This document shows, piece after piece, positions 1 to 64,000 of a stretch of 64,000 nucleotides of DNA. Numbering within the stretch: the stretch's first letter is position 1; every line of letters begins with the position of its first letter. A program made the position numbers and the translations under genes. Source of the DNA: a virus (Duplodnaviria; Caudoviricetes); the IMG/VR virus record IMGVR_UViG_3300029288_000152, positions 1-64,000 of that record. One strand, given 5' to 3'. The notes below the pieces were generated by a model. That model was given only the letters and a program-made list of their open reading frames with translations, had not been told where the DNA came from and searched no databases.

Positions 1-118
1 ATCCGAGAGCAATTCAATCGCGTCTATGGGATGGATCGGTACGAGTGTCGGGATGGGCGAGGGGATGCGAAGGCGGCGAAACAGGTTCAGTTGATGACCA
101 TGAAACCGGGGAGGAGCC

Positions 119-646
119 ATGCAACCCATTCCACGCAGTAGTGCGTTGGCGGATGCCCAAGAGGTGGCAGCCGCGCAACCCAAAGTCTGGACGATTGTGG
201 AGTACGTGACGGAGGAAGTCTTTCGGCAAGGGCATGATGTCACGCACCCTGAGGGATTGAAGCGGGTGGCGAACATGCTGGATGCGTGGGCATGGGCGAT
301 GGCGCGATCTACGTTGAGGGATCATCCATCCATTGCCGATGTCATGCGCTTGGGGATGCTGATTGAACCCATCGACAATGCGGAGGGATTCCGATCCTGT
401 GAGGTGACAGTCGGATGGCGGCGGTGTCCTCGCGCTGAGGATGTGCCAGCCTTGCTGGAGCGCCTCTGGAGGGATGGACAGGAGTTGACGCCGCTGGAGT
501 TCTACAAGGAACTCCTCCTGATTCACCCATTTGTGGATGGCAACGGCAGAACTGCGAAGGTGGTATTGGCGTGGCGAGGCGGAACACTTCACCAACCATT
601 TTTCCCCCCAGCAGACTTTTGGGGGCATCCCATTAGGAACCCGTGA
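119..646 (+). CDS. Fic/Doc family protein (putative AMPylase)
   Basis: [12 protein letters not shown] matches the Fic motif HPFxDGNGRxxR with the last R replaced by K; GGAGG SD upstream. Confidence 0.85.
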
Positions 647-1283
647 TTTGGAACCCACACTGTGGACAAGTGATGGGGTTGTGGGCAGTACAGTGCATCG
701 CACGGGTAAGCAGTTCTAAGTTTTCTATTTGGTTGTCCTGCCGATTGCCATTCTTATGATGCACCACTTCGTACTGGTACAGCGGGCGTCCAAGATGGGT
801 GGCCATGACCAATCGGTGCTCCAAGACCCATCCATCAGCATTAGCGTTAGGATGGTTAGGCACAATAACTCTCACATAACCCTCACCATTAACAAAACGC
901 CTAGGATTGCGCTGCCTGCGCCGCTCAGGCGTTCCCCATTTGCGCCAACGCTTGTAATGTTTAAGACAGTAACCGTGTCCCATCCACACTCGCCCACAAT
1001 TTGGAACAATGCAGATCCTTCGAACTCCTCGCTCCCGACCTGTAGGCGTTCGGAGCGGATCTCCGGTGATAATAAACCTGGAGTGATGCTTGACACAGAA
1101 GCCCTTACAGTGGTAGTCACTTGTGCAGCCGGGTACGGAGCACTTCCTAACGACTCCGTACTCTTTTCCCGTGCGGGTCTTAAGAGGATCGCCCGTGGAT
1201 CTGAGTCGATGGTAATGTTTGGTGCAGTACCCAAGGGCATAACTAGGATCTGGGCAATCTGGAACAGCACACGGGTTAGCCAT
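633..1283 (-). CDS. HNH homing endonuclease with three N-terminal Cys/His zinc-finger-like repeats
   Basis: C-terminal VLEHRLVM...[20 protein letters not shown]; three approximately 43-aa repeats of CxVPxC...GYCxKHYxR...GDPL. Confidence 0.85.
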
Positions 1284-1289
1284 GGCGCG

Positions 1290-1318
1290 ATTTTAACACA
1301 GAACCCCGAGATTGTCAA
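1290..1318 (-). promoter_or_regulatory. Sigma70-type promoter for the HNH gene, probably leaderless
   Basis: TTGACA (1318-1313), 17-nt spacer, TAAAAT (1295-1290); ATG lies 7 nt downstream at 1283. Confidence 0.7.
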
Positions 1319-1582
1319 GAGTTATGGTGGCTGCGGCGTGGATGGTGACACGCCCTATCTAGTCGGGGAGCAAACGGCTGAGCTGTTCCCAGTGTAGTAA
1401 GGGCGGGAACATACGCTATGACTAGACGAAAGAAACGTGCAGAGCCGGGTCAGAACCGGCCAGCCACCATCAATCGTAGCATGCGAAAGGGAGCATCCTG
1501 CTGCACCGCATCCAGGCCATCCTCTCCTGGCTGCTTGAGTGCGTGGGGTGCTCCCCCCCTTTTCACATGAGGGATAGGAATC

Positions 1583-1810
1583 ATGTACTACTCGTTTCAA
1601 GGACGAAAGTTTACATCCACCCGAGGGGACTGCTACATCGATGTGGATGTGGATGCCCATGGGCTGGTGACGCAGGTGTGGGAGTGTGATGACTTTGGGG
1701 TGCGGAGGCCTAAGGGAGATGTCACCAAAGGTTGGGAGGGGGCATCGGTATCGGAGTACTGGCAACCCATCGCCCTGGACACCACATTGCAGTTGGATGA
1801 GGGCATTTGA
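1583..1810 (+). CDS. Small protein with DEGI tail (#1)
   Basis: Ends LDTTLQLDEGI*; SD upstream; TGATG overlap with the next ORF. Confidence 0.75.
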   Translation: MYYSFQGRKFTSTRGDCYIDVDVDAHGLVTQVWECDDFGVRRPKGDVTKGWEGASVSEYWQPIALDTTLQLDEGI

Positions 1811-1989
1811 TGGACGCCTCCAGCACCTTCGACTGGCGAGTGAGGAAGCTGGTCGGGATTGTGGCGCATCGCCATCCTAAGTGGGATCGGGCGAGATGCA
1901 TGACTGAGGTGCGGAGGATTCCCCCACGCCGACTCGATCAGGCCGTGATGATCCTAGTCAAGCGCACGATGCCAAGGAGCACCTAGGAG

Positions 1990-2235
1990 ATGTCATCACC
2001 CCTGAACGATTGGCACCCCCGCTACTCCGGCCCTCACAGGTCAGGCATCTGTCGGTGTGGCCATGCGTGGGATGATCATCACTTGGGCATTGTGCTGAAT
2101 CCGGCCTACATCGCAGCGACAGGTGAGGCGTATATCCCCCAAGAATGTGAATTCTATGGCTTCAATGAGACGGGGGGACTGGATGCGCATGGGCACGATC
2201 ATTGCTTCCAGTATGTGGATGCGAAGGAGACGTGA
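1990..2235 (+). CDS. Hypothetical Cys/His-rich protein
   Basis: GGAG SD; CRCGHAWDDHH...C...HDHC. Confidence 0.55.
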   Translation: MSSPLNDWHPRYSGPHRSGICRCGHAWDDHHLGIVLNPAYIAATGEAYIPQECEFYGFNETGGLDAHGHDHCFQYVDAKET

Positions 2236-2511
2236 TGCCGAACTTGCCAACCGTGCTCGCACTAGCCGTAGTGAAGGGGAAGGTCACGAGCTATGCCCAA
2301 ACTGTGGCTGACGTGGAGAACGTGTCCTTGTCTGGACTGGCTGCTATCCTGCGGGAAATCGCTGATGAGTTATTGAGGAGGCAGTGATGAGTAGAGGACC
2401 AACAGCACCAGTTGAACAGCAGGACCTGGATCGTGTTGCCTATCTCTTACTACGGATCAGCAAGCAGCTTGCGGAGTTGATCCAGATCATCAATCATGGG
2501 AAGGTGAAGGC

Positions 2512-2799
2512 ATGACCTCTTCTCAAAAGGCTGAGGACTTAGCCCTCGCCAAACGCTTTGATCTCAACCAATGGCTGACCGACTTCGGCATCCCCTTGGC
2601 TGATCCGTATCATGGGATGCTGATGCGGTTCTCGCATGAGGAGTTGGAGGCGCTGGTGGATGCTGCACAGGCTGAGGCGCGTCTGGAGCAGGCCGAGCGG
2701 GATGCACAGTTGGCTGATGACATTCGTAAAGAAGCGGCGGGTGAAGACTTGGGCATTCCAGACGCGATCCGCGCAGCCGCGAAGGAACAGCAGGGATGA
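2512..2799 (+). CDS. Hypothetical protein
   Basis: ATGA overlap, GAAGG SD, helical composition. Confidence 0.55.
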   Translation: MTSSQKAEDLALAKRFDLNQWLTDFGIPLADPYHGMLMRFSHEELEALVDAAQAEARLEQAERDAQLADDIRKEAAGEDLGIPDAIRAAAKEQQG

Positions 2800-2878
2800 G
2801 CGCACTAAGCCCGTTCGCGCCAATCCTGTTTTTGGGACTTGTTGTTGTGCTTGAGCTGGTGTTTGAAAGGATATTGCC

Positions 2879-3094
2879 ATGACTGACCTCGCGCAAGACC
2901 GAAAGCCGGACAAGCTGCGGGCGGTGCTGGTGTGGATCTATCTCGCGTTCCCGCTGCTGTTGATGCTTTCGCTTGCCTCGGAGTCCGACTCACTCATGTC
3001 GTGGCCGTCGTTTGTGACTGGTTCACTCACGCTGGTTCTCGTGGAATTGGTCGCAGGTGCCTCGTGGGGCTTCTGGACCGGGAGGCTGCGATGA
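2879..3094 (+). CDS. Hypothetical membrane protein
   Basis: Two hydrophobic stretches; starts with the 17-nt repeat ATGACTGACCTCGCGCA. Confidence 0.5.
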   Translation: MTDLAQDRKPDKLRAVLVWIYLAFPLLLMLSLASESDSLMSWPSFVTGSLTLVLVELVAGASWGFWTGRLR

Positions 3095-3315
3095 CTGACC
3101 TCGCGCAGCAGCGGCGGAGGATGGCTGAGCGATTAGCCCGCGCAGCCTTCGATGCGGAATTCACTACCGCAGAGGCTGAGGAGTTCCTGCGCGAGGCGAT
3201 GGCGCTCGCGGTGGAGGCGGAACGGGAGCGGCTGAGAGAGGCGGTTGGGAAGGTGCAGTCGTCCCTCTGCAAAGATTGCGTGTTGTCCCTGCTCTCGCCG
3301 GGAGGCCAGCCATGA
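3091..3315 (+). CDS. Hypothetical protein
   Basis: ATG at 3091 after GGAGG; overlaps the stop of the previous ORF. Confidence 0.55.
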   Translation: MTDLAQQRRRMAERLARAAFDAEFTTAEAEEFLREAMALAVEAERERLREAVGKVQSSLCKDCVLSLLSPGGQP

Positions 3316-3488
3316 GCGTGCCGGAGCGGTGCCCGAAGCATCCAAGGTATCAAGCGAAACGCAAACCGACGAGTGGGTGTCGGACGTGTCGGGCAATCTA
3401 CAAGCAGCGGCTTCTAGAGGTAAGCAACCTACTGGAGTGGTGCGGCTACGTCCACCGGGAGCCAGCCGCGAAGGAGCAGAAGGGATGA
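3312..3488 (+). CDS. Small Cys/His zinc-binding-like protein
   Basis: CPKHPRY...CRTC; GGAGG SD. Confidence 0.5.
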   Translation: MSVPERCPKHPRYQAKRKPTSGCRTCRAIYKQRLLEVSNLLEWCGYVHREPAAKEQKG

Positions 3489-3599
3489 TGATCGAGTGGA
3501 TAGGAAAGTCGCTGGCCGTGGTGGCGATTGGGGTGGCCTGTCTGGTCTGCCTGTGGATCGCCGTGGATCTGCTGCCGGATTCCGATCAGGAGGCTCCCG

Positions 3600-4013
3600 A
3601 TGACTGACCCAGATCGCGCACGGCTGGAGCAGATCCGGGAGCGGGAGCAGAAGGCGACGAAGGGGCCGTGGGATCACGATGGGATAGCTATTCGCTCTGA
3701 GGGTAAGGAAACGTTTGATTGGAAGATTCCAAGCGACTCTGTTGACGCCGACTTCATCGCTCATGCCCGTGAGGACATCCCGTGGCTGCTCTACCAACTC
3801 GCCACGACTCGTGCCAAGGGCGAGGCAGAGGCGAGGCGGGAGCGTAACGAGTGGATGTTGGACAAGCTGACCAAACTGACGTGGCTACTCTCCAACGAGC
3901 AATACGCCCGCGCAGTCAAGGTCACGCAAGACGAGATTGCCAACACCGCAGGCGAACTTCAATACGAGTTGGACGCCGCCCTGCGGCCCGAGGGGAAGGT
4001 GCGCGATGAGTGA
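3600..4013 (+). CDS. Ead/Ea22-like phage protein
   Basis: KATKGPW...DADFIAHAREDIPWLL resembles the ATxGPW...DAxFIA motif of Ead/Ea22-like proteins. Confidence 0.6.
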   Translation: MTDPDRARLEQIREREQKATKGPWDHDGIAIRSEGKETFDWKIPSDSVDADFIAHAREDIPWLLYQLATTRAKGEAEARRERNEWMLDKLTKLTWLLSNEQYARAVKVTQDEIANTAGELQYELDAALRPEGKVRDE

Positions 4014-4503
4014 GAAGATCACGCCGGAGCAGGTGCGGGAGTATGCGCGGGGTTCCGAGGAGCAGTATGGCGGGCCGGGGCCGATGACGCTGTTTCAGTT
4101 GGCCGATCAGATGGACGCAGCCGAACTCGCCCTGCACGCGGCCCAAGCGGAACTGAAGCTAAACGCTTCGATGCTGGCTCGGCAGTGCGATCTGGCGCGT
4201 GATGCTGAGGCCAAGGTCTCCACCCTCTCGGAGGCGCTGGAGCGCGTGGGCGAATTAGGCAAGCTGTTGACGTACAACGTAGCGCGGTCGGCAAGGGAAG
4301 CGGGTTGCACGATTGCGTATATATGCTCGGCTGCCCTCGCCCGTGCTGAGGTGCCAGCGAAGTCAGGGCAGGACGGCAACTGGAACACGACCAGTCCAGA
4401 CCCGAAGGACTGCAATCACGAGTTCGTTGGGAGCAACCGCTGCGCGATCTGCGGGTGGTATCCGCCAAAACTCGCCCGTGCTGAGGACAAGGAGACGAGA
4501 TGA
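4006..4503 (+). CDS. Hypothetical coiled-coil protein with C-terminal Cys motif
   Basis: Coupled overlaps at both ends; CNHEF...CAICGW. Confidence 0.55.
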   Translation: MSEKITPEQVREYARGSEEQYGGPGPMTLFQLADQMDAAELALHAAQAELKLNASMLARQCDLARDAEAKVSTLSEALERVGELGKLLTYNVARSAREAGCTIAYICSAALARAEVPAKSGQDGNWNTTSPDPKDCNHEFVGSNRCAICGWYPPKLARAEDKETR

Positions 4504-4715
4504 GCATTATGCAGTCAGCTGTTGACCGACAGGCTTTCAGAGCACGCGTCGGTAAGAGGCTACAACCCGTTCTCGCTGAGCTGCTGGCCGAACTGAAGCC
4601 GAGACGCGTTCCTGCGAAGGCACTCTCCAAAGAGTTACGCAAGTGGGCCGACTGGCTCGACAACACGTATGGCGTGCCCGTTGCGCCCTCCAGAGCGGAA
4701 GGAGGGGAGAAGTGA
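4500..4715 (+). CDS. Hypothetical basic protein
   Basis: ATGA overlap with the upstream gene. Confidence 0.5.
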   Translation: MSIMQSAVDRQAFRARVGKRLQPVLAELLAELKPRRVPAKALSKELRKWADWLDNTYGVPVAPSRAEGGEK

Positions 4716-4845
4716 AGGGTTTGGCTCGATGGGGTCTGCCGAATACACCGAATAAGGCAGGAGCGATGCCGTGGAGCGTCGGTTTTAAGGCCGCCATCGA
4801 GCCAATTCGCCCCGCCCACGGTTGGGCAGAAACAGGAGTGAGGGG

Positions 4846-5976
4846 ATGAACGTAATTACCACAGAGCCTGTCCCGATCAAAGTGTGGGCTGAGAACGTCG
4901 AGGACGGGGCACTCGCGCAGGCGCGGAATCTGGCCCATCTGCCCTCCGTCTACAAGTGGGTCGCCCTGATGCCCGACTGCCACGTTGGCTACGGGATGCC
5001 CATTGGTGGCGTGCTGGCCACGACTGGACTCATCATTCCGAACGCGGTCGGCGTGGACATCGGCTGTGGGATGGTGGCGGTGTTGTTCGATACGCCTCCT
5101 CCAGATACCGACGAACTCAAGCGGATCATGGGGATTGTGCGGAAGGAGATCCCGGTCGGCTTCGGGCATCACGGAGAGCCGCAGGCGTGGGACGGATTCG
5201 AGTGGGCACCGGATCTGCCGGTGATTCAACAGGAACTCGCCTCTGCCCGTAAGCAGTTGGGGACGCTTGGCGGGGGCAACCACTTCATTGAGTTCCAAGT
5301 AGACGACACCGGGAAGTTTGGCATCATGTTGCACTCTGGGAGCCGCAACTTCGGCCTGAAGGTCGCGGGCACGTATCACAAGATCGCCTCTGCGCTCTGC
5401 GAGCGGTGGCACGTGGTGTTGCCTGACAGCGAACTGGCGTATCTGCCGGTCGAGACACGGGAAGCACAGGACTACCTCGCCGCGATGAACTACGCGCTCG
5501 ACTTTGCCAAGGCCAACCGCGCACACATGATGCAGGCCGTACTGGACATCGTTGGGTTGGCTCCGGTCGATTCTGTCAACATCCATCACAACTACGCGGC
5601 GATTGAACACCACTTCGGGCGGAACGTCTGGGTCCACCGGAAGGGCGCGACTAGCGCACGGGTGGGGGAACGCGGCATCATCCCCGGTTCAATGGGGACC
5701 GCGAGTTACATCGTGGAGGGGCTTGGAAACCCTGCGAGCTTTACGTCCTGTTCACACGGGGCTGGTCGTCGTATGGGGCGCAAGCAGGCTTCGCGGACGC
5801 TGGATTTGACCGCAGAGCAGGCCAAGATGGCCGGTATTGTCCACGGACTACGAAACGCCTCTGACCTTGACGAGGCACCGGGAGCGTACAAGGACATCGA
5901 TGTCGTCATGGCCGCACAGCAAGATTTGGTCAGCATCGTGTCGAAACGACTACCGTTGGGCAGCATCAAGGGTTGA
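4846..5976 (+). CDS. rtcB: RtcB family RNA ligase
   Basis: MPDCHVGYGMPIGGV, VGVDIGCGM, LGTLGGGNHFIE, HSGSR, HHNYA, HRKGAT, PGSMGT, SCSHGAGR, DEAPGAYKDI. Confidence 0.95.
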   Translation: MNVITTEPVPIKVWAENVEDGALAQARNLAHLPSVYKWVALMPDCHVGYGMPIGGVLATTGLIIPNAVGVDIGCGMVAVLFDTPPPDTDELKRIMGIVRKEIPVGFGHHGEPQAWDGFEWAPDLPVIQQELASARKQLGTLGGGNHFIEFQVDDTGKFGIMLHSGSRNFGLKVAGTYHKIASALCERWHVVLPDSELAYLPVETREAQDYLAAMNYALDFAKANRAHMMQAVLDIVGLAPVDSVNIHHNYAAIEHHFGRNVWVHRKGATSARVGERGIIPGSMGTASYIVEGLGNPASFTSCSHGAGRRMGRKQASRTLDLTAEQAKMAGIVHGLRNASDLDEAPGAYKDIDVVMAAQQDLVSIVSKRLPLGSIKG

Positions 5977-6023
5977 GGGGCGAGGTGACGCATGAGCAGC
6001 CCTGAATAGGAGATGACATAATC

Positions 6024-6770
6024 ATGCAACATACCACAAGTCCCATCGTGCCATCGGGAGGGGTCCAATCCCCCCTGTTGCTGGCTGGACAAATCCAGCC
6101 GGGGGTGTTTCTGACGGGTGAGGCCGCCATCAATCTCTGGCAGGTGGATGGGTTGGAGGGTGAGGATCGGCTGCGGATGGTGAAGGTGCCCCGACCCGTG
6201 ATGGAAGCCGGACATGTTCACATGTTTGCCCCCGTGCCATCCAGCCGGGTGCAGGCGGTGGAGTGTCCGTGTGGGATGCGTGTTCAGCCCATCAATAGCT
6301 TCCTGCCGTCCAGAGGGGGATCGCCCCCCAAGGCGTATGTTGTGGCTCCACCTGATGGCAGTGAGATGCAGGTGCCAGATGAGTATGCCATCTATGGCTA
6401 TCTCCATGCCACGAGTGGGGCGCTGCAAAGTGTCGTGATGAAGCCCAATCACCAGTGGGCGGCGGCGATGCCCATCATCCCGGCCTTGCATGAACTGTGG
6501 CGGGTGCCGGAGGAGTTGCTCGCCTTGGTCGCGGGTGAGGTGGAGATGGAGATGGAGAATGAGGCAGATGCACCTGCTACCCTAACAGGCGCAACAGGCG
6601 CACCGAGATGGGCCACCCTCACAACAGGCGCAACCTTTCACTGGATCACTACCGATGGGACCACGCCTGGGACCACGACGATGGATCCCACACCAGTCGC
6701 ACTCGCTGATGATGACGACGATGACGATGAGGATGAGGACGAGGATGAAGACGGTGCCGAGGAAGGCTAA
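6024..6770 (+). CDS. Hypothetical protein with Thr-rich linker and poly-acidic tail, first gene of the Ubl cassette
   Basis: GGAG SD; ends ADDDDDDDEDEDEDEDGAEEG*. Confidence 0.65.
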   Translation: MQHTTSPIVPSGGVQSPLLLAGQIQPGVFLTGEAAINLWQVDGLEGEDRLRMVKVPRPVMEAGHVHMFAPVPSSRVQAVECPCGMRVQPINSFLPSRGGSPPKAYVVAPPDGSEMQVPDEYAIYGYLHATSGALQSVVMKPNHQWAAAMPIIPALHELWRVPEELLALVAGEVEMEMENEADAPATLTGATGAPRWATLTTGATFHWITTDGTTPGTTTMDPTPVALADDDDDDDEDEDEDEDGAEEG

Positions 6771-6839
6771 CCCATATTGCCGATGGATCATCCCTACCCA
6801 CCTCTCCAGTGGGCAAGGGGGAAAGGAGGAATACCAAAC

Positions 6840-7049
6840 ATGGCTAGGCCGCTAAAAGTGTTCGTACCCGATAAGGTGAACCCCGTCATCGATCTGGAGA
6901 ACAGCAACATGACGGTGGAGGAAGCTCGCCGCGTGTGCGTGTCGGGTGGGTTCACGGCTGTTGAGAACGCGGATTACACGGAAACCGTCATCGGATCGAA
7001 CGGGCGTGAAATCCGGTTCAAGCGTGTCACCGGAGGCAACAAGGGCTAG
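6840..7049 (+). CDS. Ubiquitin-like small protein (PRTRC protein C-like), C-terminal Gly
   Basis: 69 aa; MTVEEARR...AVENAD...IRFKRVTGGNKG* resembles PRTRC-C Ubls that end in GxKG; GGAGG SD; adjacent to E2/JAB/E1. Confidence 0.75.
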   Translation: MARPLKVFVPDKVNPVIDLENSNMTVEEARRVCVSGGFTAVENADYTETVIGSNGREIRFKRVTGGNKG

Positions 7050-7105
7050 TCTGATCCTCCATTCATGAGGGAGGGCAGGCCTGCCAGAGCGGAGGGAGGG
7101 GGCCG

Positions 7106-7348
7106 ATGCTGGAGAGGCATTGGCCCCTGTACGGAGGGATTATGGTCAGAGATGTGGATTGGCCGATGATTGCAGTGGCGGGTGAGATGGGGCTTGGGAG
7201 TTCGCGGACACTCATCAACCAGCTGTTGGGAGATGTCTCACTCCAAGATTTGATAGACACCATTCCCAGATCGGCAGGGCGGGGGATGCGCCTCACGCTA
7301 TCAGGTTGTCCTGAGGTATCCCTGCCATCGGATGAGGAAGGGGACTGA
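7106..7348 (+). CDS. Hypothetical protein within the Ubl cassette
   Basis: GGAGG SD; fills the gap in the operon. Confidence 0.45.
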   Translation: MLERHWPLYGGIMVRDVDWPMIAVAGEMGLGSSRTLINQLLGDVSLQDLIDTIPRSAGRGMRLTLSGCPEVSLPSDEEGD

Positions 7349-7349
7349 T

Positions 7350-7643
7350 ATGGCCACGGACCCGGAGCGGCGAGAGGTGGGGATCTTTACGACACAGGAA
7401 GCCGCCTGCTATGTGGAACCATCAGATGTGATCAAGGCCGCGATTGAGCGGGAGGCGCGGATGCGTGGAGTGATTCCCTTCGCCCTGCTCTCGCAGCTCG
7501 TCGTCCTGAAGATTCTCGCGCCTCAGGAGAGTGCAAGGGTGCGGATCTACCCGCACACTGAGGCTGTCAAGATGCTGGAGAGGATTCGGAGCAAGCTGAT
7601 TCACCACTACTATGCGGCCCAGTTTCATCGGGAGAGGAGCTAA
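7350..7643 (+). CDS. Hypothetical protein within the Ubl cassette
   Basis: SD and tight packing before the E2 gene. Confidence 0.55.
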   Translation: MATDPERREVGIFTTQEAACYVEPSDVIKAAIEREARMRGVIPFALLSQLVVLKILAPQESARVRIYPHTEAVKMLERIRSKLIHHYYAAQFHRERS

Positions 7644-7645
7644 TC

Positions 7646-8326
7646 ATGTCGACGCCGACTGAGGTGCAGATCAATCACGACACCGGCCTGTGCCGCATCA
7701 CTGAGGGGGAGGCGCGGCGGGTGTTCTACACGACGACTGATGCGGTGGGGTTGAGGATGCTGGGCTTGACTGCACCCAGCCATACCGCCAATCTCCCCTG
7801 GATGGACTGTCTCGCCACGCGGGGGATGGCGATTGGGATGCGCGGGGATTCCACCTTTGTCCTCTGGACGGTGATGCCCACATCCCGTCAACTCACCTGG
7901 CGGCGTCATGGGGAATCCCACGATCTGACCATCACCTTCCCACCCCTCCTGTTTGGGTTGAAGTTCCATCATGGGTCTCTGGGGCGATCATCCCTCTATG
8001 TCATCAAGCCGGGATTAGAGCGGCGGTTGAGCGTGGATCTGCGGGATCCCGTCCTCTGCCCCTTCCCGTATGGGAATGTGTACGATCATGGTGGCATCTG
8101 CTGGGGGGAGATCAATCTGCGAGACATCCATCAGCCCCAAGAGGCGGAGGATGCCTTCTTCCAGTCGGGGTTCAATGGGGATCTGTTCTATGGCGCGTCC
8201 ATCGGCGCACGGGAAGCCACCCTCCCGGAGGTGATGAGACGGATTGGGGCGGTTCCTGTACCTCCTCCTGTGAATGGCCACTACCGGTCATCGGTGCAGG
8301 GGATGGTCACGAGTCTGGGGAGGTAA
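7646..8326 (+). CDS. Prokaryotic E2-fold protein (Prok-E2_D / PRTRC protein B-like)
   Basis: FPPLLFG...PFPYGNVYDHGGICWG: PxxNV...GxICxG with a putative catalytic Cys; operon context. Confidence 0.75.
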   Translation: MSTPTEVQINHDTGLCRITEGEARRVFYTTTDAVGLRMLGLTAPSHTANLPWMDCLATRGMAIGMRGDSTFVLWTVMPTSRQLTWRRHGESHDLTITFPPLLFGLKFHHGSLGRSSLYVIKPGLERRLSVDLRDPVLCPFPYGNVYDHGGICWGEINLRDIHQPQEAEDAFFQSGFNGDLFYGASIGAREATLPEVMRRIGAVPVPPPVNGHYRSSVQGMVTSLGR

Positions 8327-8328
8327 GC

Positions 8329-9687
8329 ATGTTGCTAAGATGCCTCCAATGCGATCACGTCGGGGAAGTCATGAGTGTCATTCCCGTCCGGAATGGACGG
8401 CTGATCCAGTTGGACTGTGGCCACACATCCACCTATGATGTGGGGATCAATGCCATGCCACGTGAGTATGAATGGGAAGATGAGGAGGAGCCAGACATGG
8501 GGAAGCATGTACCGTGGTTGACCGCGATCTGCCGCAGTTGCGGCTCGAAGTTCATGCCCGTCCCGGATGATGCCCGGCGGGAGTTCTGCCCGATTTGCCG
8601 AGAGGACTTGGGCATCCATACGGGGGAGGATGCGGTGGAGTTCCTGCGCCTGTATGACAAGGGAGCTATTACTGCTGTGACCCAAGCCGAGCGGCGAGCG
8701 TTGAAGGGGAAGGTCGTGCCCATCAAGGCCGCTGAACCTGTCAATCCAGAGGTAGTGGCTGAGGCGGTCAAGCAGCTCATCGATTACCAAGTCGCCCCCT
8801 TCACCGAGTTTGCGAAGCCCATCACGTACGTCATGTACAAGAATGGCCTGTTCGAGGTGCGGCACTCTGACCTCGCGACGGTCTATGTCGAGACCAAGGA
8901 CGTGCTGGGACTGGATACCATCTGTCGCCCCGGCATCCACCTCAACCTGCCCAAGGTGCCGTTGGAGATGCTGAAGCAAACCATCTCCTTCTTTAGAGGA
9001 GTGTGCCAGCGGCAGAATAGCTCATCCGAGGCGTTGGTGCAAATCTGGTGGGACCGGCAAGACAAGCGGCACTTCCTCTACATCCCTGAGCAGCAGGCCA
9101 GTGGAGGGAGTGTCAAGCCGACGAGTTGTTTTGACCAGGATGTGGATGGGCGATGGCTACGGGTGGGGGATATCCATTCCCACGGCACGGCGATGTCTGC
9201 ACACTTCTCTGGGATTGACAATGCTGATGAGGAAAGTATCACGACGGAGCGCATCTTTGGGGTGATTGGCAAGGTCGCGCAACCCATCCCGGAATGGGAC
9301 TGGCGGATGCGCACCCGAGGGGGGTTCATTCCCCTTAATGTGGTGGACATCTTTGACATCCCCACCCAAGACTTCACCTTCACTATCACATCTGAACGGC
9401 TGTTCAAGTCGATCAATGACAAGACGGCGTTCAAGGATGGACAGGTGGTGCTGTCCTGCCCGGTCGATCCCTTCACCGATGTGGAGATTCCTGAGGAATG
9501 GTATGCTCGTGTCAAGGGCTGGACGGCAGGACATGGACAGGGACACTTCTGGGACAAGGATCGCACCCCGGCGATGATGAAGGGGTATGTCTTTATTAAC
9601 GGGGAGGAATACATGGTAGAGGATTACAAGATGACTCCTACCGGCCATCGTCTGGTGAAGAAAGGTGAGGTTACTATCCATGGCTGA
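8329..9687 (+). CDS. JAB/MPN+ metallo-isopeptidase (PRTRC protein A-like) with N-terminal zinc ribbons
   Basis: SEALVQIWW...GDIHSHGTAMSAHFSGIDNADE (E...HxH...S..D); N-terminal CxxC pairs CLQC, CRSC, CPIC. Confidence 0.8.
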   Translation: MLLRCLQCDHVGEVMSVIPVRNGRLIQLDCGHTSTYDVGINAMPREYEWEDEEEPDMGKHVPWLTAICRSCGSKFMPVPDDARREFCPICREDLGIHTGEDAVEFLRLYDKGAITAVTQAERRALKGKVVPIKAAEPVNPEVVAEAVKQLIDYQVAPFTEFAKPITYVMYKNGLFEVRHSDLATVYVETKDVLGLDTICRPGIHLNLPKVPLEMLKQTISFFRGVCQRQNSSSEALVQIWWDRQDKRHFLYIPEQQASGGSVKPTSCFDQDVDGRWLRVGDIHSHGTAMSAHFSGIDNADEESITTERIFGVIGKVAQPIPEWDWRMRTRGGFIPLNVVDIFDIPTQDFTFTITSERLFKSINDKTAFKDGQVVLSCPVDPFTDVEIPEEWYARVKGWTAGHGQGHFWDKDRTPAMMKGYVFINGEEYMVEDYKMTPTGHRLVKKGEVTIHG

Positions 9688-10519
9688 GAGTGAATTGTTA
9701 CCGCTCGTCACATCGCATCACCAAGCCACCCATCCCATTCGCTTTGTCGTGGTGGGGGCAGGAGGCACAGGTGGACGCCTCATCCCCCCTCTCATGCAGG
9801 TGGTGCGGCGTGGAGACTCCGTGGCGATTGTGGATGGGGATCACGTGGAGGATCGCAACCTCGCCCGACAGAACTTCCGGGCACGGGACATTGGCGCGAA
9901 TAAGGCCGAGGTGATGACGCAACGCTATCGGCGGGATGGGATCGCCATGGATGCGTATGCCGCGATGCTAAGTGATGTCTCATGGCGGGAGATCATGGCG
10001 GGGCAGGAGGGGGCACCTCCGGGTGGGGTGATTGTGCTGGGGTGTGTGGACAACGCGCTAGCGCGTCAGACGATGCAGCGGATGACCAATGTCCATGCCT
10101 CCATCTGGATCGATGGCGGCAACGAGACGCGAGGGGGGCAAGTGATTCTCTCGGCGCGGGATTGGCCCTTCACCGTCAAGGATCCTCCCCGACGGGGGCG
10201 GACGACCTGGAAGGAAGCCGCTGGACCCATCAGCATCCGTGGCATGGATGCGATGCCGCAACTCCTGACGGCTCAACCAGATGCGGGGGGTGCGGGCTGT
10301 GCGGATCGGTTGGATCTGCAAACCGTGGCGGTCAATCAGATGAGTGCCACCTGCATGCTCAACGCGCTCACCTGTATCCTCTACAAGGTGCCCTTCTCAT
10401 CCTGTGGGGTGTTCTTCAGCACCCTTAACTCGATGAGTCCGATCAACCTGAAGCGGGTGGATTGGGATACCGCGTCCATCCTACCGGACATGACCTATGC
10501 CAGCCCCAGCACGGCTTAG
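9680..10519 (+). CDS. ThiF/E1-like adenylating enzyme
   Basis: VVVGAGGTGG, DGDHVEDRNLARQNF, IGANKAEV, GCVDNALAR, WIDGGNE, GCADR. Confidence 0.9.
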   Translation: MAESELLPLVTSHHQATHPIRFVVVGAGGTGGRLIPPLMQVVRRGDSVAIVDGDHVEDRNLARQNFRARDIGANKAEVMTQRYRRDGIAMDAYAAMLSDVSWREIMAGQEGAPPGGVIVLGCVDNALARQTMQRMTNVHASIWIDGGNETRGGQVILSARDWPFTVKDPPRRGRTTWKEAAGPISIRGMDAMPQLLTAQPDAGGAGCADRLDLQTVAVNQMSATCMLNALTCILYKVPFSSCGVFFSTLNSMSPINLKRVDWDTASILPDMTYASPSTA

Positions 10520-10733
10520 AACCTTCAGGGTCAAGGATGATCTTCCCCAAGATGCCCGAGTGTGGCAGTTTGGGCCAGGAGCGCGGAACCATCCTCGGGG
10601 AGATTTCTATCTAGGGGGCGCGTATAGCGGGATCTCGTACTTCCGCTCGATTCATGCCTTGAAGGAGACGTGGAAGGATGGCGTGGAGGAAGTCATGCCG
10701 GATCCTGATCTGGAATTGGATGAGGGCATATGA
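10497..10733 (+). CDS. Small protein with DEGI tail (#2)
   Basis: Ends EEVMPDPDLELDEGI*; overlaps the E1 stop by 23 nt. Confidence 0.7.
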   Translation: MPAPARLRTFRVKDDLPQDARVWQFGPGARNHPRGDFYLGGAYSGISYFRSIHALKETWKDGVEEVMPDPDLELDEGI

Positions 10734-10933
10734 TAGAACAAGGACATCCACGAGTCTTTCACTGGGAGGATGAGGAGTGGCAGGTCTGGCCTGATCATAT
10801 CATCTGGTCCAAGATCGGATTGAATCCTCGCCCATCTCGATTTAAGTCATTTGATGCGTTCTGGTACGAGATGGGACACTTGGTTCGAGAAGTGACTGTA
10901 GATCCGGATCTTGAACTCGACGAGGGTATATGA
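10730..10933 (+). CDS. Small protein with DEGI tail (#3)
   Basis: Ends REVTVDPDLELDEGI*; ATGA overlap. Confidence 0.75.
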   Translation: MIEQGHPRVFHWEDEEWQVWPDHIIWSKIGLNPRPSRFKSFDAFWYEMGHLVREVTVDPDLELDEGI

Positions 10934-11142
10934 TACCACGCACCTTCGAGGATCGGCACGGTGGGCGATGGATGTATGGGGATGGGACTCGGAATCCTCA
11001 GGGGGACTACTACTATATGGGGGTGTACCGAGAAGCCGCTGGCCCATCTTTAGCGTACATGCTAGATCACATCCAACGTCCTACTACAGGATTCAGGGAA
11101 GTCACCATCGATCCCGACCTGATGTTAGATGAGGGCGTATGA
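10930..11142 (+). CDS. Small protein with DEGV tail (#4), paralog of #2
   Basis: Ends REVTIDPDLMLDEGV*; shares WxxGxGxRN(H)PxGDxYxG with #2. Confidence 0.75.
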   Translation: MIPRTFEDRHGGRWMYGDGTRNPQGDYYYMGVYREAAGPSLAYMLDHIQRPTTGFREVTIDPDLMLDEGV

Positions 11143-11396
11143 CCAAATACGATGAGGACACGCTCGCTCGTCTCCAGCATCGGGCCATCGAGCTGACGCA
11201 GGCCCGAGGCCATCTCCTGGGGCGATGGGAATCGGCCAAGAAGAAGCATGGGGTGGGGGCCAAGCGGGTCATTTGTACCATCTGTGGGTTGGGCCTGACC
11301 ATCATGCCCAAACATCAGTTTAAGAAGGGACATGTCCCGGCGATGAAGGGGGATGCCTTGTTTGCAGATTGCACAGAGATGACACAGAGGCATTGA
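11139..11396 (+). CDS. Hypothetical protein with CxxC, no DEGI tail
   Basis: ATGA overlap; CTICG. Confidence 0.6.
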   Translation: MTKYDEDTLARLQHRAIELTQARGHLLGRWESAKKKHGVGAKRVICTICGLGLTIMPKHQFKKGHVPAMKGDALFADCTEMTQRH

Positions 11397-11397
11397 A

Positions 11398-11625
11398 ATG
11401 ATTCGATGGTATGTCCGGGGCATCAGTTCGGGATGGGCTGGGGTGGTGGAGTGGCATCCTGACCTCCTGGAGAAGAACTGCTACTACTTCCCTCGCTGGC
11501 CTGATCAGCGGGGTGTGACACGATTCTCGAAATCGGCCAGTGGGGTCCGGGATGCCGTGGAGTGTGGGGCATGGCGAGAGGCTCCAGAAATGTGTCCGGA
11601 CCTGATGTTGGATGCGGGCATATGA
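11398..11625 (+). CDS. Small protein with DAGI tail (#5)
   Basis: Ends WREAPEMCPDLMLDAGI*. Confidence 0.75.
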   Translation: MIRWYVRGISSGWAGVVEWHPDLLEKNCYYFPRWPDQRGVTRFSKSASGVRDAVECGAWREAPEMCPDLMLDAGI

Positions 11626-11834
11626 TTGCCAATCCTCGACTGGGATGGCGGTATTTTCAGTGTCCCTTCCCTGGTCCCTTTAGCCACTGGGCGTGGGATC
11701 CCGTTGATCAGAAGGGCTACTGGCTCAAGACCAGCACGGGCGAGTACTGTCATTCTTATCTCAGCGTAGATAGTTGGCAAAATGATGTCGAGGAGATCAT
11801 CGATCAGGATCTCATGTTGGACGCAGGCATCTAG
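11622..11834 (+). CDS. Small protein with DAGI tail (#6)
   Basis: Ends EEIIDQDLMLDAGI*; ATG at 11622 overlaps the previous stop. Confidence 0.75.
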   Translation: MIANPRLGWRYFQCPFPGPFSHWAWDPVDQKGYWLKTSTGEYCHSYLSVDSWQNDVEEIIDQDLMLDAGI

Positions 11835-11843
11835 GAGGCGATT

Positions 11844-12155
11844 GTGCTACAGACATTCATTCGATCCGAGTGGAAGGAATCCCCCAAGGATGAGGTGGAC
11901 ATCAAGATGCTCACCCAAGCCATGGGTGAGGCCCATATCCGGCGCTACTTCCCCTACAAGGGCACCATGCTGGAGAATTGTCTCGCCTATGGCCTGAAGA
12001 AGGGGGATGCGGTGCCCTATGCCAGAACCCGGCATGAAGTCAATACCTTCCCGATTCAGATCCTCTCCATTGGCTTGCCGAAGGGGGCGAAGTGTGATAG
12101 CACCCCTCATGTCTTTGCCATGAAGAGCAGTGAGATTCAGGTCATGGAAGTGTGA
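11844..12155 (+). CDS. Hypothetical protein
   Basis: AGGAGG SD followed by a GTG start. Confidence 0.6.
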   Translation: MLQTFIRSEWKESPKDEVDIKMLTQAMGEAHIRRYFPYKGTMLENCLAYGLKKGDAVPYARTRHEVNTFPIQILSIGLPKGAKCDSTPHVFAMKSSEIQVMEV

Positions 12156-12156
12156 G

Positions 12157-12393
12157 ATGCCGAACATCCGCTACTTTAAGGCTGGACAGGATGCCTTGTG
12201 GGACGGGGTGATTGAAGCGATCCCGCAACCAGATGGAGAGTATCGTTGCATCCAGTATGGGCACTGGCCGGATCGCTCTCCGGCGTATCTCCCATTTCCG
12301 GCCACAGCATACGAACTAGATGAGGCCGTCAGATCACGGAATTGGCAGGAAGCCATCGTTGATCCGGACTTACTCTTGGATGAGGGCATATGA
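12157..12393 (+). CDS. Small protein with DEGI tail (#7)
   Basis: Ends WQEAIVDPDLLLDEGI*. Confidence 0.75.
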   Translation: MPNIRYFKAGQDALWDGVIEAIPQPDGEYRCIQYGHWPDRSPAYLPFPATAYELDEAVRSRNWQEAIVDPDLLLDEGI

Positions 12394-12602
12394 TCCGCAC
12401 CTTCAGACCGGGACCGGATGCCTACTGGCGTGGGGTACTCACCGTGGATGATGATCCTCATGCTTCACGGTCATACCTACTCGATGGTGAGGTTATTCGC
12501 CATAGCCATAAGTCTCAGACTGAACTCATCCATCACAATGTCAGCACGAACTGGTGGATTGAAATCATTGACAAGGATCTCGAACTGGATGCAGGCATCT
12601 AG
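12390..12602 (+). CDS. Small protein with DAGI tail (#8)
   Basis: Ends WIEIIDKDLELDAGI*; N-terminus IRxFxxGxDAxWxGV shared with #7. Confidence 0.75.
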   Translation: MIRTFRPGPDAYWRGVLTVDDDPHASRSYLLDGEVIRHSHKSQTELIHHNVSTNWWIEIIDKDLELDAGI

Positions 12603-12619
12603 GCACTAGAGGAGTCATC

Positions 12620-12856
12620 ATGCGCTATGACTTTGAAGTCTACGCCGATTACGATGTGGTCTGGCACGGTGGGGAACTGCTCCCCCCTCGGGACAGCGCT
12701 CCCGATCACACCTGGGATACGATTGAGGTACTCCTCCCCCATGACCAAGAAGTCTACATCGTCACGCACCCGAAGCGGCGCTACCGGAAAGTCAACCATC
12801 TCTACTGGGCGAAACGCGCCGACCTCCCCATCCACCCCCACGATGAACCCAACTGA
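12620..12856 (+). CDS. Hypothetical protein
   Basis: GAGGAG SD. Confidence 0.55.
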   Translation: MRYDFEVYADYDVVWHGGELLPPRDSAPDHTWDTIEVLLPHDQEVYIVTHPKRRYRKVNHLYWAKRADLPIHPHDEPN

Positions 12857-13002
12857 GGCACCAATGGGCATGCCCTACGATATCGACGCGCTCACCTGCG
12901 CCGCACGGCAGAAGCTGCGGGCGCTGGGGGTGAACGATTCCTCCTTGAATGTCTACAAGATGTTATCCACGGTCAGAAAGGATCAACTAAGGAGAGCCTG
13001 GT

Positions 13003-13278
13003 ATGAGCAACGACACCCCGACGCCCAATCTGCTGGAATCGCCACCCCCGTTGAAGGAGTTGAGCGTGCTCGACGTGCTGGACCGCATCCAGCGGGCGCT
13101 GGAACTCCTCGCCCACGATCAGGATCGCGTGCATGCCAAGCTGGACAAGATCCTCATGAAGGTGGATGATCTCGATGAGACAGTCGATGACATCCTGCCC
13201 AAGATTGAGGAGATCCAGCAGGGGCTGGAAGACATGGTGTTTGATGATGCCTATCCGGGGAGTGGGGAGGAGGATTGA
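13003..13278 (+). CDS. Hypothetical acidic coiled-coil protein
   Basis: Heptad-like pattern LDKILMKVDDLDETVDDIL. Confidence 0.55.
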   Translation: MSNDTPTPNLLESPPPLKELSVLDVLDRIQRALELLAHDQDRVHAKLDKILMKVDDLDETVDDILPKIEEIQQGLEDMVFDDAYPGSGEED

Positions 13279-13279
13279 G

Positions 13280-13555
13280 ATGAAATGGTTTCCAACACAC
13301 GAACCAGCAAAGCCGGTGGAGCCCCTAACTGCTGAGGAGGTTGCTGCCTGCCATCAATGCGGGCACATAGTTGTGAAGAACCGCATGCAGACCATTCCCC
13401 TCAATCGGAACTATTGGGGGCATCCTACCTACATCTACTTCTGTAACAACTGTCCAGTACATTTCCATGAAATGACCAATGACTATTGCGGTCTTCGGTA
13501 CTGGAAACGGGTAGAGGTGGATAAGTACGGCAAACCGCTTCACCTTGAGGAATGA
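13280..13555 (+). CDS. Hypothetical zinc-ribbon protein
   Basis: CHQCG...CNNC; GGAGG SD. Confidence 0.55.
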   Translation: MKWFPTHEPAKPVEPLTAEEVAACHQCGHIVVKNRMQTIPLNRNYWGHPTYIYFCNNCPVHFHEMTNDYCGLRYWKRVEVDKYGKPLHLEE

Positions 13556-13589
13556 TGTGCGCGTGTCATCGCGCCTCACATGCCTGCCA

Positions 13590-13655
13590 GCAGTTCACGC
13601 CCGCAGAGGCGTGAACTGCGGTGTGTCACGGGTCCCTTTCTTATAGGGGTGACAC
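13590..13655. terminator. Two hairpins between convergent genes (bidirectional terminator or processing site candidate)
   Basis: Perfect 12-bp stem GCAGTTCACGCC (13590-13601) / GGCGTGAACTGC (13608-13619); second stem GTGTCAC (13623-13629) / GTGACAC (13649-13655). Confidence 0.55.
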
Positions 13656-13664
13656 GACATGGCC

Positions 13665-14618
13665 TCATTTCACCCGAACCGCTTGAGCCGGTTGAGGTTC
13701 CGGCTGTGTCACCTTGATTTTGGGTTCAACGGTAGAAATGGCGCGGCGAATCGCGGACATGCAGGCCTCCTCCGACTTATGCACAAGGGGAGCCAGCGCT
13801 CGCGCCTTAGCCCGCATGGAGACCAAGGCAGGATTCGTGAGGATGGTGTGGAGATGCTGTCCCATATCCTCAGGATCCGGCTCCCAGAGGAGCACCCCGT
13901 CAACATCTTGACGGAGGAGTTTGATGTCGCCTTCTTCGATGGATCGCCCCCCATAGTAGAGGCGATTCTTGGTGAGGCGCATAATGGCATCCATGCGATC
14001 CGTGACATAGGATGCGCCCCGGTGGTCGGCCATCAAATTCTTGTCTGTATCCGGCACTGGTTTGCGGCTGTGCGAAATGATGATCAACGCCGCTGGATGG
14101 GTGGCCCCCACGAGATTGACGATGACGTTCTTCATGATCGTGTTGGAATTCTCATCTCCTGAATGGGATTCTCGCAAGGTATCCACAATGACGGCTAGGG
14201 CATGATGGTCGTGGACAAGGCTGTAGAGATGTGACATGTGGGTGGGATCGAGGATATCGAAGGGATACTTCTCTAGGCACTCCCGATCAGCCACTCGGAA
14301 GTGCTCATCTACGAACGGGTAGCCGTGTGCGATGATCTTCTCAAAGCGTGTAGCAAATGTGGATCTGGGGGTGTCGAGTTGTAGATACAGCACAACTCCA
14401 TGTTGGATGACGCCAAATCCCATCCACTCATCCCGTCCACCCGACAGCGCTGCGGCGAGTTGGAGGGCGAGACTCGTCTTGCCCAGCTTGGCGGCACCAT
14501 GAAGGATGGCGACCCCAGATACCGGGAGGAGGGGTTTTACCAGCCAAACTTCTTTGTCTCTAGGGAGTTGCAGGTATTGGGATATGGGTAAGAAGCCTGG
14601 GTGTTGAGATGAGGGCAT
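13665..14618 (-). CDS. RecA-fold AAA ATPase (AAA_25 / RepA-like helicase)
   Basis: Walker A GAAKLGKT, YLQLD, Walker B VIVDTL, IISHSRK. Confidence 0.8.
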   Translation of the reverse strand: MPSSQHPGFLPISQYLQLPRDKEVWLVKPLLPVSGVAILHGAAKLGKTSLALQLAAALSGGRDEWMGFGVIQHGVVLYLQLDTPRSTFATRFEKIIAHGYPFVDEHFRVADRECLEKYPFDILDPTHMSHLYSLVHDHHALAVIVDTLRESHSGDENSNTIMKNVIVNLVGATHPAALIIISHSRKPVPDTDKNLMADHRGASYVTDRMDAIMRLTKNRLYYGGRSIEEGDIKLLRQDVDGVLLWEPDPEDMGQHLHTILTNPALVSMRAKARALAPLVHKSEEACMSAIRRAISTVEPKIKVTQPEPQPAQAVRVK

Positions 14619-14687
14619 GCGTCACCACTGAAAACCTCGTGAGCATTCGGAGTTCGCACAGAGTTTAAGCAAGGTGTGGTTGCGGGC

Positions 14688-14716
14688 ATCATACGCGACC
14701 CGGGCGAGATTGTCAA
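14688..14716 (-). promoter_or_regulatory. Sigma70-type promoter for the AAA ATPase gene
   Basis: TTGACA (14716-14711), 17-nt spacer, TATGAT (14693-14688). Confidence 0.7.
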
Positions 14717-14755
14717 GTCCTGCGTGTGGGGGCCGGATTCGGTTGGAGGCACGGG

Positions 14756-15046
14756 ATGGCATCGAACGTGGTCTACATGGTGCGGGAGCGTGGGGGGCGG
14801 CATGGCCGCAAGGTGTGGCATGAGTATGTTGAGGTGGATCCCACCGCTCGCACGACGTATCGGGTGCAGGCCAAGTTGAAGCCGCGCAAGGTGATGCATC
14901 GGATCTACTGGCGGGGAAGTGCGTCATACGAAGCCCCACATGGGGAGACCAGCGATCAATGGCTGGTGCGGGCGATGGAGAGCATGGCGGACTCGGGCTA
15001 TCAGCCATGGTATCCCAAGTGGATGCAGATAGATGAGGGGATTTGA
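14756..15046 (+). CDS. Small protein with DEGI tail (#9)
   Basis: Ends WMQIDEGI*; GGAGG SD. Confidence 0.7.
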   Translation: MASNVVYMVRERGGRHGRKVWHEYVEVDPTARTTYRVQAKLKPRKVMHRIYWRGSASYEAPHGETSDQWLVRAMESMADSGYQPWYPKWMQIDEGI

Positions 15047-15047
15047 G

Positions 15048-15254
15048 ATGACTGGCAACTTTGGGCTAGAGACCGAGAACAGATGGTGGGTGGCACGGCA
15101 GGAACTTGGCGATGAGTACCATCGATCACTAGAAGCCTTTCTAGCCGAGTTGAGGAACTTGAGGTTCCCCGTCTATACTGTCACAACAGGCATCCATGAT
15201 AGCGTATGTGTAACGCTGGTGGATCCAGACCTGTATCTCGATGAGGGCATTTAG
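15048..15254 (+). CDS. Small protein with DEGI tail (#10)
   Basis: Ends VTLVDPDLYLDEGI*. Confidence 0.75.
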   Translation: MTGNFGLETENRWWVARQELGDEYHRSLEAFLAELRNLRFPVYTVTTGIHDSVCVTLVDPDLYLDEGI

Positions 15255-15263
15255 GAGGATCAG

Positions 15264-15467
15264 ATGAAGACGTACTTCCGCATCTACCACCGAGATGGTA
15301 CGTATCGGATCGCCGCACAGCCATGGTTTTGGCCCTTCTACACATGGATCTCAACCCGTGACTACTCCTCGCTTGAGCGAGCAATTGTGGAGCGTGATGG
15401 CTACCAACGCCGATGCGTGCCTTGGAAGCCGGTGATCGAAGCCGAACCTTTGGATTCAGGCATTTGA
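15264..15467 (+). CDS. Small protein with DSGI tail (#11)
   Basis: Ends IEAEPLDSGI*; AGGAGG SD. Confidence 0.7.
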   Translation: MKTYFRIYHRDGTYRIAAQPWFWPFYTWISTRDYSSLERAIVERDGYQRRCVPWKPVIEAEPLDSGI

Positions 15468-15499
15468 CCTAAACCCGCCCGACCGCGCCCGACCGGGGC

Positions 15500-15528
15500 T
15501 TGACAAAGTGCGGCCAAGCGCGTATGAT
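15500..15528 (+). promoter_or_regulatory. Sigma70-type promoter
   Basis: TTGACA (15500-15505), 17-nt spacer, TATGAT (15523-15528) in an intergenic gap. Confidence 0.75.
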
Positions 15529-15634
15529 GGCCACATTCGCGCCAAAACCCGGTTTCGCGGAGGGGGCATGGATTTACCAGCTATTGTCGGCTTTGTCTTT
15601 CTAACATGGCTTGTGATGGGGTGGAGGAGGAAAG

Positions 15635-15868
15635 ATGACCTTCGATGAACTGCGGACATTGGAGAAGAACTGGGACAGCTACGGTGCCGAACCCATTAAT
15701 CCAGCCTGCATCAAGAGTGCCAAGCTATTCCTTGATCGGATCAACATCGTGCCGTGCTGCGATGGCGGAGTGTCGCTAGAGTGGCATACCCATGGATACG
15801 ATCTGGAACTGTCATTTGTGCCTGATGGCACCACGGCGATGCTGCTAGCTGTTGAGGGGGTGAAGTGA
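15635..15868 (+). CDS. Conserved hypothetical protein (WDSYGA type)
   Basis: LEKNWDSYGAEP...DGGVSLEW; GGAGG SD. Confidence 0.6.
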   Translation: MTFDELRTLEKNWDSYGAEPINPACIKSAKLFLDRINIVPCCDGGVSLEWHTHGYDLELSFVPDGTTAMLLAVEGVK

Positions 15869-16048
15869 GCGCACCAAAAGTTGTCAACACACCAGACGAT
15901 CAATTACTGGCTGACATGTGGAATCGTCTGCAGGATTGCCGAACGAGTTGTGATGCCTGCTATCCAGATGATCCACCTTGGAACTGTATTGAAAGATGCC
16001 TGGATGATCTAGAAGTCTTGCTGCGCAGATGTGGTGTGGGGAGGGACA

Positions 16049-18019
16049 GTGAGTAAACACATCTTGCATGATCGATCCCGCTGTGTGGCGGATTGGAAGT
16101 GTGGCCGGTTGCGCTACCTCGGGTACGAGTATGATGGCAAGGGCCTGACATCCGGCACGATGGCGCTGGAGTTGTATCTGGGACAAGCCATCCATGATGG
16201 GTTGGCGGCGATTGCCACTGGAACATACAATAGGCGGGATCGATTTGACATGGATCTCATCGCCACCACTGCTGCTCAACAAGTCCGTGAAGCACTGATG
16301 GCGCAGAGTGCGGGTGAGGATGAAGTCATCGCTGGGGCATTTGCCCAAGAACAGGCTGCTCTCGTTGAAGGATTGCTGAGAGGATTCTACATCCATGTCT
16401 GGCCGAGACTGATGGCACAGTATCCGGAGATCGTGCTCATTGAGCAGGAATGCACTTATGAACATGATAACATGATCTTCATGGCGAGGCCAGATGTGGT
16501 GCTGGCCAATACTGATGGTGAGTTGACCTACGTTGAATATAAGTCAACAAGTAGCAAGAAGGAAGAATGGATCAACAGTTGGAGTACAGCAGTACAACTC
16601 CATTCATCTATTCGAGCCATTGAAGCGACACTGGGCAGGAAGGTGGAGAGTGTGATTGTGCAGGGGCTGTACAAGGGGTACTGCCTCGCTCCAGATACCC
16701 CAGTGCTAACAGCCGATCTACGTTGGGTGCCTGTAGAGGCCTTAGAGGTAGGAGACAGACTGGCTGCATTTGAAGAGTACCCCGCAATGCGTAAGACTCG
16801 TCATAGTAAATCCGGGGAGTGCTCACGCCGAAGGCAGTGGAAATCTGCCGTGGTTACAAAAACAGGTGGAGCAATCCTACCATGTTACCGGCTATCTTTT
16901 GATGATGGCTCTACTATTGTTTGCTCTGAGCATCATAAGTGGTTGGCAGGATGGCGAACGGATGGCTCTGGTGCAGCTAAGTGGGTAGAAACTAAGGACT
17001 TGGTACCGTGGGAAAATGACTTTACCAAGGGGCACAGAATCCTAAAGATTATTGAGCCTAAGAAGACGGCTCTCGGGCTAGACTTTAGAGATAATTCTGA
17101 TTTGGGATACCTTTCAGCAGCATTTGATGGAGAAGGCCATCTATCCCAAACAAAAGGGAAATCAGGTTACTGGCAAACTTGGGTTGCCTTTTCCCAGAAC
17201 CCCAATGTCATGCTTACTAAAGTAACCGGGCTTCTGGATGGTTACAGCATACGTTACTCCGAACGACTAAAGCGGAGCGGGGCAGTCAACCGGCAGGTGC
17301 AAGTATCTGATAGGTTAGATGTCATGCGACTTTTATCATTAACTAGACCAGTTAGACTGCTGGAAAAGTTTAATGTGGACCATCTTGGGGGAGTGATGCC
17401 CTGCAGGCCACTGCCCAAACTTGTGGGTAAAGAGTACGTTGGACTTGGGGCAGTGATTACTTTGGAAACGTCTACTGGGACGCTCATTGCAAATGGGTTT
17501 GCTTCCCACAACTCAAGTTATGGCAAGCAGGGCAGTCCCATGTGCTATGGCTACTTCCGTGGGGGCAATCCACCGTTCACGCAGGACAGCATGCTCTATG
17601 AGTACAAGGCAGGCTACAAACGGTATCCCACTTGGGAGATGGAAGGGGGTGTCAAGAAGTGGGTAGAGTCCATGCCCGAGAACATCCTCGCGGACCAGTT
17701 CCCCTGCACGCCTCCCATCTTCATCAATGACGATCTGATCGATGCCTTCTTCACCCAGCGGGCTGACAGGGAGAAGCAGATTGACCTCGCCATGCAGATG
17801 TTGAGCATGGAAGAGGATGAGGATGTGAAGCGGCAGATCCTGGATTGTGCCTTCTCCCAGACATTTGACCAATGCTCCCCGGCGTGGGGTAGAGGATGTC
17901 CCTTCCGGCGCATCTGTCATGGACACATCCAGAATCCTTTGGAAGAGGGATGGGTGTACCGGACTCCGCATCATGCTGGAGAGTTGGAAGCGTGGGAAGC
18001 TGAATCGGCAAACAGTTAA
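16049..18019 (+). CDS. Cas4-like PD-(D/E)XK nuclease with putative Fe-S Cys cluster, intein-containing
   Basis: ARPDVV...VEYKS nuclease motif; N-terminal WKC and C-terminal QC...GCPFRRIC; intein in the middle. Confidence 0.8.
   Translation: MSKHILHDRSRCVADWKCGRLRYLGYEYDGKGLTSGTMALELYLGQAIHDGLAAIATGTYNRRDRFDMDLIATTAAQQVREALMAQSAGEDEVIAGAFAQEQAALVEGLLRGFYIHVWPRLMAQYPEIVLIEQECTYEHDNMIFMARPDVVLANTDGELTYVEYKSTSSKKEEWINSWSTAVQLHSSIRAIEATLGRKVESVIVQGLYKGYCLAPDTPVLTADLRWVPVEALEVGDRLAAFEEYPAMRKTRHSKSGECSRRRQWKSAVVTKTGGAILPCYRLSFDDGSTIVCSEHHKWLAGWRTDGSGAAKWVETKDLVPWENDFTKGHRILKIIEPKKTALGLDFRDNSDLGYLSAAFDGEGHLSQTKGKSGYWQTWVAFSQNPNVMLTKVTGLLDGYSIRYSERLKRSGAVNRQVQVSDRLDVMRLLSLTRPVRLLEKFNVDHLGGVMPCRPLPKLVGKEYVGLGAVITLETSTGTLIANGFASHNSSYGKQGSPMCYGYFRGGNPPFTQDSMLYEYKAGYKRYPTWEMEGGVKKWVESMPENILADQFPCTPPIFINDDLIDAFFTQRADREKQIDLAMQMLSMEEDEDVKRQILDCAFSQTFDQCSPAWGRGCPFRRICHGHIQNPLEEGWVYRTPHHAGELEAWEAESANS
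16682..17512 (+). mobile_element. Intein (277 aa) with a LAGLIDADG-type endonuclease motif
   Basis: Starts CLAPDTPVLTADLRWVPVEALEVGD; ends TLIANGFASHN followed by Ser; internal LGYLSAAFDGEG. Confidence 0.9.
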
Positions 18020-18042
18020 CAACTCATCACAAGGAGATCAGA

Positions 18043-18228
18043 ATGGCCAAGCAGACACTCTACATCTCGCAGGAACGGGACGGCTGGTTGACCGCACACC
18101 AGAGCAAGAAGGCGCTGAAGGATTTCTACTTGGGGGTGGATCCCACAGAAATCAGTGGGCTCAAGCTCTACAAGTATGTCAAGGAGGAACAGATCCCGAC
18201 CAAGAGCGTGTTTCCTGAAGTGGGATAG
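18043..18228 (+). CDS. Hypothetical protein
   Basis: AAGGAG SD. Confidence 0.55.
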   Translation: MAKQTLYISQERDGWLTAHQSKKALKDFYLGVDPTEISGLKLYKYVKEEQIPTKSVFPEVG

Positions 18229-18477
18229 TTGAGGTGCGATGTGTATAAGATCATCATCGACAGACTGGCTGAGAATCCCAACTATGCTGAAGAGCGAACG
18301 CGCTGGCTTAACAGTCAAGCACAGCAGCCGTATGGGATCACTGGGTATAACCCTGAACCGTTACGTATGGTTCCTGTCAGAGCACTAGAAATGGATCTCA
18401 CAGAGGGCGAATTCAATGCGGTGAGACAAGCCGTACTGCAATTCATGGACACGGAACGGTTGGATGGAGGAATTTGA
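18229..18477 (+). CDS. Small protein ending LDGGI (possible DEGI-tail variant #17)
   Basis: Ends TERLDGGI*; TTG start is uncertain. Confidence 0.5.
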   Translation: MRCDVYKIIIDRLAENPNYAEERTRWLNSQAQQPYGITGYNPEPLRMVPVRALEMDLTEGEFNAVRQAVLQFMDTERLDGGI

Positions 18478-18489
18478 GCTTGCCGATTA

Positions 18490-19060
18490 TAGGGCTGACA
18501 AAACAGCAGGAGCTGCACAAGTACTGCTGACAAATCAGCCGCCCGTGCAGGGGAAACCGGGGAGTTACATGAACCCTCGGCGGCATCTTTTTGAGGTTGT
18601 GGTGGCTGTGACTCCGACAGGAGTTCCAAATGGTGGCGCTGCTGAGGGTTACTGTGGGGTTTGAGTCCCGCACACTGTCAGCAGGATAGCGGAGATGGAT
18701 GGGGCTGCGACCACGGCTGAAGGCCCCACCAGCCACCACATTGAGTTGTGGGAGATCGAGAGCATAAAGGTTCCAAGGGTACTTCCGGGATGGCTAATGT
18801 GACTTCCTGGACAAAACCCTGCAGGTTAACCTTGGTCGCCAGTCCCGATGAGGGCCGGTCTCCCATCAGAGTTGAGAGGTCCAGACATGGGTGCGGGTAG
18901 TAAGCTGATTAGAGTCCCTGAACCGTCATCAGGCTTCCAGCGTGCTGGAAGAACCTGCACGTGTCATTACTCGAAAGGCTGAACGCCAAGATCGCCAGCC
19001 CCATGACTAATCACACCCGGCTACGGCTGGGTGCGTGGGGTTAACGGCTCCCTGTTGGGC
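18490..19060 (+). ncRNA. Candidate large structured non-coding RNA (family unassigned; strand assumed from flanking genes)
   Basis: About 570 nt with no convincing ORF and many helices: 18598-18608/18730-18740 (11 bp), 18749-18757/18857-18865, 18784-18790/18805-18811, 18820-18827/18952-18959, 18906-18912/19007-19013, 18934-18940/18945-18951, and a c(UACG)g hairpin at 19014-19033. Confidence 0.6.
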
Positions 19061-19083
19061 CTCTCTTTGGATTGTGAAATGAC

Positions 19084-19320
19084 ATGAAGTGCGATAAGTG
19101 CGGCGAGGATATGTGGCTGCTCAGTGAGGGCCGGACCCTCGTTGGCTACTATTCTCCTCCCGGCCATGATCATGACGACAACTGTGTGACGCGCTACTAT
19201 GCTTGTCCCAACAATCACAGGCAGTCGACATCCAAGCGCAACACCTGTCCAGTGTGTGACTGGAGGGGGAAGGCTGAGTGCTTCTGTTGCGGACCAAAGG
19301 TGGATGCATGGCCGGATTGA
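19084..19320 (+). CDS. Cys-rich small protein
   Basis: CDKCG...CPNNH...CPVC...CFCC. Confidence 0.6.
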   Translation: MKCDKCGEDMWLLSEGRTLVGYYSPPGHDHDDNCVTRYYACPNNHRQSTSKRNTCPVCDWRGKAECFCCGPKVDAWPD

Positions 19321-19328
19321 GGTGCGGG

Positions 19329-19511
19329 ATGGATCCTAAGCCTAAGCGTAAGCACTGGTACAAGATCGATAAGTACGAGTGTCCTGTCTGTGGGCGTGGT
19401 GAGGAGTTCCGCACACGGATGTACACTGACCGGCCTGAGAAGCCTGAGGATCGCGTCACATGGCATGAGCAGTATGACTGGTGTACGGAGTGGGGAGGGC
19501 TGAGCTGTTAA
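19329..19511 (+). CDS. Small zinc-ribbon protein
   Basis: YECPVCG...YDWC; GAGG SD. Confidence 0.55.
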   Translation: MDPKPKRKHWYKIDKYECPVCGRGEEFRTRMYTDRPEKPEDRVTWHEQYDWCTEWGGLSC

Positions 19512-19717
19512 CTGTGATTGTGCTGGGGGCGAGGCCTTGATGTTGGTAAGGCGCTCTCTATGTGAGAGCACAACCGAGCCCAACTAAGTCCCTCCATAGG
19601 TGCCAAGACGATCCATGCCTGTCCAGGCCTCCATCAAAGAGCATGGCCACGTGAATCATGGAGCCTCCACCCTCTTGGCAGGAGTGGAGACCAGCACATT
19701 TTTGACTGAGGTGCAAC

Positions 19718-19927
19718 ATGATGGAACTCATCAATCACATCCCGTGCAACAATGCCGAGGACATCGAAGTCTACATCTCGGACTGTGAGGTGGATGAGGA
19801 GCATCCCGACGTGGAATATGAGGTGTGGGTGGGCTATCCCAACGGTGAGTGGGAGACGATTGATTACTTCCCATCCTATGACGACGCGTTGGCCTGTGCC
19901 CAGACGTGGCAACCTACCGTGCGGTAA
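19718..19927 (+). CDS. Acidic hypothetical protein
   Basis: GAGG SD; aromatic/acidic composition. Confidence 0.55.
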   Translation: MMELINHIPCNNAEDIEVYISDCEVDEEHPDVEYEVWVGYPNGEWETIDYFPSYDDALACAQTWQPTVR

Positions 19928-19942
19928 CTTGTAAAGGAGTAA

Positions 19943-20317
19943 GTGATGAACAGACGAGACATGCTCAAGACCTTGGTTGGTGTGGCGGCGGTAGGAGCTG
20001 TAGCTCCAACGGTCGTGCAGGCAGCGCCTAGTGAACCGACATATTTCCCGGTTCCAAGCCCTCCTACACCGGGACCGCTTCCTCCCAAGGACATGCGAAC
20101 TCCCGAGGAGGTGTGGAAGGAAGAGATGGAGCGGCAGGCACAGGCCATATTTACTTCGGACAGCCCTTATTATCACTACGTCAACTACGTGACACCTGAG
20201 GTGTACACTAGGCTTATGGAACTTCTTGTTGAGCGGGACCATGCCATCAACACAGTCGCCATGTATGGGCGAACCGGCCTGATCATCAACGGAAATGTGA
20301 TTTTGGCGTTTGCCTAA
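19943..20317 (+). CDS. Protein with a twin-arginine (Tat)-like signal peptide
   Basis: MNRRDMLKTLVGVAAVGAVAPTVVQA; AAGGAG SD. Confidence 0.6.
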   Translation: MMNRRDMLKTLVGVAAVGAVAPTVVQAAPSEPTYFPVPSPPTPGPLPPKDMRTPEEVWKEEMERQAQAIFTSDSPYYHYVNYVTPEVYTRLMELLVERDHAINTVAMYGRTGLIINGNVILAFA

Positions 20318-20320
20318 GGC

Positions 20321-20349
20321 TTGACAATCTCGTCACGAGGGTGTAAGAT
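20321..20349 (+). promoter_or_regulatory. Sigma70-type promoter upstream of the recombination genes
   Basis: TTGACA (20321-20326), 17-nt spacer containing the palindrome CTCGTCACGAG, TAAGAT (20344-20349). Confidence 0.6.
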
Positions 20350-20519
20350 GACCACATTTCCCACACCAATCCAGCGCGTCTTTCGCGTCGTCATTGACTT
20401 CGACGATACCAGCCAGTTGGAACTGGTGAAACTACGCTTGGCAGATGCGGCGAGGTTCGTGGATGGGGTGGTGAGGATCGTCGATGTGCAGGATGTGACG
20501 GAAGGAGAAAGAAGGGTAG

Positions 20520-21422
20520 ATGGCTGAATCAAAGCGAACGATCTTATTGTACGGCAGAAGTCGGGCGGGCAAGTCCACCATGATAGGTGAGTTAGCTGAG
20601 CACATCAAAGTCACGAAGGGCAAACTCACCCGCCTCTACACGGCTGACCGTGGTGGGGTTGATCCCATCAGGCCCTACATTGACTTGGGCATCATCCAAG
20701 CTGTGGAGATGGGCGATACAGATCCATGGATCTTCCTTCACAATGCGGTGCGTGGGAGGGTGCGGGATGGATCAGGCAAGTGGATACCCGGAAAGAATGA
20801 TGACATTGGCTTCTGGGCATTTGAGAGTTACACGTCATTTGCTGATGCCCTCATGCTATCTATGGCGATCAAGGCTGGACAGGGGATCAACATTGGTGGG
20901 GGCGCGAATGTGGCGTTCACCGCCACTGGAGATGGGGAGACGGTCAAGATCAGCGGCTCCAACATGGCCCATTATGGGGTCTGTCAGTCAAGGCTGACTG
21001 AGGAATCATGGGAGAGTCAGAAACTCCCCGGCTTGTTCATCTTGTGGACGGCAAGTGTCACGAAGGAGGATGACCCCACCGCTACGGGGAAGGTCTTGGG
21101 AGCAGCCGTGGCAGGCAAGGCACTAGCAACGGAACTGTTCAGATGGTTTGGACTGTCCTTCCGCATTGATGCCCTACCAGCCCAGCAGGGGAAGCCTGAA
21201 CGTCACATCCTCTACATGGGGAACAGTGTGGACATTGGTGCCGGGAATGCCGTAGGGCTGGGAAATACCAGGATTCCCATGGATGCGACACCGTTGCCGA
21301 GTAGCATTGAACCCGCATCACTCGTCAAAGCCCTGCAGATGATTGATGCCAGTGCGGTGACAGCCATGGATGTCATCAAGAAGAGACTCGCAGAAGCTAA
21401 ACCCGTCACCGTAACTCGTTAA
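20520..21422 (+). CDS. P-loop ATPase (AAA_24 / Sak4-like recombination protein)
   Basis: ILLYGRSRAGKST Walker A; followed by an SSB-like gene, as is typical. Confidence 0.7.
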   Translation: MAESKRTILLYGRSRAGKSTMIGELAEHIKVTKGKLTRLYTADRGGVDPIRPYIDLGIIQAVEMGDTDPWIFLHNAVRGRVRDGSGKWIPGKNDDIGFWAFESYTSFADALMLSMAIKAGQGINIGGGANVAFTATGDGETVKISGSNMAHYGVCQSRLTEESWESQKLPGLFILWTASVTKEDDPTATGKVLGAAVAGKALATELFRWFGLSFRIDALPAQQGKPERHILYMGNSVDIGAGNAVGLGNTRIPMDATPLPSSIEPASLVKALQMIDASAVTAMDVIKKRLAEAKPVTVTR

Positions 21423-21438
21423 CTGACAAGGAGTAGGT

Positions 21439-22038
21439 ATGATTGACATCTCGGAGCTTGGGAATCTCAAGGACGCAGAGCCGCTTGACCTCGATATATA
21501 TCGAGACTCGCAAGAGGCTCAACCCCTCCCGCACAAGGGGCGGTACACCGTGCAGGCCCCGGACAGCTTTCCAGCGACTGCGTTCAAGGCCGCTAAGTCT
21601 GGCTATCTGTCCGCCCAGATTGATCCGAAGATTATCGGCCCCACCAATGAGGGCTACACGATCCGCTTCGTGCGGGTCAGTGCCAAGCCGTTCAAGCGTG
21701 GGGGTGTCACCGTCAGCCAGCTGGGGGATTACCTCCGGGCCACTGGCAGGCGTGGACAGGTCGGCAGTGATCCTCAGGCTCAGGCCGACGCCGTGGAGCA
21801 GACCGCCAATCAGGTCTATCAGATCGATGCCGATTGGCGGGCCTATTGCACCAACTGTGGATTCTCCATAGAGGGTGAGGGACGCTTCCCGGCCAATGGC
21901 ACTGGCGAGCACACCCCGTGGACGGTGTGCCCGAACTGCAAGGATCCCGAGGATGTGACCTTCAAGGATGAAGGACGTGATCAGCGTCAGTTGGCCCTGA
22001 GGGCTAATCTCGTCGTGTCACGGTACGTCGCAGCGTAA
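21439..22038 (+). CDS. Putative ssDNA-binding protein (DUF669-like position) with zinc ribbon
   Basis: Follows the Sak4-like ATPase; PLPHKGRYTV; CTNCG...CPNC. Confidence 0.45.
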   Translation: MIDISELGNLKDAEPLDLDIYRDSQEAQPLPHKGRYTVQAPDSFPATAFKAAKSGYLSAQIDPKIIGPTNEGYTIRFVRVSAKPFKRGGVTVSQLGDYLRATGRRGQVGSDPQAQADAVEQTANQVYQIDADWRAYCTNCGFSIEGEGRFPANGTGEHTPWTVCPNCKDPEDVTFKDEGRDQRQLALRANLVVSRYVAA

Positions 22039-22068
22039 TCGTTCACGCGGCAGAAAGGGGGCGACAGG

Positions 22069-22740
22069 ATGGGATGCGATATTCACATCGTCATTCAGGC
22101 GCAGGATCCGAATGGCGTATGGCAGGAGATCGTGTATCAGGACACTCCGTGGCAGAAGGACAAAGCGACCATCCCCGGCATTCCTGTCGCCCCCGATGGG
22201 TTCGATGGACGGAACTATGACCTGTTTGGCATCTTGGCGAATGTGCGGAATGGATCAGGGTTTGCAGGGATCGAGACGGGATCGGGCTGGCCGTCCATAG
22301 CCCCTGATCGGGGATGGCCGGATGAGTTTGACGCTGAGCAGGTGGCGCTAACGCCAGAGTATCCCGAGGATGGTCCCCGGTTCATGGGTGAGCATTCCTT
22401 CACATGGGTCAGCTTGGATGAACTCAAAGCCTTCCCATGGGATGCCACGAAATCGACGTTGTATGGTGTGGTGCCTGCCAATGAGTATGAGGTCTTGAAG
22501 AAGCACCATGCCAAACCACGCTGCTACAGTGGATCGGTTGGTGGCCCCGGCATTGAAACCGTGACGGCCAAGGTGTGGGATGAAGGCAATCCACCCATCT
22601 GTCAGCGGCCCTATGTCCAGATGTCATGGGAAGAGACGGCACGGGAGGCCACTAATGACTGGCCGGAGCAGGTGATTCCATGGCTGGAGTCCCTCGCGGC
22701 AGGGAGACCGCTGCGATTGGTGCTGGGGTTTGATAGCTAA
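22069..22740 (+). CDS. Conserved phage hypothetical protein (MGCDIH type)
   Basis: MGCDIH...GRNYDLFGILANVRNG...HSFTWVSLDEL...RLVLGFDS. Confidence 0.7.
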   Translation: MGCDIHIVIQAQDPNGVWQEIVYQDTPWQKDKATIPGIPVAPDGFDGRNYDLFGILANVRNGSGFAGIETGSGWPSIAPDRGWPDEFDAEQVALTPEYPEDGPRFMGEHSFTWVSLDELKAFPWDATKSTLYGVVPANEYEVLKKHHAKPRCYSGSVGGPGIETVTAKVWDEGNPPICQRPYVQMSWEETAREATNDWPEQVIPWLESLAAGRPLRLVLGFDS

Positions 22741-22742
22741 GG

Positions 22743-23195
22743 ATGGCCATGAAGCAGATCCACTACTCGAAGGGCTACAAGTATCAGCTGGATGAAGACT
22801 ATGTACATGTACTACTCGTACCAGTCCCTCATCCCATCGATCACCCCTTCTTTCGGATCTGCGGAACGGAGCTGATTGTCAAGGTCGGGTATGCTTGGGA
22901 TGGACCCAGCGGCCCGACCATTGACACGGACACCTTCATGCGAGGGTCACTGGTGCATGATGTGTTGTACCAGTGCATCGTCCTGAAGTTGATTCCTATG
23001 GAGTATAAGGATGCAGCCGATGATGAACTCGTCCTCATCTGCTACGAGGATTACATGAGTGCGGCGCGGAGATGGTGGGTGGGCAAAGGATTGGACATTG
23101 GCGGGGATGAGGCACTGGCGCATGGTCCCAAGCCCGTGCTGGTATCCCCCAAGAAACAACGAGTACCACTTCATGGATGGGCGGTAGCTACATGA
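22743..23195 (+). CDS. DUF1353-like protein
   Basis: GYAWDGPS...SLVHDVLYQ. Confidence 0.7.
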   Translation: MAMKQIHYSKGYKYQLDEDYVHVLLVPVPHPIDHPFFRICGTELIVKVGYAWDGPSGPTIDTDTFMRGSLVHDVLYQCIVLKLIPMEYKDAADDELVLICYEDYMSAARRWWVGKGLDIGGDEALAHGPKPVLVSPKKQRVPLHGWAVAT

Positions 23196-23525
23196 TACTC
23201 CAGCAGGCAGAACGCACACGATTAGAAGTGATTGAGTGCCCCATTTGTCAGCGATTGCATGCCCGCACAGGAGCCATCAATTTCACCTGTTGCGTCTTCC
23301 ATCCCCCAGGATCGTGTTGTCACTATGGATGGACAGCCGTGACGCCTACTATGTTGGCTAGGATGCTTGCTGTGTTAGATGAGGAGGTGCTCCATGGCCC
23401 CAGCAGCCGAGATGGCGATGCTCTACCAGAAGATTGCTGAGCTGGAAGCGCAAGTGCAGGCTCAGGCGGAGTACATCAAGCTGCTCCAGCAACGGATTCT
23501 GAAGATGAATGATCGGGAGGACTAG

Positions 23526-23729
23526 ATGGGCAACGTGTTCATCAACTCCATCGTAGCTGGCAGGAGGGCTGGGAAGTCGTGTATGTTGATGTTACTGGAA
23601 GCAGATAGACGATATACCGATCAATGCACTCCCCAAAAACTGGCGGACTGGGCATCCGATTGGTGTCGCTATAGCATCATGCAGCAGCACTGCACCGATC
23701 CTGAACTGTACTTAGATGAAGGGATATAA
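23526..23729 (+). CDS. Small protein with DEGI tail (#12)
   Basis: Ends CTDPELYLDEGI*. Confidence 0.7.
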   Translation: MGNVFINSIVAGRRAGKSCMLMLLEADRRYTDQCTPQKLADWASDWCRYSIMQQHCTDPELYLDEGI

Positions 23730-23733
23730 TTAG

Positions 23734-24915
23734 ATGGCGCAGTACCCCTATCCCGACGAGCCAGAGTGGTGGTCGCGGGTCTACATGGAGACCATCAAAG
23801 CCGACTTCAAGGAAGCAGGCCGAGATGTCGAACAGCTTCCCTACCAGGAGTGGTCAGAACTCCTGCGCTGGTTTGCGCGAGGTGGCTATAGTTGTCATGA
23901 GATGCCCCAGGAAGCGGCACTGATCAAGCATCAGCGAGAATGGCGGGAGGAGCTGGGGCTGCCCGTGCCTGACCCCCCAACCCCAGCCCTCCAGCCCTTG
24001 CGGGTGAAGGATCACGTCTTCACCTTGGCCGATGGCACGCTCTGGACCATGGTGGAGTGTAGCGATTTCAACTTGCTCGGACGGTACCTGAATGGGGAGG
24101 ACATTCGGCCCGTTCTAGAGCAGCGTAAAGCCTGTGGCTACAACACGTTACGGGTGTTTACGGCCTATGATGTGGTGGGGATTGGGACGCTCAAGCCCTC
24201 GGATGCGCTCTATGATGCCATCCCCAGTTTCCTCGACCTCTGTGCGTCCTATGGATTCTATGTAGAACTGGTCGCGTTCACCGGCCCCTACGACACCCTC
24301 TTCGTCAACGACGCGGCCAAGGTGCGGCACTGGGAACTGCTCATCTGGGCATGTTCCGGCCTGACCAATGTGCTGCTCGAACTGGTGAATGAGGGAGACC
24401 ATCAAGCCAATAAAGACATTCCGTTTAGTCAGTTACGGCAACCGCCCAATGTCGTCTGCTCCCATGGGTCGGCCATGGCTGACCACCCACCTATGCAGCC
24501 CGTGTGGGTCTACAGTTCGTACCACTCCAATGGCTTGAGTGAGTGGTGGAGGAAGACCGGACATAATAGCATGGAGATGGGGGACACCTATGGGGGTCCC
24601 TGCACGGGGAATGAGAACACCCGCTATACTGACAGTGACAGCAATCAGACGCATGCCTCGGAAGCAGCTAGAGCAGCAGCGCTCCTGTGTGCTGGATCCT
24701 GCTATCACTCGGTGAGGGGCAAGTCATCCCAGCTGTGGGATGGGCAGGAACTCGTCTGTGCGCAGGCGTGGGCCAGTGGGGCGAGGAGTGTGGACTTGAC
24801 GTTTCAGGTGGGGCAGTACCATCATCGGAAGGACTTGGAGACGCCCGGAGTGCTGAGAGCGTATGATCGCACCCTCTCCAATGGCCAAGCCTTTATCGTC
24901 ATCATTCATGAATGA
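23734..24915 (+). CDS. Glycoside hydrolase-like TIM-barrel protein (clan GH-A-like) with an N-terminal extra domain
   Basis: GYNTLRVF, LLELVNEGD (acid/base Glu), GNE; Pro-rich linker PVPDPPTP after an approximately 75-aa N-terminal domain. Confidence 0.6.
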   Translation: MAQYPYPDEPEWWSRVYMETIKADFKEAGRDVEQLPYQEWSELLRWFARGGYSCHEMPQEAALIKHQREWREELGLPVPDPPTPALQPLRVKDHVFTLADGTLWTMVECSDFNLLGRYLNGEDIRPVLEQRKACGYNTLRVFTAYDVVGIGTLKPSDALYDAIPSFLDLCASYGFYVELVAFTGPYDTLFVNDAAKVRHWELLIWACSGLTNVLLELVNEGDHQANKDIPFSQLRQPPNVVCSHGSAMADHPPMQPVWVYSSYHSNGLSEWWRKTGHNSMEMGDTYGGPCTGNENTRYTDSDSNQTHASEAARAAALLCAGSCYHSVRGKSSQLWDGQELVCAQAWASGARSVDLTFQVGQYHHRKDLETPGVLRAYDRTLSNGQAFIVIIHE

Positions 24916-25095
24916 TAAGGATCATGATATCACCCAGACCTGAAGAATTCGATCATGATGACTGCCCATTCTGTGGTGAGCCATCTGAACCCTATGAAGG
25001 GGTACCAGATCAAACCCTGCGGGTCTGCCCAAGCTGTTTGGAGGTGTGGTGGGAAGACATGGGCCAGCCCGTATACCGTTCCAAGAAGGAATCGC

Positions 25096-33668: not shown

Positions 33669-34577
33669 CTAGAAACGTGTCTTGATGTAATCCACAATGC
33701 GCTGGCCATAACCTTTGGGAGGTTCGGCTGGGACTTGGTACCCCAGATTGCGGAGAGCATCCACACTGGCACTGTGCAACTTTTCGTGCCCCCTTAGTGT
33801 ACCCCACTCATAATATTTTCGTGGATCTTGTGCCTGCTCCAAAGCCGATGCACGCAACACTCTCGTAGGCACACTTGGATCCTGTAGTTGCGTACGCATG
33901 GCATTTATTGTACCTGCTGTCCTAGCCCCAACCTCATCTGGATGGTAAAAGTAGGTAACCTTTTCCATGGGTACCTCTTTTGGCCAAGCCTGCAACATGG
34001 ATTCAACCGGCGACCCTGGCATGGACAGCGGAGATGCAGATAATTCTGCCATTCTGTTGAGAGGTCGTCTATACGTGCGGAGGTGGGCTTGAGCACTGTG
34101 AGCTAGCTCATGAGCAGCAGTGTTAGCAGCGTTTTCAGGCAGTACTCCACTGGCCCTTCGCACAGTCTCAGGGCTTATCTCAATAGTACGCTGTCCTGTT
34201 TGTGGGGCGAATCCAAATGTTCCAGAGAATCTGCTGTTGGCTGGCGTTGACTTCATGATGGCAACTTCAGATAGTTGCCGTGGATAACGGGCAGCGAGTA
34301 TTGCGGCACCCTTTTCATACTCAGGGCCTAAGGCTCTAAGCGCTTGAACTGCCTCATCGGTCGCTGCCTGTCTAGCTAGTTTGTTTCCTATAAACTTGGT
34401 AGGAAGCATTCCCAACGCTACAGGGGCCGATAACGGATTCATAGGACCTAGCAACTCAGATTTTGGATCACTGTACCCTGTCAAGTCCAAGGCAGTTTTT
34501 AGCCCACGCTGCCAAGCGGGATCCATAACACTAGGGGACGTTACCCAATTTGGGCGAGGATCTGAGTAAACTGGCAT
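33669..34577 (-). CDS. Hypothetical protein with an HExxH zinc-metallopeptidase-like motif
   Basis: TAAHELAHSAQ, with a downstream PDEVGAR Glu. Confidence 0.55.
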   Translation of the reverse strand: MPVYSDPRPNWVTSPSVMDPAWQRGLKTALDLTGYSDPKSELLGPMNPLSAPVALGMLPTKFIGNKLARQAATDEAVQALRALGPEYEKGAAILAARYPRQLSEVAIMKSTPANSRFSGTFGFAPQTGQRTIEISPETVRRASGVLPENAANTAAHELAHSAQAHLRTYRRPLNRMAELSASPLSMPGSPVESMLQAWPKEVPMEKVTYFYHPDEVGARTAGTINAMRTQLQDPSVPTRVLRASALEQAQDPRKYYEWGTLRGHEKLHSASVDALRNLGYQVPAEPPKGYGQRIVDYIKTRF

Positions 34578-34883
34578 CTACTTCCTCGCAAACTTCTGGA
34601 ACACGCCCCAGCCCATGTCGGGGAGGCGTTTGAGGATTTCACCGGCTTTGATCGCCATGGGGGAGAGTTGGCGTCGAGCGGCATTATAGAGTTGTTCACC
34701 ACCTACTGGAGTATATTCAGGTAGCACCTCACCAAGGGTCTGCATGGCTGGTCTGACCTTCTGGAGTCCTGCTATGGCAGGCCCAACCACAGACATGGGA
34801 GTGGGCGCGAAGTCTGAGACATCAGGGGTGTAGGGAGATTCCTTGCCAGTGAAGGGGTTGAGAGGACGGCGCATGGTAGGCAT
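34578..34883 (-). CDS. Hypothetical Pro-rich protein
   Basis: Tight packing in the late operon. Confidence 0.55.
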   Translation of the reverse strand: MPTMRRPLNPFTGKESPYTPDVSDFAPTPMSVVGPAIAGLQKVRPAMQTLGEVLPEYTPVGGEQLYNAARRQLSPMAIKAGEILKRLPDMGWGVFQKFARK

Positions 34884-34886
34884 GTC

Positions 34887-35372
34887 TTATCTCATGAACT
34901 GCAATGCGCGATCAATCCAGCCATTCAGGAATCTGACTTGGTTCACCGTGCGGCTCACAATCCTCCCAATCAGCCTGACTCTTGCCGCGACCAACTGATT
35001 GTTAACTTTGATGGCATCCTGCTTGGATAGGGCATCCAACGTGATAGGCCCCAGTATGCCATCTACCTTCACCTTCAGGATCTCTTGGAGCTTCTGAATG
35101 GCGATCAAGGGGCCGCTGGTTACTGACATGTCTAGCAGTTGGTTGCGTAGATGATCATCAAGAACCTGATCTAGATGCGTCCCACGCAAGTACTTCCGCT
35201 CATAAATCTCCCGCGCCTCCGCCTCCGTGACCTTCCCATCCTTCCATGCCTCGGGATTGGCCTTCTCGCTAATCCCATACTGAGTGCGCTTCCCAGCATC
35301 GACAGGATCATTGCTGGGTGGCCCTTCCCGCTTGATTACGTCACCAATCGTGTCCGATACGCTGAACGCCAT
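34887..35372 (-). CDS. Endolysin, glycosyl hydrolase family 108 with a peptidoglycan-binding domain
   Basis: IKREG...NDPVDAGKRTQYGIS...VDGILGPITL...FLNGWIDR. Confidence 0.85.
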   Translation of the reverse strand: MAFSVSDTIGDVIKREGPPSNDPVDAGKRTQYGISEKANPEAWKDGKVTEAEAREIYERKYLRGTHLDQVLDDHLRNQLLDMSVTSGPLIAIQKLQEILKVKVDGILGPITLDALSKQDAIKVNNQLVAARVRLIGRIVSRTVNQVRFLNGWIDRALQFMR

Positions 35373-35380
35373 GTAACCTC

Positions 35381-35698
35381 CTACGGTGTAGAGTGCCCAT
35401 TCGTCTTCGCCTGCAACCAAGTGAGTGCCATCTGAATGTCCGATTGCTGCTTCACGATTTCATGTCGGGTCTGATTGATGTTGAGTTCGATGCCTTGCAC
35501 GCCCTTTTCAATCCGCTCCAAGCAGCCTTGGATCTCATGGAGATGATTAGCAGCCAGGATCTCCTGATCCTTCTTGATCTTGCCCAGTCCCCCACCGCGC
35601 CAGACGAGGACGTAGATGATCACACCCAAGAGCGCAATGACCGCAATCGGGGTAGCCGCATTGAGGATCGTGAAGAGTTCTGCAATGAAGTTAAGCAT
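35381..35698 (-). CDS. Holin-like membrane protein
   Basis: N-terminal transmembrane segment followed by a coiled coil; directly upstream of the endolysin. Confidence 0.55.
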   Translation of the reverse strand: MLNFIAELFTILNAATPIAVIALLGVIIYVLVWRGGGLGKIKKDQEILAANHLHEIQGCLERIEKGVQGIELNINQTRHEIVKQQSDIQMALTWLQAKTNGHSTP

Positions 35699-38600
35699 CA
35701 CTTGACCTTTGGAAAGAGACGGTTGAATTCGGATGGCTGTTGCCCCTTCAGCCACTTCAGGAACGGACCTATCGACTCTCTAAGCACAGCCGGATAGGCC
35801 CCACGTGGCACCTCAGCCGTGCGTGGAGCTTGCAGGAACCTGCCCCACTCCAGCAAAGGGTCTCCTGATGGGAGGGGCAGTGCATTCATGGCTCCCCTAA
35901 CCAAGCCTTGCGTCATGGGCCGTCCAGCCCGTCTTGCCTGTCCGACTGTGAAGCCGACCGCCACGGGCGCACTGTACTGCCCCCCAAGATTGGTCAGATA
36001 ACGGCGGTAGGTTCGAGCCTGTTCCGGTGTGAGATGTTCCCCAATCTGCTCTGCCCCTAGCGCACTTCCTACACCCATACCTTGTCTAACCAGTTGCGTC
36101 CGCACTGATGCAGGCGGCGCTCCCGGCAAAGCTTGAAGCAGCGATCCCAATCCCGGCGTCCGCAACCCACCCTGCTCAGCGATGTTGATAGGCGTCCGCT
36201 TGAATGGGAAGAGCATGTTCCAGAGCCAACTTTTGAGACTCGCTCCGCCATGCCCCCAGCGGGTAAAAGGTTCGCTGGTGAGCGTGATACGTCGAGCCTC
36301 ATCACCACTAAATCCTGCTCGCTCCAAGAAGCGCCGCGCCGTCACGTCTCCAGCCGTCATCGCTACACCGGGAAGGGCGAGATAGCCTTCAGCTTGTCTA
36401 CCCAGCTTTCCGCCTATGACCTCCGCACGGCCTACGGCTGCCCCTTCCTGCGCATGCGCGATAAGGGATGCTGCTTCATCAAAGGCTTTGGGGTACTCTT
36501 TGGCAAACGCCATCGGAGTCATTTCACGCAAGACTTGCCAACCTCTGGAATCTCCTGACAAGACATGTTCGATGGCAGACATGTAAGCCGAGCCATAAGG
36601 ACCAAAGAGGGCGTTAGCAGGCAACCCAATAGGACTAGCCAAGTAGTTGAACCGCTGGATGGCAGGCATGGATTCCGCGATGCGTTTGGCAGCCTCCTTG
36701 ATACCTCCAGATGTCTGAACTTGCGTCTCCAAGTTGGCGAGTGCTTCAGGCTTGGCTCCTAGCTGGGTGAGACCCTTCACAATGCCGGGAAGGGATGGGA
36801 GCGCCGCACCTGCCACACCCCCCATGACCGCCCCAGCAAGGGGATCCTCAGGAGTCATCGTGCCACCAGCGAGGGCCCCGGCTGTGCCTAACCCCAATCG
36901 TGCCAACAGTTTAGGGCTGATAGCACCCTTCTGACCTTCCTTTAGACTCTGGAATAATGCACGCCCTGGATTGATGGCAGGGGGAGTAGGAGCCACATTC
37001 GCACCCTGCGCTGCAACCTTGGCCTCCTGAGCGGCTTGGATTTCAGCCTCTACTTGTTTCATCCAGTCATCGGATGCCGCTGCAACAGGGGCCACTTCAG
37101 GAACCGCTGCTTCCACTGCACGTGCAGCAGTAGGCGCTCCTGGAGCGTACTCAGCAGGAGGCACATACGGCTTCCCTGCTAATCTCTCATCAATGTGTGA
37201 CCGCTGACGAATGGCCTTCTCCAGTTCTCCCTTTCCCTCAGGCATGAGGAGTTTCTTGATTTGCGTGATTCTCGCACCAGGAGCGTACTGTTGTGCCTTC
37301 TCCGTAGCGAGATCAACTGTACTGACTCCTGGACGGAGTAGGTGAGCACTGGGATTAGGAGGAATGGCATAGTTCCCCATCTGAGTGGGGAGGTTCTCCT
37401 CAGGGAGGACATTGAGCAGCTTGGCAAGAGGAGTGGTGATGGCTGGTTCCGTGGCCGCTTGCTGTGCCGCAATCTGCGCCTGTTGGTCAGCGAGGAAGGC
37501 TTCACGCGCCATAGGAGTGGACTCAGGAACTTTCCTCCCAAACATCTCACCAATGCGATCCGCTTTAGCCGCAACCGCACCAGCCGCTTCCTCAGGATTG
37601 AATGGAGGATATTGAGGAACTTGGAGTCCCTTGCTGATGACTGCTTCCTCACCAATAGTTGTGCTGCCTCCGGGAAGGGTGAAGTAGGGTTGAGGTGCAA
37701 CACCTGCCTCAGCAGGAGTCCAACCAGCAAACTTGACTTCAGCCGCTTCGGGGGCTTTAGCCGCCGTGCCAAACATCCGGCCTAGTGGTGTAGTCGGGTC
37801 CGTGCGATGAGCTAGACGTGCCGCTAGAAGCGCTCTAGACTCTTCTAGAGTAACGCGAGGAGCCTGAGGTGTAGCTAGTGTTGGATCGAGATCGTTGACA
37901 ATAGGTGCCTTTGTCGTCTTCTTGGGAGGTTTCAAAGGTGTCCGCATACTGAGGGTTCCAACGCCCTCAACGTCAGGCGCACTCACGCTCTCCGAAACAG
38001 CCGGTCTACCTCTAGTCAGCCTGCCTTCTTCAATGGCGGTAGTGATCGCCGCTTGGCGGTCAGCTATAAGGTCAGCCTTCTCTTGGGCCGCAGCCGCTTT
38101 TGCTGCAGCAGTTTCCTCCTTCGCCACAATCCTCTGGACGCGAGGGGATTCTAACGCAGTGGCCTGTCTAGTGTAAGGAATCCTAGCCGCCCCCTCCACC
38201 GTAGGCGTGCCGTACTTCTCCCCAAACATCTCCGCACCACGGAGGATGGTCGGTGGAGCCGGACCCACCTTGGCTCCAAGTCGCCCCATCAATGCCGTCA
38301 ATCCCCCAGCCGTGCCAGCGCCAAGTCCAGCTGACAGTGCTATCTCACTAGGGTCTGGGAGTTCCTGCTGTTCCACCACACTCCGAACGACTGGGGCGGC
38401 TCCTGAGAGCATTGCACCCTCAATAGCCGCTCTCAATGGTTTCCCAGCCAATCGCCCAATGCGAGACACCAACCCCCCACCCAGCAAGCCCACACCGGCT
38501 TCACCCGCGATCCGCGCCGGACTGAGTGGAGTCTCTTCGAGCAGTTCCCCAGCGGTCTCCCCGAGCGCACCCCCAATGGCTCCCGTGACAGGGGTGAGGC

Positions 38601-38742
38601 CCATGAGGGCTCCAGCACCTCTCGCCCCCATCGCCAAGTAGCGACGGAGATCACTCACCTGAGGTTGGGCTGGAGCAGCGTCGGCTGCCCTCTGGGCTTC
38701 GAGGTAGAGTGCGAGATTACTCTTTCGCCGTTGTGGAGGCAT
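35698..38742 (-). CDS. Large Ala/Pro/Gly-rich internal virion (DNA ejection-like) protein
   Basis: 1014 aa; low complexity with Gly-rich hydrophobic hairpins; lies after the tail genes. Confidence 0.55.
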   Translation of the reverse strand: MPPQRRKSNLALYLEAQRAADAAPAQPQVSDLRRYLAMGARGAGALMGLTPVTGAIGGALGETAGELLEETPLSPARIAGEAGVGLLGGGLVSRIGRLAGKPLRAAIEGAMLSGAAPVVRSVVEQQELPDPSEIALSAGLGAGTAGGLTALMGRLGAKVGPAPPTILRGAEMFGEKYGTPTVEGAARIPYTRQATALESPRVQRIVAKEETAAAKAAAAQEKADLIADRQAAITTAIEEGRLTRGRPAVSESVSAPDVEGVGTLSMRTPLKPPKKTTKAPIVNDLDPTLATPQAPRVTLEESRALLAARLAHRTDPTTPLGRMFGTAAKAPEAAEVKFAGWTPAEAGVAPQPYFTLPGGSTTIGEEAVISKGLQVPQYPPFNPEEAAGAVAAKADRIGEMFGRKVPESTPMAREAFLADQQAQIAAQQAATEPAITTPLAKLLNVLPEENLPTQMGNYAIPPNPSAHLLRPGVSTVDLATEKAQQYAPGARITQIKKLLMPEGKGELEKAIRQRSHIDERLAGKPYVPPAEYAPGAPTAARAVEAAVPEVAPVAAASDDWMKQVEAEIQAAQEAKVAAQGANVAPTPPAINPGRALFQSLKEGQKGAISPKLLARLGLGTAGALAGGTMTPEDPLAGAVMGGVAGAALPSLPGIVKGLTQLGAKPEALANLETQVQTSGGIKEAAKRIAESMPAIQRFNYLASPIGLPANALFGPYGSAYMSAIEHVLSGDSRGWQVLREMTPMAFAKEYPKAFDEAASLIAHAQEGAAVGRAEVIGGKLGRQAEGYLALPGVAMTAGDVTARRFLERAGFSGDEARRITLTSEPFTRWGHGGASLKSWLWNMLFPFKRTPINIAEQGGLRTPGLGSLLQALPGAPPASVRTQLVRQGMGVGSALGAEQIGEHLTPEQARTYRRYLTNLGGQYSAPVAVGFTVGQARRAGRPMTQGLVRGAMNALPLPSGDPLLEWGRFLQAPRTAEVPRGAYPAVLRESIGPFLKWLKGQQPSEFNRLFPKVK

Positions 38743-39818
38743 TACTGCTCCTCTTCAAACTCACTCATATCCACGTCTTCGAGGTCGCCCAGCGTGGCCA
38801 GCAACAGGCCCTGCAGTTGGGCAGCCACTGCCTGCCCTTCATCTGTGGCACCCTGCGCACTGCTCATGAGTCGAGAGAGCGCGGTTGCTAGTTGCCCAGC
38901 ATAGGCAATCTTGCTCGATTTCTCGGCTTGTGCAGCGCGACTGCCTTCCACTCCGAGCCGACTCTTGGCACCAGCCACTTGCCCTTGGAACTGAGCCTCG
39001 CCATACGCTGCTTGAGGCATGGCTGCTCGACGGGCCTTGGCTTCCAACGCACCAAAGACCGCAGGATGTGCAGCGGTCAATCCGGCCATGATCTCTTCCT
39101 GCTGCTTCCGGGCTTGGAGACGATTGTAGTCCTCAGGTTCCAAGCGTTCCTTCAACTCATCCTGCCAATACTGAGTCACGCCGGGAGCTGTGGTGCCCGG
39201 TTCAGCATTGGCGAGGCGCATCAACTCTTCAAGATTTCCCATACTCCCACCCACATCGGCTATGGTAGTGGGTACACCGTATCCTCCACTTGGCCCTGCA
39301 CTGGCACGTTGAGTCCCAGATGTTATGCCCCCACCAGGGATATAAGGTTTATCTTGGTACTCAGTCGATTCCAAACCTTGTAGGGCACCCATAGAACCCA
39401 TCTCAGCTCGCTTGTTCGCTGCGGCTTTCTGGGATTCAGGAGTGGATAGAGTCATCCCTGTTCCGCCTGCCATAACTGTCGGATTGTAGGCGGAAGGTAC
39501 TCCGCTACCCTTCTCAGGAGGGAGAAGCTCACTGACCTCTCCCATCGCAGGATACGATGTCGCGCTTGGCCAATCAGCGGTAGGTGGCTCAGTCAAGGAT
39601 GGCTTTGGGGGGGCCGTAGTAGCCCACTGACCCGCTTTCTGCAACGCATCGAGCGCAGCATCCATGGTGCGCGTCGGCAAGCTGAAAACTCGGCCAATAG
39701 GAGACTCTGGAGGGAACATAGGGGCAGGCGGAACCGTAGCCACTTCAGGCTCTATGCCTGCTTGTGTGGCTAATTGCCACTCACGAGCGGTTCGAGGAGG
39801 TCTCTGTGGATCTGCCAT
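38742..39818 (-). CDS. Putative internal virion protein
   Basis: Low complexity; position in the ejection cluster. Confidence 0.5.
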   Translation of the reverse strand: MADPQRPPRTAREWQLATQAGIEPEVATVPPAPMFPPESPIGRVFSLPTRTMDAALDALQKAGQWATTAPPKPSLTEPPTADWPSATSYPAMGEVSELLPPEKGSGVPSAYNPTVMAGGTGMTLSTPESQKAAANKRAEMGSMGALQGLESTEYQDKPYIPGGGITSGTQRASAGPSGGYGVPTTIADVGGSMGNLEELMRLANAEPGTTAPGVTQYWQDELKERLEPEDYNRLQARKQQEEIMAGLTAAHPAVFGALEAKARRAAMPQAAYGEAQFQGQVAGAKSRLGVEGSRAAQAEKSSKIAYAGQLATALSRLMSSAQGATDEGQAVAAQLQGLLLATLGDLEDVDMSEFEEEQ

Positions 39819-39823
39819 AATAG

Positions 39824-40225
39824 TTACCTTCCGGCTCGCTTCAAGCCTGCCAGAGCTAGTTCATACATGCTCATGCGTGGAGAAACCCCCGGCATAAGCC
39901 CTGCCGTGGTGAGCGTGTCCGCTCCCGGCTGGAAAGAGTCCTGCTGAGGATTGAGCTTAACCTTACCCGATGGCGCTGCCCCACTCTGCCGTTGTGTGGC
40001 ATCAATGTAGCGTGCCCAGAGGGGCTGGCTGGCACTCAAGTCTCGTCCAAAGGGGCCTTGCGTGGTATCTTCAGGCCCGAAGTATCCCGGCACATACTGC
40101 TTCGGGGCTTGGGTCTGGGGCACATCAAGACTGGGATCGGACCAGATGGTGGGCGGATTGTCTCCTGCCACAGCCCCACCGACACCCGTGATCGGCATGT
40201 AGGGTTTATTGAGTCGGATCGCCAT
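39824..40225 (-). CDS. Hypothetical late protein
   Basis: TAATG overlap with the upstream ORF. Confidence 0.5.
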   Translation of the reverse strand: MAIRLNKPYMPITGVGGAVAGDNPPTIWSDPSLDVPQTQAPKQYVPGYFGPEDTTQGPFGRDLSASQPLWARYIDATQRQSGAAPSGKVKLNPQQDSFQPGADTLTTAGLMPGVSPRMSMYELALAGLKRAGR

Positions 40226-40386
40226 TACTTCTTCTCCTTCAAGAGCGTCTCAATCGCGGCGAGGCGGTCGAGCAGTCCCGATCCCTTAGCCTTGGGCTGC
40301 CGAATGGTCTTGAGGGCATCAGCGGCTTCCTGCCAGTTACACGGGGCTGGAGATGTGCCATAGGTCCAAGGTTTGATCGGTTTCAT
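40225..40386 (-). CDS. Hypothetical 53-aa protein, not in the ORF track
   Basis: MKPIKPWTYGTSPAPCNWQEAADALKTIRQPKAKGSGLLDRLAAIETLLKEKK*; fills the gap exactly. Confidence 0.55.
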   Translation of the reverse strand: MKPIKPWTYGTSPAPCNWQEAADALKTIRQPKAKGSGLLDRLAAIETLLKEKK

Positions 40387-40911
40387 CTAGTAGATCCTTC
40401 TCAACTGGGCGAGGATGTTGTCATACTGGGGGGGAATGCGCTGTCCAATGCCCAAGCCGAGTTCATCAGCCATGGGGATGGACGTAATGGGTGTGGACTC
40501 TACAGCGGCTTGTAGGCCCGCCAACGCCGCCGAGTCAACGGGTGCATTGGTCCCAGCCGCTGCTGGCAGACCCCCTCCCCCCGCTATGGGTTCAGCGACA
40601 GGTGCCGGGGTGGGTTCAGGCGCTGGCGCTGGAGTAGGAGTGGTTGGAGCCGTCGGTGCAGCTGGAAGAGGCGCAGCCGCCTTGCGCGTCTGGTACTCAT
40701 CGTACATCGCCTTGTTCTTCCAGACCGTGCCATCAGGCGCATGATAGTTCGAGGCCCCGCCGCCATCTGCCGCATGCTGCAACCCCGCGACTGGCTGTGA
40801 TGCGCCTGCCTGTGTAGATGAAGCCGGTTGTTCCGGCGTGGCTTGCGGCCTGCCTTGCCGAGGAAACTGGCTGGACGGCGTTTGCCGCCGAGGGAGAACA
40901 AGTCCACCCAT
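40387..40911 (-). CDS. Pro/Ala-rich hypothetical late protein
   Basis: 1-nt gap to the upstream stop and abuts the downstream start. Confidence 0.5.
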   Translation of the reverse strand: MGGLVLPRRQTPSSQFPRQGRPQATPEQPASSTQAGASQPVAGLQHAADGGGASNYHAPDGTVWKNKAMYDEYQTRKAAAPLPAAPTAPTTPTPAPAPEPTPAPVAEPIAGGGGLPAAAGTNAPVDSAALAGLQAAVESTPITSIPMADELGLGIGQRIPPQYDNILAQLRRIY

Positions 40912-40912
40912 C

Positions 40913-41527
40913 TTAGTACCTACCCGTCATCAAACCCTTTTTGGCCTGTTCGGCCAAGTAATCTTGCTGCTGAACTTGATCCTGCATCGAGGTGCGCTTC
41001 TGGGCTTCCTGCATGGCCGCAGGATTGGCCCCACCAAGCGTCTCATTCACCCGTGTTTCTGGAGTAGGAGCCGCTGCCTGCAGTCCAGTCAAGGCTGGGG
41101 CAGGAGGATTGCTGGCACCCGGAGGTGTAATGCCCCATGCCGCAGACATGTCGAAGGAGGGAGGCGGCGCAGTAGGAGACATGACGGCAGATTTCTGCAC
41201 ATCATATGGTCTCGCTAACGCAGGCTCTTCTTGAGTAGTAGCACCACCAGCCACGTTGATGTATGGTCTCGATTGAGCGATCTGAGGAACCGCAGGAAGC
41301 GCAGCGGGTGGCACTCGCGTCCCAGCATCAATCGGTAGCGGTGTCGGTCCCGGACTGCCCATCCGTGGCCCCATCTGAGGGGGAAGGGCTGGCAAGGGCT
41401 TGGGCTTCGCGACAGGTGGGCGGGTCGTGACGACACCGGGACTAGGCGTGGTTGGAGATCCTCCCCCCGCCCACTGCCAGTCATTCTGCTCCTTGCCCGA
41501 TTCCCCTTGCTTCTTTGTCCACGCCAT
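40913..41527 (-). CDS. Pro-rich hypothetical late protein
   Basis: Tight packing. Confidence 0.5.
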   Translation of the reverse strand: MAWTKKQGESGKEQNDWQWAGGGSPTTPSPGVVTTRPPVAKPKPLPALPPQMGPRMGSPGPTPLPIDAGTRVPPAALPAVPQIAQSRPYINVAGGATTQEEPALARPYDVQKSAVMSPTAPPPSFDMSAAWGITPPGASNPPAPALTGLQAAAPTPETRVNETLGGANPAAMQEAQKRTSMQDQVQQQDYLAEQAKKGLMTGRY

Positions 41528-41528
41528 C

Positions 41529-42398
41529 TTAGTACCTCGCTGAGAACAAGCCTAGTAGGGATGGGGCGAGACTGATATTCTGTCCCCGTTGCGTGATGCC
41601 CCCCTGATACTTCGTCTTGGCGATGTCGAGTTGGCTTGCCACATCCTGAATGGCCTGTTCCCGTGCCACATCGCTCAACTCACCGGCTCCCGCACCCATC
41701 AAGCCACGCGTGTTGGCAGCTTCAATGCCTGAGCCTTCAATCCCTCTCCCGACCATCTGGTTCTGGAGGGCATCGAGTGCCCCTCGATACGTGTTGGCCG
41801 TGCGATCCTTGGCCCGGAGCCAAGCGGCATTTGACGCCGCAGAGGTGTCAGGGAATTCGACGCCCCCTCCACCAGTGGTCGTTGTGTCACTGCTACTCCC
41901 CATCCCAATGGCATCCATGATCTTGGGCAGTTGCCCTAAACGCCGAGACTCAGCTTGGGCTTGTAGAGCGGCTTCCGCATTTTCCTGCTGCTCAGCCAAC
42001 TGTTGGGCCTGCGTCCGCCCAGCCATCTCGATCTCGCCCTGCTGAGTCCGAGCACCAGTATCAATCTCCCCCTGCTGGGTGCGAGCCGCTGTGCCAAACC
42101 CCGCAGCCTGTGCTGCCGCTGTCGCATCCAGAGCAGCCTGCTGCTCAGCTAAGGCTCGCTGGGCATCTGTCTGCACACCCGTGGATGCCTTCAATCCCGT
42201 CAAGGCTGGAGACTCCTGCCCCGGAGAGATGGGCGCATACTGGGCAGGCCCTCCGGCATAGTTCCCTGCCGTCGCAGGGCTGGTCGTTTGAGTGACCTGT
42301 GCCTGCTCCTTGGCCTTCGCCGCTGCTTGGGCTGCTGCATAGGATTCTACATCCCTGTAGTACTTGCCCCCCACCGACCCACCAGTAAACATGCCCAT
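41529..42398 (-). CDS. Gln/Ala-rich pilot/ejection-like protein
   Basis: Repeated ARTQQGEI; GxxGSG...QRGQNI pattern. Confidence 0.55.
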   Translation of the reverse strand: MGMFTGGSVGGKYYRDVESYAAAQAAAKAKEQAQVTQTTSPATAGNYAGGPAQYAPISPGQESPALTGLKASTGVQTDAQRALAEQQAALDATAAAQAAGFGTAARTQQGEIDTGARTQQGEIEMAGRTQAQQLAEQQENAEAALQAQAESRRLGQLPKIMDAIGMGSSSDTTTTGGGGVEFPDTSAASNAAWLRAKDRTANTYRGALDALQNQMVGRGIEGSGIEAANTRGLMGAGAGELSDVAREQAIQDVASQLDIAKTKYQGGITQRGQNISLAPSLLGLFSARY

Positions 42399-42497
42399 AA
42401 TCTTTTCCTTTACTCAAAGGTCCAAGTGCCATCCAAGCTAGGTTCCGCGAAGGTCAACGCGTCGAGGGTGATGGTTAGAACCATATAGATACCCCTC

Positions 42498-45371
42498 CTA
42501 ACGAGCACGAGCCGACGAGATGATCCCGGTCTCATCCAAGATGGTCACTATCGTCCGATCCCACATCGGAAACTTCGCGCACGCTCGAAGTTCATCGATC
42601 TCACCCTGAAGTGTCTTGATCGCGTTCACGACTGCCGCCAGCACTGGACGATCATTGAAGGTGTACCAGCCCCTTAAGTCTTTCCCCACCGCTTGGGGAA
42701 TGTACCGCATCACATTCTGGGCTGAGAACCCTGCGTACGTGTTGATCGTATCCAATCCCGACTCCTTCGTGTGTTTGTAGAGAATAGGCACCACACATAG
42801 AAGTTCGGCCAACCCTGCACCGAACGGCCCTTGAATGTCCTTCAGCCGTTCGTCAGACACGGCAGTAATCAGGCCAGCCGCGTCGGTTGTGAGGGTACCT
42901 GCCCCGTACTGGGTGAACTTGATCAACGAGGTCGCGCCCACAAGCCGGAGTTGCTCTGTAAGGGCATCTCCCGTGTTGTTGTAGTAGATGAGATCGGATT
43001 TGAGCGTGCCCACGGCTGTCGCTTGAGCACGATAGAGACCGAGACCGTTCGCGTTCGCGGGGGCACCCGTCCCCACCAAGAAGTAGAACGTGGCACCAGC
43101 CCCACTCGTGGCGTCCGTGTTCCGCATGATGAGGTCGGTCACGGCTCCGCCCACGCTGGTCTGAGACAAGTCCAGCAGGGCTTGCGGAGCCACGATGTTC
43201 ATCCCCACAAACCCTGCGCTATCAATCGTCACCCGCACCGCGCCGTTGGTCGCCAGTTGTGTCGGGTACGCGCCTGAATGTCCAAACACGGCAGCGTATG
43301 CCGATGATCCGGTGAAGTACCCCGCTCCGACACTTCGCTCCGCTCCAACGTAGACGTTCCCTCCGGTGTTGTTGTAGAGCGTTCCAACCTTGTTCGTCCC
43401 TGTGGAACTCACGAGATAGAGTTGGGCGGTGGCCGCTTCGAGGTGCAGCAAGATCAGGGGATTTACCGTGCCAATCCCTACCAAGCCGCCCTTGAAGTAG
43501 ATCCCCGCCGTGCTGGACGGTCCTACCCATGATTCAGCGGCAGTGGTATGTGCAGCAACCGCAGTAGTAGTCAGCCCTGTAATAGTTGGGGTCACTGACC
43601 ATGCTACGTCTGTCCCATTACTGGTTAGTACCGAATTGGCGGCCCCAACCACCAGTTCCGCCCACTTGGGCGTCGAGTTCCCATAGATGAGTGAGCCACG
43701 GGAAACGTCATCAGCTACTGAATCACTGTGGACCGATCCGTCCAGCAGGGCGTGAGCAGTAGCAGGCCATGTCGCAGGATTTGCGTGTTGATGATCTCGC
43801 CGCGCTGCTACAACAGCCGTTCCTACACCAGCCGCATCACTAGGCGCATTGGTGGTTGGAACGGTGGCATCGAAGAGGGCCTTCCAAGATGGACGGGTCT
43901 CACCATTCGCCACAGCCAGATGATTGATCAGTCCAGCCGCAGGAACGGAAATGGCCAAGCGACTCCATTTAGGAGTCACATTCCCAATGAGGACATCGCC
44001 ATCAAGCACTGAATCTACTAAAGTGTCCCCATGCGTGGCGCTCAGGACATCATGGGCCACCCATGCTCCCAATGCAGCCCATGCAGGCAGCGCAGCAGCC
44101 CCAGCACTGGTCAGCACCTCTCCTACGTTACCAACCCCCACCACATTCTGGAACGCTCCAGTCGCGGTCGTGCCTGCACAGATGACACTATAGGCAGTGA
44201 ATGTGCTCGCTCCAGTCCCCCCATCAGCCACAGGGACATCCGTGCCACTGGCCCGATAGACATAGGCCCCACCAATGGTCACAGCAGTGGGAATGTCTGT
44301 CAGCCAGAGGACATCAGTAGCATTTGAGCCTAGCAGTGAGTTGGCAGCAAAGGCAAGTCGTGCCCATTTGGGAGTCGCATTGCCATACAAGACATCGCCA
44401 CGAATCACGGTGTCTGCAAGCGTGTCAGTATGGGTATCTGAAAGCACCACATGAGCTACAGCAGGCACGGCTTGGAAACTGGCGGCAAGTGTGGCCCCAT
44501 TGCTAGTCAGAACATGACCAGCAGTGCTCGGAGCAATCACCCCAAGGACATTGGCAGCGGTTGCAGTGGGAATATCTCCTTTGGCAAAGGTGTCAGGAAT
44601 GGTGAATGTAGAGTAGGCTGGTACTGTACTGGTACCTGCTGATCTCAGCAGCTTCCCTGCTGCTACTGCAGTAATGGATCCACCAGTATTGGTGGTGGTC
44701 GCTACAAAGAGGTCGCCAGTGGTCATCACGTTGGGGAGAACTAAGGTAGACCATTCAGGAGCAGTGGCTGCACCCGCCCCTCTTAGATAGCGCCCAGCCA
44801 ACCCTGCAGAAAGGCGGGACCAGGCGTTGAGGGCTGATCCATACAAGAGATCGCCTACAGCTACCGCAGTCTGTTCTGTGCCTCCCTGAGTCGCATCCAA
44901 GGCTCCCGTGCAGTCTGTCGCCAGATCCACGAGGCTCCACGCAGGAATCGCTCCCACTCCCCCTGAATGGAGCGTTCGATACACGGCCACATCTACCACA
45001 CTCCCAATGGTATTGGTATCGGTCGCAATGAGGATGTCACCCTTGACGGCTGCATTAGGCAGGGTGAGGGTGGACCAGAGGGGAGCAGTGGCTAATCCCC
45101 CGCTTCTCAGGTACTTCCCAGCCGTGACATCAGCGAGTTTGGAGAGGGTAGTAGCGCCACTAGCATAGATCAAGTCCCCCACCGTGTAGCTCGTGATGTA
45201 GGTTCCACCGTTGGCCACGGTCAGGGGGAAGATCCCACTCGTCATGTCAAAGGTGACGACCAGCGCCCCAGAGGCCAGATCCGCGAACAACCGTTGAAAG
45301 TTGTCGTTGATGGCCTCGATCATCTCTTGGGTGATCGGCCACGTGATCTTATCTAGCGCTCGACATGTCAC
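42498..45371 (-). CDS. Tail fibre with a C-terminal intramolecular chaperone (peptidase S74-like)
   Basis: About 8 GD[LIV][LIF]...G repeats; C-terminal SDERLKDI...GFSAQNV. Confidence 0.85.
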   Translation of the reverse strand: MTCRALDKITWPITQEMIEAINDNFQRLFADLASGALVVTFDMTSGIFPLTVANGGTYITSYTVGDLIYASGATTLSKLADVTAGKYLRSGGLATAPLWSTLTLPNAAVKGDILIATDTNTIGSVVDVAVYRTLHSGGVGAIPAWSLVDLATDCTGALDATQGGTEQTAVAVGDLLYGSALNAWSRLSAGLAGRYLRGAGAATAPEWSTLVLPNVMTTGDLFVATTTNTGGSITAVAAGKLLRSAGTSTVPAYSTFTIPDTFAKGDIPTATAANVLGVIAPSTAGHVLTSNGATLAASFQAVPAVAHVVLSDTHTDTLADTVIRGDVLYGNATPKWARLAFAANSLLGSNATDVLWLTDIPTAVTIGGAYVYRASGTDVPVADGGTGASTFTAYSVICAGTTATGAFQNVVGVGNVGEVLTSAGAAALPAWAALGAWVAHDVLSATHGDTLVDSVLDGDVLIGNVTPKWSRLAISVPAAGLINHLAVANGETRPSWKALFDATVPTTNAPSDAAGVGTAVVAARRDHQHANPATWPATAHALLDGSVHSDSVADDVSRGSLIYGNSTPKWAELVVGAANSVLTSNGTDVAWSVTPTITGLTTTAVAAHTTAAESWVGPSSTAGIYFKGGLVGIGTVNPLILLHLEAATAQLYLVSSTGTNKVGTLYNNTGGNVYVGAERSVGAGYFTGSSAYAAVFGHSGAYPTQLATNGAVRVTIDSAGFVGMNIVAPQALLDLSQTSVGGAVTDLIMRNTDATSGAGATFYFLVGTGAPANANGLGLYRAQATAVGTLKSDLIYYNNTGDALTEQLRLVGATSLIKFTQYGAGTLTTDAAGLITAVSDERLKDIQGPFGAGLAELLCVVPILYKHTKESGLDTINTYAGFSAQNVMRYIPQAVGKDLRGWYTFNDRPVLAAVVNAIKTLQGEIDELRACAKFPMWDRTIVTILDETGIISSARAR

Positions 45372-46939
45372 CGGCGTCCCACCTCAAAGAAGGGTAGTTC
45401 AATGCCGTAGATTTCGCACCCGACCCCAGTAGCTTGGCTGAGATTGAGTTGCACAAATCGGCCCTGCCCCAGACGGCGGAGGCGCTCCCGGCCCAGTGTG
45501 AGGGTGTGCGAGATGGCCGTTCCCGCTGATGCCGCCAGAGAGCCCACCTTGGGCGTGATGGTCAAGGTACCAGAGCCCTGAATCTTGGAGATGATGGTCG
45601 GTTCAAGCCACACCTTCTCAATGTCTGGAGTATTGGCAGACCAGAATGGCGTATCCACCAGCATCGCCACGGCGGTCGATGCCCCATCCACGTAGGACCC
45701 GGCATTGTCCTTCCAGAGGAAGCCATTGCTGCTCCCAATGACAGGAAGCAGGACATCATTGCTGTCATTGAGTTGACTGCCACAGGTGGGCGTAAACTCA
45801 CTCGTCAAGTGTGGCCCCCACCACGTATCGTCATCGATGTTCCACTCGATCCAGCGGTTGATCGTGGTTCCACCCGTAGCGGCTAGGAACAGTTGATACG
45901 TGTTCCCCACCGGATCGTAGCGGCTGAAGGCATTGACAAACTGCCCACGATTGAAGTAGGTGTCCGTCGAGAACCACGACTTGACCTTGGCATCGGAGAC
46001 ACAGGCCAACCCCCCGGAGCCATAGGTATAGATACCGGGAGGGTTGCCGAGGAAGATCAGTTGATCGCGGATCACTTGCACAGACTCATGGGAGAGGATG
46101 CCGTAACCCTCGGCCACGCCAGAGCGTGTAAAGTTGGCTTCCTCCGTCCCGGTGATCTTGTGCAGGGAATCCAACCGCGAGACCACTAACTCATCCCGGC
46201 GGGGGACAATGGCCGTGATCCCGACCTGATCCTTCCCCTTGGGGGGAATGGGAATGGAGTTGTCCGCAGGCCACGCGTAGAACTTGCCATTGGATGACCA
46301 GCGGAGGTCATCGAGTTCCACGCTCGTCCGCCCCCAGAGGCGGTTCTTCCACGGTTGAATGATTTCCAAGTAGTTGGGAGCCACACCCAAGTCTGTCGGA
46401 GCCGCGACGAGGCTCAGGGAATCATCCGCTAATCCATCCGTGACGCTATCGGAGGAATTGTCATCAATGTCAATCCAAGGGTAGAAGGTGGATCCCCCCG
46501 CCGTCGTGCGATAGAGCCCTCGGGCGTTAACACAGCTATCCGCGCTCAGGGGCACGCCATTGGCGACCAAGAGTTGGGCTGCTAGGGCTGCACTGGCTGC
46601 CGAGGTCGGGCCAAAGTCAGACTCGTAGAGCGTGGCCTTGGTAATCGGATCCTTGACCTTGAACGTGCAGGTGACGAGATACACCCCTGTCAAGCTGCCA
46701 CTTCCTGTCGCCGTCAGGACAGGGGCTGCCGCAGGCGGGCGAATCGTCAATGGGTAGACATTGCGATTGGTGTCAATCCACAATGGGCGAGACGGGGAAT
46801 TGACGACAAACGTGTTCTTGCCCAGCACGCACATGCGCGGAAACTCGGCACTGTTGATGGTCACACCAGTCGGGAGTGCTAGCGTAGCCGCCGTGCCATC
46901 CGTCTGCACGGCGAGGAGCGTTGCTCCGGCCTGGACCAC
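45368..46939 (-). CDS. Tail tubular/stabilisation-like protein (start uncertain)
   Basis: Beta-rich; C-terminal GCEIYGIEL pattern; lies upstream of the tail fibre; no SD at the GTG. Confidence 0.6.
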   Translation of the reverse strand: MVQAGATLLAVQTDGTAATLALPTGVTINSAEFPRMCVLGKNTFVVNSPSRPLWIDTNRNVYPLTIRPPAAAPVLTATGSGSLTGVYLVTCTFKVKDPITKATLYESDFGPTSAASAALAAQLLVANGVPLSADSCVNARGLYRTTAGGSTFYPWIDIDDNSSDSVTDGLADDSLSLVAAPTDLGVAPNYLEIIQPWKNRLWGRTSVELDDLRWSSNGKFYAWPADNSIPIPPKGKDQVGITAIVPRRDELVVSRLDSLHKITGTEEANFTRSGVAEGYGILSHESVQVIRDQLIFLGNPPGIYTYGSGGLACVSDAKVKSWFSTDTYFNRGQFVNAFSRYDPVGNTYQLFLAATGGTTINRWIEWNIDDDTWWGPHLTSEFTPTCGSQLNDSNDVLLPVIGSSNGFLWKDNAGSYVDGASTAVAMLVDTPFWSANTPDIEKVWLEPTIISKIQGSGTLTITPKVGSLAASAGTAISHTLTLGRERLRRLGQGRFVQLNLSQATGVGCEIYGIELPFFEVGRR

Positions 46940-46946
46940 CCAATAG

Positions 46947-47429
46947 CTAGAGATTTTGGTCCTCCCTTCCTAGTTTACCCCCATTGCATTGTTTCAGTTG
47001 AGACACCAAGACTGCTATTTTGCTAAACCGATCCGTACTGTCTTCCCGCTTAAACCTGCTCCAGCCTCCACGGAGTACCTTCCTAGCATGTACTTGTTCC
47101 CTAATCGCTAGCGCAAGATCGATCTGCGGACGCTTTACTACAGCATAAGGACGGATAGCTCTGTAAAAATCTTCCGCTTTCTGACAAGTAACAGACCACA
47201 CATGCAATGGCTTATTGCGGCCTGGGCGAACGAAGTGGCGTTCCAACAGGCTTCCACCAAATGCTGCTTGGAGGATGTCCAACGACTCTTTGTTTGTATT
47301 CCCTACAATAGCTTTCACTTGGTTGGACCTAGATCGGCTATAACTTGTTGGCGGAGCCTGTACACACCCTTCACCATCGAAGAATCCAGCAGCCCAAGCT
47401 AGAAACGTAGGTGACAAATCGCTTTGCAT
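46947..47429 (-). CDS. Free-standing single-motif LAGLIDADG homing endonuclease
   Basis: LAWAAGFFDGEGCV. Confidence 0.85.
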   Translation of the reverse strand: MQSDLSPTFLAWAAGFFDGEGCVQAPPTSYSRSRSNQVKAIVGNTNKESLDILQAAFGGSLLERHFVRPGRNKPLHVWSVTCQKAEDFYRAIRPYAVVKRPQIDLALAIREQVHARKVLRGGWSRFKREDSTDRFSKIAVLVSQLKQCNGGKLGREDQNL

Positions 47430-47433
47430 AATA

Positions 47434-48798
47434 TCACGTGATCACATAACCGATAAAGCCTCGAAGGTTGGTAAAGGTATCGACCTCCGTGAAGGTCGTG
47501 CCATCCGTTGAACGCAGGATAATGCCATCGCTGTCTGGATCGGTGGCTCCGGCTCCATCCGTCTCGGCAATGACCAAGTAGACTGCTGAACTGTCAGGCG
47601 CAAGGATTCCCTGTCCCAGTAAGTGCTGTGTGCGACTAGCTCCCAGTGTAGCCAATGTATAGACAGTGCTCCACGCCGAACCAGTGAATTTCCTCACTGT
47701 GATTCGGCTGGCCGTAGCCGCTGAGTCATCATAGCGCAGGGCAAAGAGGTTGGCCCCAAACACCGTCAAGCCTGAGTAGTGCGAGTAGCCCGCACCCGTG
47801 TTCCCCCCGTTGTCACTGACGGTATAGGCTCCTGCCGAGGATCGCACGTAACAGCGGACAGGACTCCCAATCGTGTCCACCCGGCATCCCACATAGAGCA
47901 AGCCCTTATAGCTCGCCATGCTGGAGACCACTTGATTGGCCGTCAAGGTCTCATCATCGGTCCATGAGGTATCCACCCCCGGACGGATGTAGTAGACATG
48001 GCCAGATTGCGATCCGGCATTGAGATAGGATGTCCCTGCCCAGAGCGAACCGGCATGAGAGGTCAGTGCCCAGACCACGCCTCCACTAAACTCCGTGGCC
48101 GCCACCGCTGCCGTGTAGCCAATCTGCTTGATGGCTCCCGTGACCGGATCGAACTCAAAGACCCGGCTATTGAGCAGGGGAGCCGCTCCCCCATCGAGCG
48201 TGGAGAAGTAGAGCTTGTTATCGTGCAAGCACATGGCGATGATGGCTTGCGCCGTCGTGGTGGCTCCCACGGCAATGTTCTTAGGGGCATAGCCTACAAC
48301 GGAATCAGTCGTCCCATCCCAGCAATGGATAGTGGGATCTGAGTAGCTCGCCGTGGGGTAGACAACGTAATCACTGCCCGCATAGTAGAGCTTGTTCTTG
48401 AAGCTCACCATCGCAGCGTTGCTGATCACGCCCGTGGTCTGGTTGCTGGATGCGAACTGCGACTTGACAGGAGCCGTCGTGTTGCTGGCCCATGTCGTAC
48501 CATTGGTCGATGTGCGCCACAGGGTGGACTTACCCGTGTCAATGCCAGCATAGAGCGTGACGGTCGGCGTATAGGCAAAGGGGAGATTGATCGCGCCCTT
48601 GACTGTCCCTCCACTCGCAAAGGCGGTCGAGTTCAGCTTGGCTAGTCCATCGCGCTTCCGCAGCGTTCCGGCCTCACCCAGATCGTCTGCGACGGCATTC
48701 TGGGCCTTGGTCAGTTCCTGAGGACTCAGATGGACGGCGCTCTTGACGACGTTGACACCCTTCGTGCCCAAGCCGTAGAGATCGATTTTCCCGCCCAT
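47434..48798 (-). CDS. Virion protein: stabilisation-like N-terminus plus beta-propeller
   Basis: GVNVVKS...ELTKAQN...LRKRDG N-terminus; repeated LY[AFV] blades and S-T-D/N-G-T-T-W/F boxes. Confidence 0.6.
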   Translation of the reverse strand: MGGKIDLYGLGTKGVNVVKSAVHLSPQELTKAQNAVADDLGEAGTLRKRDGLAKLNSTAFASGGTVKGAINLPFAYTPTVTLYAGIDTGKSTLWRTSTNGTTWASNTTAPVKSQFASSNQTTGVISNAAMVSFKNKLYYAGSDYVVYPTASYSDPTIHCWDGTTDSVVGYAPKNIAVGATTTAQAIIAMCLHDNKLYFSTLDGGAAPLLNSRVFEFDPVTGAIKQIGYTAAVAATEFSGGVVWALTSHAGSLWAGTSYLNAGSQSGHVYYIRPGVDTSWTDDETLTANQVVSSMASYKGLLYVGCRVDTIGSPVRCYVRSSAGAYTVSDNGGNTGAGYSHYSGLTVFGANLFALRYDDSAATASRITVRKFTGSAWSTVYTLATLGASRTQHLLGQGILAPDSSAVYLVIAETDGAGATDPDSDGIILRSTDGTTFTEVDTFTNLRGFIGYVIT

Positions 48799-48799
48799 A

Positions 48800-49078
48800 T
48801 CAATGGACCTTGGTGCCAAACTCCATGAGCAGATCCGTCAGGGCCTTCCCCACCTGCTCGCGATTGAAGTCCCGATCCTCCGCGTTTTCCATGCTGTACA
48901 TGACCATGAGGGTATGGCGTAGCAGCGTAAAGAGGGCTGATAGAACCTCCGCAGGCGTCGTCACATCCGGGATGGCCGCATGCTCCAATGCGGAGTGCAT
49001 GGCCTTGACCAGAGACGTGATCATGAATGGATCGGCGGACATCCGCACATCGTCAAGGGGCTGCTGATTGACTTGCAT
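48800..49078 (-). CDS. Hypothetical protein
   Basis: TGATG overlap with the upstream gene. Confidence 0.55.
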   Translation of the reverse strand: MQVNQQPLDDVRMSADPFMITSLVKAMHSALEHAAIPDVTTPAEVLSALFTLLRHTLMVMYSMENAEDRDFNREQVGKALTDLLMEFGTKVH

Positions 49079-49785
49079 CACCAATACCTCTGAAAGAAGG
49101 CATCGACCACAGCGGGTTCCTGATACTGCCTCAGTCCCAGCGATTGCAGGAGATGGGTCTTCTCCGTAGCGTAGATCGATAACCACGATGGATCGGGCGC
49201 ACGATCCTCCCGCTCCTTGGCCCGCGCAAACGCGACCGTCCACGCGACCAGCGCATTGTCCGCTTCGCCAGGGATAGGCACAGTGCTGGTACTCTCCAGA
49301 TCACCCAAAGACGGCACGTAGTAGAACGTGACATTCACATTACTGGTCGTTGCCGGAGCGGTGTAGATGATGGGAGCCGAGACGGGAGCGCCTTGTGATG
49401 CTACGGCGTAGTAGATGACTTCGTTGGACGGATCAATGGCATCCCGCGAGCGGGCCATCTGGAACGTCTCATGGTTGAATTCCAGCGGGGTGAAGATGAG
49501 TCCCACGTTGGCACTGGTGGAGGATGTGTCACGCGCCTCTAGGAGATAGACCTTGTGGACATCCGCAGGCACCCCAGACAACTGGTAGGCTCCCGCCACG
49601 AGGAAGACATCCGTATCGTTGACCTTCAGGTAGTGTTCTCCCTTCAAGTCCGCGATATCCCGCCAGAGATCCCGGATGCCTGCCGTGATGATCCCGACCA
49701 GCTCGGCAGAGGTCCAGAAACTGGCAGTCGTCTCCCCTAAGCGGAGGCGAGAAAGGGTTTCAATCGTTGAAACTAGCGTTGACAT
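49078..49785 (-). CDS. Head-to-tail adaptor-like protein
   Basis: Helical N-terminus (RLRLGE...FWTSAEL), beta middle and helical C-terminus; position. Confidence 0.6.
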   Translation of the reverse strand: MSTLVSTIETLSRLRLGETTASFWTSAELVGIITAGIRDLWRDIADLKGEHYLKVNDTDVFLVAGAYQLSGVPADVHKVYLLEARDTSSTSANVGLIFTPLEFNHETFQMARSRDAIDPSNEVIYYAVASQGAPVSAPIIYTAPATTSNVNVTFYYVPSLGDLESTSTVPIPGEADNALVAWTVAFARAKEREDRAPDPSWLSIYATEKTHLLQSLGLRQYQEPAVVDAFFQRYW

Positions 49786-49795
49786 GTATCCACCA

Positions 49796-49939
49796 CTATT
49801 CTGTGGTATAGATCAGGGTATAAGTACAGTTCTCCACCACCGCAATCCACGCCAACGTGCCCTTGTTCTCGACCATGGCGTTCAAGGCCGTTTCCAAGTC
49901 AGCAGGAGAATTGATGAGCGGGATCACATGATATTTCAT
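49796..49939 (-). CDS. Hypothetical 47-aa protein, not in the ORF track
   Basis: AGGAG SD; MKYHVIPLINSPADLETALNAMVENKGTLAWIAVVENCTYTLIYTTE*. Confidence 0.5.
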   Translation of the reverse strand: MKYHVIPLINSPADLETALNAMVENKGTLAWIAVVENCTYTLIYTTE

Positions 49940-49948
49940 GATTGACTC

Positions 49949-50383
49949 CTAACCCAGGTACTCGCCCCCAATGGAAAAGTCCATGGTGGCCGTCGCGACC
50001 GTGGCAATGACTCGCCACATCGCAGCCAGCGGTGCCGCTACATCCACGTTAGCCGTTTCCGTAATGCTAGGATAGATGGTCAGAGTTGTCGTGCCAGTGG
50101 CTGCAATGGCTGCAGTCGTGGCATTCGGAATATCTACCCAGTTGAGCGATGCAGGATCTTGGGCTTGCACTTTGACAGTCAAGGTGCCATTGGTGTGCCT
50201 ATCCGTGACATCAATGAAGAGCCGAACACCGCTGGCAGCAGAGTTCGCATAGGCGACACCCGTAAACACCCCGCTATCCGTTGTGTTCAAACGCGAGGCT
50301 GCCGGAAAGATGATCCCGGCCCGTTGAGCGCCTGTCGTCGCCGTAAGAGGCCCCGCTTGAGGAACAGGCCAGGCTTGTGCCAT
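49949..50383 (-). CDS. Putative virion decoration protein
   Basis: Thr/Ala-rich beta-sandwich-like composition. Confidence 0.55.
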   Translation of the reverse strand: MAQAWPVPQAGPLTATTGAQRAGIIFPAASRLNTTDSGVFTGVAYANSAASGVRLFIDVTDRHTNGTLTVKVQAQDPASLNWVDIPNATTAAIAATGTTTLTIYPSITETANVDVAAPLAAMWRVIATVATATMDFSIGGEYLG

Positions 50384-50455
50384 GAGTCAGTCCTTTTGAA
50401 AGTAGTCAGAACAGAGAGGTCCCCTCTAGGAGAGGACCCCTACTTAGATGCCCGG

Positions 50456-51085
50456 TTAGCCTTCGAGGAAGTCGAACTGGAACTCGAACTGATAACCAGC
50501 CGACTGCGAAGCCGCCCACTGGTAGATGGCGAACTGCTCGCCAGGGTTGATCACAATCGCCGGGTAGTTGATGCCAACACTCGACACGCCCGTTGAGAGG
50601 GTCGTCAGGTTCGTGATGGGACCAGATGCCGGAGCGCCCCACGAGAAGAGATAGGTGTCCTCAACCACACCGATGACGTTCCGATAGCGGGCGTGGCCAA
50701 CATAGCGCATAGCTGTCGTGGCCGCCGTCAGGGTCGCTGCGCCGAAATGAATCGTCGCACCCGATGTCCCAACTGACAGATTCGTGGCCACGGCGGTAAT
50801 TTCCGATCCACCTGAAGCATACCGCGTCGGGCCTTTGTCCAGTTCCTGGGTAAAGGCGACCGTCACCGCTGCCGTGCCTGCATTCTCCAGCTTGAGCCGC
50901 AGACCAATAGGTGCAATCACTTTCGATCCCCCATTATAGAGATGGAGGAGGGCCTTCGTCTTGTCCAGGGTCGTGGCTGCCGCATGGCCCACAATCGCGG
51001 TGCCTGGAGTCGTGTTGATACAGGTATAGACATTGCCCGCGACGGCAAGGCCATATTCCCGACCACCCACATTGATAATTGCCAT
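50456..51085 (-). CDS. Putative virion structural protein
   Basis: Beta-rich; late operon. Confidence 0.55.
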   Translation of the reverse strand: MAIINVGGREYGLAVAGNVYTCINTTPGTAIVGHAAATTLDKTKALLHLYNGGSKVIAPIGLRLKLENAGTAAVTVAFTQELDKGPTRYASGGSEITAVATNLSVGTSGATIHFGAATLTAATTAMRYVGHARYRNVIGVVEDTYLFSWGAPASGPITNLTTLSTGVSSVGINYPAIVINPGEQFAIYQWAASQSAGYQFEFQFDFLEG

Positions 51086-51148
51086 TGTTTGGGGTACCTT
51101 TCAGAAAGGAGTGGGACAGCCCCAGCCGTCCCACCCATGTTAGAGTCT

Positions 51149-51514
51149 CTAGCCGACTTCGATGAATTTGTCAAGGGCCAAGAGGACGCTGGGTTCAATG
51201 GAGAACCCATCCCCCGGCAGCTTGATGATATCACTGTCTAGCTCAACTTCCTGTCCCATGAGTTCATTGAGGTCTGCGAGGAATGGTCCCATGTTCTTGG
51301 AGCCAGGTTGAATCTGGATGTTCTCACCCTTCTCGTCTGGTTCGCCATACTGTTTGACCAGTCCCTGTCGAACCTCCTCAATGATGGTCAGTTGGTCGTT
51401 GAGCTTCCGTGCCAATCGTGCCAACCAGTAGCTCACCTTGACGGGCAGGCGTTCCTTCATGAGCGTCTGGAGCGCCTCACGAGCGTTGAAGATGTCTCCG
51501 TTCGTCACTTTCAT
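51149..51514 (-). CDS. Conserved phage hypothetical protein
   Basis: LPVKVSYWLAR...LVKQYGE. Confidence 0.6.
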   Translation of the reverse strand: MKVTNGDIFNAREALQTLMKERLPVKVSYWLARLARKLNDQLTIIEEVRQGLVKQYGEPDEKGENIQIQPGSKNMGPFLADLNELMGQEVELDSDIIKLPGDGFSIEPSVLLALDKFIEVG

Positions 51515-51569
51515 GCGAGTCTCCGATACGAGAGGGAGGGGCGGAACCCCTCCCCACAGTTACGCTAAA

Positions 51570-52658
51570 TTAGGTTCGGAACACGTCACCCGAATCACCC
51601 GTGGCATCCGATGCCGGTTCGCCGTAGTTTCCAGCCATTCGTACCGTGGTCGGAACAATACACGCATCCCCAGCCGCACCAAAGGTCTTGGCATTCGTGC
51701 CCTGACTGATACACGCAAAGACGTTGTTGGAGATCACCCCAGCCGTCCCTGCACCCAGTGAGATATACCGGGCCGCAGTGGGGGAGGTCGCATAGGCAGG
51801 CACATCAACGGTCCCAAACACGTTTCCGTCGATCACCAGTCCAAGAACCCCATCAGCCGCCACATAGATATCCGCATCTACGGTCGTGTTGACCGCCGAG
51901 TAGAACCGATTGCCCAGGATCTTCAGATCGCGGGGAACACTGATACTCGTCGAGAGCATCCCAATCCCACAGCGGCAATCGAAGAAGTCATTGTTGGCAA
52001 TCGTGACATACCAACAAGATCCCGCAGACCAGTAGATCGCCCCACCGGTGTTGGCTGCCGCAGTACTCTTGCAGTTCTTGAAGTGACAACCGGAGATAAT
52101 GGCTCCCCCAGCATCCTTCGCGGACCCATCAGCCAGCAACTTGATCCCACCACCAGTCGCCCCAGCCCCGTTGATCGTAAAGTTATCAATCAACACGCCC
52201 GGCGCTTCAATGGTAATGAGTGGGTTGGTGGTTGTGGTGCCCTTACGAATGCAGGGCTGACCCATCTGCGACGTGCCATTCCCCACACCCACAAGCCGAA
52301 GACCGTCCAACCCGGCGGTAATCGTAATGTCGCCCAAGTAGCCGGGAGGATCATCCGCCGTGCCCGCCGCAACCCCAGCCGTATCAATGTCTCTGGCACG
52401 AACTAGGATGGTATCCCCATGAGCCGCTGCCGCTACCGCGAGCTGAATGGTTGAGTAGGGCAGACGGGTATCCGTCGCGCTGCCGTGGTCATAATCCACG
52501 AGCAGGGTATTCCCAAACGCAGGAGCATTCGAAATGGCGGACACATTTCCGCCAAGGTTCATATAGACCTTGCCCCCGTAAATGCCAATCCCACCAGCGG
52601 TCGGCAGATTCAACAGGTCTGCCAGTGCCGCTACTTTCTGGATATATCGTGTTGCCAT
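51570..52658 (-). CDS. Right-handed beta-helix (pectin lyase-like) virion protein
   Basis: PYSTIQLAVAAAAHGDTILV; repeated I..N.F rungs. Confidence 0.65.
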   Translation of the reverse strand: MATRYIQKVAALADLLNLPTAGGIGIYGGKVYMNLGGNVSAISNAPAFGNTLLVDYDHGSATDTRLPYSTIQLAVAAAAHGDTILVRARDIDTAGVAAGTADDPPGYLGDITITAGLDGLRLVGVGNGTSQMGQPCIRKGTTTTNPLITIEAPGVLIDNFTINGAGATGGGIKLLADGSAKDAGGAIISGCHFKNCKSTAAANTGGAIYWSAGSCWYVTIANNDFFDCRCGIGMLSTSISVPRDLKILGNRFYSAVNTTVDADIYVAADGVLGLVIDGNVFGTVDVPAYATSPTAARYISLGAGTAGVISNNVFACISQGTNAKTFGAAGDACIVPTTVRMAGNYGEPASDATGDSGDVFRT

Positions 52659-52674
52659 TGTTCGGGATTCCTTT

Positions 52675-52710
52675 CAAAAGAGAGGAGCGGAGTCCCGGCC
52701 CCGCCCCTCT
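52675..52710 (-). terminator. Possible intrinsic terminator
   Basis: 12-bp stem 52681-52692/52699-52710 (two G-U pairs) followed on the - strand by CTTTTG. Confidence 0.45.
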
Positions 52711-52715
52711 TGAGG

Positions 52716-53078
52716 TTAACTAACCGTGATGCCGTACTGCCCAACCATGTACCATTTCCCCTGATAGGCTCGAAGGGTCACATTGGCAGCCACGACAGCG
52801 AGGAACGTCAAGGTCGTGTAGCCTGCCCCAGACCCACCCAGTCCATTGGTAATGGTAATGGTGTTCGCCTGCGCCTCACCGTTCTTGACCCAGATCACCC
52901 GACCGTCATCGGTGTTGGATGTCGGATCGGCAAGGGTCGCCGCATCTGCGGCACCAGATCGCGCCAAGACATGCACATCGCCACGAGAGATGACAATGGC
53001 ATCTGTCGCCCCTGTGTAGGTCTGGACAGGTGGAAGCGGCAGTTTCCGAGGTCGAACGTAACTATTGGTTGTGCTCAT
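52716..53078 (-). CDS. Putative capsid decoration protein
   Basis: Small, beta-rich, downstream of the capsid gene. Confidence 0.55.
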   Translation of the reverse strand: MSTTNSYVRPRKLPLPPVQTYTGATDAIVISRGDVHVLARSGAADAATLADPTSNTDDGRVIWVKNGEAQANTITITNGLGGSGAGYTTLTFLAVVAANVTLRAYQGKWYMVGQYGITVS

Positions 53079-53090
53079 ACATCACCACCC

Positions 53091-53564
53091 TTACGTGGCG
53101 TGGATGACAAAGCCGCTGCAGCAGTCGATCAACAGGGAGTTCGTTGCACCAGTCGCGGCGGTGTTCTGCGAGATGGTGAGACCCGCACTCAGGCTATGAC
53201 CATTCGGGAACAGCCAGAGGTTTTCCTCCAGAGCCGTGCTGATCTTGTAGCCGAAGTCCTGCGTGCCATCCGTCGTGCCCGTGGTCGCATGGTTGGTCAT
53301 CTTGAAGTAGTTGGCTGTCGAGCCAGTCCCCTTCTTGATGTAGACAGCATAGAGCGTGGTCGCCGCTGCCGCCATGACCTGATTGTCCGAGTTCGTCCCG
53401 TCCGACGCGTTGGCGTACGGATCGATGTTAATGTAGGTCAGATCGGGATTGCCCTTGTTCGCCGCCAGATGCAGAAACAAGGCCTTGAGCGCATAGTAGA
53501 CCCCAGGATTCCGTGTGGCCATCCGGGTCTTCTGTCGGACGAGATTCGCGTTTTCATTCGCCAT
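53091..53564 (-). CDS. Putative virion protein
   Basis: Late operon. Confidence 0.55.
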   Translation of the reverse strand: MANENANLVRQKTRMATRNPGVYYALKALFLHLAANKGNPDLTYINIDPYANASDGTNSDNQVMAAAATTLYAVYIKKGTGSTANYFKMTNHATTGTTDGTQDFGYKISTALEENLWLFPNGHSLSAGLTISQNTAATGATNSLLIDCCSGFVIHAT

Positions 53565-53590
53565 GATACATGTCTCGATAGATAGGGATC

Positions 53591-54178
53591 CTAGTACGCC
53601 CCTACTATCAGTCCTGTCCTGCTTGTTGAGGAATCAGGAGGTTGTCGAAGTGTACGCCGGTCAACCATCGGCGGTGGCCCTGGTTTGGGCCGGATCCAAG
53701 CAGATTGCTTGGTCGAGTCGATGAATCGTCGCGCTCCCGTCTTGGACTGGTAGAGTTTCCACCCGTCCTTGGAGCGCTCCGTGAGTTGATCATCAATCGC
53801 GGCCTGCACCTGGGCATCCTGACGGATGTCCTGATCTTCAATGGCCTTGATGACTTTTTCAGCCCCTCCGAGCCGCCACGGAGCGCGATTCCCCAACTCA
53901 TGGAACATCCAATCGCTCCACTGCGCCGTGGCCAAGATGGTCGTAACGGGCACCAGACTGTACCCCGCCAGCATGCGCGTATCCGATTCCTTGAACAAGG
54001 CATCGTTGACGATATGCATCGGGAGATTCATCCTGCGCCGCTGGGCCAGCCGATAGTAGCAGCCCTGTCGAGATGGCACGACCACCAAGGAGTGGTCAAA
54101 ATCCCACAACATCCGCAGCCACCACGCCGGAGGTCCCGCGAGATGGAAGGGATTTTCGTCTGGGATATAATTGATCAT
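53591..54178 (-). CDS. Hypothetical late protein
   Basis: Late operon; tight packing. Confidence 0.55.
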   Translation of the reverse strand: MINYIPDENPFHLAGPPAWWLRMLWDFDHSLVVVPSRQGCYYRLAQRRRMNLPMHIVNDALFKESDTRMLAGYSLVPVTTILATAQWSDWMFHELGNRAPWRLGGAEKVIKAIEDQDIRQDAQVQAAIDDQLTERSKDGWKLYQSKTGARRFIDSTKQSAWIRPKPGPPPMVDRRTLRQPPDSSTSRTGLIVGAY

Positions 54179-54180
54179 GA

Positions 54181-54546
54181 TTACGCCTTGACAAACGATC
54201 CATCAAGCGGGAGGGATGCATGCTTTTCCTCCGCATACAACCCCGCCCGTCCGGGGACGACCTCTGTGGGGCGCTGATTTGGCAGGCTCCGCCGGTTCCA
54301 GCGTTCGATGCTGTCCGACTGCTCGATGGGCGAGCAATCGTCTCCCCACTCCTCCACGCCAATCAAGGAGACGACACTGAGTGTGCGTGGATCTTCACTC
54401 CCCATCAGCACATTCTGGCGCTTGGCGGCTTCTGCCACCGTCGCAATCAAGGCGATAGGCTTGCCCACGGGAATCGTGGTGCGCTTGCCATCCCAACACA
54501 CTTCGAGGTCTTTCTGCGTCCGATTCCGAACGGTGACTAGCTCCAT
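54181..54546 (-). CDS. Hypothetical late protein
   Basis: AAGGA SD; follows the capsid gene. Confidence 0.55.
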   Translation of the reverse strand: MELVTVRNRTQKDLEVCWDGKRTTIPVGKPIALIATVAEAAKRQNVLMGSEDPRTLSVVSLIGVEEWGDDCSPIEQSDSIERWNRRSLPNQRPTEVVPGRAGLYAEEKHASLPLDGSFVKA

Positions 54547-54615
54547 ACCATTCCTTTGATGAAGTGGAGGATCAGCCTAGGACTGACCCTCCACAAGACT
54601 ATCACGCTACTGGGT

Positions 54616-55920
54616 TTACGACCCCGCCGCTCTCTGGACCACGAGCGCCTGCCCGGTGATCCCGTCAAGTCTCGCACAGTAGGCCGGGTATTCGAGGAAG
54701 TACTGCTTCCTCACGCGATACCATGCCTCGAACGAGTCTCGGGCGGTCGTACTGGTTCCGATTCGCGTCAGGATCGAGCCATCCTCATCCGCCCACTTGC
54801 CCGGCTCGGAGACGTACTCCTTGAACCCGGCATTGGTCAGATCGAGGAACATCATGACATCCAGCGGGAAGTCACGAATGGCTCGAACAGGCACATCCCC
54901 GAATGGGACATCCCCCTGCTTGAACGCCGCCGTGCCCGCATCGGGCCGCAACAGCGATGCGCCCATATACCGACGGTCAGCGTCCGTCAGCTGAACGACC
55001 AGCCGACGGGTGCTGTGATGGGCGAGGATCATGTTGATCTTCCCACCCAGCTTCTGATCCACCACGTCCGAGACGCGCTGGATGAGGTCCGTCGAGAGGG
55101 CACCCGTGGAGGCGGTCACGTACGAACTATAAGCCGGGACAGCGGTTCTGTCCACGCCAAAGTAGTTCGTCCGATAGGTCCCGTCATCCACAAGGGCCAT
55201 CAGGCCCCACCACGCGTGTTCGTACGAGGTATCGAGAATATCCGTCACGCTGGAGTTCGCCGCCTGCACGATGTAGTCACTATTCGCCCACAGGGTCAGA
55301 GTGGACGAATCGAGGGTCATCGTGTTGCCTGCCGCTGCCACCGACATGATCTTGCGGATCGACGTGCGAAGGTTGCCCGTCGCCGGATCGACTGCCGCAA
55401 TATACATGCCAGGGGAGAGGAAGCGGTTGCCGAAGTTGTCGTTGGTGATCCCGCCCGGCGCATCCACGTCTACCGTGGTGCCCGAGGGAGACTCATCCAC
55501 AAGACAGAGGACGCCACGCCCATCGGAGCTGAGTGCGTACTCATCCCGGCGAGCGATGTCATCAATGAGGTACTGCATCTCGCTCTTGCGAGCTGAGACG
55601 AACGCACCCTCACTGGAAGTCGAATCGACCATGACTTCCCAGGTCAGCCGAAGACGCGCCATCAGCTTGCGCTGATCGACGAAGAGCTTGGAATAGGTCT
55701 GATTGCCTGCATCGGCAAAGGCGCTATCCTCACCCACGAACATGGGAGATACGTTCCTCCCGGTATGTGAGACCTTCTGGATCTCGCGGCCCTTGAAGGG
55801 GGATGATTCCGTCTTGATCACATCCCGCAAGGGGTTCTTGTTATTGACTCCATCCGCGATGCCGTCTTCCATCACATCTTTGAAGATGGCATCTAGAGCC
55901 TGTTTGTCTGCACCAGCCAT
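54616..55920 (-). CDS. Major capsid protein
   Basis: 434 aa directly after the scaffold; GLMALVDDGT...FGVDR motif; CARLDGIT near the C-terminus. Confidence 0.8.
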   Translation of the reverse strand: MAGADKQALDAIFKDVMEDGIADGVNNKNPLRDVIKTESSPFKGREIQKVSHTGRNVSPMFVGEDSAFADAGNQTYSKLFVDQRKLMARLRLTWEVMVDSTSSEGAFVSARKSEMQYLIDDIARRDEYALSSDGRGVLCLVDESPSGTTVDVDAPGGITNDNFGNRFLSPGMYIAAVDPATGNLRTSIRKIMSVAAAGNTMTLDSSTLTLWANSDYIVQAANSSVTDILDTSYEHAWWGLMALVDDGTYRTNYFGVDRTAVPAYSSYVTASTGALSTDLIQRVSDVVDQKLGGKINMILAHHSTRRLVVQLTDADRRYMGASLLRPDAGTAAFKQGDVPFGDVPVRAIRDFPLDVMMFLDLTNAGFKEYVSEPGKWADEDGSILTRIGTSTTARDSFEAWYRVRKQYFLEYPAYCARLDGITGQALVVQRAAGS

Positions 55921-55953
55921 ACTGCGTTACCTACGAAACCGCCAAGCCATCCC

Positions 55954-56784
55954 TTACCGCTTGGCAGTGGATTGATACTGTGCCCAGCCTAGTTCGGCTC
56001 GGTCATCAAGGTTTGCCGGTTTGGGCGGAGCCGACATGCTCGGCAACCCACTGGATGTATCCCGTGGGAGGGCCTGCTGTGTTCGCGCATCCACCGTCGC
56101 TGACGCGGCTCGACGAGCCGGGTCGATAAAGCCGGACGTGAGACGCTGCCAGAATTCATCCACAATGGTCGGATCATTGGCATACCGTGCCGTCCGCTCT
56201 GGCGAAGCCGAGACGTAACCCACAAAGGCCTGATGAAGCGTCTCCTTGCCTTCTTGGGTGAGGGGAGCCCCAAGAGACGTAGACGCATGTTCAAACAAGC
56301 GCGTCATGGCATTCCGTCCATACTCCTGCCAGTGATGGGTGGTGACGGATTCCAAATCTCCGGCCCGGTCGATGATGCCCAAGAGGTCGTTGGCCCGTTC
56401 CTCCAGTCGAGACAGCCCTGGATAGAGCTGACTAAACTGGCCACGAACGGCATCGATCTCCGGGTTCTCCGGGGGCGTCACGCCAACGAGGCGCTGGATC
56501 TGTCCCTGTACCTGAGCGAGTCGAGCCTGATACTCCGCTTCCTTGGCCGCCCACTGCTGAGCCGCCTCACGAGCCGCTTGCTCGCGGGTTTCCCGGAGTC
56601 GGTACGGGGGAACCCAGGTAGACCGATCATCGCTGACCCCACTTGTCGGCTGGGTTGCCGGTTGTGCAGTTGCTATCGCAGGCTGCGCTGCGGGTGCCGA
56701 TGGTGTCGCAATCGGCGGTGCGCTGGATTGTGCGGCAGCTGTCGGGGCCGCTCCCGTGTCTTGCCCGATGCCGATGTCTTCCAT
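55954..56784 (-). CDS. Scaffolding protein
   Basis: Ala/Pro-rich N-terminus and coiled coil, between portal and capsid. Confidence 0.65.
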   Translation of the reverse strand: MEDIGIGQDTGAAPTAAAQSSAPPIATPSAPAAQPAIATAQPATQPTSGVSDDRSTWVPPYRLRETREQAAREAAQQWAAKEAEYQARLAQVQGQIQRLVGVTPPENPEIDAVRGQFSQLYPGLSRLEERANDLLGIIDRAGDLESVTTHHWQEYGRNAMTRLFEHASTSLGAPLTQEGKETLHQAFVGYVSASPERTARYANDPTIVDEFWQRLTSGFIDPARRAASATVDARTQQALPRDTSSGLPSMSAPPKPANLDDRAELGWAQYQSTAKR

Positions 56785-56858
56785 ACTGTCCCTATCCTTT
56801 TTGTTGTCGGAGGTCTAGTTCCTCCGTGAGGGGATAACCTAAACGGAAGGTTATCAAG

Positions 56859-57299
56859 TTAATGGATGCCCTGAGTATCCATTCGTTTCAGGGATTTCAA
56901 TTCCATAGCAACTTCTCGGCGACGCACCACAAAGTCCGCAGGAATCTTCATCCCTTGCCCGTATGGGATCGCTTGCTCGGCATCCAAATGTGAGAGCAAG
57001 AGATCAGCTTGATCCGCCTTTATAATCAGATAAGGACGAATCATCATGAGAAAAATTTTGGCATGCTTTTTGGACCTAAGAGTCCACTCCCAAGCCATAC
57101 GCCGTGTGCCATCATGCTTCGTACGAACTCGGCCAAATGGTATATGAGCTTGGATCCAAGTAAGTGCCCTAAAATCAGTGTTCAACATGCCTACACAGAC
57201 TGAGTAAGCTCCACAAGTACGACTCAAGTAATAGCCTATCCATCCCTCTCCGTCGAACAGTCCAGCCAAGTAAGCCTTCTCGACTTCTGTGAGATTCAT
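56859..57299 (-). CDS. Free-standing single-motif LAGLIDADG homing endonuclease
   Basis: EKAYLAGLFDGEGWI...YLIIKADQA. Confidence 0.85.
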   Translation of the reverse strand: MNLTEVEKAYLAGLFDGEGWIGYYLSRTCGAYSVCVGMLNTDFRALTWIQAHIPFGRVRTKHDGTRRMAWEWTLRSKKHAKIFLMMIRPYLIIKADQADLLLSHLDAEQAIPYGQGMKIPADFVVRRREVAMELKSLKRMDTQGIH

Positions 57300-57592
57300 A
57301 ACCCACGCCACCTAATCTTCTTCCTACGCGAGAAGACTATTGACAAATATGTGGAGCACCCAATCAGGGCTCCACACAGCGAAGGACTCGATGTGATGGC
57401 ATGGTCCAAGGCTTCACAGATCGCGGCGCTGACCACACCCACAAACGCCAAGAGGATGATGATTTGCTGCATTACGTGGTCTTGCGCCACATGCCAATCA
57501 GGGCAAGGATGGCCTTGAGCTTATCCAGCCACGATTGGGCCTTCCCGACGTTCGCATTGATCTTCCCCAGAGGATCGTTTGGCATGATCACC

Positions 57593-59872
57593 TCACAGAG
57601 GCCCGACGTTTGGGCCAACTTGTTGATTGCCCTGCGGCAACGACTGGGTAGCCGCTGAATTCTGGTTGCTCATCCCCATCGCTCCCGCGTTTCCGGTCGG
57701 TCCCAGTGGCTGTGCAGGCTTGGGTCCCCCCGGTGCAGGCGCTTGGGGCTGGGCAGGAGGGTTCAAAATGAGCTGCAACTGCTGCAAATGGGCCGTGATA
57801 ATGGGCTCCAAACCAGGGTTTTTGGCCAACATTTCCCGCAGTTTGTCGGTATTGAGCCACTTGATCCGCTCGGTCCAATGCACTTTGGGGTCAAACCAGG
57901 GCTTGATGACCAGCGGAGAGGGTCCCTGAGGGTTCTCTGCCCAGCGTTCAAAGGCATCTTGGATCTCATTGGCGGCTTGGACATGGAAATTGAGCGATGG
58001 CACGAGATCCGCGAGGCCAAACTGGGTCAAGAGGGCGTATTTCTGGTCCGGATCGGCAGGATCCAGCAGTTTGAGGTTATTGGCCTGCTCAATCGCTGCC
58101 CGTTTGCCCAGTGCGGTCTTCGGGACGTTGCTGCCATCCTCTACCATGATGGCGACTTGGCCCTGAAGCTGCGCATTCTCGAAATGACGGAAGGTATAAC
58201 CACGATTTGGTCCCACCACCGCCCAGGTGCGCTGTTCTGGCCCGTATTTCCGCTCCAATTCGAGCGCAATCTTGAACCAGTCCCGATACATCTGGCCTCT
58301 GGCCTGAAACGCCGAGGTAAAGCGAGACTGTGAGCGCTCCACGAGGAGCTGGAGGGCTGAAAAGGCGTCCACGCCCGTGGGTTTCTGGCCTTTGATGATG
58401 TCAAACGCACCAGACAGCTCTTCCATGTCCTTGAGAATCTGCTGACGGAACTGGAAGAGCGATCCATCGATGGGTACACCTTGAACACGCTCGGGTTTGC
58501 CTTGTCCGCCCGCCGCGAGAGGGTTCCACTTGAGAATCAGGCCCGGTTCACCCGTCACCATGCTCTGATCAATGCCCGCACCCTCAGGAATGATCCATCC
58601 CGCGTTGGAATTGCGCTGCACATGGAGCTGGATGAGCGAATCCAACTGATTCAGCTGGTCCTGCTTCTGGATGAGCGGGGATAATGCCGATCTCCCATAC
58701 AATCGGCCCCCCATATGCTCGTATTGGGCATGGACGAAGGGGAACAGGACGTTGTTTTCGATGTCCTTGTAGGGCAACGGGCCGGGAATCCCCTCTTCTG
58801 GTACCTCCAAGAGGATGGGTGACTGGTCCCCCGCGACACGCATGACGAATCCTTCGGGGAATTCAGGCGTCGGCTTCACCCACAGCTCGTATTCCGTGAC
58901 GCCTTCGACCGTATGCGCACCCGCCGCCCCGAGATAGGCGAAGTTGGAGCCCGTCCCGACATCATTGGTCAGGGCGAGGGACTTGAAAATCTGCACGGAG
59001 CGGTCGGATGGGGATTTTTCCCACATGATCCGCCCCACATATTGGGGCAGATTGGCTTCAAAGTAGTGCTTATCCCGCCATCGCATGCGGATGATGTAGG
59101 GCAGTTCATCAAATCGCGTGATATTGGGGGGAAAGGCATACTCAAAGGGGGATAGGGCCGTCGTTTTGCCCCGGCCAAAGGCTTTGAATGTGCCTGCAGG
59201 GGTCCCATCGGGGTTCTTGGCAGGCTGAAACTGGGATGCGCCACACGCCGGACACCGCTGACCCGCCTGGGCAATGAGCGGCGCGGGAATAACTTGCCCG
59301 CAGGCCATGCACTGCTCGCTGGGAATGAACACTTTGTTGAAGCGGACATCCTTATCCCAGCTAACTTGGAGACAGGCGTTGCCATTGGCGATGAACCAGA
59401 AGTCCGCCTCCCGCATGACCTGATTCATCGTGTGCTCCTCATGAATCATGGGAGCCATTTGGTCGGAGACTTCCGCCGCCGCAATGCTCTGCGTGTCATG
59501 GCCAATGGGACGGGCCACGACGGAGAGGTTAATCGCCGCCAGATTCGTCCGAATGGCCTGAAGCGTCTCGGCCATCTTGTTCGTGACAGGGCGGGGAATC
59601 CACTTGCTCAGCCGCTTGTCCACCCACTCCCGACGCGTCGGATGGAAGAAGATCCACTGACGGTTGGCGACATAGAACAGGTCGCGCAACCACTCCCGCT
59701 CCCAGACCCAGCGATATTCCGTGCTCTCCTTCTTGAGTTTGTCGAACATGTCAAGCAGGGCAGCGGGGTTGTATTGGGGCACGAGGATCTCGGGAGCCTG
59801 CCCACCCTGCGGGGCAGCCGCTTCCAAACCGGGAAGCGCCGCTGATGCTGGATTGAAGGGAAGTTCAGCCAC
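57593..59872 (-). CDS. Portal protein
   Basis: 759 aa between terminase and scaffold; YGRSALSPLIQKQDQLN; Pro/Gln-rich tail. Confidence 0.8.
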   Translation of the reverse strand: MAELPFNPASAALPGLEAAAPQGGQAPEILVPQYNPAALLDMFDKLKKESTEYRWVWEREWLRDLFYVANRQWIFFHPTRREWVDKRLSKWIPRPVTNKMAETLQAIRTNLAAINLSVVARPIGHDTQSIAAAEVSDQMAPMIHEEHTMNQVMREADFWFIANGNACLQVSWDKDVRFNKVFIPSEQCMACGQVIPAPLIAQAGQRCPACGASQFQPAKNPDGTPAGTFKAFGRGKTTALSPFEYAFPPNITRFDELPYIIRMRWRDKHYFEANLPQYVGRIMWEKSPSDRSVQIFKSLALTNDVGTGSNFAYLGAAGAHTVEGVTEYELWVKPTPEFPEGFVMRVAGDQSPILLEVPEEGIPGPLPYKDIENNVLFPFVHAQYEHMGGRLYGRSALSPLIQKQDQLNQLDSLIQLHVQRNSNAGWIIPEGAGIDQSMVTGEPGLILKWNPLAAGGQGKPERVQGVPIDGSLFQFRQQILKDMEELSGAFDIIKGQKPTGVDAFSALQLLVERSQSRFTSAFQARGQMYRDWFKIALELERKYGPEQRTWAVVGPNRGYTFRHFENAQLQGQVAIMVEDGSNVPKTALGKRAAIEQANNLKLLDPADPDQKYALLTQFGLADLVPSLNFHVQAANEIQDAFERWAENPQGPSPLVIKPWFDPKVHWTERIKWLNTDKLREMLAKNPGLEPIITAHLQQLQLILNPPAQPQAPAPGGPKPAQPLGPTGNAGAMGMSNQNSAATQSLPQGNQQVGPNVGPL

Positions 59873-59874
59873 GG

Positions 59875-60252
59875 TTACTTCTTGTCATCATAGACCGGCA
59901 AGCCCAGTTCTCGGGCTCGCTGGTCGCCCACGTCATCGAAGGAGAAGGCTCGTGCGTCAAAGGGGAGCGTCGTGGTGATGGCTCGGGCTAGCTCAGGGAC
60001 AGGCAGCTGGATGTTGTAGGCTTTCTCCATCAACTTCGCCCGTTCCATCTCCAACGCATTCACCCGCATCCGCAACCATTCGGCATTGTTCTGCGCTGTC
60101 AGGATCTGGGCTTTGAGGGCATCCCGCTCTGCGATCACCGCCGCCAACTGTTCTCGATATTGCTGAATCGCTTCAATCGAGACCATGGCATTGGTCTCAG
60201 CCACGTTCCGCATGCTCGTGAACCAGCCTACGACTTCTTTTGAGATCCACAT
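59875..60252 (-). CDS. Hypothetical coiled-coil protein
   Basis: Between TerL and portal. Confidence 0.55.
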   Translation of the reverse strand: MWISKEVVGWFTSMRNVAETNAMVSIEAIQQYREQLAAVIAERDALKAQILTAQNNAEWLRMRVNALEMERAKLMEKAYNIQLPVPELARAITTTLPFDARAFSFDDVGDQRARELGLPVYDDKK

Positions 60253-60279
60253 GACGCTATCCTCCCTCCCCGATGCGGT

Positions 60280-60633
60280 TTACGACCAATATAATCTAAG
60301 ACCCGTGACAGTCCCTCCGGCAGTGATGCAGAAGGTCGTAACAGCAGAAGCAAGAGCAATGGAGGTAGGATCAGTAAGATGCAGCCCAACACCTGTATCA
60401 CCGGTCACCCCCTTGAGTGTCAAGGTTTGGGTATTGGCGGCGGGAGGCACAATGGTACACGCCGTTGGCGTCGTCCCCCCAGTTGGCACTGTGATCGTAT
60501 TGGCACCGCTCGATAGCGTCTTGACTTCAACCGAACCGGCACTAGCTGCATTCGCGGCAGCCGCGAGCGCCGTGGTCCCAACCACATCCCCCGTAAAGGC
60601 AATCGTCACCGTCCGCGCAGCTGATACACTCAT
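60280..60633 (-). CDS. Thr/Ala-rich hypothetical protein
   Basis: ATGA overlap with the TerL stop. Confidence 0.55.
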   Translation of the reverse strand: MSVSAARTVTIAFTGDVVGTTALAAAANAASAGSVEVKTLSSGANTITVPTGGTTPTACTIVPPAANTQTLTLKGVTGDTGVGLHLTDPTSIALASAVTTFCITAGGTVTGLRLYWS

Positions 60634-62087
60634 CCCCAGAAGTCTCCTGTGACTGTGGCTGGTTTATCGGTATGGTTGTCGTCAATCCGCCGCATGCGCT
60701 CAATCGCCATGCGCATCTCATCGGGCAGCTTCGAGATGTCCCGCTTCTGCTCCGTAGCCACCAGCGTCTTGGGCAACTCCGGCCATGTCATGACAGCATA
60801 GCGGAGGCAATCTGGGAGTTCATCGTCCTTCTTGTAGACGCGTTCCTTGATCTTGGTCTGCCCATCTCTGGTCACATTATCGGCCCAGCGGTAGGCTTTC
60901 ATCTGCTTGATCGTCTTGGGACAGAGGGACTCGACGAACCAGAGTTGTCGATTGTGCAGCCACGACTTCACCCGCTCGATGCCAGAAACCTGATCGTTCT
61001 CGGCCTTCTGGCAGTAAATGCCATGCTGAGCGAGTTCGAGCGAGGCCTGCTTCTCATTCTTGTTGATTGCCCACTTGGGGCTCAGCGATCCCGACAGATA
61101 TTTGAGGGCATTGGCATGTTCGATGAAGGAACGATTACGCTCCAGATATTCCCCCACAACCACCAACCCACGCTCACTGGAGATGAGCTTCACGGCTCCG
61201 AAGGGATGATCCGCGCCGGTATCAATCCCTAGCAAGCGCTGCCGCCAATCCGCGACCTCTGGCCATTCCGGGATGATCGTCCTGACCTGATCAGGCGTCC
61301 GCAGGATCTGGGTATCGATTAGCCCCCCATAGACCGCCCCAGTGAAGATCACGAAGTCGGCTTCATACTCCTGTCGGAACATCGCGTCATCACCCATCCG
61401 CACGCGTTCTTGGGCGAGATAGGCGTCTGTGATGATGGGATTGTCGCGGGTCTTGGCATGACAGGCCCAGAAGCCCGGCACCTGATCCTCCGCAGGCTTG
61501 TAGAATTTCTCATAGACCCAATCATAGGAACGGGGAGAGGTTGTGAAGAAGGCCACGCCCTGCTTGTCCGTCAAGGACGGGCTGATGACCTTCCAGTGCA
61601 TGTCGGTCAACTCACAGACCTCATCGATCCACAGCCAATCCAGTCCCTGCCCCCGGCCTTGATCGGGATCCTCCAGCGTCTGGAAGTGGATGAGCGAGCC
61701 ATTTCGGAGACGGAGATCCTTGTATTCCTCCGACCAATCCAGCACCCACTCCTGGGGAATGAGTTGCTGGAAGGCTGGGATGACATAGCGATGCAGCTTT
61801 GGGTTGGTTGGGGCCGCTGCCCATCCTATCGTGTTAGGAATCGTGGCCTCTTCCACACCAGCAATAGATCCAATACGGCTTTTCCCCCATCGTCGGCCTG
61901 CAATAATACACAGGCGATCAAACTTTCGCATGCCACGCCCATTACAGGTTGGACAAGCTAGGGCTGGCGGGGTACTAAACTCAGTCTTACAAGTTGGGCA
62001 CTGCCTTGCACGTCGCGCAGCTAAGAAAGCTAGCTGATCAGGTTGACTATAGAGCGGATCTGCCGCCAACGGTATCCACTTAGCCAC
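60630..62087 (-). CDS. terL: Terminase large subunit
   Basis: IIAGRRWGKS, GRGQGLDWLWIDE, FTTSP, GIDTG, DDELPDCLRY. Confidence 0.9.
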   Translation of the reverse strand: MAKWIPLAADPLYSQPDQLAFLAARRARQCPTCKTEFSTPPALACPTCNGRGMRKFDRLCIIAGRRWGKSRIGSIAGVEEATIPNTIGWAAAPTNPKLHRYVIPAFQQLIPQEWVLDWSEEYKDLRLRNGSLIHFQTLEDPDQGRGQGLDWLWIDEVCELTDMHWKVISPSLTDKQGVAFFTTSPRSYDWVYEKFYKPAEDQVPGFWACHAKTRDNPIITDAYLAQERVRMGDDAMFRQEYEADFVIFTGAVYGGLIDTQILRTPDQVRTIIPEWPEVADWRQRLLGIDTGADHPFGAVKLISSERGLVVVGEYLERNRSFIEHANALKYLSGSLSPKWAINKNEKQASLELAQHGIYCQKAENDQVSGIERVKSWLHNRQLWFVESLCPKTIKQMKAYRWADNVTRDGQTKIKERVYKKDDELPDCLRYAVMTWPELPKTLVATEQKRDISKLPDEMRMAIERMRRIDDNHTDKPATVTGDFWG

Positions 62088-62088
62088 G

Positions 62089-62430
62089 TTACTTGGATCC
62101 TTCCAAGTATTGGATCATGGCATGTGCTCGTTCACAAGAATCATCCAGCAGTCCCAACGCCGTATTACATCTTACACAAAGGAGACCCCTAACCTGGTTC
62201 GTCTTGTGATCGTGGTCAACTGCTAACGGTTGCAGATGCCCTCGGGTCACAGTAGTCTCAGGCCTTAAGCAGATGGCACACACTCCACGCTGCTTCGCCA
62301 GCATCCCAAGATATTCTTCCTGTGAGATTCCGTGAGTCTGCTGGATCTTGCGAGCCCGAATCTGGTCTCTATGGCGTTCAACATAATCCCGATGGTACTT
62401 AAGATGGACCTCCCGGTTCTTATGAGGCAT
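62089..62430 (-). CDS. Endonuclease VII-like HNH nuclease
   Basis: CAIC...LAVDHDHKTNQVRGLLCVRCNTALG. Confidence 0.85.
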   Translation of the reverse strand: MPHKNREVHLKYHRDYVERHRDQIRARKIQQTHGISQEEYLGMLAKQRGVCAICLRPETTVTRGHLQPLAVDHDHKTNQVRGLLCVRCNTALGLLDDSCERAHAMIQYLEGSK

Positions 62431-62440
62431 AACCTGCCAT

Positions 62441-62629
62441 TTAGAATCGGCCAGCCTTCAGCCCCTTCAGGGCCGCTTCGTTCGCCTCCCGGAAGGCTTT
62501 GGCCTGTTCCTCAGGCGTGGGAGGGGGCAGGCGGGGATCCCGCTTGCCAGATTCCGCTGGGAGTTCAATGTCAGGACCCTTCCCATGTTTGCGAGGCCCA
62601 AACCAGCGTTCCCACAAGGTCAGCGGCAT
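62441..62629 (-). CDS. Hypothetical protein
   Basis: GAAGG SD. Confidence 0.45.
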   Translation of the reverse strand: MPLTLWERWFGPRKHGKGPDIELPAESGKRDPRLPPPTPEEQAKAFREANEAALKGLKAGRF

Positions 62630-62788
62630 GATTAGCTTCTCGCCTTCTTCAACCCTTCTAACGCGGCCCCATGCTTGGACTTCTTCCGCTTATTCTCTGT
62701 GGCGTAGAAAACCCGCTTCCCTTCTTCTTGCCATACCGTTCAACCATATCTTCCATGACTTGCCGACCATGGCCACCGTAATACTTGT

Positions 62789-63268
62789 TTAGAGGAATGG
62801 GTTATCTCTCCAGTCGTGCGATGATTCGAGATAGGTAGAGACCTTCCTCAACCGTTCCAAGTCGTCTTGGAACCAACCTATGCCATAGTTACAACGGAAG
62901 CATAGCAAGCCTCGCACGCGGCCTGTCCTATGATCGTGATCTACCGACAAGCGGTTCTTCTTGGGAGGTCTGCCACAGACAGCACATCTCCCACCTTGAG
63001 CAGCAAAGATGGCATCATACTGCTCTGGGCTAAGACCATACTTGGCAAACGGCCCACCCTTCCAACGCAAGCTGTTTCGGCCCGTATTCTGTCCGCGTTT
63101 GAATTGTGTCGAAGCCGATGCACCACTATTGAGTCGCTGTAAGTGTTGCAGCTGTTTTGGGGTCTTTAATTGTAGCCGTTGATGTTTGCAGCTCCGCAGT
63201 GTTTGCATATGAGCCAGCACTGAAGTAGCGCCCGTCAGTTCACTCACAACAGGAGCAGTAGACACCAC
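62789..63268 (-). CDS. Second endonuclease VII-like HNH nuclease (start uncertain)
   Basis: QGGRCAVC...LSVDHDHRTGRVRGLLCFRCNYGIG. Confidence 0.85.
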   Translation of the reverse strand: MVSTAPVVSELTGATSVLAHMQTLRSCKHQRLQLKTPKQLQHLQRLNSGASASTQFKRGQNTGRNSLRWKGGPFAKYGLSPEQYDAIFAAQGGRCAVCGRPPKKNRLSVDHDHRTGRVRGLLCFRCNYGIGWFQDDLERLRKVSTYLESSHDWRDNPFL

Positions 63269-63531
63269 TAGCCTCCACTGGTAGTCTGCCCGCTACCTAC
63301 GGCACTCCCACAGTAAGTAATCCATGGAGTCCATGGATAGGTGGGATAGGTTGGATAGTAGGGTTGAGGATAGTAGGGATAGGGGTAATAGGGCAGCGGA
63401 TAGTAAGGATAGGGACGCCCACAATGGGGACAATAGCCACAATGGGGACAGATCCCAGTCATAGGCATCACACTGGTCGTACTTGTCTGACAGCTGCACA
63501 GATCCGACACCGTTTCGGTGTTATTCTGCAT
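63268..63531 (-). CDS. Small protein with tandem CPHCG motifs and a Tyr/Pro-rich tract
   Basis: CPHCGYCPHCGRPYPYYPLPYYPYPYYPQPYYP. Confidence 0.5.
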   Translation of the reverse strand: MQNNTETVSDLCSCQTSTTSVMPMTGICPHCGYCPHCGRPYPYYPLPYYPYPYYPQPYYPTYPTYPWTPWITYCGSAVGSGQTTSGG

Positions 63532-64000
63532 CCACTACCTCCCCCTCCAACTCCTTCGCCTTCCCTACAATGTTCCCCGCCGAGATAACCTTCTGCCGAT
63601 CCGGGCTGATGGTCTCAATCTTCAGCGCCAACACGGCCTGCGGCGCATTGGTTTCCATCTTGATGGCCTGATAGTTCTTGAAGATGCCCCCACCCTTGGC
63701 CGCTTCAATGGTCATCGTCTTGTCTTTCTTGTCGATGTAATACTCGATGTTGTCCACGACCTTGGGGACAATCTCCATGGCAAACCGCTCCATGGGGTCC
63801 GTGAACTTGAGCCAGCCATCCTTGGCCGCCCTGCAGATGTAGGTATTGAGCGTGTGGGGCGTGATGCCGAGGATCTCCGCAATCTCCGTGTTGCGCAAGC
63901 CCTGTGCCCGCAGCTGGACGAAGCGCAGCACCCGCATGCGTTGGGTGTGCGGCTGCTCGCACATCACGACATCAGCCTGAATGACCTCAGGCTTGGGGAC
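63521..64000 (-). CDS. HTH protein, probable terminase small subunit (frame open to the window edge)
   Basis: RAQGLRNTEIAEILGITPHTL HTH; upstream of TerL; no stop between 63967 and 64000. Confidence 0.55.
   Translation of the reverse strand, partial: VPKPEVIQADVVMCEQPHTQRMRVLRFVQLRAQGLRNTEIAEILGITPHTLNTYICRAAKDGWLKFTDPMERFAMEIVPKVVDNIEYYIDKKDKTMTIEAAKGGGIFKNYQAIKMETNAPQAVLALKIETISPDRQKVISAGNIVGKAKELEGEVVDAE

Follow-up and report, generated by a model that had tools for sequence, protein, structure and literature searches.

A shared C-terminal tail on small phage proteins and its link to a ubiquitin-like cassette

Twenty small ORFs of a 74.5-kb phage genome, all on the + strand and encoding proteins of 54–103 aa, end in a common tail with the consensus (D)P(D/E)LxLD[EASG]G[I/V]-stop, here called the tag. 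A link between the tag and a cassette encoding a ubiquitin-like protein (Ubl), an E2-like protein, a JAB protease and an E1-like enzyme is well supported, and the two are probably functionally coupled. In the likeliest form of this coupling, the tail would make each tagged protein a pro-substrate of the cassette, to be trimmed, activated and conjugated; we give this full route slightly less than an even chance. If it is true, many reversible binders among the early proteins would become covalent modifiers. A literature search found no paper on such a tag/cassette system.

The tag and its spread over the genome

Seven tagged ORFs lie downstream of the E1 gene within positions 10497–12602 (Table 1), the first sharing 23 nt with the 3' end of that gene, in agreement with the preliminary description of this cluster. 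The fixed penultimate Gly and single following aliphatic residue noted there are likewise borne out, as all seven end in D-[E/A]-G-[I/V]-stop, with the lead-in [D/C]-[P/Q/K]-D-L-x-L in 7/7. Ten more tagged ORFs are found elsewhere in the window (the whole stretch of 64,000 nt that was analysed) and three past its end, at genome positions 70814–71041, 71041–71289 and 73523–73741, making the observation larger than first noted. Over the whole genome, 21 frames of at least 40 aa end in D-x-G-[IV], one of which (47968–48342) is probably spurious, whereas 200 codon-shuffled genomes had 0.39 such frames on average and never more than three. Tagged genes are distributed across the whole early gene block, and their earlier portrayal as a local appendage of the cassette was wrong in detail.

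Table 1 Cassette genes, tagged ORFs and interspersed untagged ORFs in the window.
Feature	Position	Strand	Length (aa)	C-terminus or remark
T01	1583..1810	+	75	...LQLDEGI
Protein with poly-Asp/Glu tail	6024..6770	+	248	first gene of cassette block
Ubl, Prok_Ub / PRTRC protein C-like	6840..7049	+	69	...RVTGGNKG-stop
ORF between Ubl and E2	7106..7348	+	80	no family match
ORF between Ubl and E2	7332..7643	+	103	no family match
E2-like (Prok-E2_D / PRTRC_B-like)	7646..8326	+		conserved Cys in G-I-C-W-G
JAB/JAMM metalloprotease, predicted	8329..9687	+	452	N-terminal Cys-rich zinc-ribbon-like module, C-terminal extension
E1-like adenylating enzyme (ThiF family, PRTRC_ThiF-like), predicted	9665..10519	+		
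T02	10497..10733	+	78	...DPDLELDEGI; ATG at 10497, overlaps E1 stop
T03	10730..10933	+	67	...DPDLELDEGI
T04	10930..11142	+	70	...DPDLMLDEGV; paralog of T02
Untagged ORF amid the seven	11139–11396			
T05	11398..11625	+	75	...CPDLMLDAGI
T06	11622..11834	+	70	...DQDLMLDAGI; length from ATG 11622
Untagged ORF amid the seven	11844–12155			
T07	12157..12393	+	78	...DPDLLLDEGI
T08	12390..12602	+	70	...DKDLELDAGI
T09	14756..15046	+		...MQIDEGI; start uncertain
T10	15048..15254	+	68	...DPDLYLDEGI
T11	15264..15467	+	67	...EPLDSGI
T12	18241..18477	+	78	...ERLDGGI
T13	23526..23729	+	67	...DPELYLDEGI
T14	25916..26227	+	103	...DPDLYIDEGI
T15	26224..26511	+	95	...TYGLDEGI
T16	26512..26718	+	68	...ELDDEGI
T17	27153..27317	+	54	...DPELFLDEGI

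The peptide itself could be functionless and its shared end arise from signals at gene junctions (a GAGG ribosome-binding site together with an ATG/TGA overlap), from a DNA repeat or from the common origin of paralogs. At about 11 of the 20 junctions, GAG GGN ATA TGA does also provide the next gene with its GAGG and ATG, and some tagged ORFs are paralogous, but other tags have no abutting downstream gene, and the tagged bodies collected here and in relatives fall into about 80 families unrelated in sequence. Pairwise comparison of 13 long-form tags gives a nucleotide identity of 0.82 for codon positions 1+2 as opposed to 0.43 for position 3; moreover, Leu is spelled in six ways and each of the three stop codons occurs. 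Because synonymous codons vary among tags, selection acts on the peptide. In the related contig L035 position -3 is free while the Gly and the last residue are fixed. Codon-position identities, Leu and stop codon variety and the L035 pattern largely exclude this explanation, which we accord next to no weight.

The cassette and its co-occurrence with the tag

The gene order of the cassette (Ubl, small ORFs, E2_D, JAB, ThiF) is that of the PRTRC cassettes of plasmids and conjugative elements (TIGR03735–TIGR03738; Prok_Ub, Prok-E2_D, Prok-JAB, ThiF), and PRTRC models are the best family matches of the phage E1, E2 and JAB, all below NCBIfam cut-offs. E1 scored 49.3 bits against Pfam ThiF (cut-off 28.1) and E 1.8e-23 against TIGR03736, with the GxGGxG motif and two Cys invariant in alignment A3, while the E2-like protein scored 29.8 bits against Pfam PF14460 (cut-off 25) and E 2e-5 against TIGR03737, its Cys being kept in 12/12 aligned cassettes. 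JAB matched the Prok-JAB (E 1.3e-3) and PRTRC_A (E 6.6e-10) profiles, has an H-S-H...S-G-x-D motif invariant in its alignment, and gave an AF2 model (pLDDT 70.5) that resembles Rpn11, BilC, AMSH and Cap3 (Foldseek E down to 5e-6). Judged by sequence, the catalytic motifs of both E2 and JAB are intact. The Ubl gave no match in a direct Pfam search and a weak one to Prok_Ub by hhalign (P 0.002); it is alignable end to end with eight related phage Ubls and the canonical PRTRC Prok_Ub, its top cluster in an ESM Atlas structure search was 'PRTRC system protein C' (TM 0.68), and it ends, like PRTRC protein C, in ...G-x-K-G. The phage cassette differs from PRTRC in being phage-borne, in lacking ParB and in the extra N-terminal Cys-rich module of its JAB, and the one canonical PRTRC locus examined has no tagged small proteins. 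A literature search found no paper giving the function of PRTRC. The 248-aa protein, with no Pfam or NCBIfam match, occupies the PRTRC_E slot of the canonical locus, and ORFs of like size fill the slot of the 80-aa ORF in L030.

Between 9 and 32 tagged ORFs occur in each of eight other contigs whose E1 belongs to the same clade (35–63% identity; L028, L030, L032, L033, L034, L035, L037 and L101). These counts refer to the 13–21 kb fetched per relative, whereas the 20 reported here refer to a whole genome. The phages of this clade are uncultivated, and their contigs reach about 78 kb. In L032 the T02 family also lies directly 3' of E1, and the T11 ortholog ends in EPLDEGI.

The Ubl/E2/JAB/E1 cassette was present in 9/9 genomes or contigs with tagged ORFs and enough flanking DNA, and five DNA-polymerase relatives (two complete) had neither ThiF/E1 nor tags. 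Among 60 IMG/VR loci with ThiF relatives the tag was absent from 59, the sole tagged locus falling inside the E1 clade. Four related cassettes (L100, L102, L103 and PRTRC) lack tags, and the enzymes therefore do not need tagged proteins. Scanning IMG/VR by tag pattern, a weak search, returned only that sole tagged, E1-bearing contig or a chance match and no tag-bearing genome shown to be without a cassette; the 10-kb tag-bearing contig L104 has no E1 in the roughly 6 kb upstream of its AAA_25 gene, where the contig ends. With one exception, the tag-bearing relatives were retrieved via their own E1, so that the search presupposed an E1, and, as the E1 tree is poorly resolved and the sample phylogenetically clustered, a single origin in one clade may account for the co-occurrence. 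The preliminary description had proposed the tagged proteins as pro-substrates of the cassette, an idea supported in part: the association which it predicts came out favourably, both in the 9/9 and in the tagless state of the cassette-less relatives. Related phages with many tagged ORFs and no E1/E2/JAB, the contrary pattern, did not appear in the same weak search.

Each genome has its own version of the tag (LDEGI, MDxGL, LDEGL, VPEGL, LPEGF, LPxG[VI] or LTEGL), the general form being hydrophobic-x-hydrophobic-[D/P/T]-x-Gly-hydrophobic-COOH, with alternating hydrophobic residues at -7, -5 and -1. Every tagged ORF collected (about 150 gene ends from 10 sequences) has Gly at -2 and finishes in a hydrophobic residue, and no real gene among them ends in the tag minus its last residue. 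Tags evolve in concert within each genome: one body family takes on the local version (DLGL/DNGL in L028/L030, LPEGF in L034/L037), and all tags of a genome therefore track one shared partner.

That partner could have nothing to do with the cassette, tag and cassette being merely inherited by one phage clade. Candidates would be a host hub or protease, with the tail as a C-terminal degron setting when early proteins are turned over, or else a machine of the phage, for example in capsid loading. The tag-bearing genomes may indeed be a single clade, in which tag variants could track different hosts, and both the tagless cassettes and the spread of tags over the early block, not just beside the cassette, suit this explanation. 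Nevertheless, we consider it quite unlikely, given that the association persists to 35% E1 identity in genomes whose AAA_25 proteins are down to 21% identical, that tagged ORFs separate E2 from JAB within the cassettes of L028, L030, L033, L035 and L101, that the IMG/VR scans, weak as they were, gave no tag-bearing contig without E1, and that the tag end mirrors that of the pro-Ubl.

C-terminal ends and the proposed route

In the route that we infer, from JAB cleavage of the tags and E1 acceptance of the trimmed tags to E2 transfer and the kind of target reached, JAB would take off the single last residue, as required for the pro-Ubl in most relatives, and so bare the C-terminal Gly of the tagged protein. 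E1 would adenylate this Gly and hand the protein to the E2 Cys, and the small protein would then be joined by its C-terminus to lysines of a host or phage protein bound by its variable body. Two features fit such chemistry, namely the pro-form Ubl ends and the Lys depletion of the tagged proteins.

Lys-Gly is invariant near the end of the cassette Ubl family in alignment. The canonical PRTRC Ubl stops there, and nothing follows in the Ubls of G000, L034 and L037; the residues after Lys-Gly in the other phage Ubls are L, I, F, L, L, L, C or EA. This pro-form occurs in 8/11 phage cassettes, in 6/8 of the tag-bearing cassettes with a Ubl gene on the fetched DNA and in 3/3 tagless phage cassettes. 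Because most phage Ubls extend past Lys-Gly, a peptidase cutting after the Gly is needed. The neighbours of the Gly differ, being D/P/T at -4 and mostly E at -3 in tags and T/N/S then K in the Ubl, and one E1 pocket would therefore have to take both. In ubiquitin, Leu71 and Leu73 precede Gly76, and the hydrophobic residues of a trimmed tag, at -6 and -4 from the terminal Gly, presumably reproduce this spacing. Tags always have a final hydrophobic residue, specific to each genome, which the Ubl may lack, and the two share its identity in only about 3/5 comparable genomes. An obligatory end residue of this kind suits an anchor for binding, with its carboxylate free, no less than it suits a leaving group.

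The tail could accordingly be a docking peptide for a cassette component, such as the N-terminal zinc-ribbon module of JAB, or the E2, without itself being activated, the Ubl being the sole modifier. Tagged proteins would then be adaptors that steer the Ubl machinery to body-bound targets, as E3-like substrate receptors do, or else regulators or clients of JAB. Co-occurrence and concerted evolution within each genome suit any shared phage-encoded receptor, and the -7, -5, -1 pattern with its obligatory last hydrophobic residue resembles a strand-addition ligand anchored at its C-terminus. The N-terminal JAB module (FCxxCR..FGI.T.EDA) is present in 8/8 tag-bearing and 0/4 tagless cassettes, although this correlation is confounded by phylogeny. 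As docking leaves unexplained both the invariant Gly at -2 and the copying of the Gly-plus-residue form of the pro-Ubl by the tag end, we regard it as rather unlikely, if a serious contender.

Lys makes up 2.6% of tagged bodies and 4.2% of small ORFs without a tag at these loci, a depletion seen in 8/8 genomes (p = 9e-5) with Arg unchanged. Low Lys is expected of proteins barred from conjugating to themselves, as the pro-substrate route would have it, and also suits docking adaptors that escape modification. Counting against the route, E1 enzymes normally read the globular Ubl body too, and the tagged bodies are diverse and, where modelled, not beta-grasp. The AF2 model of T08 has the order strand-strand-strand-strand-helix-strand with a low-confidence tail and gave no match in a PDB fold search, and no ubiquitin-like look-alike of T07 was found in the ESM Atlas.

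The E1-like enzyme MccB recognises a short peptide (MccA) and not a folded Ubl, and the JAMM enzyme QbsD prepares the carrier QbsE for E1-like activation by removing residues beyond its Gly-Gly. Both pairs are metabolic, serving a peptide antibiotic and sulfur transfer, respectively, and differ from the phage system in that each has one substrate and is not known to include an E2 or to conjugate proteins. In the BilABCD system of E. aridi, the JAB peptidase BilC, whose structure (8tyx_B) the phage JAB model matches, removes the single residue after the reactive Gly of the Ubl, cleaving between Gly97 and Ala98 (PMC10557695); Bil differs in relying on a single beta-grasp Ubl, in the CYS domain of its E1 and in having no family of tagged non-Ubl proteins.

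Since a Gly-ended tail resembles the substrates of Bil and CBASS enzymes, the tags might be decoys that occupy a host E1/E2/JAB of the Bil or type II CBASS kind, as the preliminary description offered for an alternative. We find this very improbable: a decoy needs neither 20–40 different bodies nor restriction to phages with their own cassette, and a cap residue after the Gly makes a poor decoy for E1. Returning to the pro-substrate reading, a precedent is type II CBASS, in which Cap2 conjugates cGAS, a protein of non-ubiquitin fold, via a C-terminal Gly or Ala whose conservation is limited to operons with Cap2 and Cap3 (PMC10097602); for the phage a similar reaction is proposed. Type II CBASS is a bacterial defence with one substrate per operon, an E1-E2 fusion and an uncapped terminal Gly or Ala, whereas the phage-borne system has separate E1 and E2 and 20–40 candidate substrates per genome, all with capped ends.

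Distribution and selection of the C-terminal tag

As claimed in the preliminary description, the first tagged open reading frame (ORF), which ends DPDLELDEGI, overlaps the stop codon of the E1 gene, and six more ends of the same type follow by position 12602. The tag did not hold up as a local feature beside E1, since 17 tagged ORFs are spread across the window and three more lie beyond it in the same genome. All 20 are on the plus strand, encode 54–103 amino acids and end in D-[E/A/S/G]-G-[I/V], and in 13 of them this end is preceded by a longer lead-in, (D)P(D/E)LxL. Codon-shuffled genomes contained such frames at a mean of 0.39 and a maximum of 3. One further frame of 124 codons, opposite the minus-strand structural genes, has no lead-in before its MDSGI end; it is probably there by chance and not as a 21st tagged gene.

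Nucleotide identity among the tags was 0.43 at the third codon position versus 0.82 at positions 1 and 2, and codon use was varied (six codons for Leu, three to four for Gly, all three stop codons), indicating selection on the peptide and not on the DNA. In GAG-GGN-ATA-TGA, present at about half of the junctions, the codons double as GAGG and ATG for the gene that follows, which may add a constraint on the Glu codon but cannot account for the tail. It is hardly credible that the shared end is an artefact of such junctions or of paralogy. A DNA-level repeat or a pure ribosome-binding-site origin was excluded by the codon analysis and by position -3, which is free in one relative, L035. Many unrelated early proteins share this tail, which is a genuine peptide signal under strong selection.

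E1 has many metagenomic homologs on phage-size contigs, and each such contig studied, to as low as 35% identity, has a series of small ORFs whose tails follow the same design in a wording of the contig's own. Several loci also have tagged ORFs between E2 and JAB. Of the plus-strand genes called, 20/83 are tagged in this genome, and in the stretches fetched from relatives the share runs from about one third to 60%.

Tagged ORFs and tail wording in relatives
Contig	Tagged ORFs	Tail wording
L032	9	LDEGI
L028	~17	[LM]DxGL
L030	~18-21	LDEGL or VDEGI
L033	~12	[VM][PS]EGL
L034	~12	LPEGF
L037	~19	LPEGF
L035	~32	LPxG[VI]
L101	11	LTEGL

Across the genomes the tail keeps a hydrophobic residue at -7, at -5 and at the very end, one of D, P or T at -4, and Gly at -2. 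Exactly one residue follows the Gly in all tagged ORFs gathered, and none of the real genes in the tagged loci collected has a tail that stops short of it; judged from sequence, the tagged proteins thus have a C-terminal Gly that trimming could expose. The largest family of tagged proteins, with the core C[ST]R..GH.G.H[VI]A, ends in DLGL or DNGL in L028 and L030 and in LPEGF in L034 and L037. One body family therefore carries the local tail of each genome, which implies that tails within a genome evolve in concert and, in turn, that they share one partner per genome.

The cassette and its association with the tag

The IMG/VR record of this genome (74,474 bp) is rated complete by CheckV, and the window covers its bases 1–64000. 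Its early and replication block lies on the plus strand and encodes RtcB, a PD-(D/E)XK nuclease, a Sak4-like protein and a family A DNA polymerase, with an AAA_25 ATPase gene on the opposite strand, and its structural block (terminase, portal, major head and internal virion proteins) lies on the minus strand. In the region matching that of RtcB, L028 has instead an RNA_ligase-family gene and a NAMPT/NAPRTase gene. The AAA_25 gene occupies the same place in most fetched relatives and is absent from the stretches of L035 and L101; its identity falls to 21% between subgroups in which E1 is still at least 55% identical.

Features of the genome and of fetched contigs (window positions unless another record is named)
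Feature	Position	Strand	Observation
RtcB RNA ligase	4822-5976		full-length (Pfam E 3e-108), just upstream of cassette
Ubl	6840-7049	+	69 aa, ends GGNKG
E2	7646-8326	+	Cys in G-I-C-W-G
JAB	8329-9687	+	452 aa
JAB N-terminal module	8329-8700	+	JAB residues 1-125; two CxxC pairs, then FGI.T.EDA helices
E1	9665-10519	+	ThiF-type
Tagged ORFs T02-T08	10497-12602	+	3' of E1
AAA_25 ATPase	13665-14618	-	inside plus-strand early block
Gap after tagged ORF T12	18478-19080		~600 bases, gene-free
Tagged ORF T15	26224-26511	+	paired Cys motifs
Frame ending MDSGI	47968-48342	+	124 codons
Tagged ORFs T18/T19	genome 70814-71289 (beyond window); L002 1306-1781	+	paralogs; each with CxxC...CxxC zinc-ribbon-like N-terminus
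C[ST]R..GH.G.H[VI]A family	L034 11155-12552; L037 11536-13629; L028 2659-2913; L030 12083-12304
265-aa protein with Ubl-like end	L102 5844-6641		ends ...TGTKG + EA

The cassette is a tight run of seven co-oriented genes at 6.0–10.5 kb, encoding in order an acidic-tailed 248-aa protein, the Ubl, two small ORFs, E2, JAB and E1. This gene order is that of the canonical PRTRC locus fetched for comparison; the phage differs in having no match to ParB_N anywhere in the 74.5-kb genome, and hence no linked ParB, and in its NCBIfam scores, as E2, JAB and E1 match PRTRC_B, PRTRC_A and PRTRC_ThiF best, each under its cut-off. E1 scored 83.1 bits against PRTRC_ThiF (TIGR03736; cut-off 144.75) and 49.3 bits against Pfam ThiF (cut-off 28.1), and is, by these scores, a distant relative of PRTRC_ThiF and no equivalog. 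E2 exceeded the cut-off for Prok-E2_D (PF14460; 29.8 versus 25 bits) and its Cys is invariant in 12/12 cassettes. The sequence score of JAB lies below the Pfam cut-off (19.1 versus 25), but its metal motif, HxH...S..D, is invariant and its AlphaFold2 (AF2) model matches Rpn11, BilC, AMSH and Cap3 (E 5e-6 to 7e-4), which together identify a JAB/JAMM peptidase with an intact metal site. The model confirms the fold and says nothing on tail binding. The 69-aa protein has no Pfam match and aligned weakly with Prok_Ub in hhalign (P 0.002); it appears Prok_Ub-like through its end-to-end alignment with the family, its invariant K-G terminus and its best structure match in the Atlas, a PRTRC protein C cluster (TM 0.68), profile evidence being weak.

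The co-occurrence of tag and cassette, which had been proposed as a check, was borne out, in that the genomes with tags form a subset of those with a cassette, and the searches described below turned up no genome with tags but no cassette. Tagless cassettes exist in L100, L103 and L102 (E1 identities of 34%, 35% and 31%) and in the canonical PRTRC locus, L097, and the tag is absent from 59 of 60 IMG/VR loci with ThiF relatives. A search for relatives of the DNA polymerase (47–60% identity) found six IMG/VR contigs; five of these, including two complete ones, were read over their whole length and had no ThiF gene and no enriched C-terminal motif. Tag-first scans of IMG/VR records other than this genome, in three tag wordings, returned only the contig of L037 and one chance match. 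A metagenome scan yielded one true tagged ORF, on the 1.3-kb contig L027, and a tagged-family search three further tagged proteins, including those of a 10-kb tag-bearing contig, L104, which has no E1 on it and ends about where E1 would lie; both contigs are too short to reveal whether their genomes have E1. Among 5.8 billion proteins, a profile built from 19 tagged ones matched none but those of the phage itself, and a profile of 58 tails found one unrelated repeat protein among 1.84 billion representatives; as short tails cannot reach significance, these searches are no census of the tag. Relatives independent of E1 were also sought through AAA_25, with an alignment that proved too divergent, and a single-protein search of IMG/VR found nothing. 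An E1 profile search of genome contigs gave one weak match, without tags, and no prophage or host clue. One apparent homolog without a tag, from relatives that lack the cassette, was dropped, as the match to the tagged protein was 43 residues within a 476-aa capsid-like protein.

The tag-bearing genomes sampled are clustered phylogenetically, and the tree of E1, with tagless L100 on a long branch, is too poorly resolved for counting independent gains or losses, so that the co-occurrence may equal few independent events. It would then be conceivable that the tail addresses an unrelated host or phage factor and the cassette is merely co-inherited, a reading we consider improbable: the co-occurrence persists while E1 has diverged to 35% identity and AAA_25 to 21%. 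The tails might also be decoys of host enzymes, a far more remote explanation in our judgement. We consider it probable that the tail is functionally coupled to the PRTRC-like Ubl/E2/JAB/E1 cassette.

Bodies of the tagged proteins

Once the tail is removed, the proteins of this genome are mostly unrelated, with detectable paralogs only among T02/T04, T05/T07/T08 and T18/T19, and no Pfam domain in any of them. A single paralog family was excluded, as 121–139 tagged bodies fell into 81 clusters with BLAST and 82 with jackhmmer. Tagged proteins had no profile similarity to the Ubl. The AF2 model of T08 (pLDDT 70.5, tail disordered) has four strands, a helix and a strand, an order other than the beta-grasp, and no PDB match in Foldseek, and no neighbour of T07 in the Atlas is ubiquitin-like; for these two of some 80 tagged families, recognition by E1 would need to rest on the tail alone.

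Lys makes up 2.6% of tagged bodies versus 4.2% of untagged small ORFs (8/8 genomes, p = 9e-5), and Arg is unchanged. Such depletion is expected of proteins activated for transfer to lysines, or needing to escape modification, and argues against the tagged proteins as targets. Trp is about twice as frequent in tagged bodies as in untagged small ORFs (3.8% versus 1.9%, p = 3e-13, all eight genomes), and many have a G-x-W-x-hydrophobic stretch directly before the tail. The C[ST]R..GH.G.H[VI]A family has 11 members, six of them tandem copies in L037, and its conserved core is possibly a metal site.

A putative conjugation route

The Ubl family ends in an invariant Lys-Gly, at which the canonical PRTRC Ubl stops. 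Phage Ubls carry beyond it one residue (L, I, F or C), two (EA) or none (this genome, L034 and L037), so that for most of these phages trimming behind the Gly is a necessity. The tag, a Gly with one residue after it, has the form of the capped Ubls. Ubiquitin has Leu71 and Leu73 at -6/-4-type spacing before its terminal Gly, and the tail without its last residue would similarly present hydrophobic residues at -6 and -4 from the Gly. BilC, a JAB enzyme, trims its Ubl in just this manner, one residue before the end (PMC10557695), and the E1/E2 of CBASS conjugates a non-ubiquitin protein via a conserved terminal Gly (PMC10097602). In addition, the JAB proteins of all eight tag-bearing genomes, and of 0/4 tagless cassettes, have an N-terminal Cys-rich module, FCxxCR..FGI.T.EDA, which is a candidate tail reader, a correlation confounded by descent.

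The most economical mechanism is that of the preliminary description itself, in which JAB would remove the last residue of a tagged protein and E1 and E2 would conjugate the protein through the exposed Gly, and we hold it with slightly more doubt than belief. A little more tentative is the wider model of a phage-borne multiplexed system, in which each genome would supply dozens of unrelated capped pro-modifiers, each to be fixed covalently to the host protein recognised by its own body, so that the modifier, and not an E3, would choose the target. Several observations run counter to the full conjugation route: the tagged bodies examined are not beta-grasp, the residues beside the Gly differ between tags and Ubl, and the last residue, which the Ubl can do without, is required in every tag. 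The latter would also fit a last residue that acts as a binding anchor, with the tail in a docking or adaptor role for the cassette enzymes, which we regard as unlikely, albeit the foremost alternative to conjugation.

Bacterial ubiquitin-type systems serve mainly in anti-phage defence and, to our knowledge, systems of this type work with one modifier or few. Here a phage lineage brings such enzymes together with 20–40 unrelated small proteins that share a modifier-like capped Gly end, concerted in each genome. If the proposed chemistry were true, this would be the first conjugation system with many different proteins as modifiers and a new route of viral host takeover, in which early proteins become covalently fixed to their targets; the uncharacterised PRTRC-like enzyme family would gain a function, a large part of the early genes that are now hypothetical in these phages would gain a role, and enzyme-driven protein ligation could draw on a short tag of natural origin. 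As a mere docking signal, too, a tag on about one fifth to more than half of the early-region plus-strand genes is unreported, and we found no description of it, or of a phage PRTRC-like cassette, in the literature.

A parallel is type II CBASS, where a C-terminal Gly of the conjugated protein is conserved only alongside E1/E2/JAB, as the tags are found only with the cassette. This is an analogy and not membership, as Cap2 is an E1-E2 fusion whereas E2 and E1 of the phage are separate, with JAB between them. L102, which is a distant phage with a cassette, has its Ubl-like end on a 265-aa protein, and the Ubl may, from its sequence, be fused there to a larger N-terminal part.

Follow-up and report, generated by a model that had tools for sequence, protein, structure and literature searches.

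ROOL and GOLLD are rare, large, protein-free structured phage RNAs, for which unusual assemblies made of RNA alone have recently been demonstrated; GOLLD has a length of roughly 800 nt. The mean length of ROOL, which occurs in phages and close to tRNAs, is 581 nt, and GOLLD is one of the few RNAs of bacteria that exceed ROOL in length (PMC5737381). Here, a gap between two genes of a novel tailed phage, for which an earlier note had proposed a large and ornate structured RNA, was analysed with regard to known RNA families, fold stability, coding potential, relatives and transcriptional context.

The source record is a 74.5-kb IMG/VR virus that is rated complete, and its first 64 kb represent the window, meaning the whole stretch of DNA under study. 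The phage possesses portal, capsid and PolA genes, its large terminase shows ~27% identity to the nearest GenBank phages, and none of the GenBank phages has any DNA match to it. The genes of this phage mostly abut or overlap. The gap measures 606 nt and is located between two ORFs that are separate genes with their own stop and their own start, both ending in TGA. The features of the locus are the following:

15500 to 15528, + strand: sigma-70-like promoter TTGACA-17-TATGAT, 11/12.
18229 to 18477, + strand: upstream flanking gene of 82 aa, an ORFan that ends in LDGGI with the stop codon TGA.
18464 to 18664, + strand: candidate ORF P0001 of 66 aa, overlapping domain D1 and the start of domain D2 (see below); codon score 10.0, no homologue.
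18478 to 19083, + strand: the whole non-coding gap, a candidate RNA-level element, based on the absence of a gene with homologues, the coding score, the fold z-score and the absence of an Rfam match.
19084 to 19320, + strand: downstream flanking gene of 78 aa, Cys-rich and zinc-finger-like, the first gene with homologues after the gap.
20321 to 20349, + strand: next + strand promoter, TTGACAATCTC...GTAAGAT, taken as the end of the transcription unit.

The gap resembles ROOL in size (606 vs 581 nt), in its several predicted multistem junctions, in being phage-borne without an associated protein gene, and in its genome neighbourhood, where relatives of this phage carry tRNA genes. In contrast, ROOL is defined by six junctions and three pseudoknots, whereas there is no conserved family in which these could be recognised for the gap, the ROOL model has no match in it at E <= 10, and the only pseudoknot proposed for it is at chance level. 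With GOLLD it shares the character of a large non-coding phage stretch near the tRNA positions of relatives (GOLLD context according to PMC5737381), but it is shorter, lacks a covariance-model match and belongs to a phage without tRNA genes.

All 4227 families of Rfam 15 were searched with cmscan. At the gathering score, 0 matches were obtained over the window and none over the rest of the genome, and positions 18300-19250 had 0 matches at E <= 10; domains D2 and D4 alone gave only chance matches of 8-13 bits. This is in agreement with the view of the earlier note that no family was assignable and that the RNase P core was lacking. Several specific candidates were rejected on these and related grounds. 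The covariance models of ROOL, which comprises junctions and pseudoknots with ~10 invariant nucleotides, and of GOLLD were unmatched both in the window at the gathering score and in 18300-19250 at E <= 10. A group I intron (catalytic core P3-P9) or group II intron (domain V) was dismissed, as there was no Rfam match, the flanking ORFs are separate genes and the genome is without a reverse transcriptase, and RNase P RNA (core P4, GGAAAGUCC-type CR regions) had no Rfam match at E <= 10. With respect to tRNA and tmRNA (cloverleaf, canonical D and T arms), ARAGORN predicted 0 genes in the window and RF00005 was not matched even by D2 alone. YrlA with its partner Rsr was discarded because there was no YrlA match at E <= 10 and because the TROVE domain (PF05731) is absent from the 74.5-kb genome; as a control, the YrlA-like RNA of an unrelated phage contig (L009) was picked up at 36 bits with an E-value of 2.3e-05, under the 69-bit cut-off. 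Neither an integrase nor a reverse transcriptase was found in the genome, so that an attP site and a retron were rejected as well, and a replication origin was dismissed because the gap lacks an AT-rich tract, a turn in GC skew and any iterons other than two 14-mers.

The minimum free energy (MFE) fold of the + strand of the gap is composed of four independently closed domains of 105-211 nt, among which the best-defined closing helices comprise 11 bp (D2), 10 bp (D3) and 10 bp (D4). The domains and the smaller elements within and between them are:

18481 to 18585, + strand: D1, a three-way junction in which one hairpin bears both copies of GCTGACAAAWCAGC; -44.3 kcal/mol, z -4.46 (200 shuffles).
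18586 to 18597, + strand: U-rich linker UCUUUUUGAGGU located 3′ of the GCCGCC/GGCGGC pairing, weakly terminator-like; read from the sequence and without a call in the terminator scan.
18598 to 18740, + strand: D2, a four-way junction with a perfect 11-bp closing helix and three arms, cloverleaf-like in outline; -71.2 kcal/mol, z -4.03, RNALfold z -4.72.
18747 to 18865, + strand: D3, multibranched with a 10-bp closing helix, the weakest domain; -45.9 kcal/mol, z -1.96.
18866 to 19076, + strand: D4, a long irregular arm with a CUUCCAG-CGUG-CUGGAAG hairpin and a cUACGg hairpin; -89.2 kcal/mol, z -3.50.
19014 to 19033, + strand: 8-bp hairpin with a UACG (UNCG-type) tetraloop, read by eye and contained in the MFE fold.
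19046 to 19070, + strand: terminator-like hairpin GGCUC-CCUGUU-GGGCC followed by UCUCUUUGG, 14 nt ahead of the next start codon, found by consensus scan.

The MFE structure of D1 accounts for 24% of the ensemble and is the same as the centroid, and UCUUUUU follows 3′ of this domain. The two copies of the 14-mer GCTGACAAAWCAGC (18494-18507 and 18526-18539, 32 nt apart), both of them 5-bp inverted repeats in their own right, together make up the D1 hairpin, in which the CAAA internal loops are symmetric. This pair could equally be a DNA operator pair, and no further exact copy of the 14-mer was present within the window. For D3, the MFE structure and the centroid disagree inside the domain, and 8 of 200 shuffles were as good as the native sequence, while none of 200 was as good for D1, D2 and D4. 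Within D4, an RNALfold z of -4.86 was obtained for positions 18994-19049.

Most of the helices listed in the earlier note were re-read in the sequence, and the pairings 18538-43/18579-84, 18598-608/18730-40 (perfect 11 bp), 18749-58/18856-65 and 18820-27/18952-59 (8 bp) as well as the cUACGg hairpin at 19014-33 were all present. Its nested pairs 18776-80/18816-20 and 18784-90/18805-11 appear in the D3 MFE fold; the MFE fold of D4 departs in part from the proposed pairs 18886-91/19000-05 and 18906-12/19007-13 and contains a hairpin that is shifted by about one base from 18934-40/18945-51. The pairing 18820-27/18952-59, which had been put forward as a pseudoknot or an alternative fold, is at chance level: by our own estimate about three pairings of this kind are expected in 600 nt. 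Perfect 11-bp inverted repeats, one of which is the D2 helix, occur 9 times in the genome vs about 4 expected (own estimate).

The whole gap folds with -255.3 kcal/mol and a z of -3.87 on the + strand (20 dinucleotide shuffles), compared with a z of -1.92 on the - strand. For the individual domains, the z-scores on the + and the - strand were -4.46 and -1.64 (D1), -4.03 and -2.41 (D2), -1.96 and -0.84 (D3), and -3.50 and -2.79 (D4), a comparison which favours the + strand because the domain limits were set from the + strand fold. When the MFE was regressed on composition, the residual of the gap (-2.96 sd) was the most extreme relative to 213 windows, the next of which reached -2.75. In the RNALfold z ranking of 600-nt windows the gap took place 18 of 739 on the + strand (top 2.4%) and place 162 on the - strand, and it holds 2 of the 22 loci with z <= -4.5 on the + strand and 0 of 23 on the - strand (Poisson P 0.014). 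The 24 evenly spaced control windows had a mean z of -0.98 (sd 1.8); the gap was surpassed by two of these windows (-4.67 and -7.11). The former, 51101-51706 on the + strand, is antisense to late genes, and its value was calculated with only 14 shuffles and is possibly noise.

An intergenic region of ~370 nt at 66.70-67.07 kb of the genome, beyond the window, folds more strongly than the gap (z -5.61). This region (66700-67070; L100:2700-3070) contains a perfect 17-bp hairpin, the promoter-like word TTGACAAT and U-tract hairpins, has no Rfam match and looks like a promoter and terminator region. As a regulatory intergenic region thus out-scores the gap, fold energy alone cannot tell an ornate RNA from ordinary intergenic hairpins here; a z near -4 is reached by ordinary regions of this genome and is by itself no evidence for an ornate RNA. 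The fold signal of the gap is real, strand-specific and moderate. The comparison with dinucleotide shuffles that had been suggested in the earlier note places the gap below the shuffles on the + strand, the one that also carries the flanking genes, and in terms of a conserved structured non-coding RNA its stability exceeds both shuffles and genome background, though 2 of the 24 control windows were lower. Hence, the proposal of a large ornate structured RNA stands as far as the better-than-shuffle fold of the + strand is concerned, but nothing favours one unit over four hairpin domains, terminator-like hairpins or spacer. A single large and ornate RNA on a par with ROOL or GOLLD is possible, but the results do not support it, and we regard it as quite improbable.

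In order to assess the coding potential, a codon-usage log-odds score was trained on 50 long ORFs of this phage. For the neighbouring genes the score was positive in their actual reading frame, and from ~18600 to 19050 it was negative in all six frames, in line with the earlier claim of a gap without a credible ORF. The 5′ third of the gap has a weak frame-2 coding signal. Frame 2 contains only five stops (4 TGA and 1 TAA), a number at chance level (P = 0.57, 2000 dinucleotide shuffles), and TGA recoding of this frame was rejected on account of this stop count and of the TGA codons that end both flanking genes. The read-through translation of frame 2, P0127, was compared by phmmer with 1.84 billion protein representatives and matched only the record's own two ORF calls; this absence of protein similarity beyond the own record argues against a pseudogene. 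A tblastx search of the gap against the rest of the genome revealed no paralogue. The 3′ end of the gap shows a TTGGAT...ATGA resemblance to a family of many C-terminally tagged small proteins of this phage, but a pseudogene of this family was rejected, as the HMM and the PWM of the tag do not match and tblastx gave nothing. P0001 with its 66 aa was the sole exception to the absence of a protein-coding gene or pseudogene. The same crude scorer missed the real gene 19084-19320, and it is therefore unreliable for short ORFs.

Homologues of the gap were found neither at the DNA nor at the protein level in the phage, plasmid, IMG/VR, JGI metagenome and GTDB collections. DNA similarity searches left it unmatched in phages (near and distant mode) and plasmids (distant mode), and exact-pattern scans of IMG/VR with the 11-bp helix pair and with a 25-mer of the D4 hairpin yielded no match. 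Translations of gap ORFs, namely the 98-aa and 62-aa minus-strand ORFs and the frame-2 read-through P0127, were used as degenerate probes with six patterns per scan against IMG/VR, JGI metagenome contigs and GTDB (one genome per species); only pattern matches were obtained, none of which was confirmed. A single-sequence covariance model of D2 (R1) finds only itself; its sole non-self match (L056, 20.9 bits) lies inside a 544-aa ORF and was taken as chance.

The genes next to the gap differ in their distribution. The upstream 82-aa gene has no homologue but itself among 5.8 billion proteins searched. For the downstream 78-aa gene the searches yielded, apart from its own sequence, four clusters of homologous proteins (49-62% identity) and three IMG/VR loci (48-60%); the loci of its homologues (L002-L004, L007-L012) share only that gene, and the gap sequence is upstream of it in none of them. 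In one of these, the unrelated contig L009 (1740-4000), the homologue is located just downstream of a TROVE/Rsr (Ro60-like) gene with two tRNAs in between. There is a YrlA-like match upstream of the TROVE gene and the locus contains five tRNAs; it looks like a phage-borne Ro/Y-RNA module.

Further upstream of the gap, a 662-aa PD-(D/E)XK nuclease (16031-18019, + strand) has many homologues. The closest were found on the contigs L013 (62% identity), L014, L015/L016, L017 and L018, and in the IMG/VR loci L019-L025. In these relatives a conserved order was observed, in which the nuclease is followed by a variable slot and then by a ~300-aa protein (window 20520-21422), and the slot contains unrelated small ORFs, an Hjc-like gene, an HNH gene or a phosphoesterase. 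The gap sequence was found in none of L013-L025, while the core genes are kept. Since the core genes are kept and the slot contents are unrelated among relatives, the element would be accessory, lineage-specific cargo inside an early operon. The corresponding gap of L017 (530 nt) is not unusually structured (z -1.46). On L015, a 72-kb contig whose nuclease is 51% identical, three tRNA genes are present in a 700-nt gap just after the 300-aa homologue (8581-8821). The alignment of the nuclease itself shows an invariant Cys at position 212, followed by YDAGYLAAAFDGEG and then by ASHN, and the alignments of many homologues of ~375 aa cover only ~31% of the query, at ~60% identity. The 662-aa protein appears to contain an intein that includes a LAGLIDADG homing-endonuclease domain, and the ~375-aa homologues may be read as intein-less.

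Promoter-like sites were found neither within nor just before the gap, and the promoter at 15500-15528 probably drives the operon that contains it. Given the absence of a promoter in or before the gap and the promoters at 15500 and 20321, the gap, if transcribed, would be an internal part of an early operon. Six exact copies of TTGACAATCTC are present at positions 1308, 14706, 20321 and 33642 of the window and at positions 64621 and 65183 of the genome, each with a GTATAAT-like hexamer ~12 nt later (TTGACAATCTC-N12-GTATAAT), and by its sequence this set is a putative phage-specific extended sigma-70-type promoter family. The early region encodes an RtcB RNA ligase (4822-5976, + strand; Pfam E 2.7e-108) and a Fic-domain protein (119-646, + strand); the phage possesses RNA-repair capacity yet no tRNA genes. 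An MT-A70 family methyltransferase (25374-25907, + strand) and a UDG-PolA fusion protein (27904-30663, + strand; Pfam UDG and DNA_pol_A) were also identified.

Taken together, we tentatively favour, with a confidence that falls short of calling it probable, the reading of the gap as a non-coding orphan that works at the RNA level on the + strand and is co-transcribed with the early genes. The points for this reading are the lack of a coding signal in 18600-19050, the strand-specific excess of fold stability (z -3.87 on the + vs -1.92 on the - strand), the promoters that bracket the gap as part of an operon, its absence from the relatives and the variable slot seen in L013, L015, L017 and L018; its transcription, its processing and any function in trans are inferences. 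Against it stand the lack of any homologue in the collections searched, and hence of covariation and of signs of selection, the 2 of 24 control windows with lower values, the several regions that rank higher by RNALfold, the 11-bp helix as one of nine such repeats in the genome, D3 with a stability barely above the shuffles, the region at 66.70-67.07 kb (z -5.6) and the gene-like codon score of P0001. The element lies in the hypervariable cargo slot between the core genes for the PD-(D/E)XK nuclease and the 300-aa protein and, having no promoter of its own, would be transcribed inside the early operon from the 15500 promoter to the 20321 promoter. Its transcript is predicted to fold into the four self-contained domains, each with its own closing helix. 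The folded segment may be freed from the polycistronic transcript, or shielded inside it, to give one or more stable RNAs, and resistance to nucleases would come from their closing helices and UNCG-capped hairpins. As accessory non-coding RNA, these products would then resemble the tRNA cargo that is co-transcribed and processed in other phages. With phage tRNA/YrlA cargo the gap shares its non-coding nature, its predicted structure, the lack of a promoter and the location in a variable slot of an early operon; L015 with three tRNAs and L009 with a sub-threshold YrlA-like RNA and five tRNAs carry such cargo at comparable positions, and D2 consists of a long closing helix and three arms. The gap differs from this cargo in that it has no tRNA or YrlA model match, its phage has no Rsr/TROVE, and its domains of 105-211 nt are larger than tRNAs.

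The properties of the slot are also compatible with a non-functional or decaying spacer, which might be a remnant of lost accessory genes or DNA acquired in a recombination-prone cargo slot, its structure being a chance tail for 57% G+C. The slot is hypervariable and wholly different among relatives, the gap and its upstream neighbour are both ORFans, the fold signal puts the gap only within the top 2-3% of the genome, the pseudoknot and the 11-bp helix are both close to what chance predicts, and other stretches of 450-640 nt without confident genes are present in this phage. We nevertheless consider a spacer somewhat unlikely, as there is no trace of a former gene, the gap being unlike paralogues, the slot genes of relatives and any protein; the C-terminal tag profile of the small genes does not match its 3′ end, the small number of stops in frame 2 is no more than chance would give, and the asymmetry of + over - strand folding is unexpected of junk, although part of it may reflect the skew of G over C and the domain limits chosen on the + strand. 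Regulation of the operon in cis appears unlikely. It would involve partial terminators or attenuators (the GGCGGC-AUCUUUUU end of D1; the 19046-19061 hairpin with its UCUCUUU tail), mRNA-stabilising hairpins or translation control of the downstream zinc-finger-like gene, and the terminator-like site at 19046-19070, the U-tract 3′ of D1 and the location of the gap inside a transcription unit point in this direction. The region at 66.70-67.07 kb, with its promoter word and U-tract hairpins (z -5.6), demonstrates that such strong-folding regions exist in this phage, and the gap resembles intergenic regulatory regions of this type in its strong local hairpins, its U-rich tails and its position between genes, but differs from them in having no promoter-like site, in being twice as long and in being mainly multibranched instead of forming simple hairpins. 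For a regulatory role 600 nt is long in a phage with mostly abutting or overlapping genes, neither the end of D1 nor 19046-19070 is a canonical terminator, the number of terminator-like matches in the region is not above shuffle expectation, and termination leaves the multibranch D2 unexplained.

The presence of one or more unannotated small protein genes, i.e. P0001 and perhaps an ORF of ~32 codons from 18887 behind the Shine-Dalgarno sequence GAGAGG, with the rest being ordinary untranslated sequence, is in our opinion distinctly unlikely. This phage is rich in genes for 54-103 aa, the codon score of P0001 (10.0) lies within the range of its small genes (8-15), the first 150 nt score +0.14 per codon in frame, the ATG overlaps the end of the upstream gene, an arrangement which is common in this phage, and P0001 was also called by the gene caller of the database. 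On the other hand, its sole database matches are the record's own ORF calls, so that it is without homologue or paralogue, its Shine-Dalgarno sequence is weak, the score was obtained with the scorer that missed 19084-19320, and even with P0001 being real ~420 nt (18665-19083) remain without a coding signal. That the gap belongs, as a divergent representative, to one of the known families of large RNAs (ROOL, GOLLD, an ORF-less group I/II intron, RNase P RNA, tmRNA or a YrlA/tRNA-like RNA) is so improbable as to be largely refuted already. With 606 nt the gap is close to the mean ROOL length of 581 nt, both ROOL and GOLLD are known from phages and from the vicinity of tRNAs (PMC5737381), D2 is cloverleaf-like in outline, and the unrelated L009 has Rsr/TROVE, a YrlA-like RNA and tRNAs beside the homologue of the downstream gene; these likenesses are opposed by the empty cmscan result for 4227 Rfam 15 families, also at E <= 10 over 18300-19250, by the chance-level 8-13 bits of D2 and D4 alone, by the absence of a tRNA or tmRNA according to ARAGORN, and by a genome without TROVE, reverse transcriptase and integrase.

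Beyond the favoured reading of an orphan RNA-level element, it is very doubtful, yet conceivable, that the gap belongs to a new class of large multi-domain phage RNAs, as the first of them to be sequenced, and is ROOL/GOLLD-like in size and genomic habit and processed from an early operon. Such an RNA might have a role in defence evasion or in the metabolism of RNA; an RtcB RNA ligase is encoded by this phage as well. The barely sampled phage lineage could be the only reason why comparative methods miss it. As one sequence that lacks replication and whose thermodynamic signal is moderate, the gap is of value mainly as a flagged candidate; if the reading were true, a further and unrelated large phage RNA would widen the class of the ROOL/GOLLD type.
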